Source of the DNA: Candidatus Latescibacterota bacterium
GTDB taxonomy: Bacteria; Latescibacterota; UBA2968
Assembly (NCBI GenBank): GCA_965204375.1
Contig: OZ241986.1
Span: 1,888,001-1,952,000, forward strand
Length of the DNA: 64,000 nt
Reading direction: 5' to 3'
Shown here: positions 1-64,000 of the stretch, in pieces
Layout: every line of letters starts with the position of its first letter
How positions within the stretch are numbered: the stretch's first letter is position 1
The notes under the pieces: generated by a model
The model's input: the letters and a program-made list of their open reading frames with translations, nothing else
The model's database searches: none
What the model was told of the DNA's origin: nothing
Program-made: the position numbers and the translations under genes

Positions 1-1821
1 ACCAACCAGCAACCCTATTATTTATTGGGAATACTCTACTTTGAAGATAAATACTGGGATGCCTTCCATGCCCTGATGCAAGCCCTGCGCGCGCAATATC
101 CAGATGACAAAAACACACTCTTGTTCTGTGGGCTTGCTGCCTATCAGATTGGCGAATTCAATGACTCACATGACTATTATCAACGTGCCCTTGACTTGAT
201 GAGTGTTGAAGAGCGCGAGTTGCTGGACTCTATCGACCTGCTTGTGACCGAAGAAGACCAGGCATCCCGAGATACAACGCAGACGATTGATGCGCTCTTG
301 GAACGCGAGATGTTTTGGAAGCGCCAGGATCCGCTCTATTTGTCTGATTTTAATGAAAGAAAGATGGCGCACTTTGGTCGTATGGCGTATGCGAATTTGC
401 GATTCAGGCGGTTTTCCGATGATGTTGAGGGCTGGCAGACAGACATGGGAAAGACCTATATCAAATTTGGAAGATATAGACGGCGCATGTCAACCTATAA
501 AGCGACATGGGATTCTAAAGAGGTCTTGAATGCTGCAATGATGGAGTTCTGGTATTACGAAAACTTTCGGTTCATATTTTGTGGTACTACGGATGATATC
601 TGGCATTTTTGCGGCGGTGCTGTGGTCGGACGCCCAAGTTGGATTCCTGCAGTAGAAACCAGTGCCTTTGATATCAGATCCGACGGGAGTTTTCCACAAA
701 GATCACCGTCTTCTTATGTACCACCTGCATTGGAAGAGGCCTCGCATCATACCTTCCGAAAAACAGCCCAACGCTTTGTCGATCCATATTTAGAGCGAAA
801 ATATACCTTGCCCTATCAGATCGCCGCCTTTGAAGAACAAAACAGGCTGCGGGTCGAACTCAGCTATATGGTTCCAAAAGACCGATTAAAAGAAAATCCC
901 GAGACGGGCGAAGTGAGTTTTTGGAATGGCGTCTTCTTCTTTGATCAGCAGTGGAATGATATGTATAACGACCGCAAATCCAAAACCCTCACTTTGCCGC
1001 CTCAAAAGTCAGCACAAAACACTGCTGCACAACATCGGAATGATCATCTGTTGATCTCCCGCACAGTATCTGTACGCCAGGACAGCTATCACTTTTCAGT
1101 AGAATTATTGGATCAAACATCGGGTCTCATTGGTGTGGCACGCGATGAGAAACCCTTCGTCTATAACCAGGACTTTCGCCTGAGTGATCTGCTGGTCGGC
1201 AGCGATATTCAAGCGAAAAAAGCATTGCCAGAAAACCGTGACGACCTGCTCATCACACCCAACCCTGTCCGAACATTTTCACAGTCTGAACCGGTCTTTA
1301 TCTATCTGGAACTGTATGGTCTCCAACGCGACGATTTTGGCAGCACACAGTATGAGATATCCTACATTATCGGTAAACCAAAGGCGGATACGCTATCGCC
1401 CACATTGTTTGCATCTCAAAGTCTGATTGAGACAATGGGCAAAACAGAGATTGAGCTGCGGAGTGAACAAACAGATTATACAGTCACTCAAGGGTTGCAG
1501 ACCGGGCGATCAGAGAATAGCGAGGGAGGCATTAGCGCATTTGCCGATAGCCTTATGTGGGGTGAGACAAGGGTTTATACGAGCCGTGGACAGGTCCATC
1601 ACATCGCCGCTGAGGGCTTGAAGATCAAACGATCACGACAAGGCGATTTGACGCGAACAGTGACAGCGAATTACGAAGGCAACTGGGAAGATGATTTCAC
1701 GTATTTGCAGATTGATGTGAACCAGGTGCCTGAAGGGATTTACCAATTGACGGTGCTGGCGAGGGATAATCGGACGGAGCAGACGGATAGGAAATATGTT
1801 TATTTTCGCATTGTTGAGTAA
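1..1821 (+). CDS. GWxTD domain-containing protein with TPR-like N-region (5' truncated by window)
   Basis: Motif 'RMAYANLRF...EGWQTDMGKTYIKFG'; frame is open from position 1; C-terminal beta-rich domain ending 'PEGIYQLTVLARD'. Confidence 0.85.
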   Translation, partial: TNQQPYYLLGILYFEDKYWDAFHALMQALRAQYPDDKNTLLFCGLAAYQIGEFNDSHDYYQRALDLMSVEERELLDSIDLLVTEEDQASRDTTQTIDALLEREMFWKRQDPLYLSDFNERKMAHFGRMAYANLRFRRFSDDVEGWQTDMGKTYIKFGRYRRRMSTYKATWDSKEVLNAAMMEFWYYENFRFIFCGTTDDIWHFCGGAVVGRPSWIPAVETSAFDIRSDGSFPQRSPSSYVPPALEEASHHTFRKTAQRFVDPYLERKYTLPYQIAAFEEQNRLRVELSYMVPKDRLKENPETGEVSFWNGVFFFDQQWNDMYNDRKSKTLTLPPQKSAQNTAAQHRNDHLLISRTVSVRQDSYHFSVELLDQTSGLIGVARDEKPFVYNQDFRLSDLLVGSDIQAKKALPENRDDLLITPNPVRTFSQSEPVFIYLELYGLQRDDFGSTQYEISYIIGKPKADTLSPTLFASQSLIETMGKTEIELRSEQTDYTVTQGLQTGRSENSEGGISAFADSLMWGETRVYTSRGQVHHIAAEGLKIKRSRQGDLTRTVTANYEGNWEDDFTYLQIDVNQVPEGIYQLTVLARDNRTEQTDRKYVYFRIVE

Positions 1822-1855
1822 ATATTGGATCGTACCCGGTATTCCTCCTGGTCAA

Positions 1856-2239
1856 TCAATATCCCGCTCTAAGAAACTCTAAACTTTGAATATGCTGAAA
1901 ATGCCTTTCATTTTTACTAACAAGCGTCAGATCATGCTCAATGGCAGTAGCAGCGATTAGTGCATCCATAATCGTCAATCCATGAGACAAAGTATAGTCT
2001 ATTAAGAGATTGTATCCCTTGATACCAGTGCTTCCGTGTAGCTCCCTGATTGTGTAGTGAGCAATAAAGTCTTCAATCGCAAGCTGATCTCGTTTATCTC
2101 TTGCTCCAACGATAAGTTCTGTCGCAGAAATTCGACTGATAGAAATTGTCCCTGTGAGACCGGCGAGAAAATTAACGGCATTGGTACTCCCTTTGGAAAC
2201 ATCGATCAAGACATCGGTATCAATCAGAAAGTCACTCAT
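1856..2239 (-). CDS. vapC: PIN-domain toxin (VapC family)
   Basis: 'LIDTDVLID...TELIVG...MDALIAATA...LVSKNERHF' PIN motifs; 4-bp overlap with upstream small gene. Confidence 0.9.
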   Translation of the reverse strand: MSDFLIDTDVLIDVSKGSTNAVNFLAGLTGTISISRISATELIVGARDKRDQLAIEDFIAHYTIRELHGSTGIKGYNLLIDYTLSHGLTIMDALIAATAIEHDLTLVSKNERHFQHIQSLEFLRAGY

Positions 2240-2460
2240 TTCTCATACCTGTGCTGATCGCGAAGGTTACGAACATAAGAGATACCATCAGAAATGTCTT
2301 CTCGATCTTTCCAGAGACCAAAAAATGAAGATGATTTCATCGCTTCCACTTTGTCCGCTTCTTGAATATGAACCTCTCCTGTGACCCCTTCATCAATTTC
2401 CCGCAGTGTTTCAAGCGGTATGAAGACGCCATTTTCATATTTTACAGGAATTGATCGCAT
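2236..2460 (-). CDS. Antitoxin, DUF104/AF2212-like
   Basis: 'IPVKYENGVFIPLE' N-terminus and 'FFGLWKDREDI' C-terminus; GGAG RBS; coupled to vapC. Confidence 0.8.
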   Translation of the reverse strand: MRSIPVKYENGVFIPLETLREIDEGVTGEVHIQEADKVEAMKSSSFFGLWKDREDISDGISYVRNLRDQHRYEK

Positions 2461-2516
2461 AATAACACTCCTTTTTTGACTCCCACGGCTATCTAATTTA
2501 CGCCATCCTTGTGATA

Positions 2517-2545
2517 AATTTACTCAGCTTTGAGAAATAGGTCAA
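2517..2545 (-). promoter_or_regulatory. Sigma70-type promoter of the TA operon
   Basis: TTGACC-17 nt-TAAATT on minus strand. Confidence 0.55.
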
Positions 2546-2555
2546 GGGATCGCCT

Positions 2556-3722
2556 TCACTCCACCAACTCTGCGCCATTGACCGCTGAACAAACGTAAAT
2601 TTCAGGCGTCAAACCAGTCGTTTTGGGATACCGCTCATTTATCGCATCTGTCAGTGCTGACACAGCGTCTCGTTCAACGACATTCACAGTACATCCTCCA
2701 AAACCCGCGCCAGTCATCCGCGCACCGATTACCCCGGGCACATTTAGAGCAATTTCTACCAGCAGATCGAGTTCTTCCCCACTCACCTCGTAATCATCTC
2801 GCAAACTCTCGTGGGATGCGACCATCAACTGTCCAAAACCCGACAAATCCCCGTTCTTGAGCAATGTGACCGCTCGCTGCGTGCGTTCATTTTCCGTTAT
2901 CACATGGCGGCACCGCTTCAGAACAGTCTCCGATAGCGCATCACCGTAAACATCCAGCATCTCCATCGACACATCGCGCAGTGCCCTTAAATCTGCCCGC
3001 ATCGCCCGTGCGAGAAGCGAAACCCCACTTTCACACGCAGATCGCCGATCATTATATGCCGAATCCGTCAACCCGCGCGTCACGCCCGAGTTGCAAATCA
3101 CAATCTGCACATCATCGCCAAAAAGCGGGACAAGCTCAAACGAAAGATCGCGGCAATCGAGAAACAGCGCGTGACCTGCCCGGCCATTTGCCGAGATAAA
3201 CTGATCCATGATCCCGCAATTAACACCCACAAAATGATTCTCTGCACGCTGTCCCAAAAGAGCCAGATCAGGCCCGCTTATTTCAACGCTGTTTAACACA
3301 ACGATCCCCTTACCCACCGCCATCTCCACAGCAGCCGAACTGCTCAATCCGGCCCCCATAGGCACATTGCCCACAATCGCCGCATCAAAACCACACAGCG
3401 AATACCCGAGCTTTTGAAACTCGCGCACCACCCCCTTTGGATAATCCGCCCAATTGCCCTGTGCCTCCAGCACATCATCGACCCGGAACTCAGCCACCTC
3501 TTCATGCATCGCCGAGTAAATCCGCACTCGCGAATCTGCTCTCGATCGTGCCGCAACAACCACCCAGCGGTCAATCGCTGAGGGAAACACAAAGCCCGCA
3601 TTGTAATCCGTGTGTTCCCCAATCAAATTCACGCGCCCAGGCGCCTGCACGACGACATCCGCTTGATCCTCAAAAACCGATTCAAAAGCGTCTCGTGCCT
3701 GTGTGATAATAGGATGCAACAT
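2556..3722 (-). CDS. galK: Galactokinase
   Basis: 'APGRVNLIGEHTDYN', 'PMGAGLSSSAA', 'GARMTGAGFGGC' GHMP/GalK motifs. Confidence 0.96.
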   Translation of the reverse strand: MLHPIITQARDAFESVFEDQADVVVQAPGRVNLIGEHTDYNAGFVFPSAIDRWVVVAARSRADSRVRIYSAMHEEVAEFRVDDVLEAQGNWADYPKGVVREFQKLGYSLCGFDAAIVGNVPMGAGLSSSAAVEMAVGKGIVVLNSVEISGPDLALLGQRAENHFVGVNCGIMDQFISANGRAGHALFLDCRDLSFELVPLFGDDVQIVICNSGVTRGLTDSAYNDRRSACESGVSLLARAMRADLRALRDVSMEMLDVYGDALSETVLKRCRHVITENERTQRAVTLLKNGDLSGFGQLMVASHESLRDDYEVSGEELDLLVEIALNVPGVIGARMTGAGFGGCTVNVVERDAVSALTDAINERYPKTTGLTPEIYVCSAVNGAELVE

Positions 3723-3727
3723 TGAAA

Positions 3728-5884
3728 TTATCCCTTCTCAACTTTTCGCATCGCCCACCGGATCTCCTCTGCCGTCATATCCGGATCAGAGGGATTGATG
3801 AGATTGCCAAAAATATCTGCCCCCACCACATGCTTCCGCAAACCAGGTCCTCGCAAAAGCGACGTAATGTGAATTTGCATGTGATAACCGTGGTCCACGC
3901 CATCTGTCGGTGCTTGCATCAATGCCAGAGTGTAGTGATACGGCGCGGCAAACAAACCGTCTAACCCGCCGAGAACATCGCACAATCCCGCAGCCAGATC
4001 GCGCCGCTCTTCCCCATCCAAATCCAGCAAACTCGCAGCGTGTGCCTTCGGCACAATGATCACATCATAAGGGAATTGTGCGGCAAACGGAACATAAGCC
4101 AGCACATGAGGACGATCAATGAGAATTCGCCGTCCATCTTCTACTTCGACGCGATTCGCGTCGCACACAAAACAGTGCCCCGTTTTCTCGCGATGGGATT
4201 CAAACATAGCCAATTGCGGTTTCACTATCAAATCGGGAATCTCGCAATACGCATAAACCTGTCCATGCGGATGCGGTTGAGAATTGCCCATCACCGTGCC
4301 CGAATTCTCAAAAATTAGCGGATACACAATTTCTGGCACCTTCCCCAACCGGTCGTAAATCTCTGCCCATGCGTCAACCACCTGAACGAGCGCATCCAGG
4401 GACAGCGTTGACAAACGTTGGGCGTGATTGGGCGTATAGACCACAACCTCGCACACACCTCGAGAGGTGCGCGAGAGATATGGACCCAATTGCGCCTGCG
4501 TTTGATAGGCATCCAATACCAACGTAGAAAAATCATTCTCAAATGTCCACACCCCTTTGTATTTTGGGTTCACATCGCCCATTGCGCGCGTATTCCCAGG
4601 ACAGAGATAGCATTCGGGGTCATAAGCCATCTCATCCGAACCCTCCATGAGCTGCGTTTCTCCGCGCCAGGGCCTGTCTGCGCGATGGGCAGCGATATTG
4701 ACCCACCGATTCCAAAAAGGATTGAACCGCTCTTCCTGCACAACTCGATAGCCATGCGGATGGAGCCGATGCCAGTGCCAGGCGGATTCCAGTATCTCAT
4801 GTAGTGTTTCCCTCGTAGCCCACCCCATATCGCGCTGAATGCGACTCGCATCGGCAATAAGCGTTGCGGGATCGCCACTTCGCCGCGGTCCAATCGCTTC
4901 GGGAATCTCATGACCGGTTACTTCGCGCGCGGCTTCCAAAATCTCCCGCACACTCACGCCCTGTCCCCTGCCGAGATTGTACGTCGCAGACCGACCCCCT
5001 GCCAACAACATGTCCAGGCTCTTAATATGTGCATCGGCCAATTCCACCACAGAAATATAATCTCGTACAGCCGTGCCATCGGGGGTTGCATAATCATCGC
5101 CAAATACAGTCATCTTCTCGCGCTGCCCCAAAGCCACTTGCAAAACAAGGGGGATCAAATGCGTCTCGGGATCGTGATCTTCGCCGATCAACCGCGAAGA
5201 ATCGGCACCTGCGGCATTAAAATAGCGGAGAACAACATATCGCCCCCCTGTCTGCAACTCGACATGGCGTAACATGCATTCATCCATCATTTTCGTGATG
5301 CCATAGACATTCGTGGGAATTTTTAGCAGATCAATATCTTCTTCGGAGAGTTTGAAAGCGATGTGTTTTTCATACCACCTCAAAAGGGTCTCAAAATCCA
5401 CCGCAGCGGGCATCAACTGGCTTTTCTCAAAGCCGCCATCCGCGATACATTTCCGCTGGTAATTTTCCTTCAGCGGAATATATTCTGCGCGGGGTTCGCC
5501 ATACGTCGCCGCCGTAGATGATTTCACGATGGGAACGCCCTTGCCCACATCCAACAAATTCCGAAAAGCAATCACATTATTCTCAAAATACCTGTACGGC
5601 TCATCCTGGGATTCTCCCACCAGCGTCCTGGCGGCAAAATCGATAATGCCACAAAAATTGTGTCTCTCAAAAACAGAGACCAGAGCACGACTATCGAGCA
5701 AATTGATATGCTCGAAACAAAATTGATCTGGCCCATACACCCTTTCAAACAAGGTGACAACTTCCCTATGTCCTGTTGACAGGTCATCCAGCACCACAAC
5801 CCGGCGATGATCTTCCAACAGGCCCCGAACCGCGTGACTGCCAACATACCCCGCTCCCCCCGTCACCAAAACAGCATCCATCAT
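3728..5884 (-). CDS. galE-galT: Fused UDP-glucose 4-epimerase (GalE) / galactose-1-phosphate uridylyltransferase (GalT)
   Basis: N-half: GGAGYVGS, YGITK, LRYFNAAGA, RDYISV, RRSGDP; C-half: HRADRPWRG, CYLCPGN, FEND, GNSQPHPHGQ; one uninterrupted 718-aa ORF. Confidence 0.9.
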   Translation of the reverse strand: MMDAVLVTGGAGYVGSHAVRGLLEDHRRVVVLDDLSTGHREVVTLFERVYGPDQFCFEHINLLDSRALVSVFERHNFCGIIDFAARTLVGESQDEPYRYFENNVIAFRNLLDVGKGVPIVKSSTAATYGEPRAEYIPLKENYQRKCIADGGFEKSQLMPAAVDFETLLRWYEKHIAFKLSEEDIDLLKIPTNVYGITKMMDECMLRHVELQTGGRYVVLRYFNAAGADSSRLIGEDHDPETHLIPLVLQVALGQREKMTVFGDDYATPDGTAVRDYISVVELADAHIKSLDMLLAGGRSATYNLGRGQGVSVREILEAAREVTGHEIPEAIGPRRSGDPATLIADASRIQRDMGWATRETLHEILESAWHWHRLHPHGYRVVQEERFNPFWNRWVNIAAHRADRPWRGETQLMEGSDEMAYDPECYLCPGNTRAMGDVNPKYKGVWTFENDFSTLVLDAYQTQAQLGPYLSRTSRGVCEVVVYTPNHAQRLSTLSLDALVQVVDAWAEIYDRLGKVPEIVYPLIFENSGTVMGNSQPHPHGQVYAYCEIPDLIVKPQLAMFESHREKTGHCFVCDANRVEVEDGRRILIDRPHVLAYVPFAAQFPYDVIIVPKAHAASLLDLDGEERRDLAAGLCDVLGGLDGLFAAPYHYTLALMQAPTDGVDHGYHMQIHITSLLRGPGLRKHVVGADIFGNLINPSDPDMTAEEIRWAMRKVEKG

Positions 5885-6036
5885 ACCTGCTCCTCTACAG
5901 AATGGTGTACAACGGGCTGTTTCCCAAGCCCGTTCATCTGAGAAAACATCACTTTGTACAATTCAATATACACATTGAACAAGCAGAGATTGAACTATTT
6001 TCAAAACGCGATATATACCTCGCATTTGTTTTGAAC

Positions 6037-6065
6037 TTGACATCTCGCTATAAAGGTCTTATTTT
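6037..6065 (+). promoter_or_regulatory. Sigma70-type promoter of greA
   Basis: TTGACA-17 nt-TATTTT. Confidence 0.65.
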
Positions 6066-6120
6066 TTTACATATAGACAACACACAGCTCTTTAACGTGT
6101 TATACCGTGTGTAAAAAAAG

Positions 6121-6161
6121 TCTATCTCGAAATCCACTATTGGATTCCGAGATAGATTTTT
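6121..6161 (+). terminator. Intrinsic terminator/attenuator in greA leader
   Basis: 16-bp stem with one mismatch (tctatctcgaaatcca/tggattccgagataga), 4-nt loop, T-tract, 20 nt before the greA ATG. Confidence 0.7.
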
Positions 6162-6180
6162 CATTTCATGGGATATTATT

Positions 6181-6654
6181 ATGAATCGCGTTTATCTGAC
6201 TAAAAATGGGTATGAGAAAATTCGAACTGAGTTGATCCGGCTGCAAACCAAAGAGCGACCAACTGTCATTGCAGCGATTAAAAAAGCGCGCGAGTTTGGC
6301 GACCTGAGCGAAAACGCCGAATACCATGCAGCCAAAGAGCGGCAGGCATTTCTCGAAAAGAAAATTGCCGAATTGCAAGAAAAACTCACGAACTCGGAAA
6401 TTATCGACGAAAGCCAAATCCCCAAAGACAAAGCCTATCTGGGCGCGACGGTCAAATTGCAAGATAAAAAAAACGGCAGAGAAATGCAGTACACACTGGT
6501 CACCGTGGATGAAGCTGATTTTGACCAGAATAAAATATCGACTGCATCTCCCATTGGCAAAGCTTTGTTGGGCAAACGCGTTGGCGAGGTCGTCGATGTT
6601 CAAGTGCCCGTCGGCATACTCACTTATGAGATTCTCGATATCTCAAGAGACTGA
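6181..6654 (+). CDS. greA: Transcription elongation factor GreA
   Basis: 'AREFGDLSENAEYHAAKE', 'ISTASPIGKALLG'. Confidence 0.97.
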   Translation: MNRVYLTKNGYEKIRTELIRLQTKERPTVIAAIKKAREFGDLSENAEYHAAKERQAFLEKKIAELQEKLTNSEIIDESQIPKDKAYLGATVKLQDKKNGREMQYTLVTVDEADFDQNKISTASPIGKALLGKRVGEVVDVQVPVGILTYEILDISRD

Positions 6655-6670
6655 ATTTTTCATACAAACC

Positions 6671-6702
6671 AAAAGGCGACATTATCAGTGTCGCCTTTTT
6701 TT
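6671..6702 (+). terminator. Intrinsic terminator of greA
   Basis: aaaaggcgaca-loop-tgtcgcctttt followed by T-run. Confidence 0.85.
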
Positions 6703-6706
6703 ATTT

Positions 6707-6744
6707 AAAAAAAGGGCAAAGCGACATCCGCCGCTTTGCCCTTT
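6707..6744 (-). terminator. Intrinsic terminator of the alpha operon (after rplQ)
   Basis: aaagggcaaagcg-loop-cgctttgcccttt, T-run on minus strand. Confidence 0.85.
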
Positions 6745-6762
6745 AAACAATGCATAGAAAGA

Positions 6763-7209
6763 TCAAGCGTCTTTTTTGTTTTCCTCTACAACTTCCTCTT
6801 CTTCCGCAGAAGCATCAGACTCGGTTTCCTCAACATCGGATTCGGTTATTGCGTCATCGGACACCAGCTCAATCAAACACAATTCACTGCTATCACCTCG
6901 CCTGGGACCCAGCTTGAGAATACGCGTATATCCGCCACCTCGGTCGGCAAATGAGGGACCAATTTCTTCAAATAACTTTGTGAGTACCACCTTATTCTGA
7001 ATACGCCGCAAAACTTGACGCCGCGCATGCAAGTCGCCGCGCTTGGCAAAAGAGATCAATCGTTCGGCGACACCGCGCAATTCTTTCGCCTTTGGCACTG
7101 TAGTCCGCACCTTGCCGTTGGTAAATAGAGATGTGGCCATATTGTTGAGCATGGCTTTTCTGTGGCTCGCCGTGCGACCCAGCTTTCTGCCCCTTTTCCC
7201 GTGCCTCAT
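6763..7209 (-). CDS. rplQ: 50S ribosomal protein L17
   Basis: 'MRHGKRGRKLGRTASHRKAML', 'RGGGYTRILK'. Confidence 0.98.
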   Translation of the reverse strand: MRHGKRGRKLGRTASHRKAMLNNMATSLFTNGKVRTTVPKAKELRGVAERLISFAKRGDLHARRQVLRRIQNKVVLTKLFEEIGPSFADRGGGYTRILKLGPRRGDSSELCLIELVSDDAITESDVEETESDASAEEEEVVEENKKDA

Positions 7210-7220
7210 TGGTTTCCTCG

Positions 7221-8234
7221 TTAAAAATCTTCGTCCAAATGGATGGGATCAGATTTGGCAGCGACGTCTTGATATTTGCTCACATCAATGCCAAATGCGA
7301 TACCCAAATTTTCGAGAATAGCTGTCAATTCATTGAGCGATTTGCGGCCAAAATTGCGGAATTTGAGCATTTCGTTTTCCGTTTTTTGAACGAGATCTTC
7401 AAGTGTTATAATATTGGCAGCCTTTAAGCAATTTGCCGACCGCACCGACAATTCCAGCTCATCTACAGGCATCTTGAGCAGCGTTGCAATGCGGCGCGTT
7501 TCCTCATCGACAACTTCTTCCAATTCTTCTTCTGGCTCTTCTTCAAAGTTGATAAACAACTCGAGATGATTTTTTAATATTCTCGCAGCATGAGCCACCG
7601 CATCGTCGGGTCGCACAGCGCTGTTTGTCCAAACAGCCAGTGAAAGTTTATCGTAATCGGTCTGTTGCCCCACACGCGCATTATCGATTTCATAATGCAC
7701 TTTTCGGATTGGGGAAAAAGCAGCATCCAGCACAATGGTCCCCATGGGCTGGTCTGCCTGTTTGTTTGCTTCTGCCAGCACATAGCCCCGGCCTTTTCCA
7801 ACGGTGACTTCCATGTCGAGCACACCGTCTTTGTCGAGTGTTGCAATATGCAAATCGGGATTCATGACTTCGACATCGGCATCGACTTGCAAATCGCCAG
7901 CCTTGAGTTCTCCCGGTTCTTCTTTTTTGAAATATAGCAATTTGTCTGCATCTGTATGCATGCGCAGACAAATTTCCTTGAGATTTAGAACGATTTCCGT
8001 CACATCTTCCACGACGCCCTCAATCACGGTAAACTCGTGCTGAATGCCTTCAATTTTCACGGCCTTAACAGCAGCTCCTTCAATGGAAGAAAGCAAGACA
8101 CGGCGCAGTGCATTCCCAATCGTAGCACCAAACCCGCGCTCAAGAGGCTGAACACTAAACAGGCCATAATTATCACTCAGACTTTCTTCATCGATCTGTA
8201 CACCTCGAGGCATTTGAAAATTTTTCTCATTCAT
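7221..8234 (-). CDS. rpoA: RNA polymerase alpha subunit
   Basis: 'PLERGFGATIGNALRRVLLSS', 'LELSVRSANCL'; start trimmed to ATG 8234. Confidence 0.98.
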   Translation of the reverse strand: MNEKNFQMPRGVQIDEESLSDNYGLFSVQPLERGFGATIGNALRRVLLSSIEGAAVKAVKIEGIQHEFTVIEGVVEDVTEIVLNLKEICLRMHTDADKLLYFKKEEPGELKAGDLQVDADVEVMNPDLHIATLDKDGVLDMEVTVGKGRGYVLAEANKQADQPMGTIVLDAAFSPIRKVHYEIDNARVGQQTDYDKLSLAVWTNSAVRPDDAVAHAARILKNHLELFINFEEEPEEELEEVVDEETRRIATLLKMPVDELELSVRSANCLKAANIITLEDLVQKTENEMLKFRNFGRKSLNELTAILENLGIAFGIDVSKYQDVAAKSDPIHLDEDF

Positions 8235-8262
8235 AAACAAAAGCTCCCCTGCTGCGCGTCTA

Positions 8263-8892
8263 TTACTTGGAGTAGAGTTCAACGATGAGCTGCTCTTCAA
8301 CAGGCGTTGGTATATCATCTCGCTTTGGATATTCTACAAGCGTACCGCTCAAATTCACTTTATCTACCGAAAACCAGGCCGATTGACCTGCATCACCAGT
8401 GCGCGTGAGTGCATCGTGAATGAGTTGCATCTGGCGACTTTTTTCTCGTACCTGCACAGTATCTCCCGGCGAAACCTGAAATGAAGGAATATCTACGGTT
8501 CGTCCATTGACAGCAATGTGGCGATGTCTCACGAGTTGTCGCGCTGATTTTCGAGATGGCGCAAAACCCAGACGATATATCATGTTGTCCAGACGACATT
8601 CGAGCATCTGCAAAAGCAACTCACCCGTCACACCCTTTCTGCGAGCGGCTTTTGAATAATACGTACGAAACTGATTTTCCAGTACGCCGTAGATACGCTT
8701 TGTTTTTTGTTTTTCACGAAGCTGAAGTGCGTATTCCGACGGCTTTCGACGCATGTTTTGTCCATGCATGCCGGGCGCATAACTTCGTCGGTCAAATGAA
8801 CATTTGTCCATGTGACATCGCGCACCTTTGAGAAACAACTTCATGCCTTCGCGGCGACACAGTTTACAACTTGGGCCAGTGTATCTCGCCAT
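8263..8892 (-). CDS. rpsD: 30S ribosomal protein S4 (zinc-finger type)
   Basis: 'MARYTGPSCKLCRREG', 'QLREKQK', 'LIVELYSK'. Confidence 0.98.
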   Translation of the reverse strand: MARYTGPSCKLCRREGMKLFLKGARCHMDKCSFDRRSYAPGMHGQNMRRKPSEYALQLREKQKTKRIYGVLENQFRTYYSKAARRKGVTGELLLQMLECRLDNMIYRLGFAPSRKSARQLVRHRHIAVNGRTVDIPSFQVSPGDTVQVREKSRQMQLIHDALTRTGDAGQSAWFSVDKVNLSGTLVEYPKRDDIPTPVEEQLIVELYSK

Positions 8893-8916
8893 TCAATATC
8901 TCCCTGTTTTCTTATG

Positions 8917-9300
8917 TTAAACGCGGCGTCGCTTAGGAGGGCGGCACCCATTGTGTGGAATTGGGGTAACATCTTTGATCGCTGAAATTTCCAATCCAGC
9001 TCCCTGCAGCGACCGCACGGCGGCTTCTCGCCCAACGCCAGGTCCTTTGACCCAGACTTCCACCCGGCGCAAACCCATTGCCATGGCTTCTCGCGCCGCA
9101 TCAGTGGCAGCCAACTGAGCGGCATAGGGCGTACTTTTTCTCGACCCCTTAAACCCGACTTTCCCCGTTGATGACCAGGAAATAACTCTACCTTCACGAT
9201 CACTTAGAGTGACAATAGTATTGTTAAAACTGGCATTGACATGTGCGACGCCATGAGCTTCAACGCGTCTATTCCGTCGTCTTCCTCTTCTGACCGCCAA
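8917..9300 (-). CDS. rpsK: 30S ribosomal protein S11
   Basis: '[14 protein letters not shown]', '[18 protein letters not shown]'. Confidence 0.98.
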
Positions 9301-9331
9301 ACGACTCCTCCTTTGATTGTCCTGCGTTTAG

Positions 9332-9706
9332 CTATACCGTTCGTCTGCGACTGCCAATACCGGGTTTCTTTCCCTTGCGCGTCCTGGCATTGGTGCGCGT
9401 TCGCTGACCTCTCACCGGCAAACCGCGACGCCATCGCAAACCGCGATAGCATCCAATATCCATCAATCGCTTGATGTTCATTGCAACTTCGCTTCGCAGG
9501 TTTCCTTCAACCTTGTAATCGCCTTCGACAACTGAGCGCAATTTGGTGACTTCCTCGTCAGTCAAAGCATCTACGCGCGTATCAGGCGAAATCTGCGTCT
9601 GTGTCAAAATTTTTTGTGACGTGCTCAAACCAATACCCAAAATATATGTCAACGCAACTTCCACGCGCTTTTCTCTTGGAATATCTACACCTGCAATTCG
9701 GGCCAT
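9332..9706 (-). CDS. rpsM: 30S ribosomal protein S13
   Basis: '[10 protein letters not shown]', '[18 protein letters not shown]'. Confidence 0.98.
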
Positions 9707-9727
9707 GCGATTGCGCCTCCTATAAGG

Positions 9728-9844
9728 TTATCCCTGTCGCTGTTTGTGTCGAGGGTTGACTTTGCAAATCACGCGCACGACACCGCGGCGGCGAATGATC
9801 TTGCAGTGATTGCAACGACGGCGAACAGATGATTGGACTTTCAT
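9728..9844 (-). CDS. rpmJ: 50S ribosomal protein L36 (not in ORF track)
   Basis: Manual translation [38 protein letters not shown]; GGAG RBS. Confidence 0.97.
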
Positions 9845-9871
9845 AAATAAATCTCCAGCATTTTGGGTAAA

Positions 9872-11215
9872 TCAAGCTCGGCGCCCTCGAATGCGGCCTT
9901 TTTTCATAAACCCATCGTAGTGACGCATCAGCAAATGCGATTCAACCTGCTGTAAAGTGTCGAGTGCTACACCGACCATAATCAACAAACCCGTGCCGCC
10001 AAACACTTGTTCAAGCCCCGGATGAACCCCCATAGAATTAATAATAAAGTATGGGCCAACGGCTATTGCAGCTAAGAAAATCGCACCTGGCATGTTGATT
10101 CGCGTAAGCACCCGATCGATAAAGTCCGACGTGCGTTTGCCCGGTCTGACACCGGGAATAAATCCGCCTTGCCGTTTCATATTATCAGCCAGATCAATCG
10201 GATTAAACACAATGGCGGTATAAAAATAAGCAAAGAAAATGACCAGCAAGGAGTAAATTGACCAGTAAGGCAATGACACCCAGGACATACTCGGCGTAAA
10301 AGCAGCCGCGAGATTTTGCATAAATACATTATTAGGGGCAAAGCCAGCCATCGTCGCAGGTAAAAACATAATGGCCTGAGCAAAAATAATAGGCATCACG
10401 CCAGAAGTATTGACTTTGAGCGGTATATGTGTGCTTTGCCCACCATATACCCGTCGTCCAACGACGCGTTTGGCGTATTGTACCGGAATTCTACGCGTGC
10501 CCTGTGTGATGAGTACCACCAGAGCGGTCAATGCAATAACGATTATTAAAACAGCTATTTCGATCAAAATTGGTTTGTCATTGGTCACAAAATCGCGATA
10601 TTCCTGCCGCACGACAAAAGGCAATGCCGCAATAATGCCAATAAAAATAAGTAGCGACATTCCGTTGCCAATACCGTGTGCATCAATTTGTTCCCCCAAC
10701 CACATAATCAACACGGTTCCAGCAGTAATTGTCAATACGGTCAACAGCCGGAAACCCCACCCGGGATAGAGTACGACCGAAAGTCCAGTCGCTGGCGACT
10801 GAAGGCTCTCCAGGAAAAAACTCACCCCCAGGGACTGTGCCGCAGCCAGTGCAACTGTGCCATATCGCGTATATTGTATAATCTTTTTTCGTCCTGCTTC
10901 CCCTTCTTTTTGCAGTTTTTGGAGGGATGGCACGACAGCACCCATCAATTGAAAAATAATGGACGCGCTGATATAAGGCATAATACCCAGTGCAAATACC
11001 GTCGCACGGGTAAATGCTCCCCCCACAAACATGTCGTAGAGACCAAAGATCGTTTGGCTGGTGCCTGCAAAAAATTCTCCCAGGGCAACCCGATCTATTC
11101 CGGGTATGGGAATCTGCCCTCCCAGGCGATAAATTGCCAGAATACCCAGCGTAAATAACACCTTATATCGCAGTTCCGGAATTTTAAAAACGCTCTTGAC
11201 GCTCTCGAGCAACAC
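9872..11215 (-). CDS. secY: Preprotein translocase SecY
   Basis: 'FALGIMPYISASII', 'GIGNGMSLLIF', 'GGFIPGVRPG'. Confidence 0.98.
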   Translation of the reverse strand: MLLESVKSVFKIPELRYKVLFTLGILAIYRLGGQIPIPGIDRVALGEFFAGTSQTIFGLYDMFVGGAFTRATVFALGIMPYISASIIFQLMGAVVPSLQKLQKEGEAGRKKIIQYTRYGTVALAAAQSLGVSFFLESLQSPATGLSVVLYPGWGFRLLTVLTITAGTVLIMWLGEQIDAHGIGNGMSLLIFIGIIAALPFVVRQEYRDFVTNDKPILIEIAVLIIVIALTALVVLITQGTRRIPVQYAKRVVGRRVYGGQSTHIPLKVNTSGVMPIIFAQAIMFLPATMAGFAPNNVFMQNLAAAFTPSMSWVSLPYWSIYSLLVIFFAYFYTAIVFNPIDLADNMKRQGGFIPGVRPGKRTSDFIDRVLTRINMPGAIFLAAIAVGPYFIINSMGVHPGLEQVFGGTGLLIMVGVALDTLQQVESHLLMRHYDGFMKKGRIRGRRA

Positions 11216-11234
11216 CGCCTCCTCTCAGCCGAGC

Positions 11235-11681
11235 TCAGTCGGTTTTGGCCTCAACATCTCCGCCAGCTGCAAGAACTTTTTTTTCTGCCGCAGCTGATAT
11301 TGCCTGAACCCGAATCTGCAATGGTACAGAAATTTCGCCTCGCCCCAAAATTTTCACAGGGCGTTTTGTAGAGGCAATCAAACCCGCATCTTTGAGCACT
11401 TCGGGAGTAATCTCACCCGAAAACTCCCTACTTGCCAAATCGTCGAGGTTTACGACCTGATAGGTCACCCGAAAAGGATTGTTAAACCCAACTTTCGGCA
11501 AGCGCCGGTGCAGGGGTGTTTGTCCCCCTTCAAACCCAACTTTGCGTTTGGATCCCGAACGCGCCCGCTGCCCTTTGTGCCCTTTACCTGCAGTTTTGCC
11601 TTTTCCAGAGCCGGGGCCAATGCCCAAACGTTTCTTTTTAGAATTTGTCCCCTGAGGCGGAGAGAGATTCCCAAGTTTCAT
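11235..11681 (-). CDS. rplO: 50S ribosomal protein L15
   Basis: 'GFEGGQTPLHRRLPKVGF'. Confidence 0.97.
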   Translation of the reverse strand: MKLGNLSPPQGTNSKKKRLGIGPGSGKGKTAGKGHKGQRARSGSKRKVGFEGGQTPLHRRLPKVGFNNPFRVTYQVVNLDDLASREFSGEITPEVLKDAGLIASTKRPVKILGRGEISVPLQIRVQAISAAAEKKVLAAGGDVEAKTD

Positions 11682-11697
11682 TCTCACATCCCGCGTT

Positions 11698-11886
11698 TTA
11701 ATTTTCTTCAACTTTAATCAGATGTGCAACAGCCGCCAGCATGCCGCGCAATTGGGGAGAATCAGCGTGTTCTACAGTATGCCGAATGCGGCGAATTCCC
11801 AACGCATCCAGTGTTCGTTGTTGTTTTTTTTGCCGCTTAATTGCACTGCGAATTTGTGTAACCCGCAGAGTTTTTTGCTCGCCCAT
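11698..11886 (-). CDS. rpmD: 50S ribosomal protein L30
   Basis: 'LRVTQIRS...TLDALGIRRI...RGML'; position in spc operon. Confidence 0.95.
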   Translation of the reverse strand: MGEQKTLRVTQIRSAIKRQKKQQRTLDALGIRRIRHTVEHADSPQLRGMLAAVAHLIKVEEN

Positions 11887-12404
11887 CACGACCCCCGTAC
11901 GGAAACCAATTCGGATTCTTCTACGCCTCGCAATAGTGCAAACATTCTCGCATCTTTCAACCGCGTTAATCCTTCCATCGCGGCTTTAACAGCATTCTGA
12001 GGATTTTGAGAACCCAATGACTTCGTCAACACATTTTGAACGCCAGCCAGTTCCAAAACCGCACGCACACCGCCTCCTGCAATAATACCCGTACCGGGCG
12101 CAGCGGGTTTGAGCAAAACGCGAGAAGCACCAAACCGTCCAATAATCTCGTGGGGCAATGTTCCATCAACGACTGGCACGCGCACCAGATTCTTTTTGGC
12201 ATCGTCGGCAGCTTTGCGAATAGCTTCAGAGACTTCGCCCGCTTTCCCCATTCCAATTCCGACAATACCTTTTTTGTCACCAATTACACAAAGCGCATTA
12301 AAAGCAAAACGTCGTCCACCTTTGCGAACGTGAGATACCCGTTTGATGCTATTGTTGATAACGATTTCCGTCAGGTCTAAACCCGTGGCTTCAATTTTGC
12401 TCAA
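11886..12404 (-). CDS. rpsE: 30S ribosomal protein S5
   Basis: 'KGGRRF', '[12 protein letters not shown]'. Confidence 0.97.
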
Positions 12405-12420
12405 AATCGGCTCCTTAACA

Positions 12421-12795
12421 TTAAAATTTCAACCCGCCTTCGCGTGCACCTTCAGCCAATGCTTTGACACGACCGTGATAGAGATAACCTGCGCGATCAA
12501 AAACAACCTGTGAGATGCCGGCGTCCCGCGCGCTCTCGGCCAATGCTTTCCCCACTTCACGGCTTTTATGGCATTTGCCTTCAATAGTTTGCAACTGATC
12601 TTTGAGCTGCGGAGCATTTGAGGATATGCCCATTAGAGAGCGTCCATTCACATCATCAATCAATTGCGCCTGAATATGTTTTAGACTCCTGAAAATCGTC
12701 AGACGCGGGCGATCAGCCGTTCCCAAAAGTCTCTTTCTAATGCGCATTTGACGACGCCTGCGCATCCTGGTCTTTTTAATTTGCTTGTCTGCCAT
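12421..12795 (-). CDS. rplR: 50S ribosomal protein L18
   Basis: 'RPRLTIFRS', '[18 protein letters not shown]'. Confidence 0.97.
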
Positions 12796-12811
12796 TGAAC
12801 AACCTCAAAAT

Positions 12812-13378
12812 TTAAGCTACTGCTGCCTTGCCAGCCTTGCGCCGCACGTATTCGCCGCTATATCGGATACCTTTTCCCTTATAGGGTTCGGGAGGTCGAA
12901 TATTTCGGATGTTCGCCGCTGTGCGTCCCACGAGTTCTTTATCGGCTCCACTAATCTTAACCAGAGCCTGAGAATTTTCGATCTCAGAGGGAGGCGCATC
13001 GACACTAAATTCAATTCCCTGAGGGGCTTCAACCGTTATCGGGTGACTGAACCCCACGTTGATGTCCAAATTTTTTCCTTTCATATCTGCGCGATATCCC
13101 ACTCCAACAACAACCAGGTACTTCTCAAAACCAGCTGTCACGCCCTGAACAGCATTTGCTAATAAAGCACGCGTGAGGCCCCAAATAGATTTGTGATGCC
13201 GGTCTTCGGGATCTTCCACGGTGACAGAAAGGGATTCACCCTCTTGCACGACCTGTGTGAGCGGATGTAAAGGTACCTGTAAAGTCCCTTTAGGACCTTT
13301 TATTTCCGCCTCTGTGGCCCCAATTTGCACATTGACGCCGCCTGGAACTTCAATCGGCTGTTGACCTATTCTCGACAC
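12812..13378 (-). CDS. rplF: 50S ribosomal protein L6
   Basis: 'MSRIG', 'RPPEPYKGKGIRY'. Confidence 0.97.
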   Translation of the reverse strand: MSRIGQQPIEVPGGVNVQIGATEAEIKGPKGTLQVPLHPLTQVVQEGESLSVTVEDPEDRHHKSIWGLTRALLANAVQGVTAGFEKYLVVVGVGYRADMKGKNLDINVGFSHPITVEAPQGIEFSVDAPPSEIENSQALVKISGADKELVGRTAANIRNIRPPEPYKGKGIRYSGEYVRRKAGKAAVA

Positions 13379-13398
13379 GATGCACTCCTTCCAGATCT

Positions 13399-13794
13399 CT
13401 ACCAGACGCTACAGATAACTTCGCCGCCAACACCTTCTCGACGCGCAGTTCGATCTGTCAAAATACCTTTTGATGTCGATAAAATAGCGACACCCAATCC
13501 ATTGAGTATTCGAGGAATTTCGTCTTTGCCCACATATTTTCTCAGACCGGGGCGACTTTCGCGCGTCAATCCTTGAATCGCGCTTTCCTCGTCGGGACTG
13601 TATTTGAGATAAAGGCGCAAATACCCCTGTCGGTTGTCGTCGATATACGCATAATTGTGAACAAAACCGCTTTCTTTTAAAATACGGGCAATCTCGCGCT
13701 TCATCCTGGAGCTCGGAATATCCACCTTGCGATGTCCGGCGCGACATGCATTTCGCACGCGCGTCAACATATCGGCAATCGGATCCGTCATCAT
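13399..13794 (-). CDS. rpsH: 30S ribosomal protein S8
   Basis: '[14 protein letters not shown]', 'SRPGLRKY'. Confidence 0.97.
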
Positions 13795-13811
13795 ATGTGC
13801 TTCCCCCTCAA

Positions 13812-13997
13812 TTACCAACTGGCCTTTGTCACGCCGGGAATCTCACCAGCGAGGGCCAACTCGCGAAAACATATACGGCAAATACCAAATTTGCGCAAAT
13901 AACCACGTGGCCTGCCGCATCTGTGACACCGATTATAGCGGCGGACCGCAAATTTCTGTTTGCGCTTTGCTTTGGCAATCATAGATTTTTTAGCCAT
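13812..13997 (-). CDS. rpsN: 30S ribosomal protein S14 (zinc-binding type Z)
   Basis: '[10 protein letters not shown]...CRICFRE'. Confidence 0.97.
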
Positions 13998-14028
13998 ATT
14001 GGACCTGACCTCGTGTTAATTCTTTTAT

Positions 14029-14577
14029 TTAATCTTGATTTTGAAACGGCATGCCCATTTCGTTGAGCAGTTCAAAAGCCTCTTCATCCGTAGAGGCCGT
14101 GGTGACCAGGGTTACATCAAGGCCGCGAATTTTGTCGATTTGATCATAGTCAATCTCAGGAAAAATAATTTGTTCCTGAATACCGATCGTATAGTTGCCC
14201 CGACCATCAAATGAGCGCATTGAAAGGCCGCGAAAGTCGCGAATACGCGGCACAGAAAAATTGAAAAAACGGTCGAGAAATTCGTACATACGAGACCTGC
14301 GAAGCGTGACAGCACAGCCAATGGGTACACCCTGTCGCAGCTTAAAATTTGAAACGGCTTTCCGCGCCCTGCGAACTGAGGGCCGCTGTCCAGCAATGCG
14401 GGTCAAATCTTCAACAGCATTTTCAATGACTTTGGCATTGAGAACAGCTTCACCTACCCCCATGTTTAAGACAACCTTTTCCAATTTGGGCACCTGCATG
14501 CGATTTTTATACCCAAATCTTTGGATGAGTGCCGGTACAACTTCGTTCTCATAGTATTCTTGTAATCGCGTTGCCAT
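14029..14577 (-). CDS. rplE: 50S ribosomal protein L5
   Basis: 'PRIRDFRG', 'FDGRGNY', 'QIIFPEI'. Confidence 0.97.
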
Positions 14578-14587
14578 GTCGTCCTCG

Positions 14588-14908
14588 TTATTCAACTTCG
14601 GGAATTTGCTCACCACTTTTTTGAGCAATCCGCACGCGCGCCCCATCTTCGAGGCGTTGAATGCGAATCCTGGTCCGCTCATCGGTTTGCGGATCGACGA
14701 TCATGAGATTGGACACATGCAAGGGCGCTTCCTTTTCCACAATACCGCCTTGCTGATTATTGGGATTGGGGCGCGTATGGCGCTTGACATTGTTGATCCC
14801 TTCTACCAGCACGCGTTTTTTCTTTGGCCATACATTCAAAACGCGCCCACGTTGACCAGTATAAACACCGCTTATCACTTCAACTTGATCACCCTTGCGA
14901 ATCCTCAT
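14588..14908 (-). CDS. rplX: 50S ribosomal protein L24
   Basis: '[12 protein letters not shown]', 'EAPLHVSN'. Confidence 0.97.
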
Positions 14909-14928
14909 CTCAACACACTTACCTTTCT

Positions 14929-15297
14929 TTATATCACTTCGGGCGCCAAAGATACAATGCGCATAAATCGCCTCTCGCGCAACTCGCGGGCAACGGGTCC
15001 AAATATGCGCGTCCCTCGAAGTTCGCCTTCCGCGCTGATCAAAACAGCGGCGTTGTCATCAAATCGAATATAGGACCCATCTGCCCTTCGCGTCTCTTTC
15101 TTTGTGCGGACGATCACGGCACGAGTAACATCACCGCGCTTTACACCGCTGTTGGGCTGTGCATCTTTAACTGAAACCACAACAGTATCACCGAGTTTGG
15201 CATACTTGCGCTTCGTGCCCCCTAAAATGCGAAAACACATCACCTTTCGGGCACCTGTGTTATCCGCACAATTTAATACCGAATATTCCTGGACCAT
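14929..15297 (-). CDS. rplN: 50S ribosomal protein L14
   Basis: 'ADNTGA', 'IRFDDNAAV', '[12 protein letters not shown]'. Confidence 0.98.
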
Positions 15298-15308
15298 GTT
15301 CTCTCCAC

Positions 15309-15569
15309 CTAATGCGCCTTTTTTATAATTTCTACCAACCGCCAGCGCTTGGTCTTGCTCAAAGGCCGCGTTTCCACAACCATCACCTCATCGCCAGTTC
15401 TGGCTTCATTATTCTCATCGTGCGCCGTTAATTTTGAACGTCTTTGCATAACTTTTCCATAAAGGGGGTGTGGCACCTGCCGCCGTACCTCAACGACTAT
15501 TGTTTTATTAGACTTGTCGCTGACCACCAGCCCTACACGTGTTTTGCGGTGCCTGCGAGTTTCCACCAT
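15309..15569 (-). CDS. rpsQ: 30S ribosomal protein S17
   Basis: 'VVSDK', 'HPLYGK', '[11 protein letters not shown]'. Confidence 0.97.
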
Positions 15570-15589
15570 ACACCGATTCTCCTTAAAAA

Positions 15590-15799
15590 TTACGCGGGAA
15601 GCTCTCGAATGCCTAACTCGTGTTCGCGCAACACGGTTTTTAGCCGAGCGAGATCCTTGCATGCATCTCGAAATGCAATTGGATTATCGAGCTGGCGCGT
15701 AGCCAACTGAATGCGGAGATTCACGAGTTCATCCTCTTGTTCAGCAATTCTTTCCCTTACATCGTTTGCAGTTAGATCTCGAATTTCACTCGGTTTCAT
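15590..15799 (-). CDS. rpmC: 50S ribosomal protein L29
   Basis: 'ELVNLRIQ...LDNP...[10 protein letters not shown]'; position. Confidence 0.95.
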
Positions 15800-16215
15800 T
15801 CGTCGTGTCCCCCGCGTTCTACAAAACGGACTTTAATGGGCAATTTCTGGCTGGCCAATTTGATTGCGCGTTGCGCACTTCCGCGTGGCACACCCTCAAT
15901 TTCAAACAGAATCCGCCCGGGTTTGATGACTGCCACCCAGTATTCGGGATTGCCTTTGCCCTTGCCCATACGGGTCTCTGCTGGCTTAACCGTAAGGGGT
16001 TTATCTGGAAAAACGCGAATCCAAACTTTCCCACCGCGCCCCAAAGACTTGTTAATCGCCACTCGAGCAGCTTCAATCTGTCTGTTGGTAATCCATCCCG
16101 GTTCAAGGGCCTGCAAACCGTATTCGCCAAAAGAAATATTGGCTCCTCGAGAGGCCATACCTTTGCGACGCCCCCTCTGCTGCTTTCTCCATTTGACCCG
16201 TTTTGGCATTAACAT
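15796..16215 (-). CDS. rplP: 50S ribosomal protein L16
   Basis: '[11 protein letters not shown]', 'RMGKGKG'. Confidence 0.98.
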
Positions 16216-16236
16216 AATAGCCGCTCCTGTCCCGAC

Positions 16237-16887
16237 TTAAGTTGGCAGATGGGCATCCTGACCCATTTTTTCTCCGTGACAGATCCAGACTTTTACCCCT
16301 ACAGTACCCGAGGTTGTATAAGCAGTAGATCTGGCATAATCTATATCGGCGCGAAGTGTGTGAAGAGGAACGCGTCCTGCAGGCTCTGATTTTTCAACGC
16401 GAGACATTTCCGCTCCACCAAGGCGCCCTCCACACACGACTTTAATCCCTTCAGCCCCCATGCGCACCGCCGAAGCAACGGCTTTTTTCATTGCACGGCG
16501 AAATGAGACGCGCTGTTCGAGTTGTCGGGAGATATTATCGGCGACGAGTTGAGCGTTGAGTTCTGGTCGCTTAATTTCATTGATGTTGATATAAATTTCT
16601 TTGCCCGTCAGGTGCTTTAATTCATCTCGCAATTTATCGACCTCTGCGCCTTTGCGTCCAATCACAATGCCAGGACGAGCGGTGTGAATCGAAATCGTCA
16701 CCCGCTTAGGCGCACGCTCAATATCTATTTGTGCAACGCTTGCCCGCTGCAGACGACTGGTAATATATCGCCTGAGCATAAGGTCTTCTTGAAGCAGGCT
16801 GGCAAAATCGCGATTGGCAAACCAGCGAGAACGCCAGTCTTTTACAATTCCCAACCTCACTCCGATTGGATGCGTTTTCTGGCCCAA
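16237..16887 (-). CDS. rpsC: 30S ribosomal protein S3
   Basis: 'GQKTHPIG', 'RPGIVIG', '[12 protein letters not shown]'; TTG start. Confidence 0.97.
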
Positions 16888-16897
16888 AGTATTTCTC

Positions 16898-17239
16898 CTA
16901 TTCCTCGTCTGAAACAACCAGCGTGATGTGGCTATATCGCTTGCGAATCATGCCGGCAGCACCACGCGGCTGAGGACGCAACCGTTTTAACGCAATGCCA
17001 CCATCTACAAACGCCTCTTTCACAAAGAGTGTTTCTTCGACTGCGGATTCTTCTTCGCGATTGACCGCATTTGCAACTGCGGATTGCAAGGTGCGCGCTA
17101 CAATGCGCGCGGCCTTTTTAGGTGTAAATTGCAGAATGTGGAAAGCTTCCTCCACACCTTTACCCCGCACGAGATTAACCACCTGTCGCACCTTGCGCGG
17201 TGAAATTCTTGAATAGCGCAATACCGCCCGAGCTTCCAT
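16898..17239 (-). CDS. rplV: 50S ribosomal protein L22
   Basis: 'ISPRKVR', 'SAVANA', 'SHIT'. Confidence 0.97.
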
Positions 17240-17261
17240 TTAAAATTCCCGTCTCAAAATA

Positions 17262-17552
17262 TCACTGTAAAGAAGTGGCGCGTTCAGTAGATCGCCCCGC
17301 GCGCGCTCCCCGATGCGTGCGCGTGGGAGCAAATTCACCGAGTTTGTGTCCAACCATGTTTTCTGTGATATAAACGGGGATAAATTTATTTCCATTGTGC
17401 ACAGCAAGCGTATGCCCCACAAACTCTGGCGCAATTGTCGATCGTCGCGCCCACGTCTGAATAACCCGCTTATTACCAGCCTTATTCATTTGCTCAATCT
17501 TTTTTAAGAGACTCGGCTCAATAAAAGGCCCTTTTTTAATTGACCGTGCCAT
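17262..17552 (-). CDS. rpsS: 30S ribosomal protein S19
   Basis: 'RSIKKGPF', '[13 protein letters not shown]'. Confidence 0.98.
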
Positions 17553-17568
17553 AAAAAAAAACTCCTGA

Positions 17569-18393
17569 TTACCTGCGTCTTTGAATGATCATTTGATCAG
17601 ATTTATTTTTCTTTTTGCGCGTTTTATATCCTTTTGTGGGTTGTCCCCAGGGCGTCACCGGATGCCTGCCGCCTGTTGCTCGACCTTCTCCACCACCGTG
17701 AGGATGATCAATTGGGTTCATAGCAACACCACGCACTTTTGGACGTTTGCCCAACCAGCGAGTCCGTCCTGCTTTTCCGACAACAACATTTTCATGCTCT
17801 AAATTGCCAACCTGTCCAATGGTCGCATAACACGATACTAAGACCAACCGACGCTCGCCAGAAGGCAGGCGAAGAGTTGCAAAATTGCCTTCTTTAGCCA
17901 TCACCTGAATTTCAGCACCTGCCGAGCGACCAATTTGTCCGCCTTTGCCTGGCTTGAGTTCAACATTGTGTACATTGCTCCCCAAAGGGATATTTGCCAG
18001 AGGAAGCGCATTACCTGGTCTGATCTCTGCATCTGCTCCTGAGGCAACCTCATCGCCAACACGTAAACCAATCGGGGCCAGAATATAGCGTTTTTCACCA
18101 TCGACATAGTGCAGGAGTGCAATGCGCGCCGATCGATTTGGATCGTATTCAATGCTATGCACAATTGCAGGCACACCTACTTTATCGCGCTTGAAATCAA
18201 TTCGGCGGTACTTGCGCCGATGTCCGCCACCGCGACGACGACTCGTGATACGCCCTCGATTATTGCGGCCCCCAGATTTTTTATTGGGTTCAACAAGGGA
18301 TTTTTCAGGCGTATCTTTTGTAATCTCTTCAAAAGAAGAGACTGTCTTAAATCGCAACGAAGGCGTTGTTGGGCGAAACTTCTTAACGGGCAT
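17569..18393 (-). CDS. rplB: 50S ribosomal protein L2
   Basis: '[13 protein letters not shown]', '[17 protein letters not shown]'. Confidence 0.98.
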
Positions 18394-18396
18394 GAA

Positions 18397-18684
18397 TTAT
18401 CCTTCAAAAAAGTCGATGATATGTCCATCGGCAAGGGTGACAACAGCCTTTTTCCAGTTGGAACGGCGGCCTTGAAACCGTCCAAGCCGCTTGATCTTGC
18501 CGTGCACTGTACTCGTATTGACCTTTACGACTTCGACATCGAACATGGCTTCAACTGCACGCTGAATATCGACTTTGTTTGCACCACTGAGAACTTCAAA
18601 TACATATTTATTGTGACTTTCCTGCAAATTAGAAGCCCGCTCGGTAATAATGGGACGCCGAATAATCTGCTTAGAATTCTTCAC
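18397..18684 (-). CDS. rplW: 50S ribosomal protein L23
   Basis: 'PIITE', 'WKKAVVTL'. Confidence 0.96.
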   Translation of the reverse strand: MKNSKQIIRRPIITERASNLQESHNKYVFEVLSGANKVDIQRAVEAMFDVEVVKVNTSTVHGKIKRLGRFQGRRSNWKKAVVTLADGHIIDFFEG

Positions 18685-19313
18685 GAGGCCCCCCACAGAT
18701 CACGAATGCGAGAAACCGCACTGCGTGTGAGAACCAGGACATCTGCATTGATCACGTCATAAGTGGAAACTTGCGAAACGGGTAATACGGAAAGTCTGGG
18801 GATATTCCGACAGGATTTGACGGTATTTTCAGCGATACCATCTGTCAATAGCAATATCTTTTGCCCCCGGATTTCAAGCATTTGTGTCATTTGTGCCATT
18901 CGCTTTGTTTTGGGCACTTCAAGCTCAAAATCTTCCAGAACAGATATGGATTCGCCGAGCACTTTTTGCGAAAATGCCGAGCGTATGGCCAATTTTTTGA
19001 CTTTCTTGGGCACCCGTTCCCGAAAATGTCTCGGTCTGGGACCATGAGCCACCCCACCACCGATCAATATAGGCGATCCAGCTGTTCCCTTACGGGCACG
19101 ACCCGTACCTTTTTGTCGGTACATCTTCCGTTTTGACCGATGGACTTCTGAGCGGGTTTTCGTCGAGGCATTGCCTTGCCGCTGATTGGCCAAATACGCT
19201 TTAACGACATAATAGATCGCGTCAGCCGATGGCTCAATTCCAAAAACTGTTTCGGGTAGCTCCATCGATCCGATTTCTTCACCATCAAGATTGCAAACCT
19301 CAACAGATGCCAT
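18681..19313 (-). CDS. rplD: 50S ribosomal protein L4
   Basis: 'RQGNASTKTRSEV', 'QKGTGRAR'. Confidence 0.97.
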   Translation of the reverse strand: MASVEVCNLDGEEIGSMELPETVFGIEPSADAIYYVVKAYLANQRQGNASTKTRSEVHRSKRKMYRQKGTGRARKGTAGSPILIGGGVAHGPRPRHFRERVPKKVKKLAIRSAFSQKVLGESISVLEDFELEVPKTKRMAQMTQMLEIRGQKILLLTDGIAENTVKSCRNIPRLSVLPVSQVSTYDVINADVLVLTRSAVSRIRDLWGAS

Positions 19314-19330
19314 AATCGCCTTACCTCAAA

Positions 19331-19954
19331 TCAGTTGCGTTTCTCAATAACAACCGTAGCCCCTTTACCTCCTGGCACGGCACCTTTTAAGAGAAGCAAA
19401 TTTTGTTCGATATCTACACCCACGACCTTTAATCCCCGAACCGTTACCTGCTGATCCCCCATATGACCTGCCATACGCATTCCCTTAAACACCCGCGAAG
19501 GATTCGAACTTTGGCCTATAGAACCAGGCGCGCGATGTCTATCGGATTGTCCATGGGTTTTGGGGCCACCTCTGAATCCGTGGCGCTTGACACCACCCTG
19601 GAATCCACGACCTTTTGATCGAGCCGCAACATCGACAACCTCGCCTACCTCAAACATGCTGACATTGAGTGTCTCGCCTATAGCATATTCGGAGACATCA
19701 TCAACTCGAAATTCTACAAGGCCTCGATGGGGATTAACACCTGCCTTCTTGAAAATTCCTTGATCCGCGCGGTTCAGCCGATTGGGCCGAATCTCATCGT
19801 ACCCAACCCTCAATGCCATATACCCATCCGAATCCCAATTTTTGATCTGCACAATGGGACACGGAGCAACTTCGAGAACCGTGACAGGCGTCAGCATTTC
19901 TGCGTCGTCAAATGCCTGTGTCATACCGATTTTTTTTCCAATCAATCCCAGCAC
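19331..19954 (-). CDS. rplC: 50S ribosomal protein L3
   Basis: 'GKKIGMTQ', 'SKGRGFQG', 'HRAPGSIG'. Confidence 0.98.
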   Translation of the reverse strand: MLGLIGKKIGMTQAFDDAEMLTPVTVLEVAPCPIVQIKNWDSDGYMALRVGYDEIRPNRLNRADQGIFKKAGVNPHRGLVEFRVDDVSEYAIGETLNVSMFEVGEVVDVAARSKGRGFQGGVKRHGFRGGPKTHGQSDRHRAPGSIGQSSNPSRVFKGMRMAGHMGDQQVTVRGLKVVGVDIEQNLLLLKGAVPGGKGATVVIEKRN

Positions 19955-19956
19955 GA

Positions 19957-20265
19957 CTACACCTTGATTTCAATATCTATACCCGCAGGCAGGTCCAGCT
20001 TCATCAGAGCATCTACCGTTTGGGGCGTTGAATTGTGAATGTCGATCAGCCTTTTGTGTACGCGCATCTCAAACTGCTCGCGCGATTTTTTATCGACATG
20101 TGGAGATCGCAATACCGTATAGAGCGAGCGCCTCGTCGGCAGAGGAATGGGGCCTGAAATAAGCGCCCCAGTCCGTTTTGCTGTCCGAACGATTTCTTCA
20201 GCAGAACGATCCAGCGCATTGTGGTTGTATGCTTTTAGTCTAATTCTAATTTTTTGTGCAGGCAC
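19957..20265 (-). CDS. rpsJ: 30S ribosomal protein S10
   Basis: 'GPIPLPT', '[13 protein letters not shown]'. Confidence 0.98.
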
Positions 20266-20285
20266 GAGGCATCCCTTCGCGGTTC

Positions 20286-21479
20286 TTATTCAACAATTTC
20301 AGTAATCACACCCGAGCCAATAGTTCGACCACCTTCCCGCACGGCAAATCGCAGTTCGGTCTCCATAGCGATTGGCGTAAGCAGTTCCACAGACATGGTC
20401 ACATTATCGCCGGGCATCACCATTTCTACGCCATCGGGCAACTCGACTTTACCAGTCACATCCGTTGTGCGAAAATAGAACTGAGGTTGATAGCCGGTAA
20501 AGAAGGGTTTGCTGCGTCCGCCTTCTTTATCCGTCAGCACATAAACTTCGCCTTTAAACTTCTTGTGGGGGGTCACTGAACCTGGCTTGGCAACCACCAT
20601 GCCGCGTTCAATTTCATCTTTGTCAACACCGCGAAGCAACAAACCGACATTGTCACCAGCCCTGCCCTCATCCAGCAGTTTGCGGAACATTTCCACGCCC
20701 GTAACCGTTGTATTGCGACTCTCGCGAATGCCCACAATCTCAACTTCCTCACCGACATTAACCACGCCGCGTTCAATGCGTCCAGTACCTACTGTACCGC
20801 GCCCCGTAATCGTAAATACGTCCTCAACCGGCATCAAAAAATCTTTGTCAATCTCGCGCACAGGCTCCGGGATATTTTCATCTACAGCTTCCATTAACTC
20901 CCAGATACAGGCACAATCTTCGGAATCGGGATCGTCAGACTCCAAAGCTTTGAGGGCAGAACCCTGGATCACTGGCACATCATCGCCGGGGAAATCATAT
21001 TGGTCCAACAACTCGCGGACTTCCAGATCAACAAGTTCGAGCAATTCTTCATCATCGACCATATCGACCTTATTCATAAATACCACGATGGAAGGCACAT
21101 TGACCTGGCGTGAAAGCAGAATATGCTCGCGGGTCTGAATCATGGGACCATCTGCAGCACTAACGACCAGAATCGCACCATCCATCTGCGCGGCACCCGT
21201 GATCATGTTTTTCACATAGTCAGCATGTCCGGGACAATCTACGTGGGCATAGTGCCGATTTTCCGTCTGATACTCCACGTGAGCCGTATTAATGGTGATT
21301 CCACGCTCTTTTTCTTCGGGTGCTTTGTCAATGTCGTCAAAAGGCATAAAATCGGCAAGCCCCTTAGCTGCCAGCGTCTTGGTAATAGCAGCAGTCAGCG
21401 TGGTTTTGCCGTGATCGACATGCCCGATTGTACCGATGTTGACATGGGGTTTGTCCCGTTCAAATTTTTCCTTCGCCAT
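20286..21479 (-). CDS. tuf: Elongation factor Tu
   Basis: 'GHVDHGKTT', '[15 protein letters not shown]', 'NKVD'. Confidence 0.99.
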
Positions 21480-21526
21480 ATTTTCCTCCTGAAAAGATCG
21501 AACGAAAATAAAAAAAACGCGTTCGC

Positions 21527-23620
21527 TTAAGTTGCAAATACATTGACTGAAGAGAGAATGTCTTCAGCGATGCTCTGCGGCATTTCCTCAAATTTGGAAA
21601 ATTCCATTGAATAAATCGCGCGACCCTGTGTTATAGACCGCAACTTTGTTGCATAACCAAACATTTCACTCAGCGGCACAGTGGCCGAGATGACCTGTGC
21701 ATCGGGGCGATTGACAATACCTACAATATGCCCCCGACGCGCATTCAAATCACCCATAACATCGCCCATATAGTCTTCGGGCACAACGACTTCCACATCA
21801 AAAACAGGTTCCATAAGATAAGTTTTAGCCCTTTTGGCTGCCTCCTGAAAAGCTATTGAACCAGCAATCTTGAAGGCTATTTCAGAAGAATCAACATCGT
21901 GATAGGAACCGTCAAACAGTTCAATTTTGACATCATCTATTGGATACCCCGCCAGGACCCCACCCGTCATTGCCTCCTGAATTCCCGCGCGCACGGCAGA
22001 AATATATTCAGACGGGATTGCACCACCTGTAATTTTATTCTCAAATACAAGTCCTGTACCGGGTTTACCAGGTTCCAGGTTGATAACCACATGACCGTAT
22101 TGACCCCGACCTCCACTTTGACGGACAAAGCGCCCGTGAATATTTTGAACAGCGTTGCGGATGGCTTCTTTATAAGTGACCTGTGGTTTGCCAACATTGG
22201 CCTCAACCCTGAATTCGCGCTTGAGGCGATCCACAATAATCTCCAGGTGCAATTCACCCATCCCCGAAATAATGGTCTGTCCAGTGTCTGGATCAATAGC
22301 TACGTGAAAAGTAGGGTCTTCTTCGGTCAGCTTGCTCAGCGCGATGCCGAGTTGATCTTGATCAGCCTTGGTTCTCGGTTCAATTGCCACAGAAATCACG
22401 GGCTTGGCAAAATCCATTGATTCCAATATCACAGGCTCTTTTTCATCGCAAAGCGTCTCTCCTGTTGCCGTGTCTTTCAGCCCAACAACAGCCGCAATCT
22501 CACCCGCAGACACCGCATTGATCTCTTCCCGCTTATTCGCGTGCATTTGCAACATACGTCCGATGCGCTCGCGTTTGCCCTTATTGGCGTTGAGAACATA
22601 AGAGCCTGTATTTAAGTGACCTGAATATACGCGGAAGTAAGTCAACCGCCCGACATAAGGATCTGTCATCACCTTAAAAGCCAAAGCGGCAAAAGGCACT
22701 TCGTCGGAAACCGGACGAGAAACCCCAATGTCGAAGTTTTTGAGATCGTGTCCCACAATTTCAGGCACATCGCGAGGCGAGGGTAAATATGCGACAATAG
22801 CATCTAACAAGCGCTGCACGCCTTTATTCTTAAATGCCGACCCACAAAGCACAGGCACAGCAGTACTGTTAATTACGGCCTGACGCAAAGCAGCTTTAAT
22901 CTCTTCCTCGCTGATATCTTCGCCTTCGAGAAATTTTTCCATCAAGGTGTCATCAAAGTCGGAGACCGCTTCCAGCAATTGCTCGCGGCCTTCATAGGCG
23001 CGTTCTTCCAGATCGTTTGGAATACTATCTTCCGTAAACTTGGTGCCTAAAGAATCATCCTCGTAGGTCACGAGTTTCATCTTGATCAAATCAATCAAGC
23101 CCGTAAACATCTCCCCAGCCCCTACAGGCAACTGAACGGGAACAAAATTGGCACCCAATCTTTCACGCATCATTTCTACTACGCGGTCGAAATCGGCACC
23201 CGTGCGATCCATTTTGTTGACAAATGCAATCCGAGGGACGGAATATTTGTCCGCCTGACGCCAGACAGTTTCCGATTGGGGTTCAACGCCTCCAACCGCG
23301 CAAAACAGCCCTACAGCACCATCTAAAACGCGCAATGACCGCTCGACTTCGGCAGTAAAATCAACATGTCCTGGCGTATCGATAATATTGATGCGGTGGT
23401 CATCCCAAAAACACGTTGTAGCCGCCGACGTAATGGTAATGCCGCGCTCGCGCTCTTGAGCCATCCAGTCCATGGTGGCAGCACCATCGTGCACCTCACC
23501 CATTCTGCGCAAAATACCCGTATAATAGAGAATGCGCTCGGTCGTCGTGGTTTTACCTGCGTCGATATGCGCCATAATCCCGATATTTCGGGTGCGCTCT
23601 AAGTCGTATTTTCTCGCCAT
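21527..23620 (-). CDS. fusA: Elongation factor G
   Basis: '[17 protein letters not shown]', 'DTPGHVDF', 'GMGELHLE'. Confidence 0.99.
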
Positions 23621-23629
23621 CTTAGTCAC

Positions 23630-24097
23630 TTACCAGCGATAATGCGCAAATGCGCGATTGGCTTCTGCCATGCGATGCGTTTCTTCTCGTCGCTGCATGG
23701 CACGCCCTTGCCCATTTGCTGCATCCATAAATTCACCAGCCAAACGCTGAGCCATTGTCTTTTCACCCCGTTCTCTGGCAAATAAAATTAACCAGCGAAT
23801 AGACAGTGCAAGGCGTTCATCTGGACGGACTTCTTCGGGCACCTGGTAAGTCGCGCCACCGACGCGGCGCGATCTCACCTTGACAACCGGTTTGACATTG
23901 TCAAGTGCTTTTTCAAAAACCTCTAAGCCGGCATTTCCACTGCGATCTTCAACCAGATCAAGTGCCTCGTAAAAAATTCGTTCACCCACACTCTTTTTGC
24001 CTTTGCGAAACAAGCAGTTGACAAAACGCGTCACCAACAGGCTGCTGTATTTGGGATCTGGAGCCAAGTATCGTTTTTCCGCTCGCCGCTTTCGCAT
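23630..24097 (-). CDS. rpsG: 30S ribosomal protein S7
   Basis: '[11 protein letters not shown]', '[15 protein letters not shown]'. Confidence 0.98.
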
Positions 24098-24182
24098 ATC
24101 GGGATCTACCTCTTTTAAAATAAGGGGGATACGCCACCAAGGTGGTATCCCCCATGTTTTATCGAATAATAGGCACTTGAGA

Positions 24183-24554
24183 TTAACCCGCTTTTTTCGT
24201 GCCGTATTTGGAACGACCTTGTTTGCGGTCTTCCACGCCAGTTGTGTCGAGTACGCCCCGAAGAATGTGATACCGAACAGAAGGTAGATCCTTGACGCGA
24301 CCGCCCCGGATGAGTACCACAGAGTGCTCCATGAGATTATGCCCTTCACCCGGAATATACGCTGTTACTTCAAGACCATTCGTCAACCTGACACGCGCTA
24401 CTTTGCGCAGAGCTGAATTGGGCTTTTTGGGCGTTGTAGTATAAACACGTGTACAAACACCGCGTTTTTGAGGACAAGCTCTCAAAGCAGGTGCAGAAGA
24501 ACGCTTGCGCTTGGCTTTTCGTCCCTTCCGAACCAGTTGATTAATTGTGGGCAA
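24183..24554 (-). CDS. rpsL: 30S ribosomal protein S12
   Basis: 'PTINQLVR', '[11 protein letters not shown]'; TTG start after GGAGG. Confidence 0.98.
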
Positions 24555-24584
24555 ACTCAACCTCCTTAATTATGGGAGACTTGT

Positions 24585-24613
24585 AATATACTAGGTGTAT
24601 GAATGGCTGTCAA
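24585..24613 (-). promoter_or_regulatory. Promoter of the str operon, -35 overlapping the rpoC stop codon
   Basis: TTGACA-17 nt-TATATT. Confidence 0.7.
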
Positions 24614-27600
24614 GTATTAATTGGAGGTAAACCAATGCTTTCCGTGTTCTCTTCTGCGAGGGCTTCAAAAACCTGCGATTCTTCCACCACATCTGTATCC
24701 AAATCGCGGTATTTCAAAGCACCTGTACCGGCGGGAATGAGGTGTCCGATGATCACATTTTCCTTTAATCCCAACAGCGTGTCAACCTTGCCCTGTACTG
24801 CTGCTTCGGTAAGTACTCGGGTAGTTTCCTGGAAAGAAGCTGCAGAAATGAAACTCTCGGTCAAAAGAGAGGCTCGGGTAATCCCCAACAAGACGGGATT
24901 GTTAGTTGCCGGATCGCCTCCTTCAACGAGAACCTTATCATTCTCATCGAGGAAGCGGAATCGGTCAACCAGTTCGTCTTCGAGAAAATTGGTATCTCCA
25001 GGATCTGTCACCTGTACTTTCTGCAACATCTGCCGGACGATGGTTTCAATATGCTTGTCATTGATTTTCACACCCTGGAGCCGATAAACCTGCTGAATTT
25101 CATCGACGAGATACTCCTGAACTTTTCGATCTCCCAAAATAGCCAGAATGTCGTGTGGATTTACTGACCCCTCAGACAGGCGGTCACCCGCGGTTACGTG
25201 ATCACCTTCTTGTACGCGCAGATGTCGTCCATAGGGAATGGTGTATTTTTTTTCTTCGCCCTCATCAGCCGTAACCAAGACAACTCGAGAGCCTCTCACC
25301 ATGCGACCAAAGCTCACCGAGCCGTTGATTTCGGTAACCACTGAAGCCTCTTTGGGGCGACGCGCCTCAAAAAGCTCAGCTACACGCGGCAAACCACCTG
25401 TAATATCTCGTGTTTTGCTGCGTTCACGCGAAATTTTAGCCAGCGTATCGCCATCTGCTACTTGGTCGCCATCGCGCACCACCAGTCGCGCTCCCAGGGG
25501 AATGATATAATGGCCCAGTTCTTTGCCATCTTCATCAACAACCTTAATGTGCGGCGATAAGGTGCGGTCTCGGTGCTCAATCACGACCAGTCCGGCAATG
25601 CTGGTGGTTTCATCAATTTCTTCGCGATATGTCACTCCTTCTACGAGGTCCCCAAACTGAACTTTACCAGCTTTGGGCGATACGATCACATTATTATAAG
25701 GGTCCCATTCGTAGAGTGCCTGGTCCTCTGCCACATCTTGTCCTTCCGCCACTCGCAACACAGCTCCATGCGGCACGTGGTAGTGCCCTCCCCTTACACG
25801 ACCCTGATCATCTTGTACTTCGATCTCGCCGTTCCGACCGACCACAACCCATGAATCTTCATCGCGCTGCACAAACTCGAGATGTTTAAAGATGACTTTT
25901 CCCGCACGCTTTGCACCAATCTCGGCCTGCTCGGCAATGCGGCTGGAAGTACCCCCAATATGAAAGGTGCGCAATGTCAACTGTGTTCCGGGTTCGCCCA
26001 CACTCTGCGCAGCAATAACACCCACGGCCTCTCCAATATCAACGGGTAGTCCGGTGGCGGGGTTGCGGCCATAACAGGCCATACAGACCCCTCGTCGAGT
26101 TTCACATGTCAATACGGACCGCACCCAGACGCCTTCAATACCCGCATCGGCAATTTTGTCGGCCAATCCTTCATCTAATAAAACGCCGGCTTCAACAATG
26201 CGGTCCCCTGTAATGGGATCTTCGACATCTTCCAGCACTGTGCGTCCTACAATGCGGTCAGATAGCGATTCAACAACTTCTTCGCCTTCCTTCAGGGCTT
26301 CCATTTCAATGCCCAATATCGTTCCGCAATCGGATTCAGAAATAACCACATCTTGCGATACATCCACCATGCGACGCGTCAAGTAGCCAGCTTCAGCAGT
26401 CTTCAAGGCCGTATCGGCCAGCCCCTTGCGACTGCCGTGCGTCGAAATAAAATACTCAAGCACGGTCAGACCTTCTTTAAGTGACGAAATAATAGGTGTT
26501 TCAATAATTTCGCCAATCGCTCCCGTCAATTTCTTTTGCGGTTTATTCATCAGCCCGCGCATACCACCGAGTTGCTTGATCTGATCGTCGTTTCCTCGTG
26601 CGCCCGAATCCTTCATAATCCAGATTGAATTGAAGCCTTCTTCGGCTTTTTCAAATGCACCAATCATGGCTTGGGCAATGTGATTGGTCGTATGCTGCCA
26701 TACATCAATCACTTTGTTGTAGCGTTCGCCCTCGGTAATAGCCCCGATCGCGTGTTGTTCAATAATTTTTTCGACTTCGCCCATAGCATCGGTAATCAAT
26801 TCTTCCTTTTCGGGGGGCACGACCACATCGCTCACCGCAATCGAAATACCCGACTGCGTCGCATAATCGTATCCCAACTGCTTCAATCCATCGAGAAAAT
26901 CTGTCGTAATGCGGTTGCCATACCGACTGTGGACTTCAGAAGAAACTTTGCGGATGCCTTTGTCATCGATCAATTCATTGATAAAGGGCATCGTTTCGGG
27001 CATAATTTCATTAAAAATAACGCGTCCAACCGTGGTTGTTATGAGTTCACCATCTATGCGAACACGCACGGCTTCATGCAGGTCAATGCGTTCAAAATCA
27101 TACGCCAAGAGAGCTTCATCGGTACTGCTAAAAGTTTTGAGATTATCTTCCTTGCCGTGAACAATTTTTGTCAGATAATACAGACCTAAAGCTATTTCCT
27201 GGGGTTTATCGACCACAACAGGCGATCCATCGGCGGGTTTGAGCAAATTGTTTGACGACAGCATCAACACCCGCGCTTCAATCTGGGCCTCGAAAGAAAG
27301 CGGCAGGTGCACGGCCATCTGATCACCGTCGAAATCGGCATTAAATGCCGCACAGACCAGCGGATGAATGCGAATGGCTTTGCCTTCTACGAGCACGGGT
27401 AAAAACGCCTGAATGCCCAGGCGATGCAATGTTGGGGCGCGATTGAGCAAAACGCAGTGATCCTGGATAATTTCTTCGAGAATATCCCATACTTCAACGC
27501 GCTCGCGTTCGACTAATTTCTTCGCACTTTTAACGGTTTGGACGAGGCCCTTTTCTTCAAGCCGTCGAATAATAAATGGCTTGAATAATTCCAGAGCCAT

Positions 27601-28701
27601 ATGTTTGGGTAGCCCGCATTGATAAAGCCTTAAATGAGGATCGACCACAATCACAGAACGACCCGAATAATCGACGCGTTTACCCAAAAGATTCTGGCGG
27701 AATCGCCCCTGTTTACCCTTGAGTAGATCGGAAAGCGACTTGAGGGATCGGTTGCCATCACCGCGAACAGCACGAGACCGACGGCCATTGTCAAACAGAG
27801 CGTCAACGGCCTCCTGGAGCATGCGTTTTTCATTGCGTAAAATGACTTCGGGTGCTTTGATTTCAATCAATTTTTTGAGCCGATTATTTCTATTGATCAC
27901 GCGGCGATATAAATCATTGAGATCCGAAGTTGCAAACCGCCCGCCCTCTAAGGGTACGAGAGGACGCAAATCGGGTGGGATGACGGGAATCACATCGAGA
28001 ATCATCCAATCGGGCTGATTATCCGATTGGCGGAACGCCTCAACGACCTTGAGGCGTTTGAGTGCCTCCTGTTTGCGCTGCACCGAAGTCTCGAAACGAG
28101 CTTGCGTTCGCAGTTCAGCAGACAAGTCCTCAATATCGATTTCAGACAGCAGTTTTTTGATCGCGCCAGCCCCCATATCGACATCAAATGAATACCCCTC
28201 ATCTTCGAGATCAATCACCTCATCTTCAGTGAGCAAATCCTTGAATTTGAGATCGGGAGCATCACCGGGATCCAGCACCACATACGATTCGTAGTAAATG
28301 ATTCGCTCGAGATTGCGAACGGAAAGATTGAGCAAATACCCCATGCGAGATGGGAGCGACTTAAAAAACCAGATATGTGTCACTGGAACCGCCAATTCGA
28401 TGTGTCCCAGCCGCTCTCGTCTGACTTTTGATTGGGTCACTTCTACCCCACACCGATCACACACTACACCCCGATATCGAATGCGCTTGTATTTACCGCA
28501 ATGGCACTCCCAGTCTTTGACAGGCCCAAAAATGCATTCGCAAAATAATCCGTCACGCTCGGGCTTAAAAGACCGATAATTGATCGTTTCGGGTTTGGTA
28601 ACCTCGCCGCGCGACCACCCTCGGATGGTATCTGGCGAAGCCAGTTGAATGCGAATAGAATTAAAATCTAAGGGTTGATTGGCAAAATTGGTATCGGCCA
28701 C
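24610..28701 (-). CDS. rpoC: RNA polymerase beta' subunit
   Basis: '[12 protein letters not shown]', zinc-finger cysteines, '[13 protein letters not shown]'. Confidence 0.99.
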
Positions 28702-28731
28702 GAGAGAACCCCCTTTTAAAATCTTATGTCG

Positions 28732-31700
28732 TCAGTCAATCGCGTTTTCAAGTACCACGTCCAAACACAGGCTTTGCAATTCTTTGACCAGAACATTAAA
28801 TGATTCTGGCACACCGGGTTCGGGTGGATTTTCTCCCTTCACAATGGTCTCGTAAATTTTGGATCTGCCTGCCACATCGTCGGATTTGACAGTAAGCATT
28901 TCCTGTAACATGTGTGCAGCACCATAAGCTTCGAGCGCCCAAACTTCCATTTCTCCAAAGCGCTGTCCTCCAAACTGGGCTTTGCCGCCCAAAGGCTGTT
29001 GTGTGACCAGTGAATAGGGTCCAATTGAACGTGCGTGGATCTTGTCGCTGACCAGATGCGACAGTTTCAACATATAAATGATGCCGACCATCACTTCTTT
29101 ATCAAACGGTACCCCTGTTTTGCCATCGTAAAGGAGCGTTTTTCCGTTTTCGGGCAAATCAGCTTTTCGCAACATATCCTGGACATCGTCCATGCTCGCG
29201 CCATCAAACACAGGAGTCGCAAAGTGGAGATCCAGTTTGTGGGCTGCCCAACCCAAATGGGTTTCGAGGATTTGGCCAAGATTCATGCGAGAGGGTACAC
29301 CGAGCGGATTCAAAACCAGATCAATGGGCGTGCCATCGGGCAAATAGGGCATATCTTCTTCGGGCACAATAATCGAAATTACACCCTTATTGCCGTGTCG
29401 TCCGGCCATTTTATCCCCTACCATCAGCTTTCTTTTGCGAGCGACATACACCTTAACCAGTTGCACAATGCCCGGCGGAAGTTCATCTCCGCGCGCGATT
29501 TTTTCAAGCTCTCGCTCGAGTTCTTCTTCCGCCTGCTGCATCAAGTGGTCGGCCAGTTCAATCAGTCGATCCACCTTTTGGCTTGTCGCTGGACTATCAC
29601 ACCAATCCCCATCGGGTGTCACTGTGCCCAGGTCAAATTTTTCCAGCGATCTTTCATTCAACGCCGTGCCAGCCTTTGCAACTACCGTACCCTCTTCATC
29701 GCGCAGGGTATTGACTCTGCGGTTTTTGAGAAGAGCTAAAACCTGCTGATCCCGGCTTTGTTTTAATGACTCAATCTTAGAAGCAATGCGTTTTTGAGCA
29801 ACTCTGGTCTTTTCTTTATCTTCATTTCGCGTCTTTTCATCGCGCTCTTTGCGAGAAAAAACTTTGCGATCCATGACCACGCCATCCATTCCTGGAGGAG
29901 CTTTAAGCGATGCATCGCGCACATCGCCGGCCTTCTCGCCAAAAATCGCGCGCAACAAACGCTCTTCAGGTGACAATTCAGTTTCGCCCTTCGGGGTCAC
30001 CTTCCCAACGAGAATATCGCCCTGATTGACCTCTGCTCCCACGCGAATGATGCCGTGCTCATCCAGATTGCGAACAGCTTGCTCACTAACGTTGGGAATT
30101 TCACGCGTAATTTCTTCTGTGCCGCGTTTGGTATCGCGAACCTGGAGCTCAAATTCTTCAATGCTAATTGAAGTAAAAATATCCTTTTTAATGAGCCGCT
30201 CAGAAACAATGATGGCATCTTCGAAGTTGTACCCATGCCACGACATAAACGCCACGAGCACATTGGAACCAAGCGCGAGATCTCCCCTGTCTGTGGCACA
30301 ACCATCAGCCAATAACTGACCTTTTTCAACTTTATCACCAACTTGTACGGCCGGACGCTGGTTAATACAAAAATCTTGATTGGATCGCTTGAATTTGGTC
30401 AGATCGTAAATGTCCTCATCAGACAGCGAAATGGTTTCAATACTGCGCCCTTTTCGGCGCTTAACGACAATTTTGTCGGCACTGACATACGTTACAACAC
30501 CGGCGTTTTTCGCAATAATGACAGCTTTTGAATCAACGGCAACTTTGCGCTCGAGACCCGTTCCAACACGCGGGGCATCCGTAATTAAGAGAGGCACACC
30601 TTGCCGCTGCATATTGGACCCCATCAACGCGCGGTTGGCCTCATCGTGCTCGAGAAAAGGAATAAGTCCGGCGGCAGCACTCACAAGTTGGAAGGGTGAA
30701 ACATCCATGTAGTCAATCGCATCGGGATCGACCACGGGAAAATCGCCTCGCCGCCTCGCCTGCACGACATTATTTTCAAATTCGCCCTTGTCATCAAGCG
30801 CCAGATTGGCCTGTGCAATGGTATGGCGATCTTCTTCATCGGCGGGCAAATATGCAATATCCTGTGAAACTTTGCCACTTTTGACCTTCCGATAGGGAGT
30901 CTCGAGAAAGCCGAAGGGATTGACCTTGGCATAAGTTGCCACAGACACAATCAGGCCGATATTAGGGCCTTCGGGCGTTTCGATGGGACAAATGCGGCCG
31001 TAGTGTGTATGATGCACATCGCGCACCTCAAACCCCGCCCGGTCGCGCGTTAATCCCCCCGGTCCCAATGCCGACAAACGGCGTTTGTGGGTCAATTCGT
31101 CAAGCGGATTGATTTGCTGTAAAAACTGTGATAATTGGCTACTGCCAAAAAAGGCCTGAACCACAGTAGATACAGTCCGCGCGTTGACCAGATCGTGGGG
31201 AGTAAGTTGCTCAGAATCGCGCAAACTCATGCGCTCCCTAATCGTGCGCGCCATGCGCGCCAAACCAATACTAAACTGCTTGGAGAGCAACTCGCCAACA
31301 GAGCGCACCCGCCGATTGCCCAAATGATCGATATCATCGGTAAACCCCTCCCCCATAGCCAAGATAAGTAGATAGTCAATGACTTTAATAAAGTCATCAA
31401 TACACAGCATGGTGAAGTCGAGCGGAATATTATCGATCATATCCAAACGCTGGTTAATACGATAGCGCCCGACAGTACCCAGATTATAACGCCTGGGACT
31501 GAAAAAATTTCGCTCGAGCAATCCGCGAGCAGTTTCAATATTGGGAGGATCGCCAGGACGCAGCAGGCTATAAATCCGCGAGAGTGCTTCTTCCTCATTG
31601 TCACACGGATCTTTGTCCAGCGTATTAGTAATAATCCCACCGTCGTTTTCGGGGTCGATATCCATCACTGTGATTTTGACGATCCCATTTTCCTTAAGGG

Positions 31701-32502
31701 CTAAGAGATGCTCCTCCATCAACGTGGTATATGCTTCGACAATTACTTCTCCCGTCTTTTTATTTACCACATCTTCGGTAACAATGTTATCGACGAGTTC
31801 TTCAGAAACTTTCACGGCGTTATCACCGTGAAAAATGCCCAGAATTTCCTCGGACTTGTCAAATCCCAACGCTCTCAACAAAGTCGTGACCGGCAGTTTG
31901 CGTTTGCGGTCGATATGAACGTACATAATATCGTTGATATCGAGACTAAATTCGAGCCATGCACCGTTGTCGGGAATAATTCTGGCGGAAAATAAACGCT
32001 TGCCATTTGGATGAATAGCATCGTCAAAAAATACGCCAGGAGACCTGTGTAATTGGCTCACGATCACGCGTTCTGAACCGTTGATGACAAATGTACCTTC
32101 ATCGGTCATCAACGGCAATTCGCCTAAGAACACTGTCTGCTCGACGATATCTTTAACGCGAAATTCGCCATTTCCCTGCTTTTCTCGAGAAATCAGACGA
32201 AGCGTTGAACGCAGAGGCACGGCATAGGTCGTACCGCGTTCGAGACATTCTTGCACATCGTATTTGGGAGTTCCAACGGAATAATCGACAAACTCTAAAG
32301 AATAGAGATTGTGGGCGTCTGTGATCGGGAAGATACCTTGGAAGACCGCCTGGAGGCCTTGTTTCTCGCGTACTCCAGGCGGTATATCCTTCTGTAAAAA
32401 CCAGTCATAAGAATCGAGCTGGATATCCAGCAGATTCGGCATTTCGATTGCAGACGTGAGAGTTCCGTACGATTTCCGGTCAATAAATCCTCTATCTGCC
32501 AA
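28732..32502 (-). CDS. rpoB: RNA polymerase beta subunit
   Basis: '[12 protein letters not shown]', '[18 protein letters not shown]'. Confidence 0.99.
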
Positions 32503-32575
32503 GGGCTCACGCTCCTGTGCTGGAAGGCTAACGGTCAGTTACGGATTTGTATTGCTGCACAAACTTACAACAACC

Positions 32576-32950
32576 CTACTTGAGTTCCACCACCGCACCG
32601 GCTTCTTCCAGTTCTGCCTTGATCTGTTCGGCTTCTTCTTTTTCCACGCCTTCTTTAACGGTATTGGGGGCCCCATCAACCAGAGCTTTGGCTTCTCTGA
32701 GCCCCAACGAGGTAAGGCTGCGAACAACCTTGATCACCTGGATTTTTTTGTCTCCAGAAGACGACAAAATCACATCAAATTCTGTCTGCTCTTCAACAGC
32801 GGGAGCAGCATCACCGCCACCGCCACCAGGTGCTGCAACAACTGCTGCCTGTGCAGTCACACCAAATTTTTCCTCAAGTGCTTTGACCAATTCGGCCAAC
32901 TCGAGCACCGAGAGTTTTTCAATTTCGCTAATGATAGATTCAACAGCCAT
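32576..32950 (-). CDS. rplL: 50S ribosomal protein L7/L12
   Basis: 'LEEKFGVTA', '[10 protein letters not shown]', 'LEEAGA'. Confidence 0.98.
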
Positions 32951-32995
32951 AAATATACCTCCGTCCAGCAATGAATTGGGTGGGTAATAAGCGGG

Positions 32996-33529
32996 CTATT
33001 CGCCGCCTTCTTCCTTTCTTTTTTCCGCAACAGCTTGAAGTGTACCAACGAGTTTTTGCAAAATGCCATTCAGCGTAAAGGCAAGGCCGCTTATCGGGCT
33101 TTGTATTGCAGATACCATCTGGCCCAGCAGAACATCGCGCGAAGGGATTTCGGCCAGTCGCTCAATCTGGTCTGCAATAAAGACCTCGCCATCGATATAC
33201 CCGGCTTTAATCGCGGGCTTGCCATCGGTTTCTTCAGCAAATTTGGTCAAGACACGAGCTGGTGCTACGGGATCTCCATCGGCGCAAACAAGCCCTGTGG
33301 GGCCGCGGAACACATCGTCGAGCCCCTCAACTCCGGCTTGTTTAACCGCCAGTTTAGCCAACCGATTTTTTATTACGAGATAAGAAACAGACTCTTCGCG
33401 GAGTTGCTTGCGCAACAGGGTAAATGAAGGAACGTCTAACCCCGTAAAATCAGTTAAATACAACCCTTTGGCTCGTTTTAAGATATCTGTCAACTCTGCG
33501 ACAGTAGCCTCTTTTTCAGCAGTCGGCAT
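32996..33529 (-). CDS. rplJ: 50S ribosomal protein L10
   Basis: 'DFTGL', 'VIKNRL', 'LAEIPSR'. Confidence 0.96.
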   Translation of the reverse strand: MPTAEKEATVAELTDILKRAKGLYLTDFTGLDVPSFTLLRKQLREESVSYLVIKNRLAKLAVKQAGVEGLDDVFRGPTGLVCADGDPVAPARVLTKFAEETDGKPAIKAGYIDGEVFIADQIERLAEIPSRDVLLGQMVSAIQSPISGLAFTLNGILQKLVGTLQAVAEKRKEEGGE

Positions 33530-33546
33530 TTCTGTACCTTCCTTAA

Positions 33547-34248
33547 TCAATTGGCCGCCAGTGCCGTGCGGTCCAGGCGTATCCCCGGTCCCATTGTGGT
33601 AGATAATGTGACCGAACGCATGTATTGTCCTTTTGTAGAAGATGGACGCGCTCTGATAATTGCATCGATCAATACCTGAGCATTCTCCTGAAGACGCTGT
33701 GCATCAAAAGACGCTTTGCCTACAGGCGTATGCACATTGGACGTTCTATCGACCCGATATTCTACACGCCCCGCTTTGGCTTCCTGCACAGCACGAGCCG
33801 CATCGGGTGTCACCGTGCCACTCTTGGGATTGGGCATCAGGCCTCGAGGGCCAAGAATGCGTCCCAATCGCCCGACCTGTCCCATCATGTCGGGCGTGGC
33901 AATCGCCACATCAAAATCTGTCCATCCGTCATTGATCTTTTCCACCAGGTCTTCGGCACCTACAAAATCTGCTCCCACTGTTTCGGCAGCAGCGGCAGGC
34001 TCACCTCTGGCAAAAACTGCAACGCGCACGGATTTGCCCAGCCCGTGTGGCAAGACTACTGTGCCGCGAACGAGTTGGTCGGATTGTCGCGGATCAACGC
34101 CCAGTCGGAACGAGAGCTCAACTGTTTCGTCAAATTTCCGAGTGGGCATTTTTTTTAAGATATCAACGGCTTCTGCCAGACCGTAATGCGTTTGGCGGTC
34201 AAAAAGCGCGGCCGCTTGTTTATAGCGTTTGGATTGCCCTCGTGCCAT
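33547..34248 (-). CDS. rplA: 50S ribosomal protein L1
   Basis: 'KFDETVE', '[16 protein letters not shown]'. Confidence 0.98.
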
Positions 34249-34260
34249 ATATACCTCCGG

Positions 34261-34686
34261 TCAATTGTTGACGGTCAGACCCATACTGCGAGCCGTTCCC
34301 GCAATCATGCGCTTGGCTGCCTCAATGCTACCCGCGTTGAGGTCTTGAACTTTCATTTCTGCAATTTCCTGGAGTTGAGCATCGGTCACGGACCCCACTT
34401 TGTCCCGATTGGATTCCGGCGACCCTTTGGCAATCCCCGCTGCTCTCTTGAGCAACACGGCTGCAGGCGGACTCTTCAACTCAAAAGTAAAGCTCCTATC
34501 TGCATAAACAGTAATAATCGCGGGAATTATCAAACCCTGTTTATCCTGAGTTTGTGCATTAAAAGCTTTGCAAAACTCCATAATATTGACGCCGTGCTGT
34601 CCCAAAGCTGGACCAACCGGCGGTGTGGGCGTCGCCTGTCCAGCGGGAATTTGTAACTTGATTGTTGTGAGAATTTTTCTTGCCAT
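34261..34686 (-). CDS. rplK: 50S ribosomal protein L11
   Basis: '[23 protein letters not shown]'. Confidence 0.98.
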
Positions 34687-34698
34687 TAAAGCCTCTCG

Positions 34699-35235
34699 TT
34701 ATCGCGATTCGACTGCTTCTTCAACCTGTAAAACATCTAATTCCACGGGTGTGTTGCGCCCAAAGATGCTAACCATCACTTTGATCTTGCTCTTTTCTGG
34801 ATTGATGTCATCAACCAGGCCAATAAAATCGCTGAATGGACCATCGATCACCTTGACCCGGTCGCCCACTTGATAGGGCACATCAGAAGTTTCCTCAACC
34901 GGACGACGCTCAATTTGTCCCAAAATGCGGTTCACTTCTTCTTCGCGCAGAGGTTGTGGTCTTCGACCAGGACCAACAAAACTCGTCACACCTGGCACAC
35001 TGGTAACAAAATATAGGGACTCTTTGTCCATATCCAGTTCAACCAAAAGATAACTGGGTAAAAATTTCTTGAGGGATGTCGTTTTCCGTCCATCCTTCAT
35101 CTCGACGACTTCCTCAGTAGGCACGATCACCCGACCAATTTTGTCGCCAACATCAATGTTTTCTTTGGCGGCTTCAATATAGCTCTTGACCTTATTTTCG
35201 TGCCCAGAATAGGTGTGGACAACGTACCATTTCAT
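34699..35235 (-). CDS. nusG: Transcription factor NusG
   Basis: 'WYVVHTYSGHE', 'GPFSDF', 'VSIFGRNTPVEL'. Confidence 0.98.
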   Translation of the reverse strand: MKWYVVHTYSGHENKVKSYIEAAKENIDVGDKIGRVIVPTEEVVEMKDGRKTTSLKKFLPSYLLVELDMDKESLYFVTSVPGVTSFVGPGRRPQPLREEEVNRILGQIERRPVEETSDVPYQVGDRVKVIDGPFSDFIGLVDDINPEKSKIKVMVSIFGRNTPVELDVLQVEEAVESR

Positions 35236-35263
35236 CGGTCGAAGACTCCCTAACAAAAATCCT

Positions 35264-35449
35264 TTAAATCAGGATAAACTCCATAATACTCGCCAAAAAA
35301 GTATCCACAATATAAATGAATCCGGCCAGTGCAAGTGACAATATAAGCACAATTGTAGTCGATGACTTGAGTTCGTCACGAGTAGGCCAGGTGACCTTTC
35401 CCATTTCAACGCGCACTTCGCCGATAAATTGACTGATTTTACCAAACAT
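35264..35449 (-). CDS. secE: Preprotein translocase SecE
   Basis: 'EMGKVTWPTRDEL' plus one TM helix; between tRNA-Trp and nusG. Confidence 0.95.
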   Translation of the reverse strand: MFGKISQFIGEVRVEMGKVTWPTRDELKSSTTIVLILSLALAGFIYIVDTFLASIMEFILI

Positions 35450-35464
35450 AATAAAATAAAAAAA

Positions 35465-35540
35465 TGGCAGGCCAGGCAGGACTTGAACCCGCAACCGTCG
35501 GTTTTGGAGACCGATGCTCTACCAGTTGAGCTACTGACCT
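35465..35540 (-). tRNA. tRNA-Trp(CCA)
   Basis: 76-nt cloverleaf, anticodon loop CTCCAAA, GTTCAA T-loop, CCA end. Confidence 0.97.
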
Positions 35541-35552
35541 ACCCAAAAACAA

Positions 35553-35628
<76 letters not shown>

Positions 35629-35653
35629 TTTGGGCAATCCCCACTTGAGGTTC

Positions 35654-35730
35654 TGGAGCGGGAAACGGGACTCGAACCCGCGACCCTCAGCTTGGAAGGC
35701 TGACGCTCTGGCCAACTGAGCTATTCCCGC
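35654..35730 (-). tRNA. tRNA-Gly(TCC)
   Basis: GCGGGAA...TTCCCGC acceptor, anticodon TCC, CCA end. Confidence 0.97.
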
Positions 35731-35806
35731 CCGGCTATGTATAAAAAACAACCCTTTTCTACAAAAGGGATCGGTATTGCCAAAAAATAATTTTCCGAGA
35801 ATGAAC

Positions 35807-35835
35807 AAAATATGAAAAAGACAGTCTCAGGTCAA
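35807..35835 (-). promoter_or_regulatory. Promoter upstream of tRNA-Gly
   Basis: TTGACC-17 nt-TATTTT. Confidence 0.6.
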
Positions 35836-35950
35836 GAGAATTTTGTATAATTCAAACCCGTGATAGATATCAAAAAATGGGAAATCGGTGTTTTGTAATG
35901 CGGGCCTAACTTGCCCGCTGTGTCTTGGGGGAGGAAACTATTGGAGTTTT

Positions 35951-36036
35951 TGGTGGGGGGTGGCGGATTCGAACCACCGAAGGCATAAGCCAGCAGATTT
36001 ACAGTCTGCCCCAGTTGGCCGCTTTGGTAACCCCCC
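35951..36036 (-). tRNA. tRNA-Tyr(GTA)
   Basis: 86 nt with long variable arm, anticodon loop CTGTAAA, CCA end. Confidence 0.97.
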
Positions 36037-36055
36037 AATCTATAACAGCTTGAAA

Positions 36056-36084
36056 AAAATACCAGAAGATATTTTGATAGTCAA
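36056..36084 (-). promoter_or_regulatory. Promoter upstream of tRNA-Tyr
   Basis: TTGACT-17 nt-TATTTT. Confidence 0.6.
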
Positions 36085-36113
36085 GACCAAAATTGCTCAA
36101 CGCCAATTGCAGA

Positions 36114-36142
36114 TTGACAAATCTGCCTACCTTTGCTATTTT
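36114..36142 (+). promoter_or_regulatory. Divergent promoter for the epimerase gene
   Basis: TTGACA-17 nt-TATTTT with TGn extension. Confidence 0.65.
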
Positions 36143-36200
36143 CCGAGTTCAATTTTCCGCATTCAACTTTCTATCAGATGTCTGGCGTGAAAGGAGTAAA

Positions 36201-37115
36201 ATGACCGACCCCATTCAAAACTATGCGCGTATTGGTATTGTTCACTTTATGGCCTATAAAGCTTGCCTTGGCGGCGAAGGTCCCATTTTGGAAACCCTGG
36301 AAAAAATCGCCCTTGATCCCTATTTCCAGGTCGTTGAAGTCACCCACATGAAAGACCCACAGGTGCGAGCACAAGCACGCGACTTGCTCAGTGCTGCCCA
36401 CATGGATGTGGCTTTTGGCGCACAACCCATTCTACTGGGCAACCAGTTCAATATCAATGCTCCTGATGTCGCCCACCGTCAAAGTGCTGTTGACGCTGTC
36501 AAAGCGGGAATCGACCAGGCCGAAGAACTCGGTGCTCCAGGCTGTGCCCTGCTTTCAGGCGCAGATCCGGGTTCCGAAGCCCGCGAAGAAGGTCTCGACC
36601 TGCTGGTAGATTCTTTGAGTCAACTCTGCGAGTATGCTGGCGAAAAGAATATGGATATTGTACTTGAAACCTTTGACCGCGTACCGTATGGCAAAAATTG
36701 TATTGTGGGACCTAACGCCCTCGCCGTTGAAGTCTCAAATCGTCTCAGACGTCAGTATCCCCACTTTGGCCTGATGCTCGATTTGAGCCATTTCCCACTT
36801 CAGGGTGAAAGCACGGCTTACGCCATCAACATCGCCCGGGACCACATCGTCCACATGCACATCGGAAATTGCGTAATGTCCAACCCCAATCACCCGGCCT
36901 ATGGCGATAATCATCCCCGCTTTGGCTGCGAAGATGGCGAAAACGACGTACCCGAAGTAGTGGAATGTCTCCGCGAACTGCTCAACATCGGTTATCTCGA
37001 CCCCGATAAGCGCCCCATCTTGAGCTTTGAAGTCGGCCCAATGGAAGGGGAATCCTCGGAAATCATTATCGCCAATGCCAAGCGCGTACTCGACGAGGCC
37101 TGGGCGCAAGTCTAA
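36201..37115 (+). CDS. Sugar phosphate isomerase/epimerase family (xylose-isomerase-like TIM barrel)
   Basis: 'IVLETFD', 'LMLDLSH', 'HMHIGN', 'SFEV' metal ligands; AAGGAG RBS before ATG 36201. Confidence 0.8.
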   Translation: MTDPIQNYARIGIVHFMAYKACLGGEGPILETLEKIALDPYFQVVEVTHMKDPQVRAQARDLLSAAHMDVAFGAQPILLGNQFNINAPDVAHRQSAVDAVKAGIDQAEELGAPGCALLSGADPGSEAREEGLDLLVDSLSQLCEYAGEKNMDIVLETFDRVPYGKNCIVGPNALAVEVSNRLRRQYPHFGLMLDLSHFPLQGESTAYAINIARDHIVHMHIGNCVMSNPNHPAYGDNHPRFGCEDGENDVPEVVECLRELLNIGYLDPDKRPILSFEVGPMEGESSEIIIANAKRVLDEAWAQV

Positions 37116-37218
37116 AAGCGCAAGCGAATCTACGATAGTAGTTGGGTGGTTGGGCGGGGTTCGTCTATGAACTGGCCTGAGAGGCGGCCAGTTGTACACC
37201 GCTCCGTCTATTCGTGCT

Positions 37219-37259
37219 ATAGTCGGACTTTCCCGAAAGAGAAGGCCCGACTATTTTTT
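37219..37259 (+). terminator. Intrinsic terminator
   Basis: atagtcgg...ccgactat stem with GAAA loop and T-run. Confidence 0.75.
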
Positions 37260-37272
37260 AATCGCGAAATAC

Positions 37273-38019
37273 TCAATTCCAATATTCACTTCGTGCAGGC
37301 GGTCCAGGCTTTAATGTCCTGCGGATCAACAGACCCAAAACTCGGGTGAACACCACCAACAAAAAAAAATTAAACATCGAAGCAAGTATCAAACCCACCC
37401 AGGACAAGTGTTCCAATATCAAACTGCCGAGCAGAGATATCCCAAACAGACCCAAACACGCCTGAATGTAATCGATCCGAACAATCTGGCGCAAATCCCG
37501 CCAAACAGGCCCTGGTTCAAATGCCATCCACACGCGCCCTTCGGCAGCAAATCGCGTAAATACAATGGGGAAAAAAACGTAAAAAAAGATAATCGTGAAT
37601 AGCAGCAACAGCGCCGATGTCCCGGCCTCTTCTACAGAACTCGGCATCAGACCCAATACCGAAACCACCATTGCAAAACCCGCAATTCCAATGACACTAT
37701 ATCCCAGGACAATGAGGAACAACCAGAAACCCGCCACCCCGTAAGCCCACCAATTGCTCCAAGAAGGCAAGTTAAGCGATTCAGTACCGTTGAGTGCATC
37801 GACAAAAATTCGGTATAAGTAACCCCAGGCAATGAACAATAATCCAAAGGTTACAACCAGCAACACACCCGCCATCTCAAGTCCAATTTGCCCGGTGAGA
37901 ATCAGCACCAGAACCAGTGTGGGCAGCAAATTTAAGACGCCACCCGGGATAATTTTTTGCCACCAGCCAGGCGTCTGAAACAGGGTGCGGAGTGTATTAA
38001 ATAAAATAATGCCAAACAT
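37273..38019 (-). CDS. Multi-pass membrane protein, DUF4013-like
   Basis: 'WWQKIIPGG', 'GYLYRI', 'LPSWSNW' pattern; several TM segments. Confidence 0.65.
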   Translation of the reverse strand: MFGIILFNTLRTLFQTPGWWQKIIPGGVLNLLPTLVLVLILTGQIGLEMAGVLLVVTFGLLFIAWGYLYRIFVDALNGTESLNLPSWSNWWAYGVAGFWLFLIVLGYSVIGIAGFAMVVSVLGLMPSSVEEAGTSALLLLFTIIFFYVFFPIVFTRFAAEGRVWMAFEPGPVWRDLRQIVRIDYIQACLGLFGISLLGSLILEHLSWVGLILASMFNFFLLVVFTRVLGLLIRRTLKPGPPARSEYWN

Positions 38020-38032
38020 AGCTTTCCACTGG

Positions 38033-39226
38033 TCAGACTGCGTCAAGTGCCCGTCCGACATCGGCAATAATATCCTCGGTGTCTTCAATGCCTACGGCAT
38101 AGCGCACCAACTCATCGGCAATCCCAATTGCCAATCGGTCTTCGCGCGCCAATTCGTAATACGAAATAGATGCGGGATGCGAAACGAGGCTCTCCACACC
38201 TCCCAGACTGGCCCCGATACACGGGATTTGCAAGCGGTCAATAAAAGCCAGTGTACCTGCCTCATCAGCATCTAAATCAAAACTCACCAGCCCGCCAAAT
38301 CCACGCATCTGCGCTTTGGCAACATCGTGGTGTGGATGGCTTTCCAAACCCGGATAATACACGCGCTTTACCCGATCGTGCTTTTCCAAAAACTGCGCCA
38401 ATAGTAGCGCCGTTTCATTTTGCTTACCCATTCGCAGTGGAAAAGTCTTGATCCCCCGGATCAGCAAATAAGCGCAATGCGGATCGATCACCCCTCCCAA
38501 AATACCTCGATAGTCGCGAATCGCACCAACAAGGGGCGCATTGCCCAGCACAGCACCAGCCATCAAATCGTTGTGCCCCCCCAAATACTTGGTCGCCGAA
38601 TGAATGACCAGATCAACGCCAAATTCGAGCGGACGCTGGTTTAAGGGCGTGGCAAATGTGCTGTCAATAATCGTCTTAATCCGATGCCTTCTTCCAATGT
38701 CAACCAGCTTTTCCAGATCGATCACATTGAGGTGTGGATTTGTCGGAGACTCGGAAATAATCACCCGCGTGTTATCTCTGATTGCGCCTTCCAATTCGGC
38801 GTAATCACCCGCGTGAACAAATGAGGTCTCAATACTAAATTTTTTTAACACCATCTGACAAAATTGTGCGGTCTTGCGATAGCAGTCATCCATAATCACC
38901 GCGTGGTTTCCGGTTGATAGCATGCCCAGTAGCGTAGTCGTCACAGCACTCATACCCGACGAAAATAAAATAGCGGCCTCTGCGCCTTCCAATTCGGCGA
39001 GCTTGGATTCTGCAGCATGCTGTGTTGGATTGCCGTAGCGCCCATAGTCAATCTGCGGGTTTTGACCATCTACAAACGCTTTAACAGCATGCGTATCTTC
39101 AAATACATAAGTCGATGTCTGCGCAATGGGCACTGTCAGAGATTTTCCCCAGTGTCCCCTTTCTTCACCTGCATGAACCGCCTGTGTTCCCGAACAGGGC
39201 GCGTGCGTTTCGCACTTTTCAGACAT
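38033..39226 (-). CDS. metB: Cystathionine gamma-synthase family PLP enzyme
   Basis: 'YGRYGNPT', 'ESPTNP', 'HSATKYLGGHND', 'SLGGVESL'; SAM riboswitch upstream; exact specificity inferred. Confidence 0.8.
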   Translation of the reverse strand: MSEKCETHAPCSGTQAVHAGEERGHWGKSLTVPIAQTSTYVFEDTHAVKAFVDGQNPQIDYGRYGNPTQHAAESKLAELEGAEAAILFSSGMSAVTTTLLGMLSTGNHAVIMDDCYRKTAQFCQMVLKKFSIETSFVHAGDYAELEGAIRDNTRVIISESPTNPHLNVIDLEKLVDIGRRHRIKTIIDSTFATPLNQRPLEFGVDLVIHSATKYLGGHNDLMAGAVLGNAPLVGAIRDYRGILGGVIDPHCAYLLIRGIKTFPLRMGKQNETALLLAQFLEKHDRVKRVYYPGLESHPHHDVAKAQMRGFGGLVSFDLDADEAGTLAFIDRLQIPCIGASLGGVESLVSHPASISYYELAREDRLAIGIADELVRYAVGIEDTEDIIADVGRALDAV

Positions 39227-39237
39227 GCGCCATCTCC

Positions 39238-39266
39238 AAAAAAAAGCGGAGCCACAAAAGCCCCGC
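39238..39266 (-). terminator. Second terminator-like hairpin in metB leader
   Basis: gcggggc-loop-gctccgc followed by T8, directly before the GGAG RBS. Confidence 0.65.
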
Positions 39267-39275
39267 GCAGTACGC

Positions 39276-39304
39276 AAAAAAACCGGACTAAAAAGCCCGG
39301 TTTT
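39276..39304 (-). terminator. Riboswitch-controlled intrinsic terminator
   Basis: aaaaccgggct-loop-agtccgg followed by T7. Confidence 0.8.
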
Positions 39305-39312
39305 GGGAATAA

Positions 39313-39362
39313 CTTTTTAGCGACTTGTTTAAAGTGGCTGCAATATGCCGCAAATCACCACT
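39313..39362 (-). ncRNA. SAM-II (SAM-alpha) riboswitch aptamer
   Basis: GUGGUGAUUUG..UUGCAGCCACUUUAAACAAGUCGCUAAA matches the SAM-II pseudoknot pattern; lies upstream of a Met-biosynthesis gene. Confidence 0.85.
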
Positions 39363-39382
39363 TGCCATAGCTGTATTCTGGG

Positions 39383-39411
39383 AATGTAAACAAAACCCCC
39401 AACCATGTCAA
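39383..39411 (-). promoter_or_regulatory. Promoter for riboswitch-metB
   Basis: TTGACA-17 nt-TACATT. Confidence 0.65.
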
Positions 39412-40776
39412 CTATCGATTGGCTTCAATCCGATCAAAAATCGCCTTTTTTACCGCATCGGCTTCGGGAGGCAACACAACGGGTTCATTGCGGTAATGTG
39501 AGCTGACACCCCAATCCTGTAACTGATCCCGATGATAGCCCATCTTAAACTCGCTAAACTTCAAACCATGAGCCGTTGAAATCACGATCACCCGATCACT
39601 TTTCTGAATCACACCCCTGTCAACCAACTTGAACAATGCTGCGAAAGCCACCCCGGTATGCGGGCAAGCAAACAAACCCGTGCGGTCGGCACGCGCAGCC
39701 GCATCGGCCAATTCCTCCTCGCTGGCTTGCTCTACGACACCACCGAATATTTTAAGCGTTTGGATCGCTTTTTCCCGACTCACCGGATTGCCGATCTGGA
39801 TCGCACTCGCCAATGTCGGCTGTGCCTGAATCGGTTCAAAACTATCAAAATTCTTTTCAAAACTACGGTAGAGCGGGTTTGCCCTATCGGCCTGAGCAAC
39901 CGCAATGCGCGGCAACCGGTCAATTAAACCAAGGGCTTCCATTTCGAGAAAACCCTTACCGAGCGCACTCACATTGCCCAGATTTCCACCGGGAATCACA
40001 ACCCAATCTGGAACTTCCCAATCAAATTGTTGCACCAATTCGATGCTGATTGTTTTTTGTCCCTCTACCCGCAGCGAATTCATCGAATTGGCCAAATAGA
40101 TATTTTCCTCATGGCAAATTTCCTGTACGAGCCTCATACATCCATCAAAATCGGTCTCCAAACTCAACACCAGCGCACCATTGGCCAGAGGTTGCAAAAG
40201 TTGTGCGGTCGAGATTTTGTCCCTCGGCAAAAAAACCACCGATTGTATGCCCGCCGCCGCACAATACGCAGCCAATGCCGCCGAGGTATCCCCAGTAGAT
40301 GCACACGCAACCGCCGGAATACGCGTCCCTTCAAACAGCATCTGTTTCACCATGGATACCAGAACCGTCATGCCCAAATCTTTGAACGATCCCGTATGGC
40401 TGTTACCGCATTGCTTAACCCACAAATCCTCAACGCCAATTTCTCGGCCCAAACGCTCGGCCCAAAACAGATTGCTACCCCCTTCGTACATCGACACCAC
40501 ATTGTCTTCGTGAACTACGGGGCAGACCAGTTCTTTTTTCCCCCATACAGAACTGCCATAAGGCCATTTTGTCGTCATATAACGCTTATCAAATAACCCG
40601 CGCCAATAACTGCCCGACTTGCGTTTGAGCATCTCCATATCGTGCGCCACTTCGAGCAATCCCCCACAGGTCGGACATGCGTAAATCACATCTGTCAACG
40701 CATATCGCCCTTCGCATCCGCGAAAACACTGAAACCAAGCATTGTAAGTTGTATCGTTCATATTTTCGTTACGCAT
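39412..40776 (-). CDS. thrC: Threonine synthase (plant-like long type)
   Basis: '[16 protein letters not shown]', '[10 protein letters not shown]', 'PGGNLGN'; start uncertain (40776 or 40761). Confidence 0.92.
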
Positions 40777-40834
40777 TATGACAAAACTCAGCACAAATGC
40801 ACTAAACTCGCCAACACTTCCACATATCACAGAA

Positions 40835-41095
40835 TTATTTCAATGGAGCTATTTTGCCGGGATCCTCTAAATCTTGCGCTCGTTCCCAAGCTGCCCGCAA
40901 TTCCGCTTGATGCAAAGACGCCCAGCGAAGCACAAGTCGTTGCTCTCTTGTTGGCAAGAAGCCTTTTAGTACTTCAAGAGTTTCAATTCCAATAACTGCC
41001 TGGTTATCACCATACAGTGCGTGAAAATGCGCTGGCGGATGTTCTCTAAAATGAATTTGGATGATAATTCCGTAAAAGCGACAAAGTTCAGGCAT
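40835..41095 (-). CDS. DUF4160 family protein (TA component)
   Basis: '[12 protein letters not shown]...[12 protein letters not shown]...[13 protein letters not shown]'. Confidence 0.88.
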
Positions 41096-41372
41096 TCTCA
41101 ATCGCAACTTGTGCGCCCGACATTACTTCGTCCACAGACTTGCCCGTGAGTTCCATATATAGCGCGTCAGAACAAATATCCAGATCATCGCCCCAGGCTA
41201 TTGCACCCCCATCTGCTACGCGCGCAATCTCGAAGAATGCGCGATCATTCCAAGCAGCAAATACGCCACGCCCAGCCATATCTGATAAGTCTATCTCTCC
41301 CTCGATTCCGTCCGAATAGCGCACCCAGATGCAATAACCATCACGCGGTTCCACTGCAATTGGTCGTATCAT
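41088..41372 (-). CDS. DUF2442 family protein (TA component)
   Basis: 'YSDGIEGEIDL', 'GVFAAW', 'IAWGDDLDICSDALY'. Confidence 0.88.
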   Translation of the reverse strand: MIRPIAVEPRDGYCIWVRYSDGIEGEIDLSDMAGRGVFAAWNDRAFFEIARVADGGAIAWGDDLDICSDALYMELTGKSVDEVMSGAQVAIENA

Positions 41373-41477
41373 TGCACTTCTCCTTTTGCTACCGTTTCAA
41401 TTATCCTAACAAACAAAAGTGTAGCAACAACGCCATTTTGTCAACCGCATTTCAAAATATATCTCGGCTGACTGGAC

Positions 41478-41506
41478 TTGATTTATACGTCATTCTGACG
41501 TATAAT
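41478..41506 (+). promoter_or_regulatory. Promoter with overlapping palindromic operator
   Basis: TTGATT-17 nt-TATAAT; perfect 10-bp inverted repeat TTATACGTCA-ttc-TGACGTATAA. Confidence 0.75.
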
Positions 41507-41512
41507 TTAAGA

Positions 41513-41567
41513 ATGGAAAGAGTCCTATTTGATTCACTTCGAGGAGATCAATAAACATGACCACTAA
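41513..41567 (+). pseudogene. Remnant of a RelE/HigB-like toxin gene
   Basis: ATG about 7 nt after the -10; out-of-frame tail 'FEEINKHDH*' overlapping the antitoxin start resembles the '..EEVNKHDY*' ends of toxins preceding this HTH family. Confidence 0.55.
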
Positions 41568-41964
41568 AGAACAATATGGAACTTCTGAACTGGAGAGGGA
41601 CTTTGGACAGTTGACATTTGGAAATGCTCTGGCGAGCGATCGAACAGGAAAAGAAAAAAGCCAGAGAGCGTTTGCTGATTTCTTAGACATTTCGCCTCAA
41701 AGCCTTTGTGATATAGAAAAAGAAAGAAGAATCCCGAGTCCCAGCAGGGCAGCCAAAATTGCCAGACAACTCGGCGAGCCAGAAAGCTTCTGGGTACAGC
41801 TTGCGTTACAGGATATGCTTCGAAAAGAAAACTTGAACCTCGTTGTTTCCATACTCGCGGAAGACTATCTGGACCAAGAGGCGAAACAAGGTAAACGTGC
41901 GGATTTCGAAAAAGTCTTAAAGGCCGTGCCACACGTCGAACCAGCAGAACATGACCGGATCTAA
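41557..41964 (+). CDS. XRE/HigA-like HTH antitoxin with foreign C-terminal tail
   Basis: 'SQRAFADFLDISPQSLCDIEKERR' HTH; 'FWVQLALQD'. Confidence 0.8.
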   Translation: MTTKEQYGTSELERDFGQLTFGNALASDRTGKEKSQRAFADFLDISPQSLCDIEKERRIPSPSRAAKIARQLGEPESFWVQLALQDMLRKENLNLVVSILAEDYLDQEAKQGKRADFEKVLKAVPHVEPAEHDRI

Positions 41965-42007
41965 ATTCAGGCCACCTCCCTGGTTGCCCACACAGATAGA
42001 TCTATAT

Positions 42008-43147
42008 TCATGACGTTTCTTTGCCAAAGCTTCTGCCAAAAATCAGAAAATCGCCAAATCCAATCGTGCCATCTTCATCCAGATCGTACTTCGCGTCATA
42101 TTGCTCATCGCCGTGGTCTAATCCAAACTGGCTTGCAAAGAGCAAAAAGTCACTCAAATCAACCCGCCCATCGCCATTAAAGTCCGGCGTAAGGACTTGT
42201 AACTTTAACTCAACGCGCACATCCATGGCTACTTTCTCAATTTGCGCTGTCCGACCAAGGTCGGCACGCATCAACCGTATCGCCGTATCCGAAAATGTAC
42301 CCTTCGTGCGAAAGCGAATCGTACCCAGCAGACCGCTGTTGGCTGTTATTTGACTGCCCAAAGCCACAAGACTGATCCTGACAAAGCCTGGATTTGTGCT
42401 CTGCTCCGTCAGGGTCTGAACATTGGGCAATACATCGCTGGCCTCAAAGCCCTCATAGACAACAAGGCTCTCATCGTATTCAAATCGAATAGAGACACCA
42501 TTTGCATTCCGAATATTTGTGCCAAAGATCTGAATGGCGACAATCTCATCTGTAGATACAGCGATAGAGGTAACCGCTTGATCACCAGCACTATCATCTA
42601 CATCCAAAGACAGGAAAAAGTTGGGAGGGGTAAGTGCGCCTTGTAACACAATACGAATATTCGCCCTTGCAGATGGGGATACCAAACCAGAGCCGTATGC
42701 AAGGTAGGCATTCACCAACCATATCGCCGTATCTGAAAACGTACCCTTCATGCGAAAACGAATTGTGCCCACCAGACCGCTTTGAGCCGTAGCCCCGTCA
42801 TCATAAGAACTAAAACTAATCTCGACAATGCCTGGCCTCCGCGATGTGAATGGGGAGTCAGGGAACACATCACCGGCATCAATGCTCTCATAGACAACGA
42901 GATTCGCATCGTATTCAAAGCGCACAACAAGGCCGCGCACAACAAGGCCATTCGCATTTCGAATATCTTGACAAAATATCTGAATGGCGACAATCTGATC
43001 AGCCGACACATTGACAGAGGTAACTGCCTGGTCACCTGCCCAACCATCCACATCCAGCGAAAGGGAAAAGCTATTTTGTGCCGAAAGAGATAGCGGATAC
43101 ACCAAAAGGGCGAGTATTGATAAAGTTGACAGAATCAGGTTACGCAT
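42008..43147 (-). CDS. Exported protein with two cohesin-like repeats and a C-terminal dockerin/EF-hand module
   Basis: Signal peptide; duplicated 'LSLDVD..AGDQAVTS....IVAIQIF' domain; 'DFNGDGRVDLSDF...DLDEDGTIGFGDF'. Confidence 0.8.
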   Translation of the reverse strand: MRNLILSTLSILALLVYPLSLSAQNSFSLSLDVDGWAGDQAVTSVNVSADQIVAIQIFCQDIRNANGLVVRGLVVRFEYDANLVVYESIDAGDVFPDSPFTSRRPGIVEISFSSYDDGATAQSGLVGTIRFRMKGTFSDTAIWLVNAYLAYGSGLVSPSARANIRIVLQGALTPPNFFLSLDVDDSAGDQAVTSIAVSTDEIVAIQIFGTNIRNANGVSIRFEYDESLVVYEGFEASDVLPNVQTLTEQSTNPGFVRISLVALGSQITANSGLLGTIRFRTKGTFSDTAIRLMRADLGRTAQIEKVAMDVRVELKLQVLTPDFNGDGRVDLSDFLLFASQFGLDHGDEQYDAKYDLDEDGTIGFGDFLIFGRSFGKETS

Positions 43148-43306
43148 CGGGATTTCCTTTCGTTTCTTGGCGCACGGCGTCCCACATTGTATTCTCCTCT
43201 CAATGCCTCTCAGGTCAATTATCCAAGACAAACGAGACAAACGTCCTGTTTGATCGCTCTCAGGCACTTAAAACGATTGCTTTCAAGAAGAGAATCGGGA
43301 GATCGT

Positions 43307-46300
43307 CTAAGCCTCTAAGAGAGATTTAACCCACTTGTCAATGGAAATCCCGTTCTCCCATAGTTTTGTAGAGACCCCATAACGAAGCAGTTTCTCATTG
43401 TGCAAGCGTACGGGATTACTACTGGCAAGTTTGTCCACCCCCTCATACACCTTAAAAATATCATTGCCTATATTGGTAACAATTTTTGCGGACTGTTTGA
43501 CTTCAGCCAATTCCCATGATTCTGGTATCTCTTGCCCTCGCAGGTCAATAACGCATAGTACGAAACGATCTGAGTCATCCGAGGCAGTCCGAGCTTGAAG
43601 CGGGGTAAGTCGAACATCGCCGGTTGTAGTAGTTTTTACTTCCAGAAAATAGCTCCCGACCTTAAAACTGAATAACTCATCATCCAAACTGCTATCCGCC
43701 TGGCCTGGTAATACTTCGTAGTCATAACCTCTATCTACAAGTTGGAGATCAAGATCGTGTAATTGGATAACTTCAGCCAACATTGCTTGCACAGCAAGGC
43801 CAAAACTACGATTGTGTTCGCGTATTTCTGCTTGGCGATTTCGTTTTTTAAGTTCCTCGCTAATTTCCTGAATCTCGTCAGGTTCTGCCTCTGATAAAAG
43901 TCTTACTACTTCCGGATTTTCGACCGCAGCCTTTACCACATCCAAATTTGTAACGGCGGATTTAGCCAAAGTTGGATCCTGAAGTAATTTCACCAAATTG
44001 CTCTCAATCTCGGGATCCAAGTTTTCAGTCATGAGGGTGAGTTGCTTGAACCCAAAAACACGATGTAGTAAGTCTATTCCGTAGGGATTGTTCTGCAACC
44101 AAGATGGATTGAGAAGTCCCCGTAAATTAGCTTCATTGGCCGGTACTGGTGCAAAACCTTTTTCCTCCGATTCCTCCGAACGTTGAACGGGCACCCACGC
44201 TCGCACTTTAAGTTCAAAAGGCCAAGTAGCTCCACGAAGCTTCAATGACACTGACTCACCTGAACGATTGCCACTAACTTCCTTAATTCTTCGCCAGCTT
44301 TGATCCTCTCTTGCGGCTACATTAAGAACAAAATCCAGCAACCGCTTTGCAAGCTCTGTATCCTGCCCACAACGATTCACTATATCAGTCGAGAGAAACG
44401 CAATCTGTCCAAAATTTTCATTCCTGACTGTTACCTCCTCATCCTCTTGGCTATCAAGGGCCATCGCCTTTAGCAAGTTTAGATTTTCGTTTCTATCAAG
44501 GGACCTGGTCGCCTTATATAAAGGTCCTCCTATTACAAGACCGGCTGCAATAAGAGGAGTAAGCACGCCATTAAGATCCTTATCATTACAGTAATGATCA
44601 GAAAGCAAACGGTTCTTTGTGTAAAGATCAACATAAGGTTGTGCTGATTGAGGCCAATGCAAAACTGGAGACAGAATTTGTTGACTGCCCGTAAGCCGTA
44701 TTATCTTATTGGCTGCGGTCAACAAAGGACATTTGCGAAGTAGTGGGACATTATCATCCTTTCCAGCCAAGTATATTGCCAGACGCGCAGATGCACGTAG
44801 AGCAGGCAAATCGGTTTCCTCGCTGCCGTCCCGTAAGCACTTATCCAATTCGCAAAGTATATTATCTACTGCTTTTGTTTCGGTGTAAGACTCGCCAAGT
44901 TTTTTAAAAATAAAACCCTTTGCAGATTCGTAACCAGGTTCGTTTAAAGCTTCAACAACGTTTTTGTGCAAAAGTTTGGAACGGAGGTCTATTCCTATAT
45001 CATTGGCAATATCCTTAATCTTCTCCGGAATGTCTTCATCAATGCGAAGGTCACTCAGACGGCGCAATTGGGAATGCTGGTTTGGCACAAGGCCCGCAAC
45101 TAAGGGCTCTACATTAACACTCTTCGGAAGATCAGCAATCAAACGGAACAAATCGGCAAGCCACTTGAAAGAGCCTTCGCTAATGGGCAGGTCTGTAATA
45201 TCCTGACCCTTTTTCTTGACCCAATCTGTCAACTCTGTGAGACCGAATCGTGTGACTGGCAACCCCATCTCTTCCCATTGACGGGCTATCTCATCCCAAT
45301 CTTGAGCAAGTGTCTTGTCAGGTAAATAAAGGCCTGTGACTCGAGAGGCAAGTTGGTAGATGGCATTGTAATCAACCGCATTTTGCCCTTCCGAGTCGGT
45401 TGCTGGAACTAAAAATGTGACGTTTTTACCATCGTCTTGTAGGGCTGGCAATAAACCACCTTTAGTATCTATAATTGGTTTGGCAGCAGTTACTTTCCCG
45501 ATTTCCGAAATAACATTCTTCCACCATTCTAGTTCATCGCTTCCTTCACCGCCTAATGTGCGTTTGGGAATGGCGAGGTGAGCAAGTTTATGGGCATCAC
45601 GCCACCGTGATTTCACAGCGTCCTGGATAAGTGTAGGAAACGCCTCCATTGCGGTAGAGATCAAGTCACGGTCATTCGGAGTCATCGCAATAACTTCGCG
45701 CTCCTGTTTTGGATCAAAACTGCCATCCAGCACAACGTTGAAAGGCAAAAAGTCAGTTTCAACGATGGGGAACTTAACAAAAATTCTTGGAAAGTCATCC
45801 GCGGGCAATACCACCCTATACCGATTGCTATCACAATTCTCTAAAACGACGAGCAAAGCTGACTGGGCATTCTGGCTGCTTATGCGGAGTGCCGTAAGTT
45901 GTCGAGTAGTTTCATCTGGGGAAACCGTAACCTCAGTTAGCTTTAGTACAAAGCCATCTATCATTTTGTCAGTCGTATTTGCTGGCTTAAAAAATGTAGC
46001 CCCCTGTGGACGCACAATGCGAACTTGACCAAGTTTTTCACAGGTTACATAGAGATATGGAAGCACCTGTTCCAAACGGTCCAGTCCCCGTTGTGCAACT
46101 TCACAATCAGCATCAGAATAGGTAAACAACGCTGTAGGATTTTTAGCTATACATGGCTCTGGCAAAGACTGTGCCTTGCCAATTGCCTCATTAGCCTGTT
46201 CTATGTTCTCCGCAATTGCATCTTCGTCTCCATCACGGTTAAGTTCTATACGGAATCTTTCGTGGTCTTTCTCTATCTTGAGAACTCCATGCACATCGAC

Positions 46301-46663
46301 ATGCGTTGATAGCGCATGTGTTACCAGAAACCCCGTACCGAAGCGTCCCGTTGTCTCCTCATCGTCAAAATCTTTACTGGAACCTCCGGACAACAGCGCA
46401 GCTAATTCTTCGGTTGTGAAGGGCTTTCCCGTATGGGAAACGAGCAAATCATTGTCTTTGAAGATAAAACTAATTTTTACGCGTTTGTCACCGTCACGCG
46501 GTCCGGCGTCGTGGGCATTTTGAATAAGCTCAAACGGCCATCGGACACCTGCACTGGGCATATTCTGCGCCGCATCTACTTTGGTGCGGATAGTGCGTGC
46601 GTCATTTCGGTTTCGTTGATGCTTACTTGCCTCCTCGTATTCTGCACGGGCAGTTTCGCTCAT
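43307..46663 (-). CDS. Sacsin-like GHKL ATPase with C-terminal PD-(D/E)xK (DUF3883-like) nuclease domain
   Basis: 'FELIQNAHDA', 'HTGKPF', 'TGRFGTGF'; C-terminal 'GYDYEV...FLEVKTT...LTPLQ'. Confidence 0.75.
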   Translation of the reverse strand: MSETARAEYEEASKHQRNRNDARTIRTKVDAAQNMPSAGVRWPFELIQNAHDAGPRDGDKRVKISFIFKDNDLLVSHTGKPFTTEELAALLSGGSSKDFDDEETTGRFGTGFLVTHALSTHVDVHGVLKIEKDHERFRIELNRDGDEDAIAENIEQANEAIGKAQSLPEPCIAKNPTALFTYSDADCEVAQRGLDRLEQVLPYLYVTCEKLGQVRIVRPQGATFFKPANTTDKMIDGFVLKLTEVTVSPDETTRQLTALRISSQNAQSALLVVLENCDSNRYRVVLPADDFPRIFVKFPIVETDFLPFNVVLDGSFDPKQEREVIAMTPNDRDLISTAMEAFPTLIQDAVKSRWRDAHKLAHLAIPKRTLGGEGSDELEWWKNVISEIGKVTAAKPIIDTKGGLLPALQDDGKNVTFLVPATDSEGQNAVDYNAIYQLASRVTGLYLPDKTLAQDWDEIARQWEEMGLPVTRFGLTELTDWVKKKGQDITDLPISEGSFKWLADLFRLIADLPKSVNVEPLVAGLVPNQHSQLRRLSDLRIDEDIPEKIKDIANDIGIDLRSKLLHKNVVEALNEPGYESAKGFIFKKLGESYTETKAVDNILCELDKCLRDGSEETDLPALRASARLAIYLAGKDDNVPLLRKCPLLTAANKIIRLTGSQQILSPVLHWPQSAQPYVDLYTKNRLLSDHYCNDKDLNGVLTPLIAAGLVIGGPLYKATRSLDRNENLNLLKAMALDSQEDEEVTVRNENFGQIAFLSTDIVNRCGQDTELAKRLLDFVLNVAAREDQSWRRIKEVSGNRSGESVSLKLRGATWPFELKVRAWVPVQRSEESEEKGFAPVPANEANLRGLLNPSWLQNNPYGIDLLHRVFGFKQLTLMTENLDPEIESNLVKLLQDPTLAKSAVTNLDVVKAAVENPEVVRLLSEAEPDEIQEISEELKKRNRQAEIREHNRSFGLAVQAMLAEVIQLHDLDLQLVDRGYDYEVLPGQADSSLDDELFSFKVGSYFLEVKTTTTGDVRLTPLQARTASDDSDRFVLCVIDLRGQEIPESWELAEVKQSAKIVTNIGNDIFKVYEGVDKLASSNPVRLHNEKLLRYGVSTKLWENGISIDKWVKSLLEA

Positions 46664-46732
46664 TATAGCCTCCTAAAAATATCGTGAAAATTTTAAATAT
46701 CTAATCAATCGAATTTCTGCGAGATTCCATTG

Positions 46733-47035
46733 TCATTTCACCACCCCCTTCTGCCGACCACGGCGTAGGGTGCGTTTTTGATCTGCGGGGTTTGAGGGAT
46801 AGGCGGTGATGACACATCCGTTGCGTATCACGACCTTGCGATTTGCAAGGCGGCTCAACGTTTGTATCTCTCGCTTTCGAGTCTCGATCTCGCGGATGGC
46901 ATCCTGGTTGCACATAAGCCATGTCTCGTCGTCAATCTGCGTTCCGCACGCGAGAATAATTGGAATATCTGACTTGCGAATGCCTCGCTGTTGCATGCGT
47001 GTCCTGGCGTGTCGGCTATAAATGAGATTACTCAT
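46733..47035 (-). CDS. DUF4258-like small protein (putative RNase toxin)
   Basis: 'YSRHARTRMQQRGI...VITAY'; ATGA overlap with upstream gene. Confidence 0.7.
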   Translation of the reverse strand: MSNLIYSRHARTRMQQRGIRKSDIPIILACGTQIDDETWLMCNQDAIREIETRKREIQTLSRLANRKVVIRNGCVITAYPSNPADQKRTLRRGRQKGVVK

Positions 47036-48081
47036 TGGTCGTCTCCTCCTTTTTCAGTTTTGGACCTGGTTTTAGAAGCATTCTCAAACCACTCCCTTAT
47101 ATCGTCTCCTTTCGGCGACGTGGCTATAAACTTTGCGGCTAAGTTCTCTTGCTCCTTCTCAGGAATTTCCTTGAAGATGTCCAGCACCTTGTCTTCAAGC
47201 CACTTCGCACGATCCTCGCCTGCATCTTCTGCCATCAATTTCTCAGGGATATCTGAGAGCCGCGCACAACCAGTTTCAAGGCATACTTTGGCTATAGAGG
47301 ATCCGTTAGTAATATGGTCAATTTCTTCGCTACAGATGTCGTAGTGAGGAAACTTGAAATCTGATGCGATACTGAGAACGCCGCCATCTACATCAACGAC
47401 GCTGGGGATGGCGAGTTCATCTGCCAACTTTCGCAATTCATCTGCCAACTTTCGCAAATAGTGGGTAAATGGATTTTCTGTGGAGGGATCAAAGGGCGCA
47501 CCTATAAAATCATTATTCAGATATTTGCCGAACAGATCGGCCTTGTCGATGGAATCTGCTTCCGACCCGGCAACACCTCCGCACATGTGATCAACCATCT
47601 CATAAAAAGGAGGTAGGCTCAGCCAAGATACGTCAATTTGATACAAACGATCGTACGTTTCCTCTATCTCTTGCAATTTCTTGCGCCGCTGGGCGAGACT
47701 ACCCTCGGCCAGAAGCACAAAAAAGAGCGGTGCCATGTTGATGATCTCGGTGGCATTGACACCATATCGGCGTTTGATAAGGTCGTAGGCGAGTCGGGTC
47801 TTTGGTGCAATCTGCGCGCCGATCGGGACGCGATCAAGATTGTCGGTGAGCGTATCATCGGACTCGGGAAGTGGCAAATCGCCTGTGAGCACACCTGGTT
47901 CAACGCTGAGTGCTTTGGCCAGGCGGTTCAGCGTGTCCTCTCGGGTTTTTTGGGATCGATGAGGTTCTTGTTCCAAACGTTGGATTGTGCGTACGGTGAT
48001 GCCAGATCGTTTTTCAAGTTGTGGACGTGTAAATCCTTTCTTTTCGCGCACGGTGCGAAGGCGATCAGGATTGATTTTCAT
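47032..48081 (-). CDS. XRE-family HTH protein with large unknown C-terminal domain
   Basis: 'LRTVREKKGFTRPQLEKRSGITVRTIQRLE...LAKALSV'; AAGGAG RBS. Confidence 0.8.
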   Translation of the reverse strand: MKINPDRLRTVREKKGFTRPQLEKRSGITVRTIQRLEQEPHRSQKTREDTLNRLAKALSVEPGVLTGDLPLPESDDTLTDNLDRVPIGAQIAPKTRLAYDLIKRRYGVNATEIINMAPLFFVLLAEGSLAQRRKKLQEIEETYDRLYQIDVSWLSLPPFYEMVDHMCGGVAGSEADSIDKADLFGKYLNNDFIGAPFDPSTENPFTHYLRKLADELRKLADELAIPSVVDVDGGVLSIASDFKFPHYDICSEEIDHITNGSSIAKVCLETGCARLSDIPEKLMAEDAGEDRAKWLEDKVLDIFKEIPEKEQENLAAKFIATSPKGDDIREWFENASKTRSKTEKGGDDQ

Positions 48082-48367
48082 GGCAAAACTCCTTAGCTTG
48101 AGTTTTCATAATGAGACTGCTTAAATGCGATACACCAAAACATATCTTTTTTAGAAAAATTTTTCAACAGAAATAAAGAGAAAAATCCTGAATAAATTAT
48201 TTATATAAATGACATAAAGAACAAATATGTCCTTATCTTGTCTCAGGGAATATATTTAACGCCCCATTAAAGCGTGTCAAAGAAGACAAACGCGGACATT
48301 TTGATGTTTTGTATCCCTCGCCCGTTCCCCGCGGATGTGGCGTGGGTTTGACCAATGTCGCCAGTTA

Positions 48368-48404
48368 CAAAAAAATACCGCCCTCCCGATATTGGAAGAG
48401 CGGC
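48368..48404 (-). terminator. Intrinsic terminator
   Basis: gccgctcttcc-loop-gggagggcggt followed by A-T7 on minus strand. Confidence 0.7.
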
Positions 48405-48520
48405 ACTGAATGGGCCGGTGTGGTGGACCGACGCTTGTATTCTTCAAATCTCAAAACATCTCTTTTAATCCATGTGCTACGTCTATTGCGGCGAGTAATA
48501 GGATAGCCATAACCGCACGT

Positions 48521-48751
48521 TCAAGTTGATTCCACCAGTGCTTCTTTGGCTCTACGAGGCAATTCGACGAGGATAAAATAAGACGCTGGATATAAATAAT
48601 CTTCCCGCGATTCATCTACGACTCTCAAATATCCTTCTCGGGTCGCTTCTGCATCAGGCAAAATCTGGTAGATCTTTCGCATCTCCAGATCATCGCAATC
48701 CCTGTTCTCGATACACAGCGCGAATTGAGATTCTGATAGGTTCTTTTTCAT
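48521..48751 (-). CDS. Small acidic hypothetical protein (putative antitoxin/immunity)
   Basis: 'DLEMRKIYQIL...YLRVVDESREDYLYP'; 1 bp after partner gene. Confidence 0.7.
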   Translation of the reverse strand: MKKNLSESQFALCIENRDCDDLEMRKIYQILPDAEATREGYLRVVDESREDYLYPASYFILVELPRRAKEALVEST

Positions 48752-48752
48752 T

Positions 48753-48989
48753 TTACCACTCCAGGAATCGTTTGATCTTCATCTTTCTTCGGCCAATTCC
48801 ATGCGCCTCATACCAATGGATCTCTGCTCGGCGGATACTGCCATTGCTCAAGCGAATACGGGCAATACCTTTGCGTTTCAGCCACCGGCCAGCCCCATAT
48901 TGCCTGCGAAGCCGCATAATCTCACGGATTTGTCCGCCTACAGCAATCGTTTCAATAGGCTCAATCGCGCCTATAATTTCAAAGTGCAT
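48753..48989 (-). CDS. Small basic hypothetical protein (putative toxin)
   Basis: 'GRWLKRKG...RAEIHWYEAHGIG'; GGCGGAG RBS. Confidence 0.7.
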   Translation of the reverse strand: MHFEIIGAIEPIETIAVGGQIREIMRLRRQYGAGRWLKRKGIARIRLSNGSIRRAEIHWYEAHGIGRRKMKIKRFLEW

Positions 48990-49007
48990 TGAAAAACCAT
49001 CTCCGCC

Positions 49008-49775
49008 TCAAATCCGCTCCAACGCACGCGCCTCAACCCAGCCGCCGAGACCCGATCGCAAGCGCACCAGCAACCACCCACCTTCAACCCGTTCAATCTC
49101 GACCTTCGTGCCCTCGTGCAGTGCGAACACCTGTAAAAAATCGGAGCCAGGCCCGCTGCGGCCAATAGCCTCATCTACCAAAATGATAGCTTTGGGAATG
49201 CTGTGTTGATGCGCCTTAAACGCCAGCATAGCTGTACTGCTCAAAAGTCCGCCTGCAAAAACCACCAGCAACCCACCCCACAGCAAGCGCCGGACCGGCA
49301 CAAAAATCCAACACACCGCTACACCACCCATTAAAAAAACAAACACACAAACCATAACTGCCAGCGCATCGAGGGTAAAAAACGCAAAAATCGCTTGCAA
49401 AATCCGCGTCAAAATATTGACCTCATCTTCGCTTTCTCGATCTATCTTCAGGGCATTAGCAAACTGCAAATTCGTCAGAACATCCCGATCATCCGGCATC
49501 AAATTCAAAGCGCGTTCATAAGATAAAATCGCACGCCCGAGTTGCGCGTTTTTAAAATACGCATTGCCCAGATTATAATATACCTCGCCGTTGTTCAGCC
49601 CCTGTGCGATAACGCGCTCATAAGCCGAAATCGCCGCATCAAAATCCCCGGCGCGATAGTGTTCATTGCCCCGATTGTACAGCGCGACAAGAGCTTCTGA
49701 GGCCAATACCGCATCCACGCCAAGTATCGCAACTGCGACAACGGGGTATAACAACCGTACTATCACCGTCCTCAT
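49008..49775 (-). CDS. batE: BatE-like TPR + SH3 protein
   Basis: TPR 'YYNLGNAY', two TM segments, 'LHEGTKV...GWV' SH3. Confidence 0.85.
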   Translation of the reverse strand: MRTVIVRLLYPVVAVAILGVDAVLASEALVALYNRGNEHYRAGDFDAAISAYERVIAQGLNNGEVYYNLGNAYFKNAQLGRAILSYERALNLMPDDRDVLTNLQFANALKIDRESEDEVNILTRILQAIFAFFTLDALAVMVCVFVFLMGGVAVCWIFVPVRRLLWGGLLVVFAGGLLSSTAMLAFKAHQHSIPKAIILVDEAIGRSGPGSDFLQVFALHEGTKVEIERVEGGWLLVRLRSGLGGWVEARALERI

Positions 49776-49777
49776 GA

Positions 49778-51622
49778 CTAAATACACCGCTCCAGCGCAC
49801 CGATCAAATCTTCGGTCTGCGCGAACAAAGCCTGCATCTGTTCTGCCGAAATCTGCCCCGGCGCAAACCGCGCCTGATCGCATTGACCAAATACGTCTTG
49901 AACGCCTGCAATCACCTGTGCATCTACACCGCTTTCCGCCAGCACAGCACCAATCTGGTCCGCCGTTAAACCCGCCGCTGCGCGATTGGTTCGATCTGCG
50001 AAAAACTGTGCCAAAGACCTGTGAACTTCACCGTGAAAACCCGCGCTATCGCCCGCCTCCATTAACCCTTTAGCCTTGCCCAAACGCCGCTGTACTTCCG
50101 AGCGCGAACGCCTTCTGCGCGCATAAGCCACATCGCCTTCTAAACGCACGCGATGACGTCGATAAGCATAAGCACCGGCCACTCCCAAAACGGGAACCAG
50201 TTGCAAAAGCCAAAACCCACTGCGCTGATAAAGTAACAAGCCCTGATCGGCCAAATGCATCCGGTCAGGTTTGATATACCGGATATCGCTCCCCAATGCA
50301 CGCACTTCTTCACCTATCAACCCATCAACCGGCTGCGGCATCTGTTCACCCGGCGTCACATGCAAAGTAATCGGTTTGGTCTGCGCGGTTTTATACCGCT
50401 TCTGCACAGGATCAAAATAGGCCAGTGTAAAAGGCGGCAATATCACCTGCCCTATTTTATGTGGAATCGCCACATACTCAAAAGTTTTTTGTCCGCTTAT
50501 GCGCGTGCCACGCTTTCGCGTTTCCAAATTCGTCTTGGGATCATAAAACTTAAAACCCGACCGCTCCGGACGAACAGGCTCGTTAATCGCGTGCAAATTT
50601 CCCGCCCCCTGCACCACTATCTTCACCGCAACGGGATCACCGGCTTTCACCGTACCTGGAATCGCCTCAGCGCGCATCTCAAATTGCCCAACGGTGCCGC
50701 CAAACCCCTTCGGCGCACCAGCGGGCAACGGCTTCACCTCAATTTCAATATCGCCTGACCGCACCGTCACTTGCTGCGTATCAAATGTATTAAATGGATC
50801 AAAATCGAACAGACTGCGCGGCCGTCGCCCCGCAACAATTTCGCAATTCACCTCAAGTTGCTCCAGGGTGTGCTTACCTGCCGTTGTCGGAAATAGCACC
50901 AAACGCTTGAGCAACGCCGTATTAAACGCGCGCCCATCGACAACCTCCCGCTGCATATTCAAACGCTGGGCATCAAACACAGTCTCTGCCCAAAATCCGG
51001 TAAACGTCGGCACATGGCCGTATTGCACATTTCGCAAATCATAGCGCGTAAACAATTTATAGGTCACCCCCACCTGTTCCCCCACATAAACCGCTCGTTT
51101 TTCGGGAATCGTCTGCAAAAACAAATTTTGTTCAATCTCCTGAATCTCTGACTGTCCCATTGACCGTCCCGTTGATGGCGCAGGGCGCGTCTGAGGGCGA
51201 CCACTTCTTTTCACTACCTCAACGCGCACCTGATCAGACCGAATCGTCTTATCTTCATGGATCAACTGTGCCGGACCGAGCACATAAGTGCCAGCTCTCT
51301 GTGCGCGAAAAGAGAAATGATATGTCGTCGTGCGCTTTGTAGTCATCGTACCATTGACAATGTTGACGGACATCGACGTAGAAGACGTACTCCCCGTCAA
51401 TTGCAACCCGTCAGGCGTGGGAACCTGGGGTGCAGACACACTCCCCATCTGTGCGGCCTCCACCTCCACAGTGAACTGAATCAGATCGCCAACTTCGACC
51501 CGAGTGCGATTCACCGAAGCCTGCATAGACACATCCTGTGCATCAACCCCCTGTGCCCATAATAGAGCAAACAAAACACCGCACAAAAATATCCATCTCT
51601 CCCTACCACGCATTGCCGTCAT
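49778..51622 (-). CDS. batD: BatD family protein
   Basis: Signal peptide, 'SVNIVNG', 'VYVGEQV', 'FGGTVGQF', 'DIRYIK'. Confidence 0.88.
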   Translation of the reverse strand: MTAMRGRERWIFLCGVLFALLWAQGVDAQDVSMQASVNRTRVEVGDLIQFTVEVEAAQMGSVSAPQVPTPDGLQLTGSTSSTSMSVNIVNGTMTTKRTTTYHFSFRAQRAGTYVLGPAQLIHEDKTIRSDQVRVEVVKRSGRPQTRPAPSTGRSMGQSEIQEIEQNLFLQTIPEKRAVYVGEQVGVTYKLFTRYDLRNVQYGHVPTFTGFWAETVFDAQRLNMQREVVDGRAFNTALLKRLVLFPTTAGKHTLEQLEVNCEIVAGRRPRSLFDFDPFNTFDTQQVTVRSGDIEIEVKPLPAGAPKGFGGTVGQFEMRAEAIPGTVKAGDPVAVKIVVQGAGNLHAINEPVRPERSGFKFYDPKTNLETRKRGTRISGQKTFEYVAIPHKIGQVILPPFTLAYFDPVQKRYKTAQTKPITLHVTPGEQMPQPVDGLIGEEVRALGSDIRYIKPDRMHLADQGLLLYQRSGFWLLQLVPVLGVAGAYAYRRHRVRLEGDVAYARRRRSRSEVQRRLGKAKGLMEAGDSAGFHGEVHRSLAQFFADRTNRAAAGLTADQIGAVLAESGVDAQVIAGVQDVFGQCDQARFAPGQISAEQMQALFAQTEDLIGALERCI

Positions 51623-52349
51623 ATCTCCTGCCTCGCAACTTCAATTTGCGTCGCTTTTGGGATTCTTCCTCTCGCGCCTTCATCGCATTGAGAATCCGCG
51701 CCGCCTCCTCGGGCGTCATCTCTCTGGGATCGGGCTGTTCGCCCTGCTGTTGTTTTTGCTGATCCTGCTGATCTTGCTGATTCTGTTGATCCTGCTGATC
51801 TTGCTGATTCTGTTGATCCTGCTGATCCTGGTTATCCTGATTATCCTGATTATCCTGTTGATCTTGTTGATCCTGGTTATCCTGTTGATCTTGTTGATCC
51901 TGATTCTGATTTTTATCCTGCTGATTCTGATCCAGTTTTTCCAGTGCCAATTCTAAATTTATTTTGGCGTCTATATCATCCGAATTCAGTTCCAATGATT
52001 TTTTATAAGCCCCTACAGCTTCCTGGAACTTCTCTTGCCGAAACAGCGCATTGCCCAAATTGTAATGTGCCGCAGCAGACATATCCGGAGGAGTGCCTTC
52101 GGTGGCACGCCCCATCTCCTGCAAAGCCTCGGCATATTTCCCCTGCTTGTAGAGCGCATCGCCAGCATTAAAATGCAACTCCGGTCGCGTGCGCGCCTCT
52201 TGTTGCGCTTCCAAATACCGACGCAACGCCGCTTCGTACTCCCCCTTTTCAAATAGAGCATTGCCCTCTTCATTCTTTTTTGCCACGGGATCGAGAAATG
52301 TCCACCCCAAAAATGGCAACATCAGCAAGACATATAAAAATCGCTTCAT
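51603..52349 (-). CDS. batC: BatC-like TPR protein with Gln/Asp/Asn-rich linker
   Basis: TPRs, Q-rich tract, 'MTPEEAARIL...W' C-terminus. Confidence 0.85.
   Translation of the reverse strand: MKRFLYVLLMLPFLGWTFLDPVAKKNEEGNALFEKGEYEAALRRYLEAQQEARTRPELHFNAGDALYKQGKYAEALQEMGRATEGTPPDMSAAAHYNLGNALFRQEKFQEAVGAYKKSLELNSDDIDAKINLELALEKLDQNQQDKNQNQDQQDQQDNQDQQDQQDNQDNQDNQDQQDQQNQQDQQDQQNQQDQQDQQKQQQGEQPDPREMTPEEAARILNAMKAREEESQKRRKLKLRGRRYDGNAW
51748..51932 (-). repeat. Degenerate 9-bp tandem repeat (DQQ/DNQ/NQQ)n
   Basis: Repeated gatcctgct/gatcttgtt/tatcctgat units in batC. Confidence 0.85.
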
Positions 52350-52366
52350 AACCTCACGTCCATAGT

Positions 52367-53392
52367 CTAAGTCTCAAATCGTCCGCGCCACACTTCTTCA
52401 CTGCGTCGCCGATCCGATAACAGGGCTTCGCTCACAAAACACAACAGCGCGAAAGCCAACGGCCATTGAAACCTGTGAATATACTGTGCGTAACGCTGCG
52501 TACCCAAATCGCGTTTCTCCATCTCTGCAATCCGTTCATGCACCGCCTGCAATCCAATCCCCCCACCGCTGGCGCGCACATATAATCCATCGGTCACACG
52601 CGCAATCTCCTTCAAAGTTGCTTCATCCAAACGCGTCTTGACAATTTTGCCCTCAGCATCCTTCAAATAATCTACCCTATTGCCATCGCGGACCGGAATC
52701 AACTCACCTTCCGCAGTCCCCACACCCACAGCAAAAATTCGTACATCCTCCTCCGCTGCCGCTCGCGCTGCTGCAATGGGATCACCCCCGTGATTTTCAC
52801 CATCCGTAATCAAAATGAGCGCTTTGTATTTCCCATTGCGCGACCCAAATCCTCGAATGGCGGCGCGAATCGCTTCGGCAACCGCTGTACCCTGCTCTGA
52901 AATCAATGTGACATCTGCCTGTCCCAAAAACATCTTTGCCGCGCCATAGTCCAGCGTAAGCGGACAGAGTACATGGCTATAACCGGCAAAAGCCACCAGG
53001 CCGATGCGGTCGCCTTCAAGGCGATCGATCAACCCCTCAATTTCAAAACGCGCACGATCCAGCCTGTTGGGTTTAATATCCTCAGCCAACATACTCAACG
53101 AAGTATCCAGAACAATTACCAGATCTACGCCACGACGATGAATCAATTCCAATTCGGTGCCAAACTGCGGTTGCACCAGTGCCAGAATCAGAAAAACAAA
53201 CCCGATACACATCAGCGCGGATTTTATGCCTTGCCGCATGCGACTGACACCCGAAGCGAGTTTATCCATCAACTCGGGAGCACCAAACGCATACAGTGCC
53301 CTGCGCTTGCGCCGAAAAGCCCACCAGTAAAAAAGCGCGAAAACCGGCACGCATAATAGGAAATAAAAAGCCTGTGGATCGCCAAATCGCAT
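52367..53392 (-). CDS. batB: BatB vWA-domain protein
   Basis: MIDAS 'DTSLSM', 'PLTLDY', 'ITDGENH'. Confidence 0.88.
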   Translation of the reverse strand: MRFGDPQAFYFLLCVPVFALFYWWAFRRKRRALYAFGAPELMDKLASGVSRMRQGIKSALMCIGFVFLILALVQPQFGTELELIHRRGVDLVIVLDTSLSMLAEDIKPNRLDRARFEIEGLIDRLEGDRIGLVAFAGYSHVLCPLTLDYGAAKMFLGQADVTLISEQGTAVAEAIRAAIRGFGSRNGKYKALILITDGENHGGDPIAAARAAAEEDVRIFAVGVGTAEGELIPVRDGNRVDYLKDAEGKIVKTRLDEATLKEIARVTDGLYVRASGGGIGLQAVHERIAEMEKRDLGTQRYAQYIHRFQWPLAFALLCFVSEALLSDRRRSEEVWRGRFET

Positions 53393-54391
53393 CTAAGGCA
53401 ACCTCCGAAATCGCGTATTGCCCAGTATCAATTCTAATAATAGTAACGCCAACCCTGGATAGAGAAACAGGTGAAACAATTCGCGATAATCCACATACTC
53501 GCGCACTTTGATCTCGGTCTTTTCCATTTCGCCAATCTCAGCGTATATCTCCTCCAGCTTTTCTTCACTCGTCGCTCTAAAATATCTCCCACCCGTTGCA
53601 TCCGCCACTTTTTTAAGCGTTTCTTCATCAATCTCAACTTTGACCGGCACAAATCGCTTGCCAAAAACCCCATCAACCTCCTGCATAATCGTTCCCCTGC
53701 TACCCGCACCAATCGCATAAATACGAATACCCACAGCCTCTGCTGCGCGCGCTGCGGTCATCGGGTCAATCTCACCGCGATTATTCTTCCCATCGGTCAA
53801 CAAAATAATCACCTTACTCTTAGCCTCAGATTCTCGCAAACGATTCACCGCAGTTGCGATCCCCAAACCAATCGCAGTGCCATCCCAGTCCTTGGTGGCA
53901 ATTTCAACACCTTCGAGAAAACTCAAAAATACGCCGTAATCCAGCGTAAGCGGACATTGCGTATAGGCTTCTGCGGCAAAGACCACAAGCCCCAGGCGAT
54001 CATTGGCACGCCCCTGTGCAAATTGCGCCACCACCTCTTTACACACTTCCAACCGCGTCTTGCGCTGGTCCGCCAGATCTTTGGCCTCCATACTGCTCGA
54101 AACATCAATCGCCAGCGCAATATCAATACCCTGGCTCAAAATTTCTCGGCCCTCACGCCCCGACTGCGGCCGCGCCATCGCCGCGATGAGCAAAGCCAGA
54201 GCCACACAGCGAAACGCGATCAAACTGTGCCGCAACTTTAAAAAAAAGGACGGGCCAATACGCCGAAAAAGGCGCGTATCGGAAAAACGAATGCGCCCCG
54301 ACTTGCGCCTTTCGCGCCCAATATAGCGATAGATGAGCACCGGAATAAACAACAGGAGCAGTAACCACTCTGGATTGGCAAAACGCATCAC
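53393..54391 (-). CDS. batA: BatA vWA-domain protein
   Basis: MIDAS 'DVSSSM', 'GTAIG', 'SKVIILLTDG', 'GGRYFRA'. Confidence 0.9.
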   Translation of the reverse strand: MMRFANPEWLLLLLFIPVLIYRYIGRERRKSGRIRFSDTRLFRRIGPSFFLKLRHSLIAFRCVALALLIAAMARPQSGREGREILSQGIDIALAIDVSSSMEAKDLADQRKTRLEVCKEVVAQFAQGRANDRLGLVVFAAEAYTQCPLTLDYGVFLSFLEGVEIATKDWDGTAIGLGIATAVNRLRESEAKSKVIILLTDGKNNRGEIDPMTAARAAEAVGIRIYAIGAGSRGTIMQEVDGVFGKRFVPVKVEIDEETLKKVADATGGRYFRATSEEKLEEIYAEIGEMEKTEIKVREYVDYRELFHLFLYPGLALLLLELILGNTRFRRLP

Positions 54392-55305
54392 TCGGCTACC
54401 TCCTGTGTCACAGAAGGTGTAACCAGAATGCTCACAATGTCGCGCACACCATCCATCGCCTCGTGCGCCATGTAATCACGCGGTGCAAATTTGGCAAACT
54501 TGACCCGATCTGCTTCATTCAAAAAACCTTCTATAGCCATTACCAATTGATCGTCAAATGCTTGGGCGCGCAAATCCCGCCCAATCTCAAACGTCGTACG
54601 CTCCACTGCATGTACGGGGGTTTTGGCTTCCAAACACCGTCTCAAAACAGCCGACAATAGAGAATAATACTGCCGGTAATTTTCCCGCTCTATCAGCCCC
54701 AACTGCCCCACCCTGTCCAATTCCTCTAACCAGTTGACAGGCGGCGGTGGCAACTCGACTTCCGGGCGATGCCTGCGTCGATAAACATACCAGACCAACC
54801 CTGCAAGCAATAGAATTAGCCCACCAACCGCCAGCCAAAACCACGCGGGGATCTGTGCTACAATAACCCTGGGAGGCTTCACATCGCGAATATCCGTTGT
54901 GCCTTCTGGCCTTACACTCTGCACCAGCACATCAATGGGTTGCGACGTGATTTTTCCAGAATCGCCCTCTGCATCAACAAAATGCAAGGAAACGGGTGGC
55001 ACGCGGAACGCGCCCACCTGATAAATCGCCAGCACAATGTCTTGCGTTTCCCTCACCCGTCCATTTTCGAGTTGCTCTGTTTCAACCCCACCCGTGTGCC
55101 GAATTTCGAATGGCCGGGGAAAATCTTTTCCATACGAGATTTCCGCCTTATCATCAGTCCCGCGATGGACGCGCAGACGCAAAACAAAAGGGTCGCCAAT
55201 TGTAATGGTATCGCGGTCAACCCCCGTCAAAAATTCTACCGCTGCATCGGTCGGAACCGTTTGTATCCCGGTCCACATTGCGAATAAAAAATAAATCGCA
55301 CGCAT
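54388..55305 (-). CDS. Bat-operon membrane-anchored protein (gene normally preceding batA)
   Basis: 'DTITIGDP', 'DIRDVKP', TM, 'ADRVKFAK'. Confidence 0.75.
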   Translation of the reverse strand: MRAIYFLFAMWTGIQTVPTDAAVEFLTGVDRDTITIGDPFVLRLRVHRGTDDKAEISYGKDFPRPFEIRHTGGVETEQLENGRVRETQDIVLAIYQVGAFRVPPVSLHFVDAEGDSGKITSQPIDVLVQSVRPEGTTDIRDVKPPRVIVAQIPAWFWLAVGGLILLLAGLVWYVYRRRHRPEVELPPPPVNWLEELDRVGQLGLIERENYRQYYSLLSAVLRRCLEAKTPVHAVERTTFEIGRDLRAQAFDDQLVMAIEGFLNEADRVKFAKFAPRDYMAHEAMDGVRDIVSILVTPSVTQEVAE

Positions 55306-55314
55306 TACCGTCCA

Positions 55315-56682
55315 TTATGCTCCATCTTGTATCGCGCCCGAAGTCCAATTGAGTTGCAACCACGACATCACCGAATACGGCAACACAACCACCTCGCGGT
55401 GTGTTTTGGCCGTACCGTACCAAAAATTGTTGGCATGCCCGATGATTAGCTCTTGCACCAGTGTTTCGCTCCGCCACAGAGAAACCGTCAACACGGGATC
55501 ATCCAAACTATCCGCGGCAGATTTATCCACTTGATCGGGAAACTCGGCAACGACCAGATTGTGAACGCGATCTATCAAATCTTCAACGTCGGCGTCCCCT
55601 TTGACAACGCGCCCATCCCCCATTACCATCTGCCACGAGCCATCGTCATTCTTTGCGCAATTCACCACGCTGTCTCGATATGCCAACCGCACGCGATCAA
55701 CACCCGTGCGATCAAATTCAAAAACGCGCTTGTAACGCAATCGACTCAATGGTATATCCAGAGATTCTGCGAGCAATTGTTCGACGATAAACACCTGTGG
55801 CCGACTCATTACGCGCCCATACCACAGTTTCTGCCGATTATCGGGAACGCACTTACCCAGCAACAGTGTATTGGACATTTCATTGTCTTTTAAATGCAAT
55901 ACAACTTTGTAATCCGGATCGTCGAACCCGTAAATTGTGGGGTCATCCACCGCTTCTTTGTAAAAAGATGCAACGCGCTCATCTTTCAACTGTCCCAACA
56001 ATGTCAAAATCTCGCGCGCATCAGCTCGCTCTTTTATCGGCTGAATGAGATGCCACTCCAACCCATCCCGCACGACCTCATAGACGCCTCCAGGCGTTTG
56101 GAAATACGCTCGCGAAACCAGATCGGGATCAAAGGAAAACGCCCGCGTATCGCGCAATGCCATCAGCGGACGATTAAACCGCGCGCGATATTGTTTTTTT
56201 GTTAACACGACCTTGTTTCCGCCCGACCATGTAAAATAGCACCCCAGCTTAGAGGGAATATCATTGCCGAAAAACAACCACATGGGGTCGCCCGATACCG
56301 GTTCAAATCGCACCTCAACCACGGGCGGATCCAGCCCAAAATCAGCGAGATTAGTTCCTGCGTAATCGCCTTCATCAACCACAACTCGACCGCGTTCAAC
56401 AATCTGTGCGATCTCAATCATACCCTCAAATTCTATCCAATCTGCAGGCACTTTCAGCGGCGCGATCAACGTCCATTCATTGCCGCGCTTCTCAGCGACA
56501 AAGTGCCCGTATTCATTGGTCAATGTCAACCGCGCAACGCGGTGCCGATGAACTTCAATAAACGCATTTTTCGCCTCACTCTCGCGTTGTTCCTCTGCCA
56601 TGCGAGGACGTTCATATAAAAAGACAAACCCCACCAGCCCCAAAAGCAAAACCGCCAGAATCGCTGTCACTTTTATACCCAA
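55315..56682 (-). CDS. DUF4340 domain protein
   Basis: N-terminal TM; repeated 'W.L..P....AD' and 'FGLDPP/YGFDDP' modules; follows gldG-like gene. Confidence 0.75.
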   Translation of the reverse strand: MGIKVTAILAVLLLGLVGFVFLYERPRMAEEQRESEAKNAFIEVHRHRVARLTLTNEYGHFVAEKRGNEWTLIAPLKVPADWIEFEGMIEIAQIVERGRVVVDEGDYAGTNLADFGLDPPVVEVRFEPVSGDPMWLFFGNDIPSKLGCYFTWSGGNKVVLTKKQYRARFNRPLMALRDTRAFSFDPDLVSRAYFQTPGGVYEVVRDGLEWHLIQPIKERADAREILTLLGQLKDERVASFYKEAVDDPTIYGFDDPDYKVVLHLKDNEMSNTLLLGKCVPDNRQKLWYGRVMSRPQVFIVEQLLAESLDIPLSRLRYKRVFEFDRTGVDRVRLAYRDSVVNCAKNDDGSWQMVMGDGRVVKGDADVEDLIDRVHNLVVAEFPDQVDKSAADSLDDPVLTVSLWRSETLVQELIIGHANNFWYGTAKTHREVVVLPYSVMSWLQLNWTSGAIQDGA

Positions 56683-56698
56683 AATTCGTTCCTCAGTA

Positions 56699-56781
56699 GC
56701 CAGTTGTTGGTTGTCAGTGGTTAGTTACCTCTCCCAACCAGCCCCTCTGCTTTCATCTGCCTCATCTGCGTCATCTGCGGA
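56699..56781. repeat. Short low-complexity intergenic repeats
   Basis: 7-bp-periodic cagttgt/tggttgt/cagtggt, then three copies of tcatctgc. Confidence 0.45.
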
Positions 56782-56784
56782 TTC

Positions 56785-58173
56785 TCACCGCCTGCGCCAC
56801 CAGACCAGCACCCCCGCGACAATCGGGACGCCTGGCAACACCAGCCAATACACCCACCGAATCCAAAATTCATCGCCCGGATTCAATGTCAGCGGGCGAA
56901 AAAGCGTACTTTTGGGCCGAATCGTAATTTTATCACGCGCCCTGAGCAACCAATTCGCTGCATTCATAAACAAGTCGCCATTGCCCGCCACTTCCACAAA
57001 GCGATTGCTCGCAAAATCTGAATCGCCAAATACCACAATCCGCGCCCGCGCGCCACGCCGATCATCACCCGCCTTTGCAGCAATAGTGGTCGGGCCTTCC
57101 ACGACCATCGCCAGCCACAACGGTCCCGGGCGGTCTGTACCCGATGTGTATTGTACCGCCTCTTTGTCTTTAGCGGAAACAGCATCCAAATTGGTCTCAC
57201 TCCAACTGTTCGGCGAAGACAGCACCAGCGAAGAAACATCAGCACCAGGCAAAGATCCCACGCGTTCCATCGAGCGCGTCAGCGGATAAAACGTCTGCAA
57301 TCCCGAATGCTTATCCGTAATGGGATGTTTACTATAATGTGTCGTCACGGGAACCGAAAAATCAGCCCCCGGCAGCACCTGGCTTTTATCAACCACAAAA
57401 TCATTTCGCAGGCCAATAGACCACTTGTGCAACAGCGGCTCAAGCCCTGTATCGATGAGAGGATCCAACAAAAAGAACGCCGCCCCACCCTGATTGAGAT
57501 ACGTCGCTACAATATCGATCTCTGCTGGCAAAAACGGGCGTTTTGGCCCCGCGACAATCAGCGCGTCACAATCTTTTGGCACGCGCTGTGATTGCGCCAG
57601 CACCAGAGATGGACGCACATCGTGGTTGCCTTCGATGAGCAACTGCTTGATCCCGGAAAACCCCTGCTCCGATTGATCGTCGGGATGCGCCTCATCGTGT
57701 CCCCCCACAAAATATACCACCTGCCGCTCTTCACTCATCAAACGCGCAATGCCGTTGGTCAGCGCCTTTTCAGACGTTTCCTGAATCCGCTCTTCCCGAT
57801 TGCCATATTCGATCACCGAAACACCATATCGGGTTACGGTATAGCGCCGGGCCTCAATCGGTTCCCGGTCTGGATCGACAAACCGGTACGCAAAACGCCT
57901 CGAATGATAGGCGTACTGTTTGAGCAAATGCTCGTAATCGAGCTGCTCTGCTTCGCGAAAAAACGCCACGACATTGACATCCTCAGACAAATTTTCCAAA
58001 AGAGAAATCGTTTGGGGCGATAGCGTATAAAGACCGCGAGCCGTCAGATCAAAGCGCGCGTGATACCGCGTGGTCAAAAAATTAACCACCGCCAGAATAC
58101 CCAGCGTGATCAACACTGCTACAAGGGCATTAGACCCGTATTTCAATAGTCGAGGTGATAAAAATTTGGGCAT
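56785..58173 (-). CDS. GldG-family ABC transporter auxiliary protein
   Basis: 'DLTARGLYTLS', 'VYFVGGHDE', 'VVFGDSDF', 'LFMNAANWL', C-terminal TM ending WWRRR. Confidence 0.85.
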   Translation of the reverse strand: MPKFLSPRLLKYGSNALVAVLITLGILAVVNFLTTRYHARFDLTARGLYTLSPQTISLLENLSEDVNVVAFFREAEQLDYEHLLKQYAYHSRRFAYRFVDPDREPIEARRYTVTRYGVSVIEYGNREERIQETSEKALTNGIARLMSEERQVVYFVGGHDEAHPDDQSEQGFSGIKQLLIEGNHDVRPSLVLAQSQRVPKDCDALIVAGPKRPFLPAEIDIVATYLNQGGAAFFLLDPLIDTGLEPLLHKWSIGLRNDFVVDKSQVLPGADFSVPVTTHYSKHPITDKHSGLQTFYPLTRSMERVGSLPGADVSSLVLSSPNSWSETNLDAVSAKDKEAVQYTSGTDRPGPLWLAMVVEGPTTIAAKAGDDRRGARARIVVFGDSDFASNRFVEVAGNGDLFMNAANWLLRARDKITIRPKSTLFRPLTLNPGDEFWIRWVYWLVLPGVPIVAGVLVWWRRR

Positions 58174-58177
58174 AAAC

Positions 58178-59380
58178 TTATCCTCTATCTCTCCCCCGAG
58201 TAATCAAGTATTCGGCTACTGCGCGTGCGACAATACACTCTTCGTCGGTTTGGACAATCAGAACGGCAACCTCGCTATTAGATGTCGATATCATGCCATC
58301 TGCGGGAGGATCGGCATTTGCGGTCTCGTCGAGATGAACGCCCAGGTATTCAAGACCGATGCAGACGCGTCGGCGCACATTTGCCCCGCGCTCGCCAATG
58401 CCCCCGGCAAAAGCAATCGCATCTAAACCACCCAGTGCAGCAGAGCAAGCTCCGATTTCTCTTTTGATCCCATAACAAAACGCCTCCAGAGCGAGGCGTG
58501 CGCGTGCGTGCCCCTTTTGAGCGGCTTCTTCGAGATCGCGCACATCGCCGCTAATACCCGAAATGCCGAGCAAACCGCTTTCTTCTGATAGGATGCGGCT
58601 CATCTCGCTTGTCGATAAATTTTCGCGGTCCATTATATAGGGAATAATGAACGGATCAATAGTTCCAATGCGCGTGCTATTGATAATGCCTGTTTGAGGC
58701 GAGAAGCCCATCGAGGTGTCTATGGATTGACCACTGCGCACCGCGCACAAAGAGGCACTCCCGCCGAGATGGCAGGATACCATGCGGAGATCCTCGCGGT
58801 TGAGTATTTGCGCCGTGCGTTGCGAAACGTAGCGATGAGACGCGCCGTGGAAACCGTATTTGCGAACCCCGTATTTTTCATACCAGTCGTAGGGGACGCT
58901 GTAAATATAGGCATAATCGGGTATGTTGACGTGGAAGGCAGCTTCAAAAAGTCCAATCAGGGGCAGGTGGGGCGCACATTGCTCGAAAATGCGAATCGCC
59001 TGGATATAGGGCGGGTTATGGGCAGGCGCGAGGCTATTGTAGTCCGCCATGCGCTGCAAAACGTCTTCAGTGAGAAGATAAGTACCCGCTTTTCCGCGCA
59101 TGTGAACAGTCTTGAATCCAACGGCATCGAGGTCAGACAAGTCAGAGAGCACACCGGTGCGCGCATCTGTCAGACGCACAATAACATCGCGTACAGCAGA
59201 TGGATAATCCGGCAAGTGTTGTTCGGTTTCAACTGTGTATTCGCCAATCTGATGGGCAACGGGAGAAGACGAATCGCCGATGCGTTCGAGACGACCTTCG
59301 GCGAGTACCGCTTCATCGGTCATGTCAAACAGGCGATATTTAAATGACGTAGAGCCTGCGTTTGCAATGAGGATTTTCAT
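58178..59380 (-). CDS. ackA: Acetate/propionate family kinase
   Basis: 'NAGSTSFK', 'APAHNP', 'YGFHGASH', 'CHLGG', 'GGIGE', 'TDEE'. Confidence 0.9.
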   Translation of the reverse strand: MKILIANAGSTSFKYRLFDMTDEAVLAEGRLERIGDSSSPVAHQIGEYTVETEQHLPDYPSAVRDVIVRLTDARTGVLSDLSDLDAVGFKTVHMRGKAGTYLLTEDVLQRMADYNSLAPAHNPPYIQAIRIFEQCAPHLPLIGLFEAAFHVNIPDYAYIYSVPYDWYEKYGVRKYGFHGASHRYVSQRTAQILNREDLRMVSCHLGGSASLCAVRSGQSIDTSMGFSPQTGIINSTRIGTIDPFIIPYIMDRENLSTSEMSRILSEESGLLGISGISGDVRDLEEAAQKGHARARLALEAFCYGIKREIGACSAALGGLDAIAFAGGIGERGANVRRRVCIGLEYLGVHLDETANADPPADGMISTSNSEVAVLIVQTDEECIVARAVAEYLITRGRDRG

Positions 59381-60600
59381 GGTCTAACTGTTTCAAGCCT
59401 CTGAAGGGGCTTATCGGCAATGGGCAGATGAACGAGCGATGAAGTCACAGCCAGGAGAATAGCGGCAATCCAAATGAGGTCGTAAGACCCCGTTGCATCA
59501 TACACGCGCCCGGCCAGCCACACGCCCAAAAAACTGCCGATCTGGTGGCTGAAAAAAACAATACCATACAGCGTGGAAAGATAGCGCGACCCAAAAATCT
59601 GCGCGACAGTGCCACTCGTCAGCGGAACAGTTGCAAGCCATAAGAACCCGATCAGACTGCCAAACACAAGGGCCGACGTATTTGTAACGGGTATGAACAG
59701 AAAGCCACTAATGACAAGCCCACGCCCCAAATAGAGCAAACTCAAGAGATATTTTTTGCGATATCGGTCGCCGAGCTGCCCTGAAAGATAAGACCCAAAA
59801 ATATTAAAAAGGCCAATCAGCGATAACGCCGTTGCCCCAACCATCTTTGAAAGGCCGTAATCGGTCAAAAATGCGGGCAGGTGCGTGGCGATAAATGCCA
59901 CGTGAAATCCACACACAAAAAATCCCGCATTGAGCAACCAGTACCCCGAATGACCGCGCGCTTGAAGAAGTGCTTGCAACAGACTGCCATCGTCGGATTC
60001 AACGGTATTAGGGGACACTTCTCGCCCGCGCTGTGGAATCCCAATAGCGAGAAAAGCACTCGCCCCCGCAACCAGCGCAATAAAAGCGAATGAAGATTGC
60101 CAGCCCAAATCAGAGAGAAGCCATTGCACACCCGGCACAATTGCAAACGTTCCAAAAGAACCCGCGGCAGTAATAAGCCCAAAAAACGAGGCGCGTTTTT
60201 CCGGCGCAACAACCTGAGCGACCGCACCGAGGACCACCACATAAGAAATGCTGCTAAGCGCAATGCCCATGAGCACACCGAGCACGGTGTACAGACCAGG
60301 AGGCGTGCTCACAGAAGACAAAAGAAAAAAACAGACGGCATAGAGCAACGCGCCGCCAGCGACAACCCATCGCGGTCCAAAACGATCTGCAACAATGCCC
60401 AGGATAGGCAAACCAAAAATGAGGTTTTGCCACGCGATAGCCAAGCTAAAAACCTCGCGTCCAATGCCGAGATCCCGGCTGATCGGTGACAAAAAAAGGC
60501 CAAAGGATTGGCGAATGCCCATGCTGACAAACACAATCACGGCACTGCAAAATATGACAATAGTCGCTTTGCGATTGGGCACTTTCCGATCCCACCTCAT
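59377..60600 (-). CDS. MFS transporter
   Basis: About 12 TM segments; 'GIRQSFGLF', 'FFVCGFHV', 'SHQIGSFLG'. Confidence 0.9.
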   Translation of the reverse strand: MRWDRKVPNRKATIVIFCSAVIVFVSMGIRQSFGLFLSPISRDLGIGREVFSLAIAWQNLIFGLPILGIVADRFGPRWVVAGGALLYAVCFFLLSSVSTPPGLYTVLGVLMGIALSSISYVVVLGAVAQVVAPEKRASFFGLITAAGSFGTFAIVPGVQWLLSDLGWQSSFAFIALVAGASAFLAIGIPQRGREVSPNTVESDDGSLLQALLQARGHSGYWLLNAGFFVCGFHVAFIATHLPAFLTDYGLSKMVGATALSLIGLFNIFGSYLSGQLGDRYRKKYLLSLLYLGRGLVISGFLFIPVTNTSALVFGSLIGFLWLATVPLTSGTVAQIFGSRYLSTLYGIVFFSHQIGSFLGVWLAGRVYDATGSYDLIWIAAILLAVTSSLVHLPIADKPLQRLETVRP

Positions 60601-61895
60601 CTATGAACTACTGTCCCATATTCATTCGGAATCGGCCCGTCGTATTCCCAGGTTTCCCAGGGCGTATCCCGATGCGATTCCCGAACGATGGCTCGAATTT
60701 TCGAAACAATATCTGGATATTCGGCTGCGAGATCATTTTGTTCGCCAATATCCGTCGCCAAATCATAGAGTTCAACAACGCCTTCGGGATTGGTATGCCC
60801 CTCGGGTAAATACGCTTTCCAATCACCCAGACGAACAGCACTGACCCCGCGCCGCTCCCAGTAGAGAAATTCGTGCGCTTGTTGGGTATCACTGCCCAGG
60901 AGTGCGGGCAACATAGAAATGCCATCAACCGGTTCCTCGATAGACGCATCAGCCAATTCGCAGAACGTGGGCAACATATCCTGAAAACCCGAATAATGTG
61001 TGCTCACAGTACCGGGTTGAATCGTTCCCGGCCACCGTGCGACAAAGGGCACGCGGATACCACCTTCATAGAGGCTCCCCTTTTTTGCGCGAAGGGCACC
61101 AGCCGCGTTGAAGTGTCCAAGCGTATTGCCACTGCCGTGGGGACCGTTATCGCTCGTGAAGATAACAAGCGTATTTTCGGCAATGCCAAGCGCGTCGAGC
61201 ATATCCAAAAGCGTGCCAATATCGCGGTCCATACGCGTAATCATAGCCGCCTGTGTTTTCTGATTTTCTGTCCAGGGTTTGTCTTTGTAAATATCGAGAG
61301 ATGGAATTTCGAATCTGGTGTGTGGAATGGTATAGGCCAAATAAAGGAAAAAGGGGTTAGATTTCTGATCGCGCACAAATTGCAAAGCCTCAGCCGTGAG
61401 CAGATCGTGTGAATACGATTCGCCGTAGAGCATAATTTTCTGATCGTTGCGCCAGAGGTGCTGAGGATAATACGTGTGGGCTTCGCGCTGGCAATTGTAC
61501 CCAAAAAAGTGATCGAACCCCTGATTGTTGGGATCGCCTTCCGATCCCGGGTACCCCAATCCCCATTTGCCAATGCAAGCAGTGGCATAACCGCCCTTTT
61601 TGAGCAATTTGGCAACCGTCTGCGTCTCCCCGGGAATGGGCACATTGCCCTCAATGGGCAAAGCGCGATTGTCCCGCACATAACAATGTCCCGTATGCAG
61701 ACCCGTCATGAGCACACACCGCGAGGGCGCACACACCGAAGACCCGGCATAGTGATCCGTAAACCGAATGCCCTCTGCTGCAATGCGATCAATATTGGGC
61801 GTATAAATAAACTCCTGTCCAAAACAACCCAGGTCGCCATAGCCGAGATCGTCTGAGAGGATGTAGATAATATTGGGTAGAGAATTTTTAGACAT
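60597..61895 (-). CDS. Arylsulfatase (Cys-type, formylglycine-dependent)
   Basis: 'DDLGYGD', 'CAPSRCVLMTG', 'GKWGLG', 'SDNG'. Confidence 0.93.
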   Translation of the reverse strand: MSKNSLPNIIYILSDDLGYGDLGCFGQEFIYTPNIDRIAAEGIRFTDHYAGSSVCAPSRCVLMTGLHTGHCYVRDNRALPIEGNVPIPGETQTVAKLLKKGGYATACIGKWGLGYPGSEGDPNNQGFDHFFGYNCQREAHTYYPQHLWRNDQKIMLYGESYSHDLLTAEALQFVRDQKSNPFFLYLAYTIPHTRFEIPSLDIYKDKPWTENQKTQAAMITRMDRDIGTLLDMLDALGIAENTLVIFTSDNGPHGSGNTLGHFNAAGALRAKKGSLYEGGIRVPFVARWPGTIQPGTVSTHYSGFQDMLPTFCELADASIEEPVDGISMLPALLGSDTQQAHEFLYWERRGVSAVRLGDWKAYLPEGHTNPEGVVELYDLATDIGEQNDLAAEYPDIVSKIRAIVRESHRDTPWETWEYDGPIPNEYGTVVHR

Positions 61896-61920
61896 GAATT
61901 ATGGCCTAACCTTGTTCTAA

Positions 61921-62849
61921 GAAGCTGTTTTAAAACCCTGGCGTTTAAGCAAGTCTGTTAATTAAGAGATAAATCATACCGATGTGAATAAAGGCTTCAC
62001 TGTTGTCCGTTAAGCGTTCATAATCCTTTGACAGTCGGCGGAAATTGAATAACCAAGCAAAGGTGCGTTCAATGACCCAACGGCGTTTGACTATTTGAAA
62101 GCCTTCCCCTTTTGGGGTAACGACCTCAAGATCAATCTTATGTGTTTGTTTTCTATCAGCGACCCATTCCTTGAGGTCTTCGCCGCGATATCCGCCATCA
62201 ACCCACAGCTTGCGTAAGCGTGTCACGCCTGTTTCAAAATACTGATTGAGCACCTTTTTGAGGCCATCACGATCTTGGAGATTAGCCGGTGAGACATAGG
62301 TGCTGATGACCAGTCCGAGGGTATCGACAAGCAGATGGCGTTTTCGTCCATTGATCTTCTTTCCCGCATCGTAACCCTTTGAGTCTGCTTGTGTTGCTGT
62401 CTTAACACTTTGGCTGTCAATACAGCCTGCTGATGCGTCAGGCTTGCGCCCTTGCCGTTTGCGCTCCCTACGTGAGAGTGCTTGTTGCACCTGCTGAAAG
62501 ATGTCTTGCTCGCGCCATTTGTTGAAATAGCCATACACGGTTTGCCAACAGCCAAAGGTATGAGGCAGCATGCGCCATTGGCAGCCCGTCTTCGTCAGAT
62601 ACAGGATGCCATCAAACACGCGTCGCAAATTGGCAGGTGGACGTCCGGGACCTCCTTTTTGCCATTTGCGTTTGGGCAACAAGGGGATCAGCAGTTGCCA
62701 TTGCGCTTGGGTGACATTTGTCGGATATTGTCTTGGCGTATTCATCGCATGTCCTTTCTTTTTAAGGTTTTTGGATACCCTAAATTTGGACTGATGAATA
62801 CGCTTTTTCAACTCTTTTTTTTATTTCTCCATAATTTTAAAACAGCTTC
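61921..62849 (-). mobile_element. Complete IS5-family insertion sequence (IS1031-like), 929 bp
   Basis: Perfect 15-bp TIRs GAAGCTGTTTTAAAA/TTTTAAAACAGCTTC; TAA target duplication at 61918-61920 and 62850-62852. Confidence 0.93.
61945..62745 (-). CDS. IS5-family transposase
   Basis: 'TGCQWRMLP', 'IDSQSVK', 'GRKRHLLVDTLG', 'RWVIERTFAW'. Confidence 0.95.
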   Translation of the reverse strand: MNTPRQYPTNVTQAQWQLLIPLLPKRKWQKGGPGRPPANLRRVFDGILYLTKTGCQWRMLPHTFGCWQTVYGYFNKWREQDIFQQVQQALSRRERKRQGRKPDASAGCIDSQSVKTATQADSKGYDAGKKINGRKRHLLVDTLGLVISTYVSPANLQDRDGLKKVLNQYFETGVTRLRKLWVDGGYRGEDLKEWVADRKQTHKIDLEVVTPKGEGFQIVKRRWVIERTFAWLFNFRRLSKDYERLTDNSEAFIHIGMIYLLINRLA

Positions 62850-63251
62850 TAACTGACTCAGAAACATCTGCGGTGTCATAATCTGAATACCGCGAAACGG
62901 ATGAAGAATAAGCAGATCATTGTCTCCACTGATAAGGTGTGTAGCCCCACCACTAACAGCCAATTCCAGAAATTTGTTATCCTTCGGATCTCGACATTCG
63001 AGTACAATCTCTGTCACTCGAATCCATTCAGCTTTTCCGATCAGTGTCGCGAGAAATTCTAAACGCTGGACTTCCTTTACATATCTTTCAAAGCGCTGGC
63101 GGCGCAGTACTTCATTGAGTTCGTCAACAGTTGCCTCAGAAATTAATACTTTTCCCTCATCTTGAGCACGATCAAAAGCTCGCCGTGGGACAGAATGGGG
63201 CAAAAGCACAGCACTGACGATTACGCTCGTATCGAAAACGGCCCGTATCAC
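62808..63251 (-). CDS. PIN-family putative toxin, C-terminus altered by the IS
   Basis: 'VFDTSVIVSA', 'CRDPKDNKFLELA', 'ISGDNDLL'. Confidence 0.9.
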   Translation of the reverse strand: MIRAVFDTSVIVSAVLLPHSVPRRAFDRAQDEGKVLISEATVDELNEVLRRQRFERYVKEVQRLEFLATLIGKAEWIRVTEIVLECRDPKDNKFLELAVSGGATHLISGDNDLLILHPFRGIQIMTPQMFLSQLEAVLKLWRNKKKS

Positions 63252-63466
63252 ACATCCTCCAACAAAGACGCCAAACGTTCCGGAGTCAATCCACGAGCCT
63301 GCGCCTGTTGTCCAATTTCATCCATCACAGCTTTCAAAGATCGCCGAGGACTGAGCGTGAGGTCCTGGAGACAAAGGCGCAAAAGGTATTGCTCTTGAGG
63401 TGACATCTCAGCATAAGCTTTTGCGACTTCTTCATCAACCTGGATCGAGATTGTTGCCATAGCCAT
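63248..63466 (-). CDS. Putative antitoxin
   Basis: 'ISIQVDEEVAKAY...AQARGLTPERL'; 4-bp overlap with PIN gene; GGAGG RBS. Confidence 0.8.
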   Translation of the reverse strand: MAMATISIQVDEEVAKAYAEMSPQEQYLLRLCLQDLTLSPRRSLKAVMDEIGQQAQARGLTPERLASLLEDV

Positions 63467-63579
63467 ATCAATATCCTCCTGAAATCCACCATTTCTAAGA
63501 AAGTCATTATTTAGTATATATTATAGCACAACGCGAAATTCTGTCCATCTCGTTCATCCATATCGACAAGGAGCGCGCA

Positions 63580-63774
63580 TTGAAATCTCTAGCAGAAGAA
63601 CGTTTGCGAAATCCTCCGCCAGATAGTGCCATTGCACGAGCACGCGATTTTGGCATAGATCTCACACTGCTCATTGAACGATTGCAATTGACACCTGAAG
63701 AACGTGTATTCCGCCTGCAACAAGAGATGATGGCCTTTGATCAAATACGCGGCAAAGCAAAAAAAGTGGATTAG
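63580..63774 (+). CDS. Small hypothetical protein (antitoxin-like)
   Basis: AAGGAG RBS; 'GIDLTLLIERLQLTPEERV' motif. Confidence 0.6.
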   Translation: MKSLAEERLRNPPPDSAIARARDFGIDLTLLIERLQLTPEERVFRLQQEMMAFDQIRGKAKKVD

Positions 63775-64000
63775 GGATTCGCTTGCCTGTATGACTCATA
63801 AGCCGATCGCACGACCTCCCCAGATAGCTTGCCCCTGATGTCATAATTGCGCCGACCTGCCCAGTATTCAGCCCAATGTTCATCACTGGCCATCCAATTA
63901 TTCCAATAGAAGACACCATTTACTATTTCAGGATACTGAGCCATGGTATTGATCAACGCCTGGTAGATGTTGGCCTGGGTTTCTCGTCCGTCATCCAGCC
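63771..64000 (-). CDS. C-terminal part of a protein, possibly glycoside hydrolase-like (5' truncated)
   Basis: Frame open to window edge; 'TQANIYQAL...GVFYW...RGKLSGEVV' resembles GH113-like C-termini. Confidence 0.5.
   Translation of the reverse strand, partial: LDDGRETQANIYQALINTMAQYPEIVNGVFYWNNWMASDEHWAEYWAGRRNYDIRGKLSGEVVRSAYESYRQANP

What the first reader, a model, noticed from the sequence alone, without database searches (positions are those of the whole stretch)
43307..48300. Candidate undescribed defence island: XRE-HTH protein + DUF4258-like RNase + sacsin-type ATPase-nuclease
Seen: three co-oriented genes behind an AT-rich 5' region. They encode a 349-aa HTH protein with a large unknown domain, a translationally coupled (ATGA) 100-aa DUF4258-like protein, and 69 bp later a 1118-aa protein with an N-terminal GHKL ATPase and a C-terminal D...EVK nuclease motif. 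Codon usage looks different from the flanks by eye. Known: GHKL ATPases fused to restriction-like nucleases, and toxin/HTH pairs, are typical of defence islands. Inference: an anti-phage unit pairing a DNA-targeting ATPase-nuclease with an abortive RNase held in check by the HTH protein. I cannot match it to a named system.
Basis: partly seen in the sequence, partly recalled or inferred. Interest (0 to 1): 0.72.

Follow-up and report, generated by a model that had tools for sequence, protein, structure and literature searches.

The report
Tiamat defence gene behind toxin-antitoxin-like cassette
The large ATPase-nuclease is a member of the already named Tiamat anti-phage family, and the two small genes in front of it are a separate, repeated regulator-plus-putative-toxin cassette that sits in front of many different genes in related bacteria.

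Summary

The 1118-aa protein matches the PADLOC Tiamat profile (TmtA) end to end at E 2e-120. Its ATPase residues (E45, N49, D52) and nuclease residues (D981, E1008, K1010) are invariant. It therefore belongs to a named single-gene defence family.

The HTH + DUF4258 pair is a discrete cassette of about 1.76 kb, made of a conserved 385-bp leader and the two genes.
- It occurs three times in this genome.
- It occurs in 32 of 168 genomes of the phylum.
- A full-length DUF4258 gene follows the HTH gene in 36 of 43 loci examined.
- TmtA follows the pair in only 2 of those 43 loci.

Elsewhere the pair precedes PDC-S64, HEPN/AbiU2, ResIII helicases, a SNF2 helicase-nuclease, other toxin-antitoxin pairs, or unrelated genes. 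TmtA has a foreign composition (GC3 0.40); the pair matches its flanks. The HTH gene is a recombination mosaic.

Best reading: Tiamat is cargo inserted behind a resident, probably autoregulated, toxin-antitoxin-like cassette, and it may be read through from the cassette's promoter. An obligate three-gene system is unlikely. RNase activity and toxin-antitoxin binding remain untested.

The parts
43307..46663 (-). tmtA-like gene, 1118 aa: Tiamat-family GHKL/sacsin-type ATPase, long middle region, C-terminal PD-(D/E)xK-like nuclease
   Evidence: PADLOC TmtA PDLC03967 E 2.3e-120, end to end. NF047352 E 3.6e-20. NOV_C/DUF3883 weak, E 0.0016, 18.9 bits under the 22.1 cut-off. 280 relatives at E<=1e-3 among the 8000 candidates scored. 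GC3 0.40, unlike the flanks.
46502..46531 (-). ATPase N-box codons, residues 45-54 (E45, N49, D52, G54; the ELIQNAHDAG stretch)
   Evidence: Invariant in 22 of 22 aligned relatives (alignment A4). The equivalent Glu (E44) is needed for defence by B. cereus Tiamat according to the preprint (passage read).
43634..43723 (-). Nuclease motif codons: D981 ... E1008-V-K1010
   Evidence: D981, E1008 and K1010 (and Q1023, further downstream) are invariant in 22 of 22. They lie inside the weak NOV_C match.
46664..46732 (-). 69-bp AT-rich spacer between DUF4258 and tmtA, with a GGAGG ribosome-binding site. The conserved cassette ends here and the cargo begins.
   Evidence: Sequence. No terminator-like site on the minus strand. 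The one promoter-like hit has its -10 hexamer over the start codon. Similarity to 9 of 10 other loci stops at 46707-46727; only L017 continues.
46733..47035 (-). 100-aa DUF4258-family protein (putative BECR-type toxin), translationally coupled to the HTH gene
   Evidence: PF14076 E 4e-8. 215 relatives at E<=1e-3; the listed ones are 65-92% identical. Mean column identity 82%. Atlas neighbours are DUF4258 clusters at 0.91-0.94. Its fold was not matched to any solved structure.
47032..48081 (-). 349-aa protein: XRE HTH (residues 7-64) plus an unnamed conserved domain (about residues 83-310); presumed repressor/antitoxin
   Evidence: 722 relatives at E<=1e-3; 693 clusters at the 50% identity level match the C-terminal part; solved structures match the HTH only. 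The gene is a recombination mosaic.
47416..47457 (-). Perfect 21-nt tandem duplication inside the HTH gene (LRKLADE twice)
   Evidence: D4. The extra 7 residues are absent from the other 49 aligned family members.
48082..48469 (-). Conserved non-coding leader of the cassette
   Evidence: Aligned in 11 of 11 close loci at 72% mean column identity with long invariant runs (A3). blastn similarity starts at 48422-48469 in all ten loci. No Rfam family at E<=1.
48139..48167 (-). Promoter-like TTGAAA-17-TATGTT, conserved in position across the leaders
   Evidence: columns about 341-372 of A3.
48210..48232 (-). Inverted repeat GGACAT-N11-ATGTCA: candidate operator for the HTH protein
   Evidence: Read. 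L014 and L016 carry GGATAT-N11-ATATCC, with both arms changed together.
48374..48407 (-). Terminator-like hairpin followed by a T run at the 5' edge of the cassette
   Evidence: 14 pairs. Nearly invariant in 11 of 11 leaders. An 82-bp piece holding it occurs twice in L012 and in L016.

Best explanation
The locus holds two separable modules.

(1) tmtA encodes a Tiamat-family defence protein. By homology it is a dimeric GHKL ATPase whose ATP cycle gates a C-terminal PD-(D/E)xK nuclease acting on phage DNA. It was probably acquired horizontally.

(2) In front of it lies a resident cassette of about 1.76 kb. The cassette has its own conserved leader, a promoter-like site and a palindromic candidate operator. 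It encodes an XRE-HTH protein with an unnamed ~230-residue domain, translationally coupled to a DUF4258 protein. I read this as a type II toxin-antitoxin-like pair in antitoxin-toxin order, autoregulated by the HTH protein.

The cassette is multi-copy, is mostly inherited within host lineages, and recombines among its copies. The DNA just past its stop codon is a place where variable genes, often defence genes, sit.

In this window the tie between pair and Tiamat is positional and probably transcriptional (read-through over a 69-bp spacer without a terminator), not a shared mechanism.

Shown: family assignments, catalytic motifs, copy number, the cassette's borders, variable cargo, composition, mosaicism.

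Inferred: nuclease and ATPase activity, toxicity, antitoxin binding, autoregulation, co-transcription.
For: Tiamat assignment:
- PADLOC TmtA E 2.3e-120, end to end.
- Sacsin-type ATP-binding domain.
- Invariant E45/N49/D52 and D981/E1008/K1010 in 22 of 22 relatives.
- The preprint reports ATPase and ssDNase activity for B. cereus Tiamat (abstract; sections read).

The pair is autonomous:
- Three pair copies in this genome against one TmtA.
- Pair present in 32 of 168 phylum genomes, TmtA in 11 of 168, adjacent only in G000 and G086.
- Full-length DUF4258 directly follows the HTH gene in 36 of 43 loci; TmtA follows in 2 of 43.

Variable cargo:
- PDC-S64 in L012 and L016.
- HEPN AbiU2 in L010.
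- ResIII helicase in 8 loci.
- SNF2 helicase with NOV_C in L096.
- At the same chromosomal site as the window (Bat operon to thrC), L012 and L016 carry PDC-S64 instead of TmtA.

Sharp border: DNA similarity to 9 of 10 loci ends 6-26 bp after the DUF4258 stop.

Composition: GC3 is 0.40 for TmtA, 0.50 and 0.58 for the pair, 0.51-0.55 for the flanks.

Mosaic HTH gene: the best-matching locus switches from L011 to L017/L011 to L012 to L010 along the gene.

The leader, promoter-like site and palindrome are conserved in 11 of 11 loci.

Antitoxin-toxin gene order is what Gerdes 2025 tabulates for DUF4258 (PMC11980606, passages read).
Against: - The same three-gene block is collinear over 5187 bp at 81.5% identity in a second genome at a different chromosomal site (L017), with a 70-bp spacer.
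- 6 of the 10 closest TmtA clusters (75% identity or more) share a 'longest contig' length with a listed pair member, some on contigs of only 5.6-9.3 kb. So within one shallow TmtA clade the trio recurs and may travel together. Equal contig length is a proxy, not shown adjacency.
- An AU test did not reject putting the two TmtA-linked HTH proteins in one clade (p 0.082).
- There is no terminator and no convincing separate promoter before tmtA, so the HTH protein may control it.
- The first downstream ORF is co-oriented in 39 of 43 loci. The loci are kin, and neighbouring bacterial genes are often co-oriented anyway.
- The toxin reading is weak. Only the first third of the DUF4258 profile matches. 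The predicted fold (pLDDT 72) matched no BECR structure. The 'toxin' is more conserved than the 'antitoxin'.
Confidence: 0.6

Rival explanations
1. The HTH + DUF4258 cassette is a shared regulatory or sensing front end for interchangeable defence effectors. It drives and gates expression of whatever lies behind it (Tiamat, PDC-S64, HEPN proteins, helicases), much as other HTH or WYL regulators precede defence systems. The DUF4258 protein would be a co-regulator or second effector, not a classical toxin.
For: - Short co-oriented spacers: 69-70 bp to TmtA, 36 bp to PDC-S64, 72-75 bp to the helicase in L031, L097 and L104.
- No terminator after DUF4258 in the window.
- The first downstream ORF is co-oriented in 39 of 43 loci.
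- Many of the following genes are defence-type.
- The leader and palindrome are conserved.
- The Tiamat preprint notes conserved HTH and WYL regulators in some Tiamat neighbourhoods (section 23).
Against: - In several loci the pair is followed by small unknown ORFs and then ordinary metabolic genes: Fe-ADH and Rieske in L109, L110 and L114; enolase-family in L105 and L106. In others a gene on the opposite strand follows (L096, L102, L113, L114).
- The peptidase-WD40-dockerin proteins further downstream carry signal peptides and look like flank, not cargo.
- No expression data could be obtained.
- Co-orientation counts come from related genomes.
Confidence: 0.25
2. One reading: an obligate three-component anti-phage system in which the DNA-targeting ATPase-nuclease and an abortive RNase work together under control of the HTH protein.
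For: - The trio recurs collinearly in G086/L017: TmtA 77%, DUF4258 84% and HTH 61% amino-acid identity.
- It probably also recurs on several short metagenome contigs (contig-length coincidences).
- The genes are tightly spaced.
Against: - TmtA follows the pair in 2 of 43 pair loci.
- 9 of 11 phylum genomes with a TmtA match lack the pair within 1.5 kb upstream, including a full-length 50%-identical TmtA in G159.
- Only 1 of the 110 listed TmtA clusters at 66% identity or less shares a contig length with a listed pair member, and that contig is a 7.3-Mb genome.
- Two pair copies in this same genome have no TmtA.
- Tiamat protects as a single gene according to the literature.
- TmtA and the pair differ in composition.
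Confidence: 0.1
3. The pair is not a toxin-antitoxin module at all. It is an ordinary lineage-specific transcription factor with a small, very basic accessory protein, and its place next to defence genes only reflects a recombination-prone variable region.
For: - Only profile positions 1-32 of 71 of DUF4258 match.
- No BECR-like structural match.
- The small protein is unusually conserved (82% mean column identity), and its tail is rich in Arg and Lys.
- The HTH tree largely follows host families f1, f2 and f4.
- No member of the DUF4258 family has been tested, according to Gerdes 2025.
Against: - The Pfam score is above the gathering cut-off.
- The nearest Atlas clusters are DUF4258.
- The 4-nt overlap and antitoxin-toxin order fit type II modules.
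- There are several copies per genome, decayed copies (L100, L111, L117), and other TA pairs as neighbours (Phd/PIN, Panacea, DUF433/DUF5615). All of this is typical of TA modules.
Confidence: 0.2

Closest known systems
Tiamat (TmtA), single-gene anti-phage system; B. cereus prototype
   Same: End-to-end match to a PADLOC TmtA profile. N-terminal GHKL/Hsp90-like ATPase with the catalytic Glu. Long middle region. C-terminal PD-(D/E)xK (DUF3883/NOV_C-like) nuclease with conserved D...ExK.
   Different: Pfam detects neither DUF3684 nor NOV_C above threshold. By the preprint's criteria it would probably count as 'Tiamat-like' with a divergent nuclease; that is my inference. The neighbourhoods listed in the preprint's main text are helicases, methyltransferases, and MADS1-like HTH or WYL regulators. 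DUF4258 occurs 0 times in that text. Its figures and supplements could not be seen.
Type II toxin-antitoxin modules with BECR-fold toxins of family DUF4258 (PF14076)
   Same: Pfam match above cut-off, antitoxin-then-toxin order, overlapping genes, DNA-binding upstream partner.
   Different: The partner is a 349-aa HTH protein with a large unnamed domain, not a short antitoxin. Only the N-terminal third of the profile matches. Fold, toxicity and RNase activity are unshown. The family itself is uncharacterised (PMC11980606, passages read). A 2026 preprint places it with colicin-like BECR RNases (passages read).
RosmerTA (RmrT/RmrA)
   Same: The antitoxin-like protein begins with an XRE HTH and is about 350 aa long. 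PADLOC RmrA profiles hit it (E 2e-7).
   Different: Only the HTH matches (profile positions 2-63 of 363). There is no similarity over the rest, and no RmrT. Not a member.
Regulators that precede defence systems (CapH, BrxR/WYL, MADS1-like HTH)
   Same: An HTH gene at the 5' end of varied defence genes, with a conserved palindrome in its leader.
   Different: The capH match covers the HTH only. There is no WYL domain and no partner peptidase; a DUF4258 gene stands in that place. Likeness to MAD1 could not be tested because no sequence was available.
Defence-island or variable-region hotspots bounded by conserved genes
   Same: Different cargo at the same chromosomal site in related genomes: TmtA versus PDC-S64 at the Bat-thrC site; TmtA versus unknown or HEPN-like genes at the methyltransferase-cupin site.
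   Different: The anchor here is a multi-copy, recombining two-gene cassette rather than a single-copy core gene or tRNA. No integrase, terminal inverted repeats or target duplication were seen.

Membership tests
Tiamat (TmtA) | Full-length similarity to curated TmtA profiles | tested here: met
   PDLC03967 E 2.3e-120, residues 4-1116 on profile positions 3-1057 of 1063. Seven further TmtA profiles hit the N-terminal part.
Tiamat (TmtA) | N-terminal GHKL/Hsp90-like ATPase with catalytic Glu and Gly-rich lid | tested here: met
   NF047352 at 72.2 bits against a cut-off of 50. HATPase_c E 7e-4, below its cut-off. E45, N49, D52, G54 and G106-F112 invariant in 22 of 22.
Tiamat (TmtA) | Central DUF3684 region | tested here: inconclusive
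   No Pfam DUF3684 match, even at E up to 5, for residues 200-899. The PADLOC TmtA profile nevertheless aligns across this region. The preprint says this region is annotated 'to varying degrees'.
Tiamat (TmtA) | C-terminal PD-(D/E)xK nuclease (DUF3883/NOV_C) | tested here: met
   NOV_C E 0.0016, 18.9 bits, under the 22.1 cut-off. D981, E1008, K1010 and Q1023 invariant in 22 of 22. One relative (P0310) carries a precomputed PF13020 hit.
Tiamat (TmtA) | Protects against phage; needs the ATPase Glu | not testable with these tools
   Requires a phage challenge of the cloned gene and an E45A mutant.
Type II TA with DUF4258 (BECR) toxin | Toxin belongs to PF14076 | tested here: met
   E 4.1e-8, 33.8 bits against a cut-off of 25, but only profile positions 1-32 of 71 match. 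Nearest Atlas clusters are DUF4258.
Type II TA with DUF4258 (BECR) toxin | Bicistronic, antitoxin first, coupled translation | tested here: met
   ATGA overlap. The same layout holds in 36 of 43 loci. Antitoxin-toxin order is tabulated for this family.
Type II TA with DUF4258 (BECR) toxin | BECR (barnase/colicin-like) fold with catalytic residues | tested here: inconclusive
   AF2 model has pLDDT 72, three helices, a beta-hairpin and a helix. Foldseek best E 2.2. VIA best Z 5.3, to unrelated helical proteins.
Type II TA with DUF4258 (BECR) toxin | Toxin arrests growth; antitoxin binds and neutralises it | not testable with these tools
   Needs expression with and without the partner, and a pull-down.
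RosmerTA | RmrA with HTH plus its C-terminal domain; RmrT toxin next to it | tested here: not met
   RmrA profiles match only residues 2-76 (the HTH). No RmrT hit for any neighbour.
   TmtA follows the pair in 2 of 43 pair loci. 2 of 11 TmtA-bearing genomes of the phylum have the pair upstream. The trio does recur within one shallow TmtA clade.

The most novel reading that the evidence does not exclude
The HTH + DUF4258 cassette is a previously undescribed 'docking and expression platform' for defence genes. It would be a multi-copy, autoregulated, recombining two-gene unit. Its highly conserved 3' gene gives the homology by which cargo is swapped between cassette copies and between genomes. 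Its promoter and HTH sensor put each cargo (Tiamat, PDC-S64, HEPN proteins, helicase-nucleases) under a common infection-responsive control.
Probability: 0.2. Interest if true: 0.65.

Novelty: new member of a known kind. Interest (0 to 1): 0.36.

Why it matters
As it stands, this is a routine annotation gain. A 'hypothetical protein' in Latescibacterota-type genomes can be named Tiamat, and the locus should not be counted as a new system.

Two leads remain.
- The partner of DUF4258 here defines a large unnamed domain family: 693 clusters at the 50% identity level, with no Pfam model and no solved relative. DUF4258 itself has never been tested.
- The cassette with its sharp 3' border and changing defence cargo offers a tractable case for how defence genes are exchanged and perhaps co-regulated. 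It is a possible handle for finding new defence genes by looking behind such cassettes.

Tried and rejected
- **Complex prediction** of the HTH protein with the DUF4258 protein: no verdict, score 0.00. It says nothing either way.
- **Structure of the 349-aa protein**: only the HTH and residues about 250-300 are confident (mean pLDDT 61), so no fold search was run on it.
- **DUF4258 model**: no significant match with Foldseek on the PDB or with VIA wide.
- **Profile of 61 diverse family members against PDB sequences**: HTH matches only.
- **TmtA profile against PDB sequences**: nothing at E<=0.01.
- **Protein Atlas for the C-terminal domain**: best score 0.78, a lead only (~178-aa proteins, one cluster named CopG-like).
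- **Rfam over 41000-50000** at E<=1: one chance-level hit elsewhere, nothing in the leader.
- **Repeats**: no terminal inverted repeats or flanking direct repeats around the cassette or tmtA.
- **Expression**: the one RNA-library run (X5) holds contigs of a 90-97% similar relative at the same depth as the DNA run of the same sample (X4). Transcription is therefore not shown.
- **Monophyly of the two TmtA-linked HTH proteins**: the 38-row tree separates them. The AU test on a 17-row subset does not reject joining them (p 0.082), and the group was named after seeing the tree. The mosaic gene makes any single tree unreliable.
- **MAD1 likeness**: the MADS preprint gives no sequence or domain detail in its text.
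- **Earlier findings of this scan**: none near the locus.
- **** failed on a frame slip in my coordinates and was repeated correctly.

Rows dropped before counts:
- L018 and L042-L062: HTH-only matches.
- L037 and L038: cut by contig ends.
- L094: the same place as L016.
- Sequence-identical metagenome duplicates (L032=L033, L034=L035=L036, L040=L041): counted once.
- Not fetched: partial HTH matches (G075:C376, G081, G079, G058:C3, G048:C34) and G051:C273, which sits at a contig end.

Full report
**Observation.** The three genes exist as described, on the minus strand: 47032-48081 (349 aa), 46733-47035 (100 aa) and 43307-46663 (1118 aa). The first two overlap by ATGA. The third follows after 69 bp that include a GGAGG ribosome-binding site.
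- The leader is AT-rich: GC 0.31 over 48082-48300, against 0.49 for the window.
- Pfam finds an XRE-type HTH at residues 7-64 of the 349-aa protein and nothing in its other ~280 residues, even at E up to 5.
- The 100-aa protein passes the DUF4258 gathering score (33.8 bits against 25), but only through profile positions 1-32 of 71.
- The large protein has a sacsin-type ATP-binding domain (NF047352, E 4e-20).
- The 'different codon usage' applies to the large gene only: GC3 is 0.40 there, 0.50 and 0.58 for the two small genes, and 0.51-0.55 for the Bat-operon and thrC flanks.

**The large protein is Tiamat.** PADLOC's TmtA profile PDLC03967 aligns with residues 4-1116 over profile positions 3-1057 of 1063 at E 2.3e-120. 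Seven other TmtA profiles hit the N-terminus.
- In an alignment with 21 relatives (47-87% identical), several residues are invariant: E45, N49, D52, G54, the G106-F112 lid, D981, E1008, K1010 and Q1023.
- The C-terminal 219 residues give a weak NOV_C/DUF3883 match (E 0.0016, 18.9 bits, below the cut-off).
- A 2026 preprint (10.64898/2026.09.30.754977) was read as abstract, sections 17 and 23, and passages. It describes Tiamat as a stand-alone defence gene from B. cereus that needs its ATPase Glu (E44). It is a GHL ATPase with a DUF3684 core and a DUF3883 PD-(D/E)xK nuclease. The purified protein hydrolyses ATP, nicks duplex DNA poorly and cuts ssDNA.
- The preprint's main text lists helicases, methyltransferases and MADS1-like HTH or WYL regulators as neighbours. 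'DUF4258' occurs 0 times in that text. Its figures and supplements could not be seen.
- Pfam finds no DUF3684 here and no NOV_C above threshold. By the authors' strict curation this protein would probably fall among 'Tiamat-like' proteins with a divergent nuclease; this is my inference.
- The subfamily is not rare: 280 clusters at E<=1e-3 among 8000 scored, and the few that carry a source name are labelled 'hypothetical protein'.

**The pair is a separate, repeated cassette.**
- This 6.34-Mb genome has three HTH + DUF4258 pairs with the same 4-nt overlap, but one TmtA.
- blastn shows one conserved DNA block, window 48469-46712. It comprises a 385-bp leader and both genes, at 75-82% identity in all ten other close loci compared.
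- In nine of those ten loci the block ends 6-26 bp after the DUF4258 stop.
- The leaders of 11 of 11 loci align. They share a nearly invariant terminator-like hairpin (48407-48374), about 100 conserved nucleotides after it, and an inverted repeat GGACAT-N11-ATGTCA (48232-48210). In L014 and L016 both arms of that repeat change together. They also share a promoter-like TTGAAA-17-TATGTT (48167-48139).
- Rfam finds nothing there. I read the inverted repeat as a candidate operator; this is inference.

**How widespread the pair is.**
- The HTH protein has 722 full-length relatives at E<=1e-3.
- Its C-terminal part alone finds 693 clusters at the 50% identity level, 315 of them at E<=1e-10. In most of them the domain starts near residue 80-95, behind an HTH.
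- A profile of 61 diverse members matches solved structures only through the HTH.
- The DUF4258 protein has 215 close relatives and is more conserved than its partner: 82% against 54% mean column identity.
- In the phylum, the HTH protein is found in 32 of 168 genomes and TmtA in 11 of 168. Record titles of relatives name Candidatus Latescibacterota.

**What lies behind the pair.** I examined 43 distinct loci: 3 in this genome, 8 from genome contigs, 27 fetched by handle, and 5 distinct metagenome loci.
- A full-length DUF4258 gene follows the HTH gene in 36 of 43. It is decayed in 3 (L100, L111, L117) and not detected in 4 (L105, L106, L118, L033).
- The first ORF after it is co-oriented in 39 of 43.
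- TmtA is that gene in 2 of 43: the window and L017 (G086).

Other genes behind the pair:
- PDC-S64 in L012 and L016.
- HEPN AbiU2 in L010, with relatives or fragments in L113 and L107.
- A weakly HEPN/DUF4145-like 224-aa protein in L015, L014 and L118.
- A ResIII helicase of 636-752 aa in 8 loci. It is the first gene in L031, L097 and L104.
- A 1152-aa SNF2 helicase fused to NOV_C in L096.
- Other TA pairs: Phd/PIN, Panacea, DUF433/DUF5615.
- Transposases, unknown small proteins, and in some loci ordinary metabolic genes.

The large peptidase-WD40-cohesin/dockerin proteins downstream of the other two copies in this genome have signal peptides. They look like conserved flank rather than cargo.

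At the window's own chromosomal site (Bat operon to thrC), L012 and L016 carry PDC-S64 where the window carries TmtA. At the methyltransferase-cupin site, G086 carries TmtA where this genome (L009) and others carry unknown or HEPN-like genes.

**Evidence that keeps a link alive.**
- The window and L017 are collinear over 5187 bp at 81.5% identity, from the leader to 13 bp before the tmtA stop. The spacers are 69 and 70 bp.
- Among the ten TmtA clusters at 75% identity or more, six share a 'longest contig' length with a listed HTH or DUF4258 hit: 5616, 9286, 37533, 260532, 8040 and 5747750. Among the 110 listed clusters at 66% identity or less, one does, and it is a 7.3-Mb genome (compared by eye; a proxy for adjacency).
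- So within one shallow TmtA clade the trio recurs. Deeper TmtA relatives, such as the full-length 50%-identical copy in G159, lack the pair within 1.5 kb.
- In the HTH tree the window groups (96/97) with pairs that precede AbiU2, HEPN-like or unknown genes, and L017 lies outside that group. An AU test does not reject joining the two (p 0.082).
- The HTH gene is a mosaic. Its best match switches from L011 (94-96%) to L017/L011 (94%), then to L012 (89-92%), then to L010 (85-90%) along its length. Cassette copies therefore recombine, which can move cargo between them and blurs any tree.

**Mechanism.** The best-supported reading has three parts.
1. tmtA is horizontally acquired cargo (foreign GC3). 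By homology it acts as an ATP-gated nuclease on phage DNA.
2. The cassette is an autoregulated type II toxin-antitoxin-like pair in antitoxin-toxin order. That order is what Gerdes 2025 tabulates for the uncharacterised DUF4258 family (PMC11980606, passages read). A 2026 preprint places the family among colicin-like BECR RNases (passages read).
3. No terminator-like site lies between DUF4258 and tmtA. The only promoter-like hit in the spacer puts its -10 hexamer over the start codon. tmtA is therefore plausibly read through from the cassette promoter and so falls under the HTH protein's control.

RNase activity, toxicity, binding and co-transcription are all inferred. The fold of the small protein could not be matched to any BECR structure.

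**Novelty and verdict.** The headline claim of an undescribed three-gene defence system is not upheld. The effector is a new member of the known Tiamat family, and the pair is an independent module.

What is not in print, as far as my searches show:
- 14 papers hold 'DUF4258', none in title or abstract.
- The search for 'Tiamat/TmtA' returned 1,242 papers holding either term; two of the 20 listed (both 2026 preprints) concern the defence protein.
- I found no description of the HTH-domain-X partner family, nor of a recombining cassette with changing defence cargo directly behind it.

That lead is moderately interesting but rests on related genomes and crude ORF calls.

Noticed in passing
window 48521-48989 (minus strand): Two small abutting ORFs of 78 aa and 76 aa lie between the Bat operon and the cassette. 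They have no Pfam, NCBIfam or PADLOC family and no PDB relative. They may be another small two-gene module.
   Followed up: partly
window 40835-41372 and 41557-41964: A DUF2442 (41088-41372) / DUF4160 (40835-41107) gene pair and a 135-aa HigA-like HTH gene sit on the other side of the variable region. DNA of the 135-aa HTH gene (41527-41852) recurs at 88-91% identity near pair copies in L008, L011, L015 and L017.
   Followed up: partly
window 42008-43267: A cohesin-dockerin protein (419-aa ORF; a signal peptide begins at an internal Met). Its 3' part (42017-42624) is 72-74% identical to the 3' ends of the secreted metallopeptidase-WD40-cohesin/dockerin genes found downstream of the other cassette copies. 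A 140-bp remnant of it directly follows DUF4258 in L011.
   Followed up: partly
L012:3714-3795 and 4806 onward; L016:5708-5789 and 7649 onward: The 82-bp leader piece holding the terminator-like hairpin occurs twice in each locus. The two copies bracket about 1-1.9 kb holding three small unknown genes of 93, 133 and 97-104 aa.
   Followed up: no
L031, L097, L104, L098, L108, L115, L012 (and a fragment in L103): A ResIII/DEAD helicase of 636-752 aa, with a zinc ribbon in L031, recurs behind the pair. Its best PADLOC likeness is to the helicase part of type IV methyl-directed restriction enzymes. It is the most frequent large neighbour in the more distant family f4.
   Followed up: partly
L096:2323-5781 (G040): Behind the pair, after an IS200-like fragment, lies a 1152-aa SNF2 helicase fused to a clear NOV_C/DUF3883 nuclease (E 6e-20). 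This is the same nuclease family as Tiamat's C-terminus on a different motor.
   Followed up: no
L021 / L029 (G137:C1:3192096-3192793): A remnant of a close TmtA relative: residues 1-166 (65% identical) run straight into residues 1047-1115. This is an internal deletion of about 880 codons.
   Followed up: no
window 47416-47457: A perfect 21-nt tandem duplication adds LRKLADE to the HTH protein. It is unique to this copy among 50 aligned relatives.
   Followed up: yes
window 51603-52349: The TPR protein of the Bat-like operon carries a long low-complexity run of Q, D and N (DQQDQQDNQDQQ...).
   Followed up: no
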